A stretch of 64,000 bases of DNA from Octopus vulgaris. Lineage: Eukaryota. The stretch spans positions 11,904,001 to 11,968,000 of the forward strand of contig OX597832.1 in assembly GCA_951406725.2 (NCBI GenBank), given 5' to 3'. The translations under genes were made by a program, and so were the position numbers. Below the pieces are notes generated by a model, which saw nothing but the letters and a program-made list of their open reading frames with translations, did no database searches and was not told where the DNA came from. This document shows, piece by piece, positions 1 through 64,000 of this stretch; the first letter of the stretch is position 1; every line of letters begins with the position of its first letter.

Positions 1-96
1 ATAATTCCTCATCTCTTAAATATAGAACTGTATGTAACCTTTTCTTGTTAAACAGAGAAATCAGAGAATGCATTATATATATATATATCTCATTCG

Positions 97-618
97 TTGA
101 TTTTGGGTTTGGATGATGATAACAATTGTAACACTTATAATGTGAATAGTAGTATAGGGGTGGTGTCCAATCTTAGATTTCCTCATTCTGTTAATCTTTG
201 TAATTTCAGAAATAAAAATAAATGTGTATTTGGTAATCAATGCCTCAGGAAGGAGGTAGTTTACCAATGCACTGTAGATACACAATTGAGTAGTAGGGTG
301 TATATCGGGGCAACTATGAATAGCATAAAACAAAGATGGAATTATCACAGATATACTTTTAGGAATAAAAATAGAATGTACTCTACAGGGCTAAGTGCAT
401 ACATTTGGGAACTTAAAAGTAAGAACTTAGATTTTAGATTAAACTGGAAAATACTAACTTCAGCACCTGTGTATAATGGAAAAAATAAAAAATGCTCTCT
501 ATGTATTAATGAAATTTTCTTCATTATTAAAGCGGGTCGGCAAATTATTAACAACATTAATGAAAAAAACTTCTTTTGTATTCATAGGCTACCGTTCACC
601 TTTTCTAGATTCAAATAG
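97..618 (+). CDS. GIY-YIG endonuclease domain of a Penelope-like retroelement (Neptune-like type); 5'-truncated, no RT in window
   Basis: Translation shows C-x-x-R-x4-C-x5-C followed by VVY...YIGAT...KQRWNYH...TGLSAYIWELK...WKIL...CSLCINE...IN...E..CIH, the pattern of PLE GIY-YIG domains with a Cys-rich linker. The frame is open from a TTG that abuts a (TA)n tract at 74-88. Confidence 0.88.
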   Translation: MILGLDDDNNCNTYNVNSSIGVVSNLRFPHSVNLCNFRNKNKCVFGNQCLRKEVVYQCTVDTQLSSRVYIGATMNSIKQRWNYHRYTFRNKNRMYSTGLSAYIWELKSKNLDFRLNWKILTSAPVYNGKNKKCSLCINEIFFIIKAGRQIINNINEKNFFCIHRLPFTFSRFK

Positions 619-2335
619 AACTTAGCACTTCCACTATTATTAATTTTTTAATTCCCTTCTTTAACTAAATATACCTGTGGTCTTCTATAATTCTAAAGTA
701 TACAATTTATAAATTTTATAATTTTATAATTTTTATAGCTACATTTGTATAATAATTAATGGATGTGTCTAGTATTATTGGTTTCTTGTTTTTTGTATGT
801 GGGTTTTTGTTTGTTTTTTAAGAGAAATGCAATATGACATAAAATAACATATTCATTTTGGTATTTGCCTTGTAATGTGTGATTTTTGAAGTTTTCCAAT
901 ATTGCATAGTATATTGCATAGTATATATATATATCTTGGTTAGATACCTAGCTCTGGATAATGTAATGATATTGTATAATATGTAATATATGAGAGCCTT
1001 TTGTGAGTTTGGTGGGTTTAGGTTGAGATTATAGGTTTTTTGTATGTGTTTATTTGGAAGGTTTTTATTGTATATTTGGTCTTTTTGTACTCACCTTAAT
1101 TTGTATCTTATGCTATTCACTGATAAACCTTTTTCATTTTTTTCATTTTCTCATTTACATGCATTTTGCTTTATAATTATTACCAGCCTCATATATTTAG
1201 TTTATATCTATAGTCCTCTGGATCTGTACTTTAAACTATCCTTCCATACATATTTACTTTCAACAATATAACATATATATTCACTTTATTTATTTTTTAT
1301 TTATTTTCCATTTTATTGTAATATTATCAATCTTTGCATCTAGTCTTCTATTTATTTATTTATTTGCCTATTTAAGTGTAGATGTTTACATACATATCAA
1401 GTCATCTAATTTGTTACCTATTTATTTTTTTACTTATTTACTTATACTGGGGTAGTTTTATACATACATATCTATCATTTATTTTTATTTAATTTTAATA
1501 ATATATGAATACATATATACTGGTTTGTACTTATAATTATGTGTATAACCGTATTTATTCCTTCGTATTTATTCCTTCTTATTTATTTTATCACTTTTCA
1601 TCTTAAGTCTTTATAATATAATATAAAATTTATTTAAAATTTCTGTGATGTTCTCATAAGCGTTTACATTAGTACTTCCCCTTCTATTCTTTAATGCCTA
1701 AACTGGTATATTATGGCACTATATTTATTAAGTTAATAAGTGACTTATTTATAATATTTAAATTAATATATATTTTATATTTTATATTTTATAATTTAGC
1801 GTACTTAAAATCATAACAAACTTACGATAAATCTAACAACCGTATGTTTACTCTGCAACAAACCGGTGTTATAAATTTTAAGTTACCCATGAAATAATTA
1901 TCTGACTTAGTAACATACTGATATTTAAAAATATATTTATATCTAAATTAAATATTTTATGGAATGCATGGATGGTTCTTTTTTTGTTATTGAGGCACAG
2001 TTATAATTTTGAAGGACTAAATGGTAGCATAGTTGCTTCCCTTTTTTGTTTATCTAAGTGCTAGTTGTTGCTTGTGATTATGTATGTGTATAAGTGTATG
2101 TATATACATATAACTATGTGTGTATGTGCGATTGATCTGTAGATGCGTGTGTGAATATTGGCGTTCCCTGACTAACCAACCGTATAATTTTCTTTTGTGA
2201 TTTAAATTTCAAACCAATAGCCAATCGAATTAATCTAAATTTTCTTTACCTAGTGGTCAGAATTTCTTAACTCATAGTTATTTCGATCTTGAAAGGATGG
2301 ACTTGGTGCTAACTTAACTGTATCTATTTTTATTA

Positions 2336-2381
<46 letters not shown>

Positions 2382-2720
2382 AGTAATTTTTATTAACTTT
2401 TATAGCTTTAGAATTTTATGAACTGTACCATGGTTTTAATTATTATTTTTCATCTCCATATGTGTTAGCCTTTTTTTTATAAAAAAACTATTAGCCAAAT
2501 ATGTATAATATCGGTACTTATTAATATTAATATATACACTGTTATATATTTTGTTTTATTTTGTTCTGTTTACCTTCCTTTTTTGTACAAATGTGTATTA
2601 TATTATATAAGTGTAGCATTATGATGTATAAGTTTTTATATTTTACATTTTTATATTTTTATATTTATATGTATATGATTATATAATATTTTTCACTATT
2701 ATAACAAATTTAATTTAATT

Positions 2721-2828
2721 CTCTGAAGAGGCCGTGGGGCATCCTTGTTAATGCCTCATTTATACCTGCCTTTATGGCTTATAGGTTAAATGAGGTATGA
2801 CTGTCCTCACTGCCGAAACAGCTGTCAG
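2721..2828 (+). ncRNA. Type I hammerhead ribozyme with long stem II
   Basis: CTGAAGA 2723-2729. Stem II closes GGC/GCC and contains ATGCCTCATTTA/TAAATGAGGTAT. GAAA 2815-2818, palindromic stem III ACAGCTGT, GUC site 2824-2826. Stem I is weak (CT/AG, then mismatches). Confidence 0.8.
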
Positions 2829-3101
2829 TTTTGATTTATTTGCATATTATATTTGAAATTTTTTACTTATATCTCTTTATCTTTTTACTATTACTGTATA
2901 TCTCATTTCATTTTATATATTGCCTTTACTCATATGTAATGGTGTATTAAAGTATGGATTGAGTATCATCGGATAGTTGATGTTTTACTGATTTAAGTAT
3001 GTTTCTCCATTCTCTAATTTTGTAGTATATATATATATATATATATATGAGATGTACTTGCATAGCGAGTGACTTGTGTGTGTATATATATATATATATA
3101 A

Positions 3102-3617
3102 CTAGCTTAAAAGCTGCACTCGCTGCCGGCTTTTTAGGCTAGCTCGTGCGTAGGGCTGATTGGACCCAAAACTAAGGTGAGGTAAATAGCATGACTATAA
3201 TGCATCTATACTGACTTTATGCCTTGGTGGTGTTTGAAGGACGGATGGTAATTAATTCCGTAAATCAATCATTCTATTGATTTGAATTCCAGCTGTTGGC
3301 CAATCCGTCCCAAAGTTCTCGATGTAAAATTTAATGAAGCGAATGTCATTAATCTCTATATTGATCTCTGACGTCTTCTGACCAACGCCGACAAAGATGA
3401 CTTGAATCAGCCAAGCGTTACCTGCTAGAAATAGCAACACCAATGCTTTTAAATCAGATCCCAATGCTAAATGTTCAATAACTAAATGAATGGCAGATCT
3501 TCAATGCCAGGATCATCCTGATTCCAAAAAGGTATAATACGTCTATGTATAACAAATTTAGAGTGAGATATAGGGGTCCCAGACGGACAGACAGTATTTC
3601 GCGTTTATCATTATAGA
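3102..3617 (-). mobile_element. Non-autonomous Helitron-like element
   Basis: Minus strand starts A|TCTATAATGATAAA followed by CTGTCTGTCCGTCTG, and ends GCAGCTTTTAAG-CTAG|T. TC...CTAG termini between A and T. Confidence 0.6.
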
Positions 3618-3618
3618 T

Positions 3619-4034
3619 GCCAGGGCGGCGAGCTGGCAGAATCGTTAGGACGCCGGGCGAAATGCTTAGCGGTATTTCGTCTGCTGTTACGTTCTAAATT
3701 CAGATTCCACCGAGGCCGACTTAGTCTTTCATCCTTTCGGGGTCGATTTAATAAGTACCAGTAACACATTTGGGTCGATGTAATCGACTTAATCCGTTTG
3801 TCTGTCCTTGTTTGTCCCCTGTGTTTAGCCCCTTGTGGGTAGTAAAGAAATAGGTATTTCGTCTGCCGCTACGTTATGAGTTCAAATTCCGCCGAGGTAG
3901 GCTTTGCCTTTCATCCTTCCGGAGTCGATAAATTAAGTACCAGTTAGACACTGGGGTCGATGTAATCGACTTAATCCCTTTGTCTGTCCTTGTTTGTCCC
4001 CTCTATGTTTAGCCCCCTGTGGGCAATAAATAAA
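3619..4034 (+). mobile_element. tRNA-derived SINE, family A (Nin/Deu-like central domain), internally duplicated, with 15-bp TSD-like flanks
   Basis: A-box-like GAGCTGGCAGAATCGTTAG, B-box-like GTTCAAATTCC, body CTTTCATCCTTTCGGGGTCGAT..AGTACCAG present twice. Flanks TTTATCATTATAGAT (3604-3618) and TTTATTATTATAGAT (4035-4049). Confidence 0.85.
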
Positions 4035-5108
4035 TTTATTATTATAGATACCCTCCAAGATAGCTTATATCTTAAATGGTTACATAATTACATCTGATGA
4101 AATAATTACATCAGTGAAATGCTGACCTGTACATCTACCGGAAAAAAGTTTATCTCTTATAGGAAACAAACGATGAAACACAAAACCTAATAATATCTTG
4201 CAAGATACCTTTATGAAGAATAGACGGTCGCATTTAGTATGTTCTTTTAAAGGTTGGCTCAATCAGATCTTGACCTAAGGCGTTGAACTGCAACAAATGT
4301 AGTTGGTTAAATATGAAATTCGATGCCAAACGAGAGACAGTCTAAATATAAGACATATTGGGAAAGCTTACGGTTTTCTATTTAGGCAAAGTTTTTGAAA
4401 CTGATGGTTAAAAGAACTCTGCTCTCATGTGATATAAATATTTGAAATCATATTTTTTTGTCTTCAATGAAGAACATTAAGTTCGCCATAATGCCATAAT
4501 GTACAGACAACAATTTGCATAAATAACTTACCATCAGATAATAATTTAGTTATCCTATGTGTATAATAGGTTTCTTTTGATATATTGCTTTGCGTTCATT
4601 TCTACTTTAAGTACAATGCGATGCACTGGCTTCTCATACACAGAGACACACACGCGCGCACACTCTGAAACACAAACACACACACATACACGCACACACA
4701 TACAATCATGTACGTATGTATATATGTGTGTATGTATGTATAATGTATTAACGAAAGAAGAAAGATCATAATGAATTACATGAATGAATGATTCTTCATT
4801 CTATAGATGCATTTCTATACTACATTAAGCAACAGACGCATACGAGTTTCTATGAGCATTCATAATACACACATAAACTCACAAGCATACGTACACACAC
4901 AAGCACGCGCGCGGGAGGACAATCACATACGCAAGCACGCATACATATACATACGTACATTCATACAATACGATATATAAGTTAAATATAAGATATATAT
5001 AAAATACGAAATATGAAAACATATGACACATACGTGGTTATATACGTACGTGTGTGTGTGTGTGTATATATATATTATATATATATATATAGATAGATAG
5101 ATGTACAT

Positions 5109-5160
<52 letters not shown>

Positions 5161-5199
5161 AGAGAGTGAGAGACAGACAGACAGAGAAAGACAGATATA

Positions 5200-5200
5200 C

Positions 5201-5234
<34 letters not shown>

Positions 5235-5238
5235 TAAA

Positions 5239-5282
<44 letters not shown>

Positions 5283-5289
5283 TAAATTC

Positions 5290-5334
<45 letters not shown>

Positions 5335-5344
5335 TAAATTCATT

Positions 5345-5376
<32 letters not shown>

Positions 5377-5386
5377 TAAATTCATT

Positions 5387-5422
<36 letters not shown>

Positions 5423-5442
5423 CACACATATATAAATTCATT

Positions 5443-5480
<38 letters not shown>

Positions 5481-5497
5481 CACACATATATAAATTC

Positions 5498-5548
<51 letters not shown>

Positions 5549-5552
5549 TAAA

Positions 5553-5602
<50 letters not shown>

Positions 5603-5622
5603 TCACATATATAAATTTATTT

Positions 5623-5658
<36 letters not shown>

Positions 5659-5677
5659 CACACATATATAAATTTAT

Positions 5678-5713
<36 letters not shown>

Positions 5714-5734
5714 CACACATATATAAATTATATT

Positions 5735-5766
<32 letters not shown>

Positions 5767-5779
5767 CACACATATATAA

Positions 5780-5828
<49 letters not shown>

Positions 5829-5838
5829 TAAATTTATT

Positions 5839-5872
<34 letters not shown>

Positions 5873-5891
5873 CACACATATATAAATTTAG

Positions 5892-5940
<49 letters not shown>

Positions 5941-5953
5941 CACACATATATAA

Positions 5954-5998
<45 letters not shown>

Positions 5999-6013
5999 CA
6001 CACATATATAAAG

Positions 6014-6049
<36 letters not shown>

Positions 6050-6060
6050 TTATGTATATA
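5200..6060. repeat. Higher-order compound microsatellite
   Basis: About 15 units of (TA)n-CACACATATATAAATT(C/T)ATT-(TA)n with variable TA length. Confidence 0.9.
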
Positions 6061-6659
6061 ATATATATATACACGCACATATATAGAAACGTGACTGTAC
6101 ACGAGTGTTTGTTTTGGGCGCGCTTGTCGGTGCGTATGCGAGTGTGTTCATATTTATGTATATCAACTTTTTCAACTCTTCAGTTTTCTAAATATACACT
6201 CTACACAGGGTAAACTTTCACATTTGATCCAAGCAAAGTGAATATCATCCATTTAAACAGAACAATTCCAGAAACACAGAAAATTGTTTCCAAAAATCTA
6301 AAATAACACGTACAGTATCGCCATTTTGTTTTCTGTTATTTCTATAAATACACAAACATAATTAGAATGTCTGACCTTGGAATCCACTAGACAGACATGA
6401 TCGATGTTTGTTGAAGATAATTCGAGAATATTTGTAGCACTTCTTTGTTGTCCCTCGTTCTTTGCCAATCCACAACATAGCTAAAACGTTCAACTTTGGA
6501 ATCACCCTTACAGACAAATTTCTATTGGCGCTATTATTGTTGTTTTTCTTTCTTCACTGTCATTATAATGATGATGACTGTGACGATGGTATGAACAAAA
6601 ACAGCAACGACTATGGTAATAATGACAACAACAATAACAAAAACAATCCTTTGTATTAT

Positions 6660-7330
6660 AGGTACAATGCCTGAAATTTGGGGGAGGGCGGATAGTCGAC
6701 TGCATCGACCCCAGCACTCAATTGGTACTTAATTTATCGAACCCGAAAGCATGAAAGGCAAAGTAGAGCTCGGCGGAATTTCAGCCCAAAACGTGGCGAC
6801 AGGCGAGATACCGCTAAGCATTTCGTCTAACGTGCTAACAATTCTGCTAGCTTGCTACCTTGATAATAACACAATAATAATAATAATAATAATAATAATA
6901 ACCCTAAAGGCACATGGATGAAAGTCAAAGTCAACTTGCCTCGGAAGAATTTGAACTCTGAATGTAGAGACTAAGGAAATGCTGCTACGCATTTTGTTCC
7001 CCGTGCTAATGATTCTACAGCTTTAATTATTATACGCTTTTCTACTCTACGTACACGGCCTGAAATTTGGAGATTGCATCGATCCTTGCGCTCAGTTAGT
7101 AATTAATTAATTCTACTGGGCTCAATAAAATGTAATAGGAACAAAGCTATCAGTTTTTAGGGATGTGGTTAGTCAATTACATCGATTTCAGGACTTAACT
7201 TTACTTTCCCTTCACTTTATTAATTCCGGAGGGATGATGCGCATAAGTGACCCCAGCAGGATTGGCTCTTACAAAGTAAAGAGCCGCAGCAAATATCGCA
7301 AATATTTTTGCCCAAACCCCTAACAAATCT
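6660..7330 (-). mobile_element. Cluster of diverged family A SINE copies
   Basis: Reverse-complement SINE A motifs (ATCGACCCCAG, GGTACTTAATTTATCGA, ATGAAAGGCAAAGT, GCTAAGCATTT) recur, separated by (AAT)n. Confidence 0.75.
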
Positions 7331-7939
7331 ATTAATCTCATGTCTTTTATGATTGTTTCTGATTTATTCTATTAGGCACAAGACCGACAGCTGTGAAGGA
7401 AGGGTTTGGTCTTCGCGATTTGTATGTTTGAAAAGTATACTTTAAAAGAAGCTTAAAATAATCTAAATACCGCAACTCCGTTTTCATCAACGTCGTGATC
7501 ATTAACCCCGCCGTTGTCGTTATAGTTGTCATAATCAGCATCATAGCATCATCCCTTTCATAGTCGTCGTCATCGTCAGCATCATAAGCATCATCTGTTT
7601 CATTATCACCGTCATTTTTCGTTGTCATGGAGATAATCGATAACTCTCAAAATGGCGCTTTGATATCAATGGGTTTCTCACATTAGGCAGACATATCTAT
7701 TTGTAGATTAGTGGAAATAAACAACAGTGCAAAATGAAATTGATTTTATATTAAGGATTTTGGTGATATTTGATAATTTCAGAAATATAATCTAATTATA
7801 AAATTAATATGCAAATTAATACCATTGAAATATTAGATTAACAGTAGATATAACGTGATTATATAAGCCATACTAGTATACAACAATATATTCTCTTTAA
7901 CTTTGTATATCGCTATTGTTAAAAGTTAGAAATAGGAAG

Positions 7940-8770
7940 GGCGACAGACAAAGTACTTTGCTGCGTGTCTACAAATGGTCGTAAATGACATTGACTACAT
8001 AAGTGATGCGAACATCTACGGCAAGCTATTAATGTACTTCTGATTTGCAGATGACTTCATACTCATCCGCAAAAGTACAGATCAGGTGCAGTCCATGCTG
8101 ACAGAGCTAGACACCCATGGCTCAGCAGAAGGCCTTGAAAGGAAGCACATGAAAGCAAATCACGTACAGCGTGAAAAATGTAGTTAAAGACCGAATAGAG
8201 GTGAAATGTGAGAAATACATCTACATAGGGCTAACATTGAATACGCACCGCAAACCGTAGATGTTGAAAATCTCTATGAATAAGGGCAGGCTAGAAGGTG
8301 TGTGCCTCAATAAAGGATGTGCACAAAACAAATATGGACATGATCATGAGTGCCTGGCTCTTCAATAGCACTATCCTATCTGTGCATTTATAACGCCTGT
8401 AAGATGTGGGCTATTACGATGAGGGAAGATTATCGATTACCTACGAGACAATGAGCTACAGAGAGATCTGTTCTGGATATATCGTTAGGACAACATATTC
8501 GAGATGAAATAATTGCACTACGGAATGGAGTGAACGATGTGATCGCTGAATATAGAAAACACTTGTTCTTCTGGGCCGGATATGCCACAAGGTTTACAGG
8601 CAACAGATGAACTCGTACAGTAGCCAGGTTGCACCCAAGAGATCGGAAAACCCGATCTTGAATGCACTCCAAGACGACGACAAGGCGATGTACTAAAAAG
8701 CTGATTCGGAGAAGATGGAAAAGAACTGCATAATCAAGAAAGAAATGGAAGCACAAATTGATTAGGGATG
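7940..8770 (+). pseudogene. Decayed 3' end of an RTE-clade LINE reverse transcriptase
   Basis: Manual translation: IYGKLLMYF*FADDFILIRKSTDQVQSMLTELDTHGSAEGLE (FADD motif), KYIYIGLTL, and WAGYATRFTGNR*TRTVARLHPRDRK. Contains stops and frameshifts. Confidence 0.85.
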
Positions 8771-8817
8771 TATCATAACATCTGACAGTATTTTCGATAC
8801 AGTGATATGTGTGCGTG

Positions 8818-8882
<65 letters not shown>

Positions 8883-9962
8883 CGCGCCTCTATATGTATA
8901 TATATATTTATATACACCAATGGTATATGTGTGTATGTATGCATGTATGTATGTACGTTTGTATATTCACACAAAAAAAAAAGGGACATCGTGATTTTCT
9001 GTATGTATTGTACGCTGATCATCAGATCGAGAGAGCTTGGATTCAATTCCTGAACCGGGTGGTGCGTTGCAGTCTGGGACAAAACATGTCATGTCATATT
9101 GCCCCGCGATCGCCTTCTTCCGTGATATGTCGATTTGATGGCGGCTATGATCTAATGCACAGTACGTATTTTTCATCACTATAAACAAATCACGTGTGCC
9201 GGTTGTTCAGCAATAAATTGCAGAAACGTTCTACTCCGACTAGGAGAGACAGTCATCATCATCATAATCATCGGCAGCAGTTGCATCTTTCTCATCATCT
9301 TCATCATCTATGTGCACATACAGAAAACCATAAATCACTGTGTGACGTAGAGGTTCTCTCTGCACTCGTGAGGCACCAGATCCACTAAACTTCATCAACG
9401 CTTCGTGAAAAGAATTCACTTGTCAGAAATTGAGCCGGTGTTCTTACTCTCGATTAAATATCGTATTGATATAAGTAAATTCAGTATAACTAATCGATAA
9501 ATCAATATTTATTGAGAAAAACAAATGCCTCTTTAATCTTGTTTGTTATCAGAGCTTTTCCAAAATACATCATTTAATATGATGATTACTAAATTTATAA
9601 ACACTTCATATTGACGAGTGTGCTTTCATTATACTTCGTTTGTTGTTTCATCTAATGTTACATCAGTCAGTAAAGAATATTCAAATTCATTTCATTGAGA
9701 GGCTTCCCAGTTCGTCCACTTCAAATAATGATGAATTTTGTCTGTCATCATTATATCAAGTATATATGATGTACGTATGTATACTTGGGTGGTGTATGTA
9801 TAACAATGTTTGCGTTTGTGAAGACAAAAGAAATATGAAGAAAAAAACAACCATACAACACATGTATGTGTGTGTTTGTGTGTTTGTGTTTGTATGTATA
9901 TTCATATCTGTGTATAGATATATCTGGTTGGCTGTCTGAATGGTCGAAATATATATATATAT

Positions 9963-10124
9963 AGGCACAGGTGTGGCTGTGTGTTAAGTAGCTTGCTTGC
10001 CAGCCACATGGTCATGGTTTCAGTCCCACTGCGTGGTCATTGGGCAAGTGTCTTCTACTATAGCCTCGGGCCGACCAAAGCCTTGTGAGTGGCTTTGGTA
10101 GACGGAACTGAAAGAAGCCCGCAG
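9963..10124 (+). mobile_element. tRNA-derived SINE, family B (CORE-like), 5' half
   Basis: GGCACAGGTGTGGCTGTGTG...CCCACTGCGTGG...TGGGCAAGTGTCTTCTACTATAGCCTCGGGCCGACCAAAGCCTTGTGAGTGG; repeated many times in the window. Confidence 0.85.
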
Positions 10125-10434
10125 TATATCTAGCAATCTATATTATCTATATATATATATATATGTGTGTGTGCGTGTGTGTGTATGTATGTATGTATGT
10201 ATATATGTATGTACGCATACATATTTTAAAATTGAAAGTCTCTCCAGAAAATATTTCTACTGTATAAATAGCAGGGATCAATGTTGACACCTGTACACTA
10301 TATTTCTAATAGGTAAAGATACCAGCCACGAAAGAACAGTCTTCCAAATTATATACTCTCACATACACACACACATATATCTATATATACATACATATAT
10401 GTACACATATACATACATATATAGTACATATGTG

Positions 10435-11585
10435 GAAAATTGGTGTGTGCTTGTTTGTAGCGTTGTTAGCTAACTCCTCCTCCATCATTTGATGAAACTT
10501 GTCATGTGAGAAGAACTTATGTCTGGAAACCACGTCACATACTTAAATTGTTGAAATAAATCGATAATACTGACAATGGAAGGGACTTTTATATGTACCT
10601 CATATAACTATTTTTTTTAAACTACGAAGGGAAATAACCCATAGCACCTGTACGATGTTTTTTTAAGCACCCAAGAGAAATAACCAATTTCATTGCTTAT
10701 GTTCGAGTACTTTAAATATTGATTTTTCATGTGTGTACTATTTATAATTTTTGCAGAAAATACTCTATTTGACACATAATTAGACCTCATTTCTAGAGAC
10801 CACGTGACATACTTAGATTATTGAAAAACATCAATAACAGGGCTCTTCCAATGGATCCTTCTATCTACTACATATTAATAATATTTCATTTAAACAACCC
10901 AAGGGAAATAACCCATGCCACCTGCAGATTTTAGTGAAGTGATCAATATTTGATTCTCACGATCAGCCAACCAAATTCTGCATTTCACTACTCACAGTTT
11001 TGAAATGCTAGACATTATTATTGCCCTTCCTTAATTTGAATCTTAAACATTAAAGACTTCATTCATACATCTCTATACGTACTTTTTTCAATGCCCATTA
11101 CTCCGACAATTCTGCATTCTTACAGTTACACATTTTCCATGACAGTACATAAATTTTTTCTCCACAAGGTTTGTTTAGTGAATTTATGCAGGCATAGCGA
11201 GTATTCGATCCTTGTTTCACAAATTTCACTTAACACATCAACAGCGCTTCCCTCGCGGTAAAAAAAAAAAGAGATTTTCTGTGAATGACAACAGTTATAC
11301 ATTTACCAGATGCTTTCGATAAGTAGAATAATGCCTTTGCCATTAGTAAACCTCCGACAGTCTCTCTTATTAACCTCCGACAACCTTTCTAGCTAAACTT
11401 CGAAAACCTCTCTCGCCAACATCCAACAATCTCTCACTCCTCCACCTGACACATTTTTGTAGATTTTCGTGATAGAAAACACACATTTCTTGCTAGTTAT
11501 AACTAAATTGCTTTCTTATACAAGATTAATAAGGCATTTCAATTGAACATCTTTACCTCCGGGAATTACCGGTTACACCAGCTAG
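10435..11585 (+). mobile_element. Helitron-like non-autonomous element with an internal duplication
   Basis: 3' hairpin CCGG-GAATTA-CCGG (11559-11572), then CTAG|T at 11582-11586. Diverged internal repeat 10520-10650 vs 10790-10925 (CCACGT.ACATACTTA, AAGGGAAATAACCCAT). 5' end uncertain. Confidence 0.5.
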
Positions 11586-11674
<89 letters not shown>

Positions 11675-12080
11675 ATATACACATACATATATAGATATAT
11701 ACATATATATATACATACATATATATGCATATACATACATATATACATATATATACGCACACACATATATATATACATACACATATATATATATATATAT
11801 ATACGTACATTTTCACACACATATGCGTGCATACACACATATACATAAATATTTACATATACATATATATATGCATACATACATACATAAAGATATATAT
11901 GTATACATACATATACGTATTTATATATATATATATACACACATAAATATACATACGTATACCTATATAGATATTTATACGTGTGTGTGTGTAAATGTGA
12001 GTGTATATGTGTGTACTAACATCTATGTTGAGTAGTATTTTATATATTTCACCCGAGTCGAAGATTCTCTTAGCTTGCCA

Positions 12081-12120
<40 letters not shown>

Positions 12121-12387
12121 GCGCGCATGTATGTAAACATGTGTGCATATATATAAATATTAGTATACACATACTTCACTAAAAGCTGTACCGGAAACAA
12201 CACCGATTAACTACAGGTGGTGCACCAGTATGACTTCAGCCCAGGTCTGCAACCAGTACAAGATGAAAGATATATATATATATACACACATATGTGGAGG
12301 CGGGGTATACATGTATGTATATGTGCATTTGTGTATGTAAATATATGTGTATACTTATGAGGGTTTATATAGATGTATGCATGTATG

Positions 12388-12389
<2 letters not shown>

Positions 12390-12433
<44 letters not shown>

Positions 12434-12452
12434 TATGCACACACACACACAG

Positions 12453-12483
<31 letters not shown>

Positions 12484-12543
12484 CATACATATATATGCAC
12501 ACACACACACACAGATATATATATATATATATACATATATATG

Positions 12544-12583
<40 letters not shown>

Positions 12584-12613
12584 ACATACATATATATGCA
12601 CACACACACACAG

Positions 12614-12650
<37 letters not shown>

Positions 12651-12660
12651 CATATATATG

Positions 12661-12709
<49 letters not shown>

Positions 12710-12718
12710 ATATATATG

Positions 12719-12788
<70 letters not shown>

Positions 12789-12843
12789 CACACACAGATA
12801 TATATATATATATATATACATACATATATATGCACACACACAC

Positions 12844-12886
<43 letters not shown>

Positions 12887-12973
12887 CATATATATGCACA
12901 CACACACACAGATATATATATATATATATATATATACATACATACATACATATATATGCACATACACACACAC

Positions 12974-13009
<36 letters not shown>

Positions 13010-13035
13010 GCACACACACACATATATATATATAC
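12390..13035. repeat. Higher-order compound microsatellite
   Basis: Repeated unit (TA)n-CATACATATATATG-(CA)n-(GA)-(TA)n. Confidence 0.9.
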
Positions 13036-14237
13036 AATGATGTTATAGTGGTGCTTTTGTGCATATGTGCTCTGCATGTGATTGTGCACGCACGTGCACG
13101 AGTGAGTAATTTCAATCAATAGTGTATTCATTCTAATAAACCTATTCGTTCATTCATTTCTTTATTCCTATTATTCTCTAGTTGGTTTCAGGTTTACTTT
13201 CAAACATACCGGGAAAATATTTACTGAAGTAAATGAAATTGTCTCCCTTTACATGTAAGCTGCGATGTTAGAATGCCAGAATGCTAAAATATTCTATGCT
13301 TTTAATATGCAAGTTTTCTCTAACTTAACCTGACTATTACGAAGATATTTATGAATGAAAATATATATTAGCAGTAAGGTAGAAACAAAAGAACAACTCG
13401 TGGTATATGAATATTTATGTACACATAGGAACATGTATTATTTATATATCTATGTATATTATTTCTATCTATCTGTCTCTATATATATATATATATATGT
13501 GTGTGTATTATTTATATATCTGTATTTATATCTATATATCTTGATAAATGTATACACACAATGATAGACTGACAGATATATAGATAGATTAAAACTCATT
13601 CACACACGCAAACACACACTCACACACACATATATACACAAACACACACGCATGTCTTCATATGAATATTTGTATTCATTTGTGTGTATTAAATATGTAT
13701 ATATTATATATATATATATACATCTATGTGTGTAGATGTATACACACAGATCGGGAGAGGAAGATTGATAGTTAGATAAATAGATAGAAAACTCAGACAC
13801 GAGTGCCTATATATATATTTATTAATATTTGCTTTTATATGTATATATAAATATGTGTTAATACTGACAATTATTTAAGATATATATATAAGACGAAGTA
13901 TATAGACGTGAGTGAAGAAGTCGTTTTCTCTGGCTTGATCCTGGTCGACCTCACCTAAGATATAACAGCGATAGACATAAGATTTGGCTTCAGTTTCTAG
14001 GAATTTGAATGACCAGTATGTGACTCCCTTTGTGTCACGGCGTAGCTGCTAATGTGCACATACACTGTGTGAATGTATAAAATATTACATGAATAATTTA
14101 TATACTATCTTATCAATATAGATAACAGTTTTTTTATATTATAGATTTACTTGGAAGTATTAGCATTAATTCCTTCTTTGTGCGGGAAGGTGTATGTTTA
14201 TGTCTCTCGCTCTCTCCCTCTTTGACCCTCTCTTTCG

Positions 14238-14295
<58 letters not shown>

Positions 14296-14584
14296 GTATG
14301 CATATATTCATATGTCCATATGTATGTACATATTAATACAACGGTATTATATAACTGCATATATAGCAGTGTGTTTTTATATGTGCATGGTTCTATATAC
14401 GCACACACACACACACACGCACATACGCACATAGCTCGCACTTGCGCTCACACACACATACATATTCATTCACACATACATCCATATACACGAATATATG
14501 CATGTGTATACCTATGTGTACGTATGTGTGTGCGTGCGTACACGTATGCATATGTGTAAGTAATTGTGTGGTGAGAATACAGCG

Positions 14585-14629
<45 letters not shown>

Positions 14630-15169
14630 CGGCGTTGTTGCAGTATGTGGTTGCGTATGTATAAATGAATGCAATACATTATTAATATTCATTCTTATAT
14701 AGCCGTAAATTCTGATAAACTCTTCGAACTGTATCAGAAAATTATCTTAATTTTAAATGAGAATATTCCAGGGTTCAATTTTTATCAGTTTATCTGTAAT
14801 CAGGTACTATACGATTATTTTGTGAATAAATTACCATCACTAATATTTCGCGTGCTTATTTTTTTTTTCGCACCTTATAATTAGCTTTTGTTAATATTTG
14901 ATATTGCCTGCACCAAGTATGCTAGCACTTACATAACTATGATTGGATATATCTTTGTGTATATGTTCGTTGTTTATGTGGTTCTACATACTTTGCACTG
15001 CCGAATGGTTAAGAACTTCGCTTTATAACCAAGAGGTTTCTAGATCAATTACAATTCGTGTGATTTTGTAAAAAATATCTTTGGATTTAGGCTCGTGTTG
15101 ACCAAAGCATTTTGAATGTAACTCGTTCAGCGTATGGATCTTTCTCGCATATTGATTTGTGGTTTGAAT

Positions 15170-15592
15170 TTATGGTACAAAGCCTGCAATTTGGAGGAAA
15201 GGCTTAAGTCGATTGCCTCGACAGTGGTACACATTTTATCGACTCCGAAAGGATGAAAGGCAAAGTTGACCTCTGCAGAATTTAAACCCAGATGGAAAGA
15301 CAAACGACATACCCCTCAGTATTCCATCCGGCATTGCTAACGGTTCTGCCGCCCTTGTATTGTTCTCTCATATTGATTAAAATTTTAAAATTTTGGCCCA
15401 AGACCGGCAAATTCGAGCATAGGGATAAGTCGATTCCATCGACCCCATTTTTCAGTTGGTATTTATTTTATCGACACCGAAAGGAAGAATGCCAAAGTAG
15501 ACCTCAGCTGAATTAGAACTCAAAACGTAAGGACGGGACGGACAACATATCGTTAAGCTTTTTCCTCAGGGATTCTGCCAGTTCGCCGTCTT
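15170..15592 (-). mobile_element. Two tandem diverged family A SINE copies
   Basis: TTTATCGACTCCGAAAGGATGAAAGGCAAAGTTGACCTC and a second copy at ~15400-15590. Confidence 0.75.
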
Positions 15593-16214
15593 TGATGGTC
15601 AATTCTTATCCCTCGCAATCTCGGTCCCGCGGAGAATAACATCAGGAATTTCCACAGTAAATCTATCGGTACATATTTCTGTTAACCAAACATCTAAATA
15701 GCCATCGTCGAAACTGATGCAGATCCATTTAATTTAGTTTTACTTTACTAGCAAGTTCGCTTGCTATGTTGCATTGGGGAAGCTTTTACAGAATTGATTT
15801 GCTTCTGGCTCATCTGTAAATGGCAAATGAAGAGATACCCAGAAGTATTCGCAGCTCGTAGATCTATGCATGTGGTTTGTCAAAGAGACTCTCGGAGTAT
15901 TGGCAGAGAAAAATGTCGCCATTTAATAAGTAAATTAACATTCCGCTACTCCAGAGTGTATTGTGTAGTTATTATGTTTCGTATATTTGACATAGGGCAA
16001 TATATTTCACAAATATATAACAACTGACGGATGATGTAATAGAAATAATGTAATCCTAAACAGTCGATATAAGAAGTAATGTATTATATATTTGCTTAAG
16101 CACTCGTTGAGAAGAATAGTGAAGTGGAAGCGTGTCGAGGTTCGTAGATCGAAACTACGCTGTGCAAAGAAATGAGTACTAATTTTTGTAGTTATACATC
16201 GCAACCAGATTGAT

Positions 16215-16417
16215 TTCAAATTTTGGCACAAGGCCAGCTGTTTCAGGGAATGGGTTAAGTCGATTACATTGATCCCAGTACTCAACTGGTACTTATCTTA
16301 TCGACTGCGAAAAAATGAAAGGCCTCGGCGGATTTTGAACTCAAAACGCGAAGACAGACAAAATGCCGCTAAGCATTTTTGCCCAGCGTGCTAACGATTC
16401 TGCCAGCTACCCGCCTT
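16215..16417 (-). mobile_element. Family A SINE
   Basis: Ends GCTAACGATTCTGCCAGCTACCCGCC (reverse complement of the head). ATACATCGCAACCA is present on both sides (~16194 and ~16418) as a TSD-like repeat. Confidence 0.85.
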
Positions 16418-17311
16418 ATACATCGCAACCATATTCATGTGTATATACTACTCAAGGGCTAAGTATAAATTATGCGATAGAAATTTATACAGGGGTCAGG
16501 AGTCACTAGCTAACCGGGGACATTTGGTCACCCTCGGGACACCAATATCCAAGTAGCGTAATTGGGCAGGGACGACAAAAACAAAATTTTGCGTTTAGTG
16601 AACAAATGTGTGTACGTGTGTGTACCTTGCTCATGTCAAATTATTTAGAACTGCTGGAAAACGGCATCAATGGAAAAGTATAAACAGCAGCATCCCAATC
16701 AACTGGTCAAATTCATTGACTTTATATAATCCGTTCTACTGTACCGCACAACACCTGAAGCTTTTAAGGTGATGGGATCTAGTCGATCACATCGATCCCA
16801 GTGCTTAACTGGTGCTTATTTAATCGAAATCCTTTATATAATGATCATCGTCCTTCCTAATTTTAGCACAAAACTATCAATTTTAGGAAAGGGTAAGGTG
16901 TTTACATTAGCTTCAGTATTTTACTGGTACGTTATTTTATAAATACCGAAAGAAGGAATGGCAGAGTCGACCTCGGAATGATTTGAACTTAAAGCGTGAT
17001 GTGTCGGGAGGAATCCTGTTTAGCATTTTTATCACTCGCGTCTCTGTCTTAGAAAATGATGGATAAAGAAATCAAATTACATTAAAAAAATGGCAGCAAA
17101 ACTGTTGAGGCATTAAATAACACTAACATATTTTTATAATATATATATTATATATCATACATACATTTTAGCACTTTACAGTATACCTACATACATTCAT
17201 ACATCTTTACATAGACCTAAAACAACAGGGATACTAAAGGAATGCCGGAATTTGAGAGAAGAGAAAACCAAAAGCTCGTATGCTATTCATTGAAAAATTT
17301 CCGAGTAGAAC

Positions 17312-17628
17312 TTATTGTTACCTCCGCTTTTGAAACTATTTTCAATGGTTAACATCGTTATCTTTGGCTTGAATTAGATAAGGATAAAGTGTTTATCACT
17401 ATTACAAAATTGTCTACAGCCACCTTCACATTCCATGACTACCACTGTGATCGATTAGGTACCGGATAAGGATTCTGGATTATTTTTCCGTTTTTTTTTT
17501 AAACTTAATTTTCGAGAGCTGTCGGGTTCATCATTTAAGGTATTCTTTTAAAAATCATCTCTGGCTAATCGCTGAGAGGGCTCTGGTGTTGCCTTGGTGG
17601 AGGTTTGCGCTCTTTGAGTGCTCATGTT
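17312..17628 (+). mobile_element. Helentron-associated (HINE/DINE-1-like) non-autonomous element
   Basis: 5' TTATTGTTACCTCCGC, subterminal inverted partner GTGGAGGT at 17597-17604, then short hairpin GCGCTC-TTT-GAGTGC and a T-rich end. Confidence 0.55.
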
Positions 17629-18221
17629 CTTGATAATTCTCCGCAGTCCATTTTGCCTTTCATCTTTTTCTCATCGTTAAAATAAATATCATGGAAGTAG
17701 TGGAGTCGATGTAATGGACTTCGGCTTTCCTCAAAAAATTGCTGGCCCTGTGTCAGCATCCTTAACCACTCAGCCATGTGTGCATTTATGTTCATGAAAT
17801 GGAAAACAACATTAATAATAATCTGTTTTGGCAGTCAAATGTGTTTAATATCTGCCCGGCTGACTTGTAAGGTTTATCAGAATCAATATGTTACATTTTT
17901 GTTTGTTGTAGATATTCTTTAAGAAAATATAAACAGTTTGCAACGTTAATACACAGAGCAATCAATGGGTAGTCATTTGTCTTCTGAAGAGACATCAGTT
18001 CAAAGGAGAACTTAAGCGATAACAATAAATCTCTGATTTATTTCATCGAAGAAGAAGACACAAGAAAAATAAGAATTATTTAACTTTGAGTGGTGATGTA
18101 TCCAGCCTGTCATTAATTCTTTTAGGTCGCATTTGAGATCATTGCATCAATACTGAAGTATATTTACAGATTCGACCTAAACAGAATGTATAATAGCTTG
18201 TAAAGATTTAAAAAATAAATA

Positions 18222-18567
18222 TTGGTTCCAAATATTGGTACAAAGCCAACAAGTTTGGTGCGGTGGGAGCAAGTCGGTTACATCGGACCCAGTGATCGAC
18301 TGGTACTTATTTCATCGACTTCGAAAGGAAAAGTCGACAATTAATTAATTGGTTAATTGGTTTATCAAAGTTCTTTCGTCAAAGCCTCTGACCTCATTCA
18401 TGATAAACTGACCTTCGTGCACTTCGTCAGTACTACTATGTTCTCAGTCCATAATCTGTGTTAGTTTCTTGGCATTTTAAAATACAGAACTGAGAACTTA
18501 AAGACGGACGAAATGCCGCTAAGCATTTTGCCCCGCGTGCTAACGATTGCGCCAGGTCACTGCCTTA
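18222..18567 (-). mobile_element. Family A SINE interrupted by a ~149-bp insert (18339-18487)
   Basis: SINE sequence ...GAAAAGTCGAC | insert | AACTGAGAACTTAAAGACGGACGAAATGCCGCT is colinear with other copies. Confidence 0.8.
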
Positions 18568-20003
18568 TTTTAGAAATATAAATAATTATTTAGCTACAGA
18601 GATGATTCAGGATATTTTTTTCTATCACATAGTTTCAAAGTTGTTTAAGAAGAAGAAGAAGAAATTCTACAACGGAAAGATTTTACATGTTTTGGTTCTT
18701 CTTGGAAAAAACGAACCTTATCAAAAATATTTTAAAAAGTTAAGTGTAATAAAAATGTTCATACTTGTTTCTTACTAGTCTCAACAGTCCACGTGGGGGT
18801 GTTTTGTGGGGTGGGGGCATAACGGCTGTCTTGTGCGTTGACTAGATTCGTTGGCTGTAATTGTGAAAATGACTGGTGGCCGAAATAACAGTAGTAGCAG
18901 TGACTGTTGGTCGTAGTATATATATATATATATATATATTACTTGTAACAAGAAAATATGAAAACAATGGGTATCATATGTCAATAGCCGTTATACAGAG
19001 AGGATTATTTCCACTAAACCGACCAAAGTCACATATTATAATGATTGATCAGGAAGTTTAGTTTAACAGATGCACTTTTTAAAAAGCCAGCCGTTAAATG
19101 TTCAGAGATAAAGAAACTTTGAAAGCAATGTAGAAAGAAAACAAGTTCGACAATTTTGATGACTCTATAGGAAATCTATTTAAAACATTAAACAATGGAA
19201 GTGTGGGAAAGCCATTTCGTGTTAAGGCCCAACTTAATAAAAAAATAACCTGAACTTGTTCAAGTGTGTTGAAAATCAAATTTTCAATTTACTCAAAGTA
19301 TTCTTACCCATGAATTAGCTAATAAAATGGAATCAGTTTATGATTTCATTTAGTGCGAATGATCACTAAGCATTCCTACATAAATGACTAACATTGTAAG
19401 CCAGGAAAATGTGGTCCACATTGTGAATGTCGATTTAGTATTGGATACCGGTCTAACATAAACGTTAAAACATTCATTGTATTCGTGGAATGTAAAACGC
19501 GACGATACAAGGCAGAATAATATGTTAGACAAGAAAGTGTATCCAGATAGAGCTGAGATCGATTAGCATATATAAATGGAAGAGATCAAACATAAACTGC
19601 AAACTGTTGCATTCTTTTGTGCTTTTAACATAGTTCATAAAACAATGTGTGAAAACTGTGAAAATTAGAATGAATTTATCAGTTTTAATTGGTATTAAAA
19701 CTTATTTAAAAGCGGAAAAGCAACAGCTTAGCCGTATATACGAAATCTTGTAGTTTTGTCAGTGACGGACTTGAAGTAATATAAGCCGAAGCACTACGAA
19801 TGCTATAATGCACAAAAAATATATTGAAGAAAAAAATCAAATTAAAATCCTCATGCTTCAGAAATCTATCCAATGCTAAAACATTCGAAGAATGTAAGTG
19901 ACGGGTAAGTATTCAGTGGCTGTTTTTAATGCTTTTCTTAGCATTTCGAACTTTTCTGTGTACTCTTGTTGAGAATTCACGCAAGAAAGCAAGTATATCG
20001 ATC

Positions 20004-20386
20004 ACAGGCTGTGTGGTAAGTATTTTGCTTACCAACTACATGGTTCCGGGTTCACTCCCACTGCGTGGCACCTTGGACAAGTGTGTTCTACTATATAGCC
20101 TGGGGCCAACCCAAGCCTTGTGAGTGGATTTGGCAGACGGAAACCGAAAGAAGCCCGTCGTATATATGTGTATATATATATGTGTGTCTTTGACTGTTTG
20201 TTTATCTCCCCAACATCGCTTGACAACCGATGATGGTGTGTTTACGTCCCCGTAACTCAGCGGTTCGGCATAAGAGACCGATAGAATAAGTACTAGGCTT
20301 ACGAAGAATAAGTCATGGGATCGATTTGCTCGACTAAAGGCGGTGCTCCAGCATAGCCGCAGTCAAATGACCGAAAGAAGTAAAAG
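20004..20386 (+). mobile_element. Family B SINE, near full length (head/CORE-like part, internal microsatellite, 3' domain)
   Basis: Matches the copy at 28072-28480; 3' domain AACATCGCTTGACAACCGATG...GGCGGTGCTCCAGCAT.GCCGCAGTCAAATGAC. Confidence 0.85.
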
Positions 20387-21787
20387 GACTATAAATACAA
20401 CAGCAAAATTTTTACAGGAAATTATATTACAATTCGAATGAGAAGACATCAAAAGCAACGGTGTTTCTGATACATGTACATGCCACTAACGCCAGACACA
20501 ATGAAATAAATACTTTTTATTCTTGTAATATATCCTAGGGACAGAAAAAATACTCTTATTTTTATACTGGGCACAACCTTATATCACACCATGTATTCTA
20601 GTAGATAGGTGTAGGCTAAAACGGCAAGGTGTGTGTCACCGACGTTCAGCATTGTATAATAAAGCGCTGTGATATACATCTGAGCTGAAATGTATCTTAG
20701 TAAAATAAATAGCAATGTTGGAGGTTCACCGTTCACAGAGGTTATCACAACGCATGCATTAAGCCCTGGCATAATTTTCAATTAAAAATAGCAGTGGTAT
20801 TTAAATAATTCGCATAGCAATGCCGAATGACTTCATTGTTATGTAGAATCGATCTGAAGATCTATCGATTTGAATTGACTTTATATTGTTTTACTTTGGC
20901 AGGGTCTTTCTGAGAATAAACACGACGCGCATGTAATTCACCTTAGATTTATTATCAATTAATTAGATAATTAATTAATTAATTAATTAATTAATTGGTT
21001 AATTGGTTTATCAAAGTTCTTTCGTCAAAGCCTGTGACCTCATTCATGATAAACTGATCTTCGTGCGCTTCTTCAGTGCTACTATGTTCTCAGTCCACAA
21101 TCTGTGTTAGTTTCTTGGCATTTAAAAATACAGCCATATCTGTTTCAACATGCAATTTCCCATTAACAATCTAAAAAAAATGACAATACGGAAAATGATA
21201 TACGCCATCACTTCTCAAATGCGAACCACAGCTTACCTAGTATTAAAAACATAGATGTAGGTTAATAAATAGCAAAATTATGGCTTGTAAACATTGTTAG
21301 ATTATTCTCTGCAAAGATTTGTTAGATCTAAGTGTTTGTATAACTTTTTTTTAAATCTTGTTTTAAATCAAGTTTTCTATGAAAACATACGCAATTGATA
21401 TTTGATTTAAGTTCAAATTAAATGTCCCTTTCGTGTGCACAAGTCTTCAGAATTAGAAGGAAATGGATTTATTAATTACATCCATCTTTTTTATTGATGC
21501 CAGAAGGATCAAAGGCTACGTTTTCATCTCTTGCGATTGTATTTCCATTTAGAATGCTTCACAGGAATTCCAAATCCACTGCTTGGAAGTACTGCATTGG
21601 ATTGAAGAACTTTATTAATACGGGAAGGAGGAAAATCGAAGACTTCTTGTATTATGATTCCTCTCACATCTAGAATGGTTGATAGGGATATTAGGACAAC
21701 CCTAATGTTTGATTAGTACATTCATAATATCTCATATTTGGATTAAAAGGCAAATCATTTTCATTTTACTTTTTAAAATAACATTTA

Positions 21788-21943
21788 GGTGCTGGCGTTG
21801 TTGTGTGGTAAGGAACTTGCTTCCAAACAACATGGTTCAGTCTTATCGCGTAGTACCTTGAGCAAGTGTCTTCTACTAGAGCCTTCGGCCGACCAAAGGC
21901 TTATATGAAGATTTGGTAGACAGAAACGGAAAGAAGCCACGCG
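21788..21943 (+). mobile_element. Family B SINE 5' half, diverged
   Basis: ACCTTGAGCAAGTGTCTTCTACTAGAGCC...GATTTGGTAGACAGAAAC. Confidence 0.75.
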
Positions 21944-22373
21944 TAGAATCTATGATGTAATACATGCCCTTGAAGTAGTAATTGTGCGCGGCTGAAGAAG
22001 GCCATAGACACACATTATGCATTGTTATAAATCCGTCTAATAAAGGCCCGAAACATATGTACCGCTGAATCCTTGGCATCATGTTTTTATTTTGATTAAT
22101 ATACTCCACCACCTACACCACCAAATGGTATATACAGGTGCTTACAATTATCAAATATTCACCCTGAATTTTTGTACCCAACTCACCTACGTTGACACCT
22201 GGATTGGATCCTATATATATATATTATATATACGACAAATAAGGAAACGGAGAGGATATAAAATCGACAGACATCAGCTGGTAAACATTCCAGTATGTCT
22301 ATTTATTCAAAGTTATTGGATGAATACACACACATACCACAAATACATGTACATTATTTAATGAAAAAAAAAA

Positions 22374-22727
22374 GGTATTTCGTCTGCCGTTACTTTCTGA
22401 GTTCAAATTCCGCCTAAGTCAACTTTGCCTTTCATTCATTCGGGGTCGATACATTAAGTACCAGTTACGTTCTGGGTTCGATGTAATTGACTTAATCCCT
22501 TTGTCTGTCCTTGATTAGCCTCTTGTGGGCAATAAAGAAATGAGAAACGTTTGCATCGGACAAAATGCTTAGAGGTCTTTATGTTCTGAGTTGAAATTCC
22601 GCCGAGTTCGACTTCGCCTTTTATTTTTCGGGGTCGAGAAATTAAGTATCAGATGCGTACCGGGGTCGTTCTAATCGACTGGCCCCTTCCCCCCAAATTT
22701 CGGGACTTGTGCCCAGAGAACAAAAGA
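22374..22727 (+). mobile_element. Family A SINE, two body units
   Basis: GGTATTTCGTCTGCCGTTAC.TTCTGAGTTCAAATTCCGCC unit, followed by a second more diverged unit. Confidence 0.85.
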
Positions 22728-23635
22728 TTACTTAATTGTTTACCTTTGCCGAATGAAAACCGCTTTCTACCACCACAACAAAGTTAGTTTACTTAATTAG
22801 AAACAACTTCAGTGTTGGGAAAATATTAATTACTTAATTTATGAATATATGTTTTTACCTGTATGTATAAAGCTGTAACCAGCATGGTTCTTGTGTGCGT
22901 GTATGTGTGTGTATGTCTGTAAGTTTGCTTATGTCTGTCATATGCCCATGCGATTAACTGTGCATGTTCAATTCAGTAACCCCAAAGAAAGAATACCTGA
23001 GAATGTTTAATTAACTTTTCCCTTTACAATTAATCGATTTTACTTGGAAGACATGTATCAGTTTGCTTTGTTCTTTTGGAGGAAAAGAACAGCATTTCTA
23101 GGCCTTTATGCAAATCTGTTGCTACACAGCTTATGGCGACTAGGATAACAGCTACACATGATAATCTACTGATTGGATATAAGAGCTGTTCTTAAACATG
23201 TATGCACGCAGGCATGTACATATGCACGCGTGTATGTGTGAATGTATATATGTGCGTATGTATCTGTACATTGGATCTGCTTGCGTACTTATTCGAAATA
23301 TGGAAACACAGGTGCCAATATGATACTATAACAAAAGAATATTCTGTAATTGGACACTAGATTACCATATAAACATACGACTTCTAGGTGGAAGTGCCTA
23401 ACTACTTGACATTTTATCAATTAATTTATCGTTTTGCAGGATTGGCCGGCTGCGACTTAATAGCTGTTTCATATGACAGTATAACTACACCGAACTATTA
23501 AATAGTGAAAATAAATGGAACCGGTTTTCATTTTAAATGTATAAAAATTAAGAGTATGAAGCAAAAATGTAGAAGGTTATAAACTACTGCAGCATCATAC
23601 CTTCATATCTATGTGTTTCCTTTCTTCTTTAATGT

Positions 23636-23688
<53 letters not shown>

Positions 23689-23692
23689 ACAT

Positions 23693-23853
23693 GATGGGCT
23701 TCTTTCAGTTTCCGTCTAATAATTCCATTCGGAAGGCTTTGGTTTGCTCGTCGTAGAGCAGAAGACATATGCTCAAGGTGTTATTCAGTGGAACTGAGCC
23801 GGGAACAATCTGATTGGGAAGAGAACTTCTTACCACGCAGCCACACCTGCGGT
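23693..23853 (-). mobile_element. Family B SINE 5' half
   Basis: GGGCTTCTTTCAGTTTCCGTCTA...TTACCACGCAGCCACACCTGCG. Confidence 0.75.
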
Positions 23854-23857
23854 GAGA

Positions 23858-23899
<42 letters not shown>

Positions 23900-23967
23900 T
23901 CTGTCTGTCTGTGTGTGTATATATAGGTATATATATATATGTAGGTATATATATATATATATGTATA

Positions 23968-24007
<40 letters not shown>

Positions 24008-24009
24008 GG

Positions 24010-24047
<38 letters not shown>

Positions 24048-25304
24048 TATATACATCAAAGAATGAAATGTATGTGTGTTAGAGAGTGTCTAACTATATT
24101 TTCAAATGTTCCCATTAATCAAATTTGATTCGCAAAATATTGGTCAGGCTATACCAGACAGGACATTCGCCAGGTAGTGAACTCGGAATCTAATGGTTGC
24201 AAGAGAGGAAATATTTAACCATTCCCATAACATTTAACAATGGCTGCAAGAACGAATTAAGAAGATTTTATAAACAACTAATGAAATTACTCACAAACGT
24301 CATTGGAGTGAAAACAGGTAACCATCTGTTAATGATAAATTGCTTGTGTCTGAATATCTAGACGTTGACATCGCTACAAGTGAAAATAGAAAATATGTTT
24401 GATAAAATGAATTGACAATAGTGTTGTTGGATAATTTATATAAATATTAAATTACTGTCGTAACTGTATTTTTTCTTGTGGTATGAGAGTTGTCGTTAAT
24501 GCTGTCGTAGATTTAAAACCTTCTGGCAATAACAGGATTTTGTCTAGAGATTCTTTATTTATCAGTTTCGTCCTATATTGTTTAAAACTCTAGACTGACT
24601 TGAGAGAAATTGGGTTGCTGCTTCTTGTGAGTGGAGCAATAGTATAAAACAGTCACGGGAAATCTCCAGCCCAGGAGTCTTCCCGAATGGCCTACCTAAC
24701 GAAAAGTCTCCTTGAATATTACCAGTGGTGTAGAAAACCTGATAACGAACCCTAACTATTGCAGCCCGCTTCTTGAAAAGGATTGCCCATACCTAATATA
24801 GAGCTTGCATTGCAAAATATGTGCGTCTCTAAAGGTAATAATGATTCACTATGGAAACATTAAAAAGTATTTAATATTTCTCTGAAATTTTAATAATCAA
24901 CAGAATAGTGCAAGGTCAGTTTGTCTGGAATTGAGCAATTCCCAAAGTCTAGTAGTTTTGAAAATGATAAAATGGTATTGAATTTCACTTTATCTGTTAT
25001 TCTGACAAATATAGGATTGAATATTACGCATGATTGAGGCATCACAGTCTATCCGAAACGCACATAAGCAGCTGGTCAAATATCTACACTTCTTCATTCT
25101 ATGGTGTTTTTTCTTCTGTACACTGTGACCTTATACTAAATTTATCCGGTGTTTGACCTTTGGATTTACAAATTAGACATGAAGCGGAAAATTAATTTAT
25201 AGACTTCGAGCATTATAATTGCATTCTCTCGCCACTGTAGTCAACCAAGTCTAATCTCTGCTCATTGCCTATTAATTATTCGCCTAGATCTTCAAACTCT
25301 TTTT

Positions 25305-25342
<38 letters not shown>

Positions 25343-26206
25343 GTACATACACACACACACACACACACACATATGCAACCATGTAGTTAAACAGAAATTC
25401 CAGTATAGAGTCAACAGCGTTTCTGACATTGATAAATAGACTTACATTTCGTGTCCCAAGATATCAGAAAATTACTAACGAAATTATCTACTAGTTTCGA
25501 TATTACGCGCTATAATACTAAACAATGAACTCCAGCATGGCCGCAGTCAAATGAACGAGACCAATAAAAGAGTTAAAGAAAACAAATAAACGCCTCTCGA
25601 ATATCTTTGAAAACTCTAATAAAAATCATTCAGTGAGCTTCTAACCAATAAGGCAACAAGTTTTCTCCATAGTAAAGTGTGACGTGAATGAACGATGCAG
25701 CCAATAGTTAAGACTTATTACATTTTGTTATCTTATTCTTTCCATTTGAAATCTTTATATAATGTGTAACAGTTCCATTTGAAATTGCTTCGACGATTCA
25801 TTCATATGATACAATATAAAAGAGATTGCAAATCAATGTAAGCAAATCTTTTGTAGTTATATACTCATTTCTTCATCTCCAAAACCACCATTTCTATTAA
25901 TGGGAGAATAATTGAATTACTGATTTTTTGCCCGGAGTAATGCGCTGAAAAACTCCATCCTGTTCAAATGCTGGCATTTTCTTTTTATGTATAGAAAAAT
26001 AAAAACAAATGAGAACAAACATATAAATAAAAATAGTCTTCGCCATTTTCTTTTGGGAATATTCCATTTAAAGAGACAAATCTCGCTTGGCAATAAGTAT
26101 TCAATACGTTTACATCAGAAATTAATTATTTTAACTTGCGTTTCATATACGTGCCGAGACATTCCCAGAATTGCATTAAAGTCAAGATAAAATGTGCTTG
26201 TGAGTG

Positions 26207-26309
<103 letters not shown>

Positions 26310-26313
26310 TATA

Positions 26314-26385
<72 letters not shown>

Positions 26386-26634
26386 GTATATATATATACA
26401 AAACATAAACATACATATGTATACATACTATAGATATAAGTATATATAGATCAACAAACACACATATATATATATATATATATAGTCATATACATGTATG
26501 TATATATGTATATTTATATGCATATATATATATATACATACATGTATATATATATATAAATGCATATATATATAAATATGTATATATATTTGTATGCATA
26601 TATATATGTGTGTGTGTATATATATGTATATGTA

Positions 26635-26690
<56 letters not shown>

Positions 26691-27207
26691 TGTATGTATT
26701 TATGTATACTTAATTCTGTTACGCTTTATTCAATGGCATACTGTGCGCGGCAATTCTGCACTGGTCTTCTTCAGACCCATGCCTACACCATGAAAAGAAG
26801 AAAAAGCTGTTACGCTAATATAATAAGAAAAGCTTTGATAATCTTCAGATGTAATCTTTTATCAGTCTAAAAACTATCTTTTATAGAAACATGCCGAAGG
26901 CCTCTTCTTTGAGCGCCACAAAGGTTAAGAAATATCACAATACCTTCGGTATACTATTCTTATTTCTTCATTCTTTACGAACGTGCTACAATATACGATG
27001 CATTTACCATAAAGTTGCTAACATAGACTTTTATTTGCATGTAGTAGATTTTTAAGGCTATGGCTATATGAAAATAGTATTATCTAAAGACAGGTATAGT
27101 GAGCTTTCAGTCAAATAAAATATTTGAAATATAACATAAAACTAGACATCGACTCTATGAATCTAAGATCTACATAAAACAGTTTTCATTTTACAAGAAT
27201 ATTATAT

Positions 27208-27240
<33 letters not shown>

Positions 27241-27264
27241 TGTATGCATAAATATGTTTGCCTG

Positions 27265-27318
<54 letters not shown>

Positions 27319-27342
27319 TAGAACAGTTTTCATTTTACAAGA

Positions 27343-27384
<42 letters not shown>

Positions 27385-28071
27385 TGTATGTATAAATATG
27401 TTTGTTGTGTGTGTGTGTGTATATACATATAAGAAATATTTTGTTTTATAAAATATTCATGTAGAAATGCGCATTGTATAGCCATCTCTTAACACAAACA
27501 TATTGCATAATAGTTCAGTGTCTTCGTTCATTATTGTTATTTATTTATTTATTTTGTCCTTCTTAAGGGAATCAGCAAAGAAACGATAATTATTGTAAAA
27601 GGATTTAATGAATATATTCTGGAAAATTATCATAATTTTAATCTCCAAGTATATTGGCTCTAATTAACTATAGGTATAAATCTCCTAAATCTTCTTCTAC
27701 ACTTAATTATACTGGTTGAAAGGGATGACGGAATTAAAATAACACCGATCGATGTCGTGCTTTTCAAAGCTAATACTCAATTTCTTTAGATCGATTAAAC
27801 TAGCTATAACAAATTTAATCATTTATTGCTCATATCTCTTTGTACCCGAGAGTACAGTACCCTGTGAAGCCTAGATTTGAAGCTTTAAAGAAGTAGGGCC
27901 TACAGAAAAGAAAATCCTCAGTGAGGTTATTCAATAGCAAATGAATGACGGCTAAGTTTCTCACAAATCCCACAATTTTATCTGAAATAGTGAAAAGGTG
28001 CATTAGATAATATTGTCTGTGCTACCGGTAAATAAGACGGATTGTCACCGATGGAACGACTTTGAGGAGAA

Positions 28072-28235
28072 AGACGCAGGTGTGGCTATGTAGAAAGTAA
28101 GTTGCTTACCAGCCATATGGTTCCGGGTTCATTCCCACTGCGTGGCACCTTGGGCAAGTGCCTTCTACTATAGCCTCAGGCCGACCAAAGCCCTGTGAGT
28201 GGATTTAGTAGACGGAAACTGAAAGAAGCCCGTCG

Positions 28236-28284
<49 letters not shown>

Positions 28285-28480
28285 ATGTTTGTATGTCTGT
28301 ATTTGTCCCCCCCAACATCGCTTGACAACCGATGCTGGTGTGTTTACATCCCCGTAACTTAGCAGTTCGGCAAAAGACGCCGATAGAATAAGTACTAGGC
28401 TTCCAAAGAATAAGTCCTGGTGTCGATTTGCTCGACTGAAGGCGGTGCTCCACACTCAAATGACTGAAACAAGTGAAAGA
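28072..28480 (+). mobile_element. Family B SINE, full length
   Basis: Head, CORE-like ACCTTGGGCAAGTG, internal (TA)n(TG)n, 3' domain and (GA)n tail. Confidence 0.88.
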
Positions 28481-28687
28481 GAGAGAGAGAGAGAGAGATA
28501 TCGAGCATGACAATACAATTTAATATAAAATTTGAAAACGCAAACATAATCAAAGATACACAGAAATTATAATATAGGATAATATAATGTATTGGGACTT
28601 GCTAAAATTTAGGCTCAGATATGCTCCGTAGATAAATATATGTGCAATTGCATACTTTCATTCCCTTTAATGCCAGTGCATTTTGCC

Positions 28688-28731
<44 letters not shown>

Positions 28732-28759
28732 ACGCACACGCACATACACACACATAACT

Positions 28760-29112
28760 TCTATTCTTTTGCTTGCTTCAGTAATTTGACTGCGGCCATG
28801 CTGGGGCTACGCCTTGAATGGTTTTTGTTGAACAAATTGACCCCAGGACTTATTTCTTACGACTAGTACTTATTCTATCGACCTCTTTCGACGAGGCGCT
28901 ATGCTACGTGGACTTAAACGCACCAAAACCGGTTGTCAAGCGGTGATGAGGAACAAGCACAGATTGAATGCATACACACACACGCACACACACATACATA
29001 CATACATACATATATATTTATACGATGGGTTTCTTTCAGTTTCCGTTTACCAAATTCAATTACAAGGCTATATAGTAGTAAACACTTGCCGAAGATGTTT
29101 ATATATATATAA

Positions 29113-29165
<53 letters not shown>

Positions 29166-29462
29166 TTGTGTGTCTATGTTTGCCCCCATCCCCAATATCG
29201 CTTAACCACCGATGCTGGTGTGTTTATGTTCCCGTACATTAGCGGTTCGGCAATAAACAAAAAAAAAAAACCTATAGAATAAATACTAGGCTTACAAGGA
29301 ATAAATCCTGGGTCGTCGATTTGCTCAACTAGAGGTGGTGCTCCGATATGGCCGTAGTCAAATGACGAAGAAGTAAAAGAGTAAAAGAATATATATATAT
29401 AACTAGAGGTGGTGCTCCGATATGGCCGCAGTCAAATGACTGGAAGAAGTAAAAGAGTAAAA

Positions 29463-29465
<3 letters not shown>
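28760..29465. mobile_element. Inverted pair of family B SINE pieces (minus 28760-29095, plus 29165-29465) with a ~74-bp tandem duplication of the tail
   Basis: Reverse-complement 3' domain at 28760-28950. AACTAGAGGTGGTGCTCCGATATGGCCG.AGTCAAATGAC occurs twice (29327, 29401). Confidence 0.8.
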
Positions 29466-29505
<40 letters not shown>

Positions 29506-29621
29506 CAAGATAGGAGTGCGTGGTGTTTCATTAAATAAGTTAAAAAACAATACATACACAAACAGGTCACACACACTCACAGACTCACACACTCACAGAC
29601 TCTCACACACACACTCACAGA

Positions 29622-29653
<32 letters not shown>

Positions 29654-30574
29654 TTTGGTATTTAGCAAACGAGTGAAAAAATATTATCGATTAATATGGC
29701 GTTCACATACACCAGATCACATAGACCACATTTTTCAAGATGAATCAAAACATCTCTTGGCAGAGACACGAAACCAAGGCAACAAAAAAAAAGAAAGAAA
29801 AGAAAAACGAAAAAACTAATGGACACCCTGCATCCATCTCGGTTGCTTAACACAGGTTAAGTTTTACTGGGAGTACAGAGCAACACAGCATATCAGATGT
29901 TATAGTTTTGAGACTTCCACAACCTAATAGATTATTACAAAGCCTACTCAATTGAATATAATATTATTTTTAATAGTGACGCATAACGATGAAATTTAGA
30001 TCGACAACGATAAAAAGAAAAGAATTGTTCTTTTCTTTTTAACACACCGTGTCTAGGAAGAGATTTTCTCTTCCGCAAAAAGCACAGCGCAATTATAAAT
30101 TTTATCATAACAATACCTGTAGAGCATAGTTTATATTTTCATATTTGGTGTGATCTGTGGACTAACTATTACAAGTAAAAGAGAACTATGAATACACAGG
30201 GCTAAATTTATTCTTAGAGTTGCACGAGGTGATCTAAGGGAGATAACTCTTATGGGATTTAATTTCCTAAAACCAGTTAGATTCAAACACACAAAGTGAG
30301 AATAAGAGAAATTTCTTCATACTTTCGTCTCTAAAATTCCTTATTTCGTAAGAAAGAATTGAAGGAAAATCCGGTAAATTTTCTATCTTAATAAACTGAA
30401 GCAACGTGAGCTATAGCGCTATGCCCAAGGGCAAAACACGCACGCTCCCAATGATCCTATGATCCCTTGATCAGGAGCTGAAAAGTTTTAACCACTAGGC
30501 TGCGCAGCTCCATAAACACAGACTCGTAATCTTTATCATACACACTCATATATATACGCACCTACATACATACA

Positions 30575-30607
<33 letters not shown>

Positions 30608-30682
30608 GAGTTAAAACTTACTTGGAAGAGAATGCGTGGCGTTACGCATTTATCTCCTTCTCTCAAACACTTTTTCGCCTCC

Positions 30683-30721
<39 letters not shown>

Positions 30722-31074
30722 GTAAATGTATATATACGCGAGACGTCTTTACTGTACATAAACGATGAGATAAAACGCGCCAACGATGAGAATGATGGTT
30801 CTAAAAGGTCATTTGATCCTTTACTTATTGTCTTGTATATCCTTTATCCATTCTTGATGCTTATGTTTGTTATAGTACTTAAGCTGATGTGAATACTTTC
30901 CTCAAAGACACAAACGATACGTGAGCTACATTACAAGTGATAAAAAAAATAATGAAGATAAAAATAAAACAGCAGCAAATAAAATAAGCCATCTTGATTC
31001 ATTCCATCATCCTCAGAAAAATATTCCGTTGTGCGTGTGTGTGTATACATATATATGTATTTGTATAAATATTT

Positions 31075-31139
31075 ATGTATATAAATATATATATGTTTAT
31101 ACATATGTGTATATGTATATCTATATGCATATGTATATA

Positions 31140-31200
<61 letters not shown>

Positions 31201-31236
31201 ATGTTTATACATATGTGTATATGTATATCTATATGC

Positions 31237-31281
<45 letters not shown>

Positions 31282-31305
31282 TATACATATGTGTATATGC
31301 ATATC

Positions 31306-31352
<47 letters not shown>

Positions 31353-31705
31353 TTATACATATGTGTATATGCATATCTATATGTATATGTGTATATATAT
31401 ATATATGTTTATACATATGTGTATATGTATATCTATATGTATATATATATATATGTTTATACATATGTGTATATGTATATCTATATCTATATATATATAT
31501 GTTTATACATATGTGTATATGTATATCTATATGCATATATATATATATATATACATGTTTATATGTATATCTATATGCATATATATATATATACATGTTT
31601 ATATGTATATCTATATGCATATATATATATATACATGTTTATATGTATATCTATATGCATATATATATATATACATGTTTATATGTATATCTATATATAT
31701 ATATA
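31075..31705. repeat. Higher-order compound microsatellite
   Basis: Unit (TA)n-TGTTTATACATATGTGTATATGTATATCTATATG, changing to a shorter 40-bp unit near 31540. Confidence 0.9.
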
Positions 31706-32129
31706 TATACAATATACTTACATGCACACATACACATGTTTGTGTGTATATAAATATATATATATATATATATGCATATATATGTATGTGTGTATATATT
31801 ATATGGGTGCTTTTGTGAGTAAGTCTTAGATATATGTGGGGTGTGTTTTGTACATGTATGTGCGTATTGTGGATCTACTCATACCTGAATCTTAGAAAAT
31901 AGTCCTATCTATTGTTATTTTATCGTTCATCAAAAAAAAAAATTGTGAGCAATTATACTTCTTAGATCCGTATGTTCTTTCTGCATTTGTCAGATAATCT
32001 AACTGGCCATCTTCTCGTAAACCGAACATTGATCCTTCCATTCTATCGATTGCATGCGTATGAGGATATCGACATTACACACACAACTGAGCATAAAAGT
32101 CGCATCACGATTCTATTGCAACAAAATGG

Positions 32130-33720
32130 CGGTGAAGGGGCAGAAGATTTACAGCCCCGGGTGCTAAGCGTTGCAGTTCTTCTTCCAGATCATAACGTAT
32201 CGAGTTCACATTCCATCCGAATCAACTTATCTTTTCTTTTACAAGAAGTTGTGAAAATCCTGCAAAGTGGCAAAGTCGTTAGCAAGCCGTACAATATTTC
32301 AGTCCGTCTTTACATTCTAAGTTCGAATTCCGCCGGTATGGACTTTGATTTTCTTCCGTTCGGGTTCGCTAATATAAGTGGCCGTTGTAAGGCGGCGAGC
32401 TAGCAGAATCATTAGCACGCCGGGCGAAATGTGTAGCCGTATTTCGTCTACCGTTACTTTCTGAGTTCAAATTACGCCGGGGTCGACTTTGCCTTTCATC
32501 CTTTCGGGGTCGATAAATTAAGTACCAGTTACGCACTGTGGTCGATGTGATCGACTTAATCCTTTTGTCTGTCCTCGTTTGTCCCTTCTGTGTTTATCCC
32601 CTTGTGGGTAGTAAAGAAATAGGTATTTCGCCTGTCTTTACGTTCTGCGTTCAAGTTCCGCCGAGGTCGACTATGTCTTTCATCCTTTCGGGGTCGATTA
32701 AATTAAGTACCAGTTGCATCATGGGGTCAATCTAATCAGCTGGCCCCATGTCTCCCAATTTAGGGCATTGTACCTAGAGTAGAAAAGAATATAAGTACCT
32801 GTTGAGCTTTGTGACTGTTGTAATTGATTAGGCCCTATCGCCCCCCCCCCCAAAAAAAAAATTTCAGTCATTGTACCTATACTAGAAAGGGGTTATTAAA
32901 GGCGGTGAGTTGGTAGAGTCATTAGCATACCGGATGTAATTGACAAGCTTTCTCTCTCCAACGTCTGCCGTTACGTTCTGAGTTTAATTTCCGCTGAGGT
33001 CGACTTTGCCTTTCATCTTTTCGGGGTCGATAAATTAAGAACTAGTTACGTACTGGGGTCTATGTAATCGACTTAATCCGTTTGTGTGTCCTTGTTTGTC
33101 CCCTCTATGTTTAGCCCCTTGTGGGTAATAAAGAAGCAGGTATTTCGTCTATCTTAACGCCCTAAGTTCAAACTCCGCCGAGGTCGACTTTGCTTTCATC
33201 CTTTCGGAGTCTAGAAAGTGAGTACCAGTTGCGTGCTGGGGTCGATCTAATCGACTGGCCCCTCACCCAAAATTTCGGGTCTTGTGCCTATAGTAGAAAA
33301 TAATATTATTAAGGTAGCGAGCTGGCGGAATCGTTAGCACTTCGGGTAAAATGTCTATCCGGATTTCATCCGTCTTTCCGTTCTGAGTTCAAAATCCACC
33401 AAGGTCGTCTTTCTGGAGTCGATAAAATAAGTACCAGTTGGGTACTGGGAGTCGATGCAATTTACTTACAGTCTCTCCCAAAATTGCTGACCTCGTATCA
33501 AGATTGTAAATCAATGGTATCTAATAACCGTCTCCCAATTAATATTTAGGTACCATGTCTCTTTTAGGCACAACATTTACTGATGCATCGTAGATCGTCA
33601 TCTTGTCGGCTTTTTACATTCTAATTTCAAATCCCATCAAGCTCAGCTTTGCCCTTCATACTTCCAAGGTCAACTGCAGAAGCATTTTAGCATTGACTAA
33701 TGTCTCCTACAAATTTTAGA
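32130..33720 (+). mobile_element. Head-to-tail array of family A SINE units
   Basis: At least 7 repeats of GTTCTGAGTTCAAATTCCGCCGAGGTCGACTTTGCCTTTCATCC-like units in the same orientation. Confidence 0.88.
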
Positions 33721-34395
33721 CCTTGTGTCTTTGATGAATTTTATTCAGTAGAACGAGATTCATTTTATAATTTTACAAAAGCAAAAGAGACATATGTGCA
33801 TTTAGTGTAGTCCACCATTGAAATAAATCCGGCCAGGTCTTCGGTTTGGTTATGAATTCTTCCCATTATCGGTATTCTTAGAAAGGGTCTTTATGTTGCT
33901 CCCCCCCCCCGCCACCAATGCAGATAAAGCTATTGAAAACATTTTTGGTTTTTCTTTGTTATAATAGGCACCACCGTGAACTTTTGCCAATGACCGCACA
34001 GGCATATTTCTTCGCTCATTTATCAGATATAATTTGCTTAGATAAATATAAAAGAAAGACCCGTTCTAAGTTTATTATGTGTTCTCTCAGTATATTCACA
34101 GAATTTCCTCTCAGAGGGCTTCAAGACACTTTCTTTGTATGAGATACAAAATGAAAGCCATGGACTTCGTTCGAATTTCTTCGCACAATTCACTGGGGAT
34201 AAATAATGTTCCCTCTTCCTGCTAACACGTGGAGATAATCTCGTATATGCTGGCTCACACGCACTGAAGCGCAAACGTTCGCCCAGGTACATATGCATTG
34301 TTATCAAACTATTCACAAATATTAAAATATATAATGAACATACATGGATGTATGTATGAAATATGCATACATAACCACGCGCATACACACACATA

Positions 34396-34437
<42 letters not shown>

Positions 34438-34973
34438 ACCATACACAGTTACACTTGCAAAGTGAAAGCCGACACATGCGTAATTGGTTACAATAGATTT
34501 AATCTGTAGCACAACTGCAATCTCTCAAATACATACATACATACGTAGACAGACAGACACGTATGTTCACACAATATATGTATACATGTGCGTATATGAA
34601 TGTATAAAAGACAGAGTACATACTATGCAGAATATATTGTAGGTTTAGAAATCTGTAATCCAGAAATTGCTCGATATTTAGCATCAAATTTCCTTACCAG
34701 TCTTTCAGAATATTTTCTTAAATGCACGAACAACTGGACGAAAAATTGTAGCGTGCTATGTGCATACACAAAGACAGCACATCTAATAGTTTTCCATATA
34801 GTTTTAGATATGCTTTTAGTTAAAATATGTGTACCGCAAGTGAAAAAAAGGTTACGGAAAAGAGATAGATAGATGGTAAAGGGAAAAATTAATTAATTAA
34901 TTAATCAATTAATAATTAATAATTTTACCAAGTAGTTCGGTAAGTTAAAAGAACCATTGTCGGTAAAACTTTA

Positions 34974-35136
34974 AAACAATTTCTTATAATTATGAGCATA
35001 ATTATAATCAGGGTTTGGGAGATTTTCTTTTGGTAGAGAAATAGCGAGTGCTGGCTGCTATTTCTAAATTTCGCTATGTGGTGAAGTAAATTTCTTTGCT
35101 AAACCCTAATTATAATTATACTCATAAGAATTGTTT
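34974..35136. mobile_element. Small MITE-like element / inverted repeat
   Basis: Left arm AAACAATTTCTTATAATTATGAGCATAATTATAATCAGGGTTT; right arm reverse complement AAACAATTCTTATGAGTATAATTATAATTAGGGTTT. Confidence 0.6.
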
Positions 35137-35493
35137 ATATATATATATATATAAATAAAGAACAATCTTATTTAGAAAGGGATGCGTGCGTTTTCGTTTC
35201 TCATTGTGTTCGACGTTTTTTTTTTGGTGTCCTGTACCCATATATGCATGTATATATACATGTAGATGTAGGTACGTACATATATGTATGTATATATGCA
35301 TATGTTTTATTTATTTATTAATTTATATGTATATATGTATAGATAGGTAGGTAGGTAGGTAGGTAGGTAGGCAGGCAGATAGATAGATAGATTGATAGAT
35401 AGATGGATAGATGAAGAAAGAGATTGAGAGACGGGCAGGCAAATAAGCAGACATATAGGGGACAGACATAGGTAGGCAGACTAAAATTGCGCA

Positions 35494-35727
35494 AGGCGGC
35501 GAGCTGGCACCAACGTTAGCACGTCGGACGAAATGCTTAGCGGTATTTCGTCTGCGTTACGTTGTGAGTTCAAATTCCACCGAGGTCAACTTTGCCTTTC
35601 ATCCTTTCGGGGTCGATAAATTAAGTACCAGTTACGCACTGGAGTCGATGTAATCGACTTAATACCTATGCCTGTCCTTGTTTGTCCCCTCTGTGTTTAG
35701 CCCCTTGTGGGTAATAAAGAAATAGGT
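35494..35727 (+). mobile_element. Family A SINE, single well-preserved unit
   Basis: AGGCGGCGAGCTGGCA...GAGTTCAAATTCC...GGGTAATAAAGAAATAGGTA. Confidence 0.9.
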
Positions 35728-35940
35728 AATATTAATCTGCATTTGTCACGTAGCAGAAAATTAATACGTGGAAAATATAGTAACGGGGTGAGCTGACAGA
35801 ATCTTTAGTGCAGGAGTCAAAATGCAGTAACACTTCAATTCTTTACATTCTGATTTCAAATTCCACCAAGTTCAACATTTTCTTTCATTTCTTACTATAA
35901 AACTTTTGTCAAGCAATTGTCTTCTTATATTCGCCTAAAT

Positions 35941-36304
35941 CAGGGATTCTCAACCATTTTTTTTTTTACCTATGGACCTTTTCGATTAATGTCTTACTCT
36001 GGTGGACCCCAATAGCGCGTTGATGTTTAAAAACTGGTTTTATAGATACTTCTTTCAAAATTCCTATTTTGGTTTTCACACATTGTGTAGGTTGAATTTC
36101 GTAAAATGTTAGAGAAAGAAACCTAGCTGTTTCTTGTAATACATACCAATACACACACATATATATATATATATATAAAGCAATCTTTTTCAGGGGCGCT
36201 TAAAATAAAATTGTGGATTTCCAGTTTATCATTTCATTGTGTGGATAACACAAAATCTTAAACGGACCATCAGGTGCCATATGGCACCGATTGTGAATCA
36301 GTGG
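35941..36304. mobile_element. Possible hAT-type MITE
   Basis: Left end CAGGGATTCTCAACC; right end reverse complement CACTGATTCACAATC (imperfect TIR). TSD not resolved. Confidence 0.45.
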
Positions 36305-37434
36305 GTCAAACTTTCCTGGATATTTCTGATCTTATGCGTATCTTAGGAAAACATCGTCAATTTGTAACACTAGAGATTGCTGCCAACACGTACACACACA
36401 CACACACACACACACACAATAGGTAAACACCCATCTCTTTCTTGCAAATAAACCAGTGCATACATCTAAAGTAAATAAGTTCAGGGGCTCTTAAAGTACA
36501 ATTGTCGATCTCCAATCCATTATTTCGTTATGAAGACGCCACCACAAAAAAAGAAGAAGAAAATCTGATACGGACGCCCAGGAACCACATGGATCCTGAT
36601 GAGTATCACTGGATCAAACCTTTTTGAGAATGGAGATCCTTTCTGGTTTATGCGTAACTTAGAGAAAAATATCGCCCATTTTTAACACTGAAAATTGCTG
36701 CGAACACTTATACACACACACATTTCCACACACACATCTTATTATCTACCAACGCACAATCATACAAACACAAACATATTCAATCTCTAGAGCGAACCCT
36801 CTGTTAATAAAGATAAAAAAAGAAAGAAATGAGTAAAATAGCGTAAGCCTTAACAATAAAATCAAAGAAGAAAAAAATTAATGAGCAAAATATCTCATTA
36901 TTTGAAATTTTCCCCGGCACGTTCGTGCCAGAGCGTACCTTGTTTTATATGCGTGTATTTGTGTATGTGTGTAGAACAGGAAATATTTTGCTATTTTTTT
37001 CCGTACCCATGGCTAATGATAAAAGATTTCTAATTTGTCACTGATAATGAAGAGAAATTCAAAGAATGTAATTAAGGAAGCATACATACATACAAACATA
37101 CATACATACACGCACACACACACACGCGCACACACATATATATACATATATATACTGTGGAGAGGAGCCATTTTGAGAATAAAATAAATGATATTTGTAT
37201 TATTCTATTCACAAGCCAATGAAGACAAGACCATACTGTACAAATGCATATATATGTGTATATCTGCGTATGCATACTCACACACGCACACATATATATA
37301 TAAAGCTGTATATTTGTATGTATATATGTTGCTATATGTGTATGTATATATATTTATATACCTATATATGTATGTATATATATATAATTACATATATAAA
37401 TATATGTATATATATACATACACATATGTATGCT

Positions 37435-37487
<53 letters not shown>

Positions 37488-37968
37488 ACATATATATATA
37501 TATATATACACGCATGTAAGTTTGCATATATATATTCATAAACACACATATAGTTGCACTAATGTGTATCTATCTGTTGTATTTTAACAATTGGAAACAA
37601 TCCCTTATCTTAATTAAAACACTCATCGTTAATTACCTGGTCATGCACATAAGCTACAATTAAATTTCGATTAGTCTTTCCTGAATACTTTTCAACCTAG
37701 AGTAAATTAATAAGCTTTTTTCTCTTCTTTTGCCTTTCTCATTCTGTGCTCCGTCTTTTAACTCTCTCTCTCTATCTCTCTCTCTCTCTCCTTGCTCCCC
37801 TTTTCGTTCTATTCTTATATATATATACGATCACACCTACAAACACAATCGCACAAGCATATAACGATTGAACACATGCACGTATACATATAAAAATACG
37901 TGCGTGCTTATATGTATGTAAATACGCTCATATATGCATATCTGTACATATGTGTGTGTGTGCATATC

Positions 37969-38000
<32 letters not shown>

Positions 38001-38019
38001 ACGGGAAGCTTTATGAGAA

Positions 38020-38367
38020 TAAACAAAAGACGAAGGCAGGTGGAGTACAAACAAACAATTGTATTAGTATGGCGCTCAGGAATATAAATAAAACAAGTCT
38101 TTTACGTTTCGAGCCTACGCTCTTCAACAGAAAGATACACAGAAAAGAAACACGGAGAGAAAAAAGGAGAGAAAAAAAATGCGTGCAGTAAACAAAAGAC
38201 GAAGGCAGGTGGAATACAAACAAACAATTGTATTAGTATGGCGCTCAGGAATATAAATAAAACAAGTCTTTTACGTTTCGAGCCTACGCTCTTCAACAGA
38301 AAGATACACAGAAAAGAAACACGGAGAGAAACAAGGAGAGAAACAAGGAGAAAAAAAATGCGTGCAG
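38020..38367 (-). repeat. 169-bp tandem duplication, each unit carrying a minimal hammerhead-like motif (retrozyme or PLE pseudo-LTR like)
   Basis: Units start at 38020 and 38189 and are near identical. Minus strand: TCTTT-CTGTTGA-A-GAGC-GTAG-GCTC-GAAA-C-GTA-AAAGA at 38098-38135 and 38267-38304. Confidence 0.75.
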
Positions 38368-38408
38368 AAGCTAGCGATTCAACATGGCGATCTGATTCCG
38401 GCCAGAAG

Positions 38409-38442
<34 letters not shown>

Positions 38443-39159
38443 ATATCTATATATCAACCAGATGAGATGAATTAAACACACCAAAGACAGCGCATGAAAT
38501 GCACTGTCTTTAGTGTGTATTTTACAAACCGTGTGACGGACAGTTATGTTTTTAATTGATCGCTAAATATATTATCTTTTAGACAATACCTAATAACTGA
38601 GGGATAGACCGGAAGGTAGGCAGAATAGAAAAGGCATTATGAAAATGTATGAATATTTGTCGTTAGTAGCGCACAAGTAATTTATCAATGATTTGTTTTA
38701 CCGTGGTTTATTTCTACTGCGTACAACTAATGAACTATTCACGCTTAATTTTAATCACTTATATGTGTTTGTGATAGTTTCTATGCGATATGCTATAGAT
38801 AAGTTGTCCAGTATCTTTTGACTGGTTTAAACTCTAAACACCTATCTTTACACTCTCAGATGTCTGTGCTAATATATATATACATATACATGTATGTCTG
38901 TGTGTGTGTATGTGTTTGTACACACATATGTCACGTATGTATTCATTAACATATATTTAGTTACATATATCCCTGCACTTAAATCTAAAGTAACATCAAG
39001 AAATTTGACTCGGTTGTGTTCGATCTCTAGTGATATGGATAATTCCAGGTTCTTTAAGAATTAAAAAATAACTCTCTATACCACCCTATCTCTAGGTTTG
39101 AAGCGTTAATCAGGTTGGAAAGTGCATCATCCCTGTATTGACCCCGCTCCTATTTGAAG

Positions 39160-39505
39160 TAATACAACACTTCGCAAATATCTTTCAAGTAAAACCGCCA
39201 ATAGAAGAGAATATGACCAAAAACTGCGTGTATTCCATGCCATGCAGCTGTGGTAGGTTATACAAAGGCGAAACATTCCGCCCCCTCAAAATAAAGATAG
39301 AAGAACATCGGAAATCTGTGATACAAGTAGATATTTATAAATCGGGTATAGCAAATCATGTATGGAAAATGGTGACCGCCTCCTCCTGTAGGATGAAGCT
39401 AAAATAATAGACAGAGACCACCCCTGGAAAATACGAAAACAGAAAGAAGCAGCACATATGCTAGAACACATCCTCCTAAGCAGACCGAATGCAGGCAGTG
39501 ACCTG
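39160..39505 (+). pseudogene. Frameshifted GIY-YIG endonuclease of a Penelope/Poseidon-type PLE
   Basis: KNCVYSMPCSCGRLYKGETFRPLKIKIEEHRK...KSGIANHVW, continuing in another frame as EAKIIDRDHPWKIRKQKEAAHM...LLSRPN. Confidence 0.85.
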
Positions 39506-39571
39506 AATAATAATAATAATAACATCGAAAAATTCTTTACGAATGAGAACCCAGGTTCGAAATTTCCTCAA

Positions 39572-39614
39572 GACACCTGATGAAGGCTGGAGAGTATATC
39601 AGCCGAAACGTGTT
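39572..39614 (+). ncRNA. Minimal type I hammerhead motif, probably damaged at the 3' side
   Basis: GACAC-CTGATGA-A-GGCTG-(GAGAGTATAT)-CAGCC-GAAA-C-GTGTT. The stem I partner GTGTT overlaps stem III, which suggests a small deletion. Confidence 0.7.
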
Positions 39615-40436
39615 ATGCATAAACAAGACGAGGACAAATATCCGCCAAATGTAAATATTAAAAAAAAAAAAACATTTGTCATTACTATTAGAAGTTTACC
39701 ATTACACTAATTTCGAAGAGAATATTCTTAGTTTAGAGCTTTTCAATCAAATTTGATCTAATTTCACTTCTTGTTTTCACAATTTACTTGCATGAAAGCA
39801 TCTTAGAGCACGTTCTTGTCTTGTGTTTATTGGATTAAATTTACAAATAAAAATTTGGTACATTTCTTCTACGCAAGAGTCGCATCTCTAACCTCCTATT
39901 ATATAAGGTTTATCCTTACTAATGATATCCCATCCAATTGAATATATTTTGTTACAATCTTTCAGCAACCAATTTAATTTACTTAGACCAGTGTAATTTC
40001 CTTGTCCTTGTCCTGAAAGACTTTTCGTGATTAGCTTTTCATTGTTTAATAATACGTGAGCTATGTAGACATTCCTTTTGTCTTCTGATGTAACTTTACA
40101 CCTACAAAGCACATTTTCACTCTTACATTCAAAGTTTAAATAATATTATCTATCTCTTGAGCAATCACAGATATTAGATTTTCTAATTTTGTTATTATTT
40201 TCTTTCTTTCTCTCTCTCTCTCCCCACACGCAAACACACACATATATATGCATTAATAAATATCAGGACACTATTTATTAATTATTAATAATTTTTAGCA
40301 AATTTTCGAAGCAAGTAGGCATTATTTTTATTTGCTGCCGACAAAAAACGGCGCCTGCGCGGTGGATTTGAAAAAATTATATGTAAGCACAAGGCATGTA
40401 CTGTATTGCTTCGTATTTAATGTTAACCTTGGCGTC

Positions 40437-40505
40437 CCTGCTGATGAGAGCTCCGCCTAGCAAATTACTTTATTGCTAATTTAGAGTTTGAAACCATGGT
40501 CCAGG
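40437..40505 (+). ncRNA. Type I hammerhead ribozyme, canonical core
   Basis: Stem I CCTG/CAGG; CTGATGA 40441-40447; stem II GAGCTC/GAGTTT plus TAGCAA/TTGCTA; GAAA 40490-40493; palindromic stem III ACCATGGT; GUC site 40499-40501. Confidence 0.88.
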
Positions 40506-40655
40506 AGATAGATGGTGAATGTTTATATTTTTCATTCCCTTCGAAATATATCCCTATTAGTGGTTTGAGTTTTGGTTACTCCTTCTAGCGTGTTAGGTGT
40601 CCTATGATGGTCATCTCTTATGTGTTTAAATGTACACTGTATATATGCATATATG

Positions 40656-40715
<60 letters not shown>

Positions 40716-40759
40716 TGTAAGTACATATATGTGTATATTAGTATATTAATATTTATATA

Positions 40760-41697
40760 CATTGGGTCATTCCATGATTAATGGTGTTTTTATATTTCTT
40801 GTATTTTTCAAAATTAAGATGATGAACAAAGTGCTCTTTTAATCCAAAGCGTACTGGCCTTCATTTTCGTTAATGCTCTTTGATCTTTCTAGGCGATTTG
40901 CCAGGCCCCTTTTCTAAAATTTACTTCTTCGCGACGAAAAATACTCCTCCAGTACTGTTTTGATCTCATTTACAGAATTCATATTTTTTCCCTACAAAAG
41001 ATTTTGAAGAAAGTGGAATAAATGACAATGAAATGGAGTAACGTCCGGCGAATATGGTGGGTGGCGCATCGTTTCCTATTCAATCTGCTCCAGTGTTTGG
41101 AATGCAATCCTCACTGTATGTAGCCGAGCATTCTCTGGTTGGAAGAACAACATTCGTCTTGAAACCAAAGATGGTTGTTTTTCTTCTAGCGCTGTCTTCT
41201 AGCGCTCAAACTACTCGCAGTAGATCTATTGTTTTCGCTTGGTTTGAGCATAAAAGTTTCAAGTGGACTAAACTTTTCACATCCCACCAAAGTGATAACA
41301 ATACCTTATGTGTGTGAAAACATTCTTTTGCCTGGAGTGCCGGTGTTTCTCCTTTCCCTGCTCTCTGTCTTCAGCGCTTGACATTTTTATAGAGAACCAA
41401 TTCCTCATCACCAGTCAATATTCGGTCCAAAAATGTTCATTCAAGAACATCGCAAACAGCAGAGAAGAGCACACATTCACTCTGCGTGAGATTCAACTCG
41501 GAACGATTGTGAGGAACCCATTGCCCAATTTGCCGACTTTTCAGATGTCATGCTAGGGTCGATGAATGGTTCAAAGACCAAATCCAAGCTCCTCAGCAAG
41601 TTCCTCAAAAATTAAGATGGAATTTTGTTCCACCAGGGTTTGCAGGACATCCTCGTCGAGCTCTACATATCTTTCAGGACGTGGCTCATCTCGGTAA
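40760..41697 (-). mobile_element. Decayed mariner transposon (5'-truncated)
   Basis: Minus-strand translation fragments: DEPRP..ELDEDVLQTLVEQN, WVPH, LTGDEELVLYKNVKR, KVLLSLWWDVK, ENARLHT, HPPYSPDVTP..CHLFHFLQNLL. The end abuts TA at 40758-40759. Confidence 0.9.
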
Positions 41698-41700
41698 CCA

Positions 41701-41762
41701 AGATAAAACTCCGAGTTTCGGATGCGAGGTGGAAATCTACCTCACCAACTCTTCAGTTATCC
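41701..41762 (-). ncRNA. Type I hammerhead ribozyme, canonical core
   Basis: Minus strand: GGATAA-CTGAAGA-G-TTG-GTGAGGT-(AGATTTCC)-ACCTCGC-ATC-C-GAAA-CTC-G-GAG-T-T|TTATCT. 6-bp stem I; GUU site. Confidence 0.8.
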
Positions 41763-42271
41763 GGCGATCGGGAAAAACGCTATGAAAAATGACCGTTATA
41801 CAAAGGGAAATTACTGTGTTATTGACCGCTGTTATGGTGATAAAGAGAAAATTATGAGTAGATTAGCAATTTTGTAAACATTACGCCATGAAATATATAT
41901 TGCCTTTCGTGTATGCTTAATATTATATACAATAAACCTTTCTCTTCCGTCAGAATAAAACTCATAAGTAGAACATGCTGCTGCTGCTAATATGAATAAT
42001 AATTTGAAATTTTGGCACATGGCCATCAAATTCGGCGTTGTGTTGATACTTACTTTACCGTCTCCGAAAGGATAAAAGACAAAGTTGACTTCGGCGCGAT
42101 TTGAACCCAGAACATAAAGACGTTCTACGTACAATGAGTTTTGAGACGGCTGGTGAACGATTCTGGCACCTCCCCAATAATAATGGTAGTTTTTATAGGA
42201 TTATTTGTATTGATAGATATACCGAGAATATTCTTGCAAATAGTACATTTTTCAATATATGTTTGTGATAG

Positions 42272-42820
42272 GGCGGTGGTGAACTGGTAGAATCGACAGC
42301 ACGCCGGGAGAAATGCTTCGCGATATTTCGTCTGTATTAACTATCAAAGGAAATAATTTCAATAATACTTAAATAATATTTATAAATGTGAATTTCAATA
42401 GGGCGGCAAGGAAACGAACTTCTCACACATTTCCTTGTCTTTCATTGTGGTTTGTCATTTGTGGCGGGATAGTTGTTCTGAGTTCAAATTCCGCCGAGGT
42501 CGACTTTGCATTTCATCCTTTCGGGATCGATTAAATAAGTACCAGTTACGCACTGGGTCGATGTAATCGACTTAATCCATTTGTCTGTTGTTGTTTGTCC
42601 CCTCTGTGTTTAGCCCCTTGTGGGTAGTAAAGAAATAGGTATTTCGTCTGCCGTTACGTTCTGAGTTCAAATTCTGCCGAGATCGATTTTGACTTTCATC
42701 CTTTCGGGATCGATAAATTAAGTACCAGTTACGCACTGGGGTCGATATAATCGACTTAATCCCTTTGTCTGCCCTTCTTTGTCCCCTCTTTGTTTAACTC
42801 CCTGCGGGCAACAGATAAAT
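42272..42820 (+). mobile_element. Family A SINE dimer interrupted by a ~133-bp insert (42342-42474)
   Basis: Head ...GATATTTCGTCTGTATTAAC | insert | GTTCTGAGTTCAAATTCCGCCGAGG, then a second body unit. Confidence 0.85.
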
Positions 42821-43074
42821 AAATATATATCGATCATATACTTATATATTATGGAACCAAAATTTGAAGTTCTTACCGTTGCAGTGATCTTTTTGTGAAA
42901 TATGTGCATTAAGAACTTATCCCGATATACCAACGAAATATTTATCTTTGACACTGACATAATGGCATTATCTATCATATTTTAATTATATTCAATTATT
43001 AATACTTCAGTTTGAATGTAGAGCGCACTCACAAATGAATGGGTTTTTTTCTCCATGTATGTATGTATTCATGG

Positions 43075-43113
<39 letters not shown>

Positions 43114-43707
43114 AGTGTATACATGTGTTCGTGTGTATGCATATTGTATTCGTCTTCTCTTCTTTTCCATTGTCGCCACAGCCTTATAATATACTGCTAT
43201 AATTAATATGAAGGTCTGAAACGAAATAAATTCTTTCAAAGCTCTCATGACGATTTTTACAGTAAAGAAAAACCAACTTCCGAATAGAAATGAAATTACG
43301 TGGGTTTTGTTTTTTCTCTTTTCGAATTTCCTTTGTGACAGATAATGAGAATATGCGAGCTAATGCTATTTATTTTGCACGTTTATCCAGTTTTCAGTTC
43401 TTATTACATTCTTATTTACTTCTGTTTTTATTATTTTCTTGATTAACTTATCAGATTTCACAATGTGTCATTGTATTATTTAATCACTTAAGACATTGTT
43501 TCTGTAAAAATATACGACGTCTTTGGTTGGCATGAACATCAAAAGTTTGAAGAATAGATCATTAACTAAAGGAAAAAAAAAAAAACAAAAAAAAACCAAA
43601 AGAACATCAACATGAAATATGATTTTTTTTTCTATCAGTCTCGTATCTTTCTTTCGCCCCAGGTCGGCCCTCATAGAACTGATTTATGATCAGAGACGTT
43701 TATATTC

Positions 43708-43869
43708 ATGTAGTTGTGTGGTAAGCAGCTTGGTTACCAACCACATGGTTCTAGGTTCAGCCCCACTGCGTGGCACCTTGGGCAATTGTCTTCTACTATA
43801 GCCTCGGGCCGAACAAAGACTTGTGATTGGATTTGGTACACGGAAACTGAACGAAGCCTGTCGTATATA

Positions 43870-43915
<46 letters not shown>

Positions 43916-44486
43916 ATCCAAACAAGAAAACACAAAAAAACACAACAGCGCGAGGACGTGGAACAATATATAGTATTATTGGACGCTCAGGAAAGAAGGA
44001 AAGAAAGAGAGTTTAACGTCTGTTTCGGGCAGAGCTCTTCGTCGGAAACATAGGAGAAGGAAAGATCCAGAGAAGGGAAGACAGAGGGAAAAAAATCGCC
44101 AACGGTACACACAAGGTCACATTTTGAAAGACCGGAAGGAGAAAGGGTGAAGAAAGATGTTTTCAAAGACAGGAAGGGTTTTCAAAGACAGAAGAGTAGT
44201 ATGGTCAAAGACAGCGGTATGTAGGAGGGGGAATGTGTGTGTAAGTGTGGATGTGTGCGTGCGCGGAGGTCTGCGTGTGTGTGTGTATGTGTGCAATGAT
44301 GACACGTGTGTGTGTGTGCGTGTGTGTGTGTATGTGTGTGTGGTTGTAGCTGTAAACAACAGGCTAGTAGCTGCCTAGTTTGTAAGAATAAGGAGTGATG
44401 TTTTTGCCCCTGCCACAGGTCAGTACATTGAAGTATCTGTGTGTGTGTGCGTGTATGTATATGTATCGTGTGTGTGTTTTGTTTAT

Positions 44487-44528
<42 letters not shown>

Positions 44529-44733
44529 ATCTTTGTGTGTCTGTGTTTGTCCCCCAACATCGCTTGACAACCGATGCTGTTGTGTTTTCGTCCCCGTAAC
44601 TTAGCGGTTCGGTCAAAGAGACCGATAGAATAAGTACTATGCTTACAAAGAGTAAGCCCTCGGGTCGATTTGCTCGACTAAAGGCGGTGCTCCAGCATGG
44701 CCACTGTCAAAGGACTGAAACAAGTAAAAGAGA
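43708..44733 (+). mobile_element. Family B SINE split at its internal (TA)n by an inserted element (~43911-44460)
   Basis: 5' half 43708-43864 and 3' domain 44540-44733 match the intact copy at 28072-28480. Confidence 0.8.
44011..44049 (-). ncRNA. Minimal hammerhead-like motif with variant core CCGACGA
   Basis: Minus strand: GTTT-CCGACGA-A-GAGC-TCT-GCCC-GAAA-C-AGAC-GTT|AAAC. One A-C mismatch in stem II. Confidence 0.6.
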
Positions 44734-45431
44734 GATAAAGGGTATGCATGAAATTGCATTAACTAATAAATTTGTTTCTGGAGATAAAGGATAATGCGAA
44801 GTAGACACGAGAGATACACTGACCAGTTTGATTCAAGCCAACAAAGAAGCTTCTCTAGGAAGCTGAAAATAACAGCTACATCTCATTTACACAACATTGT
44901 AGAGTGTTTTGTTGCTTTCGGAATTGTTCTCCTCAGCTCCTCCAGCTATTTGGAGCAGAAAACTTTGAAGTTACTACTATATGTGTATCAGCTGCGGCTG
45001 ATGTGAAGGTAGTAATGCAACATATGGTACATACTGTGCTGTGTAATACATGCATTACACATCAAGTCATACAGACGTTTGCTTTCAGCACATGACGTAC
45101 GTCACTGTTGCGTATTTGATTCGTTGTTTCGACATACTTCTTGTATATCTACAGAGACGTGACTCGTCTATATGACATCAACTGGTACTCAGGACATTCT
45201 CATAGTGTCCTGAGATTTTCATCTAGCGAAAGGAGAACAACGTCCAATGTCATTCTCATTGAGTCTGATATTTTGTCTCTTTTATTACGGGATTAGCTAT
45301 TACGCAGGGTTGTAAAGTAGTAACTCATCTTCTCTGTCCGTTCCACCCCAGTTTTAAGCAATTTAAAGTTACATAAAATCAAAGGAAATAATTTTAATAA
45401 TACTTAAATAATATTAGAAATATTGAATTTC

Positions 45432-45734
45432 TAAATGTCTCAACGAGACATGAGCGGTGGAGGAGCGATAGAGTGGTTGTATACAGTCAACATAACGTGA
45501 CAGTCCCGTAAAGGGAATTATACCACCGCTATTTAGCCCCAGGAAGCATCGGCGCTTCCTGTCGGATTTGACACATTTCCTGTGTCCTTATATTTGCGAA
45601 GGGGAGGCAAGCACCCCCACCAGCTAGGATTAGCACCTGAAGACATGCATGTTTCTGGGTCTTGCCCGTCATCAGTCCAGGGTAGTAAGTCCTGCTAGTT
45701 GAGATACTTGCCAAGCCCTCGCAAATATATATAT
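45432..45734 (-). mobile_element. ~300-bp non-coding HHR-bearing element flanked by a ~28-bp diverged direct repeat
   Basis: Flanks TTAAATAATATTAGAAATATTGAATTTC (45404-45431) and TTAAATAATATTTATAAATGTGAATTTC (45735-45762). The empty-site version is at 42343-42477. Confidence 0.7.
45589..45729 (-). ncRNA. Type I hammerhead ribozyme capping a ~140-nt rod-like hairpin
   Basis: Minus strand: CCTGGA-CTGATGA-C-GGG-CAAGA-CCC-A-GAAA-CATGCATG-TC|TTCAGG. Stem I extends through AGGA/TCCT, GGCAAGTATCTC/GGGGTGCTTGCC and TATATTTGCGAGGG/CCTTCGCAAATATA. Confidence 0.85.
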
Positions 45735-46974
45735 TTAAATAATATTTATAAATGTGAATTTCAGTAGGACCCCAAGGAAACGAAATTCTCACACATTTCC
45801 TTGTCTTTCATTGTGGTTTGTCATATGTGGAGGGATCGTTGTTTGCTAAGTTGCCCCTTAGTCTCCGACATAATGCAGTCATTACAGATTTTGTATTTCT
45901 TCATTGTAACAAAGCGGAGAATGGATGCTCTGGATCTTTCCAAGAAAAAGAACCCTCTGTTTCCATTTGATCACTCTCCCTGTCGGTCCTTCGAACCCAG
46001 GAAAAGATGTACACTTCGAATTATCCGCACTAGTAGTACACTGAAAAAAGCAATGCCCATGGCCTACTGTTACCATTGCACCCTGTACTGTTTTTCTTCT
46101 TCGATTTTCTATACTACTCTGATGGATAATTTCGCAAATGACCCACGATTTGTATATGTAGCAGCAGGATTTTTCTTTAGCATCCGAATAGCATTGTAAT
46201 ATTTCACTTATCATTCGTACGAGTTTGACTTCTATATTTGTTCTGTCTCAAGTCTCCTGTACACTTAAAAGGTACATAAGTGTAATAGGAATTCAGGAAA
46301 AGCAATCTGGTCAGTCTTATAGACAATATAATTGTACGTAGGCAAAGGTTGTCTCCAACTGATCTTTCGTGAGCATATGTTTAGATCCTGTAATTTTGCA
46401 AATCACAAATATATAAGTTTCTTATAAGTTTGTGATGACATCAGGTAACGTTTGTATCGCATAACAGTTGCTCTTTCAGCTGCGTTGTATGTGTTTAAGT
46501 TCCACCCACGACATAATTTGCAAAGGATAAACTTTCCTTTACGTGAAATGCTGACATAAAATATGACAAATCATTTTCTTTTTGTAACATTGGGAATATG
46601 AGATTTGTGGTTGTTAGTAAACACGTCGCTAGAATTTTCCGCATTAGGGTAATTTTTAAAAGAAAAGAGCAAAAATAATTTTTTATTATATAAAGATAAA
46701 GTTTTTACTGACTTTCTATATTTTAAACACCCGTGAATTACCTTAAACTTCAATACCTTATTTTAGATTTATGTGACCCCACAGCATAGCCAATTGTGGA
46801 TGAGTGTAGGCAAGAAAAAAAACAGACAAGACTTTTTCATTTCTTTTGAAGTCTACATACACAGATGTTCATGTTTATGTCTAAGAAATTTCATGAAGTT
46901 TCATTTGGTAATATATTAAAATCTGTAAAATCGATGACAAAAAAATGTGTGTTCAAGTCAGTACGTACGTATCA

Positions 46975-46991
46975 ACCTACTACTGTTGCTG

Positions 46992-47044
<53 letters not shown>

Positions 47045-47090
47045 GCTGCTACTACCACCACTACTACTACCACTGCTACTACTACTACTG

Positions 47091-47138
<48 letters not shown>

Positions 47139-47292
47139 TTACTACTACTACTACTACTACTACTACTACGACTAATAATGATAATAATAATTGTAATAAT
47201 AATAATAATAATAATGATCATAATGATGATGGTGATGATCAGAAGAAGAAAAGGAGAGGAAGGAGGAGGAGGAGAAGAAGAAGATCATGATG
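46975..47292. repeat. Compound trinucleotide repeat (CTA)n-(ATA)n-(GAT)n-(GAA/GGA)n
   Basis: Read directly; it accounts for the poly-T/poly-L/poly-Y/poly-S ORFs. Confidence 0.95.
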
Positions 47293-47849
47293 AATTGAAA
47301 CAAACAAAATGTGTGTATACGACCCTAAAATCACCAAAAATACTAATAATAGTATTAGCAAAAACGAAAAGAAACATAAAGATAATTATATACACACCAT
47401 CAAGATCAAAAAGGCAATAACAACAAAAACAACTATAATAATAATAATGATAATAATAATAATAATAAGACGAATAGTGATAACAATTATGTAAACAATG
47501 ATTATAATAATAATGCATAGCTGTATCTTGAATATCGAGGCTGAGATTATCCGGCGAAAATTTCAAGAATACAACCATTTTAAACTACATTAATGTAAGG
47601 AAGATTCAGTTGTTATATTTGTATTCGCAAGCGAATCCCCACCACAGCGTATTGCCAAACTGAATTACTTACATACGAGATAACTTTCATCCCTGTAAGA
47701 ACAAAATCATTATGGGTATTAAAAATTGCAGAGCTAAAAAAAAAAAAAAAATTTGTAGATAAATAATGTTTGTGATAAACAACAATAGCGCAGAAGTGTG
47801 GAACTCGGCCTCCAATAATCAATATATATATATATATATATATATATAT

Positions 47850-47899
<50 letters not shown>

Positions 47900-47905
47900 T
47901 GAGAA

Positions 47906-47942
<37 letters not shown>

Positions 47943-48224
47943 GCAGATAGAGATGTATTCATATATATATATACATAAATATATATACATATATATACAT
48001 ACGTATTTATAAATATATATATATATATACACATACACACACACACATATATATATATATGCAGAAATATCTACATTCATATATAGCTATACTTTTATAC
48101 ATATGTAAATATAAGTATATATATATATATATATATATATGCATGTATTACATGTGTATATATATGTCTATATGATTATATATCTATACATATATGCACA
48201 TATATATATGTATACGTATGTATG

Positions 48225-48279
<55 letters not shown>

Positions 48280-49348
48280 ATTTGTGCGTGTGTGCGCGTG
48301 TATGTATGTACGTATATTGATGTAAAATGACAATGGAAAATATGTAAATGTGAAACGAAACAATGGATGCTAAAGAAGAACGAACTAAGAGCAGAGAAAT
48401 ATTGAATGATAACATTCCATTAACAATTAACAATAGTAGCAACAGAGAGACAGTATTTATAGGAAGAACAAGAAAAACTATTAGTCGTACTACGACGACA
48501 ACCATGACGATGGCAATGATGATAAGAACGGTAATAACAAATATATGATAATAAGCATGAATAATATTGCCATCAAAAATAATGTCTTTTAGTCTAAGTG
48601 GAGTGATGTTCGGGGAATTTATCGGCACGTTCTTTCCACTATTTCTTTTCTTGATTCTTTATATTTGTTTTAGTAAGACGAGATCAGACTTCTGGACCTT
48701 TACTCAATCAGCCTTCATTTCATGAATGAGAGAGATAGAGAAAGTGTGTGTGTGTGTTGATATTTCTTCCATGATTTCTTCACGGAGCAATATAGAGTTG
48801 TCGGTCGATTATGAATGGTTAGGTCAAAGAGAAAATGGAAAACTTACCGTGAAGTGTTAGTGCGTTGGCTTGTGTGTGTATGCGTGTGTGAGAAGGATAG
48901 ATAGATAGATAGATAGAGACGGGGAACGGATGAGAGAGGGAGAGAGAGAAAGGGGCAAAAGAGAGAAACGTATCCTAGAATTCATCCAGTAGTTTTATCA
49001 ATAAAAATTGACCGATTTAAGAATTGTTTTCCTCAAATTTTGAAATTACAACACAATTTTTGTTATTCTAACCATATAGAGAACCGGCCAATCAGGAGGC
49101 TTTTAGGGAACATTTTTTAGGGAATATTCAGGAGGCTTTTAGGGAAAAAGAATATGAAAAATTAAAGGGACGAAAGGGTGCGTGTATGTGATCAAGTTGT
49201 GAAAAATGATATACAGTATATACATAGTTTCAAATAAAATGTAAAAGTACGTACAAAGTTATTATACTAGCTGTCGAAGGTCTTTCATTAAGGGGATACC
49301 TTAGATAAAAGAGAAAAATATTTCTTATGCTTGAAGTAACTCGTAGAC

Positions 49349-49744
49349 TCAGAAACCTGGACGTTATCAAAGAAGCTTGAGAGGCGGTTGGATGGAACCT
49401 ACACTCTCCTCCTTATGAGAGCTCAAAATCTCTCGTGGAAGCCTCATCCAACCAAAATGCAAATATATGGGAAAATACCACCTGTATCATCTCTTGTGAA
49501 AGGTAGGAGAGTCCAGTTTGCTGGACATTGTTGTAGAGCTGAAAACGAGGTAATTTCTACTCTTCTCCTCTGGAAGCCATCTACTCGCGATGCCAGAGGA
49601 CGCAGACTCTCCTACCCTGATGTAATCTCCAGGGATACAGGCATCCAGCAACAGGACCTCCGTAATGCTAAGATGGACCGTGAAGTCTGGCGTAGCATGA
49701 TAAATTCCGTTGACTCGACCATGGTCGAACAATGATGATGATGG
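49349..49744 (+). mobile_element. 5'-truncated RTE/RTE-X-like LINE 3' end with (TGA)n tail and perfect 10-bp TSD
   Basis: Open frame SETWTLSKKLERRLDGTYT...RRVQFAGHC...LLWKP...MDREVWR*. Tail TGATGATGATG. ACTCGTAGAC at 49339-49348 and 49745-49754. Confidence 0.9.
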
Positions 49745-51113
49745 ACTCGTAGACACATATCTTTGCAGTGGGCACAATATATTGTACAGTACTTGTATCT
49801 TGGATCTGCTTTTCCGTAAATATTCTAGCAAGCAGCACTTTATTATCAATTCTTTGCCTTCTCCAGAAGAGTGTTACCATAAAGCGAAATGTTTATCTCC
49901 TCCAAGTGAATGCAAATATAGTATGTAAATATAAAATATAAAAAACCTTATTTTCAACGGCAAAGATTATTCCGTTAGCAATGAATTAGTGTATCTTTAG
50001 CATCAGATAAGGTTTCATTAGAGTTAAACATTGTTTTCTATATTATCTCAAACATTGTATCGTTAGTTGTATGGAATATACGCAGCCTTTTCAGGGAACA
50101 TAGGAATGGCATTAACCAAACAAATTTCATACGGTAAATCTCAAAACAACTGAACTCCATAACGCAGGTTGATATTACTTTCAAAGAGCGACCTCTAATG
50201 TTACTCGGTATATCAGGAAGTAATTTTAGACGTATCTACCCGTTTTCACAGGACGAAGGTGTCATATTATTATACTTTCTATGAACTCTGATGAGATCTG
50301 GAAAAATTATTTGTGTTTGAAAAATAATTCCCTGTTCTCTAATAAATTAACGTAATTCGTGCTCAAAATTACATTACCAACACAATTTATCGAATCTGAT
50401 AATGAAGAAGAACAGCACCGCAGGATTTAGTGTACAACGAATGAGATTGGAACACAAAATCCCTAAGACATATATGGTAGTATGCAAGTTCCATGTAATC
50501 TAGGATTAATTATGAAATTGGGAAACATCTATGAAATATTCGCTTTTACACCAATTAATTTGTTGCTTTGAAGATTCGTTTTAGCCAATTTCGAAGTAGG
50601 CAAATCCCTTCCATTTATGACATCTGATTTGCAATAATGGAGGTTAAGCATACATTAATAACTGAGCTCTTAAATTCCGTGGATATCTTTTATAGTTCTT
50701 AAACTCTACTTCAACGCATTCAATTGAACTACCGCTCATATATTCACGTATCAGTAACGAAGGCTACACATTTTTTAACAACCAAAATTTACTTCGTATC
50801 ACATATGCCACAGCGTCTTAACAAAAATAATGAGACAATATAAATAAACTAAGCATACATCGGATAATATAGTCATAGACAAAATGGGACAACGACTCTC
50901 AACCATTTTACTTTTGCGAAAACTTTGACATACATTCCATTTCTCAAGAACCAAGAACTCTAGAGAATAAATGAATCAAAACAGGTTTTGAAAGTTGCAG
51001 TAATGATAAACCACAAAACACCAGTGATTTTGTTTAAACTAAATCACTTTTTACATTATCCTAATTACAGCTTTTTCTTCTGTAAAATTCCCTCATTAGC
51101 AACAGATATCATA

Positions 51114-51501
51114 TCTCTCTATATATAAACGGCAGTTTGTCTGTCTGCGTGTCTGTGTGTCTGTTAGGTTGTACCCTCACCCTGACCACGGCTTTCAACC
51201 GATTCTGATGAAACTTGACACACACATAGCCCAATGTCATAATTCAAAACTAACGCAGCGAAAATTTTGAAAAGTTCCCCCAGTTCTGAAGAAAATCGAT
51301 AAATTCGACATGGGATCGAGAATCAGAAACACAAACCACAGACTGTCTAGGGGACGCAACTCGACCTTTTTAACTCTCAAAAAAATATTTACCATAATTT
51401 TTTTCCCATTTTTTTGCTATTTTTTGGCTATAACTCTCTAAAAATGCTTTATAGTTATTTCCCTTACAGACCCGAGCAACGCCCCCGGGCGATACTGCTA
51501 G
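51114..51501 (+). mobile_element. Non-autonomous Helitron
   Basis: A|TCTCTCTATATATAAA start, (GTCT)-rich block, 3' hairpin CCCG-AGCAACGCCCC-CGGG, then CTAG|T at 51498-51502; no TSD. Confidence 0.85.
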
Positions 51502-51996
51502 TTTATAACATACTGAGCGTATATAATAAATATTGAATATAGAATAAAGCACGAAAAATTTCTCACAAAAGCATTTGCATAAGATTAGTGTATTAATCAA
51601 TATTTTTCGAGGAACATTAATTTCGAGAAACTCCGCTAGTAAAATATAGCACTTGAGACACAGAATCTTCTATTAGAACTTCCGAAAGTTGCGCTTGTTA
51701 CAACGTGTATCCCCATCTTGTATATTTATATTTAATTTATTTGAGCGACTGATTAGATTGGGGCTATAGCAGAAGTCTTCTGTCCAGAGTGTCATACGGT
51801 GGAACTGAAAGCGAATTTCCTAGCCATTCAGCCATACCTGAGAAACAAAGGAATGAATATAATTGTAATACTTAAAATGCGATTGGTCACATAACTTCTC
51901 ATTTAGAATAAAATGAATTCGGGACTAAACAACAATAGCAACACATTTATTTTCAAAGCGCATTAAATTCTGGTACGGTGTGTGTATGTGTGTGTG

Positions 51997-52032
<36 letters not shown>

Positions 52033-52035
<3 letters not shown>

Positions 52036-52350
52036 AGGCACAATGGCCTAGTGGTTAGGGTAGCGGACTCGCGGTCGGAGGATCGTGGTTTCGATTCCCA
52101 TACCGGGCGTTGTGTGTGTTTATTGAGTGAAAACACTCAAAGCTCCACGATGCTCCGACAGGAGGTGGTGGCGACCCCTGTTGTACTCTTTCGCCCCAAC
52201 TTTCTCTCACTCTTTCTTCCTGTTTCTTGAGTAACGCTGCGATGGACTGGCGTCCCGTCCGGCTGGGGGGTGGGGCACATACGCCATAGAAACTGGGAAC
52301 CCGGGCCCATGAGCTTGGCTAGGCTTGAAAAGGGCGCATAAATAATAAAA
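52033..52350 (+). mobile_element. tRNA-derived SINE, family C
   Basis: A-box TGGCCTAGTGG, B-box-like GGTTTCGATTCCC, CTGCGATGGACTGGCGTCCCGTCC block (V/Meta-SINE-like) and A-rich tail; inserted in (TA)n. Confidence 0.8.

Positions 52351-64000: not shown

Follow-up and report, generated by a model that had tools for sequence, protein, structure and literature searches.

A putative hammerhead retrozyme family in the octopus genome with Penelope-like insertion anatomy and a fixed place for LINE insertion

The element described here lies in a 64,000-nucleotide stretch of the Octopus vulgaris genome (contig OX597832.1; "the window" refers to the whole stretch analysed) and is, with good probability, a lone, 5′-truncated member of a non-autonomous family of hammerhead retrozymes; the reverse transcriptase (RT) and endonuclease of Penelope-like elements (PLEs) likely copied it. 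By all sequence criteria this is a new family of non-LTR hammerhead retrozymes, for which cleavage and circles are predicted. A clean record of PLE-type insertion, a palindrome kept through sequence change, and a fixed landing site for LINEs set it above the routine.

The window copy and its family

The copy was delimited by blastn against a full genomic monomer, to which it is 93% identical. It is a solitary monomer with a single ribozyme, lacks the first 28 bases of the family monomer, and is an ordinary, probably inactive member of the family. Its extent and flanks are as follows:

45413 to 45737, minus strand: 5′-truncated retrozyme copy, monomer positions 29 to 355
45404 to 45415: 12-bp target-site duplication, 3′ side, three bases of it common with the element end
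45735 to 45746: 12-bp target-site duplication, 5′ side, three bases of it common with the element

The boundaries given in an earlier note on this DNA (45432 to 45734) were too short, since the element reaches 45413. The direct repeat of about 28 bp that the note saw flanking the element (ca. 28 to 32 bp, 78% identical) is not a duplication of such a size; it consists of the exact 12-bp duplication plus the terminal hairpin of the family (45414 to 45434). Beyond the 5′ duplication, the flank at 45747 to 45762 resembles this terminal hairpin, and similar flanks were seen by eye at two other loci (L008 and L005). In a post hoc count, 18 of 1,086 AT-rich 30-mers scored equally well, and the likeness may reflect chance, a decayed partial tandem, or microhomology joining. 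A further dispersed and abundant repeat is found in the window at 44545 to 44720, beside a CA/TA microsatellite and shared with many loci; it is a putative SINE.

With the window element as the query, the genome (2.8 Gb, 227 contigs) gave 2,293 first-look candidates, and the 40 that were scored were 88 to 95% identical. Thirty loci were fetched in this first search, one being the window and two a single locus, which gave 29 non-redundant loci. The two halves of the element (45432 to 45588 and the hairpin half) might have belonged to separate repeats, but both fell within a single match at all 30 fetched loci and are one repeat. Genome-wide, it forms a dispersed, high-copy family with head-to-tail junctions.

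The monomer measures 351 to 355 bp (353 and 360 bp in related subfamilies), with a GC content of 0.46 and open reading frames of at most 49 codons. No tRNA head was present in the six loci examined, and the unit ends in neither an A-tail nor a simple-repeat tail, so that the tRNA-like head and the A-rich or simple-repeat tail of tRNA-derived SINEs are both absent. The first impression of a structured, noncoding, retrozyme-like retroelement was therefore well founded, given the unit length, the tandems, the duplications of 9 to 14 bp, the conserved core, the short frames, and the missing tRNA head. One subfamily with a 360-bp unit is represented by 2.2 copies matching at 99% (L195, 2592 to 3384), a recent insertion.

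Non-LTR retrozymes of metazoans have been described with 350 to 390 bp in mussel and 330/350 bp in axolotl (Cervera and de la Pena 2020, PMC7229834). The octopus family is like them in unit size, type I hammerhead, short palindromic helix III, GC content below 50%, absence of an ORF, duplications of more than 4 bp, self-paired fold, and tandem copies. It differs in being made up mostly of dispersed insertions of 1.1 to 2.2 units, and in a rod of ca. 55 bp below stem I together with six hairpins. Unlike them, it is known from sequence alone. Literature searches combining octopus with retrozyme or hammerhead found no paper on the family and no report from octopods, although Repbase or paper supplements could list it.

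The hammerhead and its conserved fold

A relaxed motif scan found the hammerhead of the copy to be the only canonical one in the window. The structural features of the copy, from the ribozyme to the 3′ end, are listed below:

45636 to 45681, minus strand: type I hammerhead (stem I, 45681 to 45676 with 45641 to 45636; core CUGAUGA, 45675 to 45669; stem II and loop II, 45668 to 45656; GAAA, 45655 to 45652)
45643 to 45652, minus strand: palindromic helix III, predicted dimer interface (duplex energy; self-complementary in all subfamilies)
45641 to 45642, minus strand: predicted cleavage site, 3′ of C17 (hammerhead consensus)
45682 to 45729, minus strand: 5′ arm of the rod extending stem I, with a TATA-like run at its start (fold; covariation in helices 2 and 3)
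45589 to 45635, minus strand: 3′ arm of the rod (fold and covariation)
45682 to 45684, minus strand: UAC, one side of the internal loop in stem I, predicted to contact loop II (sequence; largely retained across family A variants)
45570 to 45586, minus strand: conserved 6-bp hairpin (97.8% of cells paired)
45540 to 45561, minus strand: conserved 8-bp hairpin (three of seven pairs changed on both sides)
45454 to 45529, minus strand: stem around two small hairpins, one of them at 45484 to 45503 (four of seven pairs of helix 11 with changes in both strands; in helix 10, pairing of just 76%)
45461 to 45475, minus strand: site of the second common 3′ end of the family, monomer ca. 295 to 305, unused in the window copy (18 of 55 loci end there)
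45435 to 45451, minus strand: 7-bp hairpin ahead of the end (fold and covariation)
45414 to 45434, minus strand: terminal hairpin, main 3′ end at monomer 355 (30 of 55 loci end there)

What had been read by eye from the letters holds in this model: the 10-nt palindrome of stem III (45652 to 45643), the C·A mismatch at the base of stem II (a stem of 3 bp), the internal loop in stem I (after 6 bp of stem), and the two small hairpins at 45570 to 45586 and 45540 to 45561. The long arms, running from 45729 to 45589, had been said to favour the minus strand, in agreement with fold z scores of −6.33 (minus) and −4.66 (plus); none of 100 shuffles folded as well on either strand. With C17 at 45642, the hammerhead consensus predicts a cut at 45642/45641. 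By analogy with type I hammerhead structure, loop II is predicted to contact the UAC of the stem I internal loop. The element had no match in Rfam at the gathering level or at E values up to 10.

The core is 3.7-fold better conserved than the rest (10 of 600 cells changed, compared with 700 of 11,447 outside it), as counted in 50 family A copies that were found by similarity, and it is intact in 43 of these 50. The diverged subfamilies have the whole layout in common. Across 22 variants, 91.9% of the cells in the hammerhead stems are paired (19 to 46% in slid controls) and 11 of 13 pairs changed on both sides; these counts keep two of the 22 rows that are misaligned in stem II. RNAalifold, run on 15 monomers, recovered the rod, stems I and II, and three 3′ hairpins, with double changes in 25 of 49 pairs. 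A hand-drawn structure of 101 pairs was 87.6% paired, compared to 34 to 42% when slid, but it was drawn from family A folds and is biased toward family A. One permuted row (L132) was kept in the counts from the third alignment, whereas the second alignment, some rows of which were wrongly chosen, contributed to none of the counts. Several one-sided changes yield G-U pairs on the minus strand.

In all subfamilies helix III can pair with itself, and it does so in at least seven different sequences; this retention through sequence change points to cleavage as a dimer, for which it would be natural evidence. Alone, helix III forms no hairpin (pairing probability of 0.00), while as a duplex it reaches −13.3 kcal/mol, and the active hammerhead fold of a lone copy lies 4.9 kcal/mol above the minimum-energy fold; a helix absent alone, stable as a duplex, and a costly active monomer fit the dimer cleavage described for animal hammerheads (PMC4209133; PMC7229834). 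In 14 of 22 variants the pair at the base of stem II does not form, which may lower ribozyme activity. The axolotl HHR_Amex2 resembles the octopus hammerhead in this respect (U·U there, C·A here) and is described as cleaving weakly as a monomer (PMC7229834).

Of 24 runs available as assembled contigs (all of guessed or unknown type), four have contigs that cover the unit, with a summed depth at least 10-fold higher 3′ of the cut than 5′. We rejected them as evidence of cleavage on three grounds: subfamilies differ less from one another in the 3′ half, true ends are not revealed by contigs, and a DNA control was missing. Contig ends at 1600/1601 of one locus (L003) were also discarded as a signal, a common indel being found there, 7 nt from the predicted cut.

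Insertion anatomy and the likely mobiliser

How animal retrozymes move is treated as an open question in the accounts we cite (PMC7229834, PMC7761336, 10.64898/2026.07.22.740005). Since the octopus family is dispersed, each copy records one insertion, and we compared 55 non-redundant loci (60 fetched less five duplicates, 30 found with the junction as the query). A head-to-tail junction was present in 18 of the 29 loci from the first search and in 42 of the 55 once the junction-selected loci were added. In these tandems, a 5′-truncated piece ending at 355 continues into position 1; the junction is fixed while the truncation varies, and the template was thus continuous across the junction (a circle or a multimer). 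The 3′ ends fall into two groups ca. 55 nt apart, 30 at 341 to 355 and 18 at 294 to 306, with seven elsewhere, six of them at a LINE. An inverted 5′ piece was found in 13 of the 55 loci, the 3′ flanks are 80% AT, and duplications of 9 to 14 bp that are not microsatellite appear in at least 13 loci. The longest array spanned ca. 2.2 units; copies were mostly dispersed, and no long tandem arrays were seen among the loci examined.

Units of a tandem were 93.2% identical within a locus and 92.2% between loci, the value within being higher in 16 of 24 cases and some units being less alike. This narrow difference allows a single circular template but does not demonstrate it. Inverted pieces were more alike within a locus than between loci in all 14 comparisons.

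The insertion mode of the family is thus Penelope-like, with partial tandems, inverted 5′ pieces, two 3′ ends, and AT-rich targets. PLE insertions have been described with partial tandems, an inverted 5′-truncated copy, a tail of 30 to 40 bp, and AT-rich targets (10.1101/2021.04.23.441226), and the two 3′ ends recall the two internal RT starts reported for a lizard PLE, whose ribozyme is described as dispensable for insertion in vitro (PMC11167929). The family shares with PLE pseudo-LTRs the partial tandems, inverted 5′-truncated pieces, two 3′ ends, and AT-rich and microsatellite targets (PMC4209133; PMC11167929; 10.1101/2021.04.23.441226; 10.64898/2026.07.22.740005), as well as a hammerhead with a palindromic helix III and, in some subfamilies, the U3-A8 core of the PLEs of this genome. 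It differs from them in a unit without a reading frame, a canonical rather than minimal hammerhead, the lack of homology to the three PLE families compared, and two ends that lie ca. 55 nt apart instead of a 30- to 40-bp tail.

PLEs with RT and GIY-YIG domains are abundant in the genome (ca. 20,000 candidates per query), some with open frames of 784 codons. None of the three PLE families compared has a terminal repeat homologous to the unit, each carrying a hammerhead or hammerhead-like motif of its own, different from that of the unit, and no RT-GIY-YIG frame stood in register with the unit in the 55 loci, among the matches listed. A PLE is the likely mobiliser as judged from insertion anatomy only.

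The conserved, structured unit of ca. 350 bp carries its type I hammerhead on the minus strand. Tandem loci would be transcribed from that strand, and two hammerheads would pair through helix III and cut 3′ of C17. The unit-length RNA so released would be circularised by a host ligase, as in coral, mussel, and axolotl retrozymes. A PLE protein may then nick AT-rich DNA and start reverse transcription inside the RNA, at monomer ca. 300 or 355; on a circular or multimeric template, synthesis would pass over the fixed 355-to-1 junction before stopping early or inverting. The products observed are partial tandems, inverted 5′ pieces, and duplications of 9 to 14 bp. The window copy, with one ribozyme and without its first 28 bases, would be a dead end for the making of unit-length RNA. 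The two fixed 3′ ends, the fixed junction, the inversions, and the duplications give direct predictions for a PLE protein. Evidence against this scheme comes from the dispensable ribozyme of the lizard PLE and from a survey of vertebrates in which only one of nine predicted retrozyme dimers was reported to cleave in vitro (10.64898/2026.07.22.740005).

The window also holds the 3′ part of a young, abundant PLE-like element (1 to 3020, plus strand; frame, 52 to 618), for which all 150 scored matches were 90 to 100% identical. Its frame had no match in Pfam; its motifs suggest a putative endonuclease. At ca. 2717 to 2830, this element carries a second hammerhead, whose stem II has a long insert and whose helix III is likewise palindromic. 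Two abundant PLE families of the genome (L245, L246, L250, and L251) carry hammerheads in which the core is U3-A8 and helix III is palindromic; GCAA replaces GAAA in one of them, and the U3-A8 core is also found in the retrozyme subfamilies at L103 and L121. Three of 60 loci from the protein search contained a retrozyme as well.

LINEs before the hammerhead and rival readings

In at least seven loci, recovered by junction and element searches, the monomer was interrupted at positions 75 to 90 by a common sequence. It is an element of 1.69 kb whose only frame encodes a zinc knuckle and whose 3′ tail is fixed. The window had no LINE match, and its copy is an empty site:

45682 to 45705, minus strand: stretch homologous to the LINE insertion site, monomer ca. 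61 to 84, empty here (junctions at other loci)

Among the best 30 loci for the LINE tail, 25 adjoin a retrozyme target and five lie elsewhere. Genome-wide, the exact 15-base tail occurs 223 times, and in 110 cases a hammerhead core follows within 12 to 40 nt (none with a reversed-pattern control; ca. 8 expected by chance in a hand estimate). Composites also move, and these 110 are therefore not all independent insertions. Their share lies above the 20% of copies in one kind of target by which PMC4494074 defines target-specific LINEs, some of the tails being in carried composites. APE-RT LINEs and several ORF1-only derivatives insert in this interval, on the same strand as the hammerhead and in several subfamilies with different target sequences; ORF1 variants 28 to 89% identical use the one place. 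A TATA-like run is found some 20 to 40 nt before the site.

Most occupants are ORF1-only, and a 5.5-kb element with APE and RT inserts at the same place. Its copy at L297 matched PF03372, PF00078, and PF00098, i.e., APE endonuclease and RT in ORF2, next to a zinc-knuckle ORF1 to which the ORF1-only frame is 31% identical. At L307 (3511 to 8979, minus orientation) and L297, this ORF1-plus-ORF2 LINE stands in tandem with an ORF1-only element (open frame of 444 codons) at the target of family B, and each junction shows an identical 14-bp stretch of target. The 5.5-kb LINE is a candidate for the autonomous partner of the ORF1-only LINE, with which it has only the last tail bases in common. At L290, L292, L303, and L067, one retrozyme site holds two to three or more ORF1-only LINEs in a tandem array, with a target copy between each. 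We rejected two other partners: the ORF2 element of L135, which has its own tail and is merely in tandem, with 27 of its best 30 copies in a SINE, and a second abundant ORF2 family, which shared no tail in 30 of 30 loci. The copies in the SINE (L216 to L244) occupy one fixed site of this abundant repeat in 27 of the best 30 loci.

Tx1-clade LINEs are known to target other repeats, namely Tx1 in Tx1D, Tx1-Mar in Mariner-N4, and Keno in U2 genes (PMC4494074), and HAL1 half-L1 elements are known examples of ORF1-only derivatives (PMC5753468). The octopus LINEs resemble both by domains and targeting (APE-RT, zinc-knuckle ORF1, a fixed place in another repeat, tandem pile-up, and ORF1-only derivatives). 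They differ in that the target is a ribozyme-bearing retroelement with several subfamilies of differing target sequence, that most occupants are ORF1-only, and that composites are remobilised with the ends of the host. No named Tx1 sequence appeared among the at least 120 listed homologues of the LINE ORF2, of which the closest named LINE came from Argonauta, and literature searches found no paper on a retrozyme as a LINE target. Here a retrotransposon follows its target across sequence change, a setting that can separate choice by the endonuclease from RNA-guided or promoter-guided choice.

The close association raises the question of whether the unit is itself the terminal part of an ORF1-encoding LINE, with the monomers as deletion products of a composite. 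The 25 of 30 tail loci that adjoin a retrozyme target would suit this, as would the composites in which 5′-truncated or inverted LINE pieces with the downstream monomer alone spread as one with retrozyme-type ends (L074, L076, and L084). However, it is largely refuted by the duplications of 13 to 24 bp that flank full-length LINE copies and match the local subfamily on both sides, and we regard it as very improbable. A 5′-truncated LINE sits inside a full monomer at L078, off-target LINE copies have duplications of their own (L072 and L083), upstream monomers at one locus lack the LINE (L066), LINEs of widely differing ORF1 use the same site, and the 223 tails contrast with more than 2,000 candidates for a single retrozyme subfamily.

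Two further readings concern the replication of the unit. Animal retrozymes have been argued to derive from, and to be homologous to, the terminal repeats of PLEs (10.64898/2026.07.22.740005), and all insertion signatures of the octopus family are PLE-like, as would be expected if the unit were only the solo pseudo-LTR of an autonomous PLE left after heavy 5′ truncation, with no independent replicon. Yet upstream of position 1 we found the unit's own end or flank and no common PLE frame (55 loci, among the matches listed), two copies are found as insertions within or next to PLE-like reading frames (L055 and L135), and the hammerheads of the three PLE families are different and without homology to the unit; we hold this origin to be quite unlikely. 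We would also give little weight to a structured, SINE-like element with linear RNA from tandem loci, whose hammerhead would do no more than trim the 5′ end, or would be a relic, without any circle being made. The within-locus identity does not single out one template, the C·A mismatch and weak helix III may slow cleavage, and the TATA-like run would also agree with such an element, but not the better-conserved core, the palindrome retained as the sequence changed (of use only where two ribozymes meet), or the absence of a tRNA head and of any A-tail or simple-repeat tail.

Under the preferred reading, a non-autonomous retrozyme copied by PLE proteins, it is possible, although we put it forward only tentatively, that the retrozyme offers a whole LINE lineage both a place to land and a chassis for RNA processing. 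Full APE-RT elements, like the ORF1-only ones, would insert at a structurally fixed place before the hammerhead across differing subfamilies and use the retrozyme promoter. The flanking ribozymes would cut the ends of their RNA, and the LINEs would ride the Penelope-driven route, the site being partly chosen by pairing of read-through RNA. In that case, PLE, ribozyme circle, and LINE would form three tiers of a parasitism that runs both ways.

A different repeat with a hammerhead-like core and a long stem II (L253 and L254) also held copies of the ORF2 family and of the ORF1-only LINE at nearly one place.
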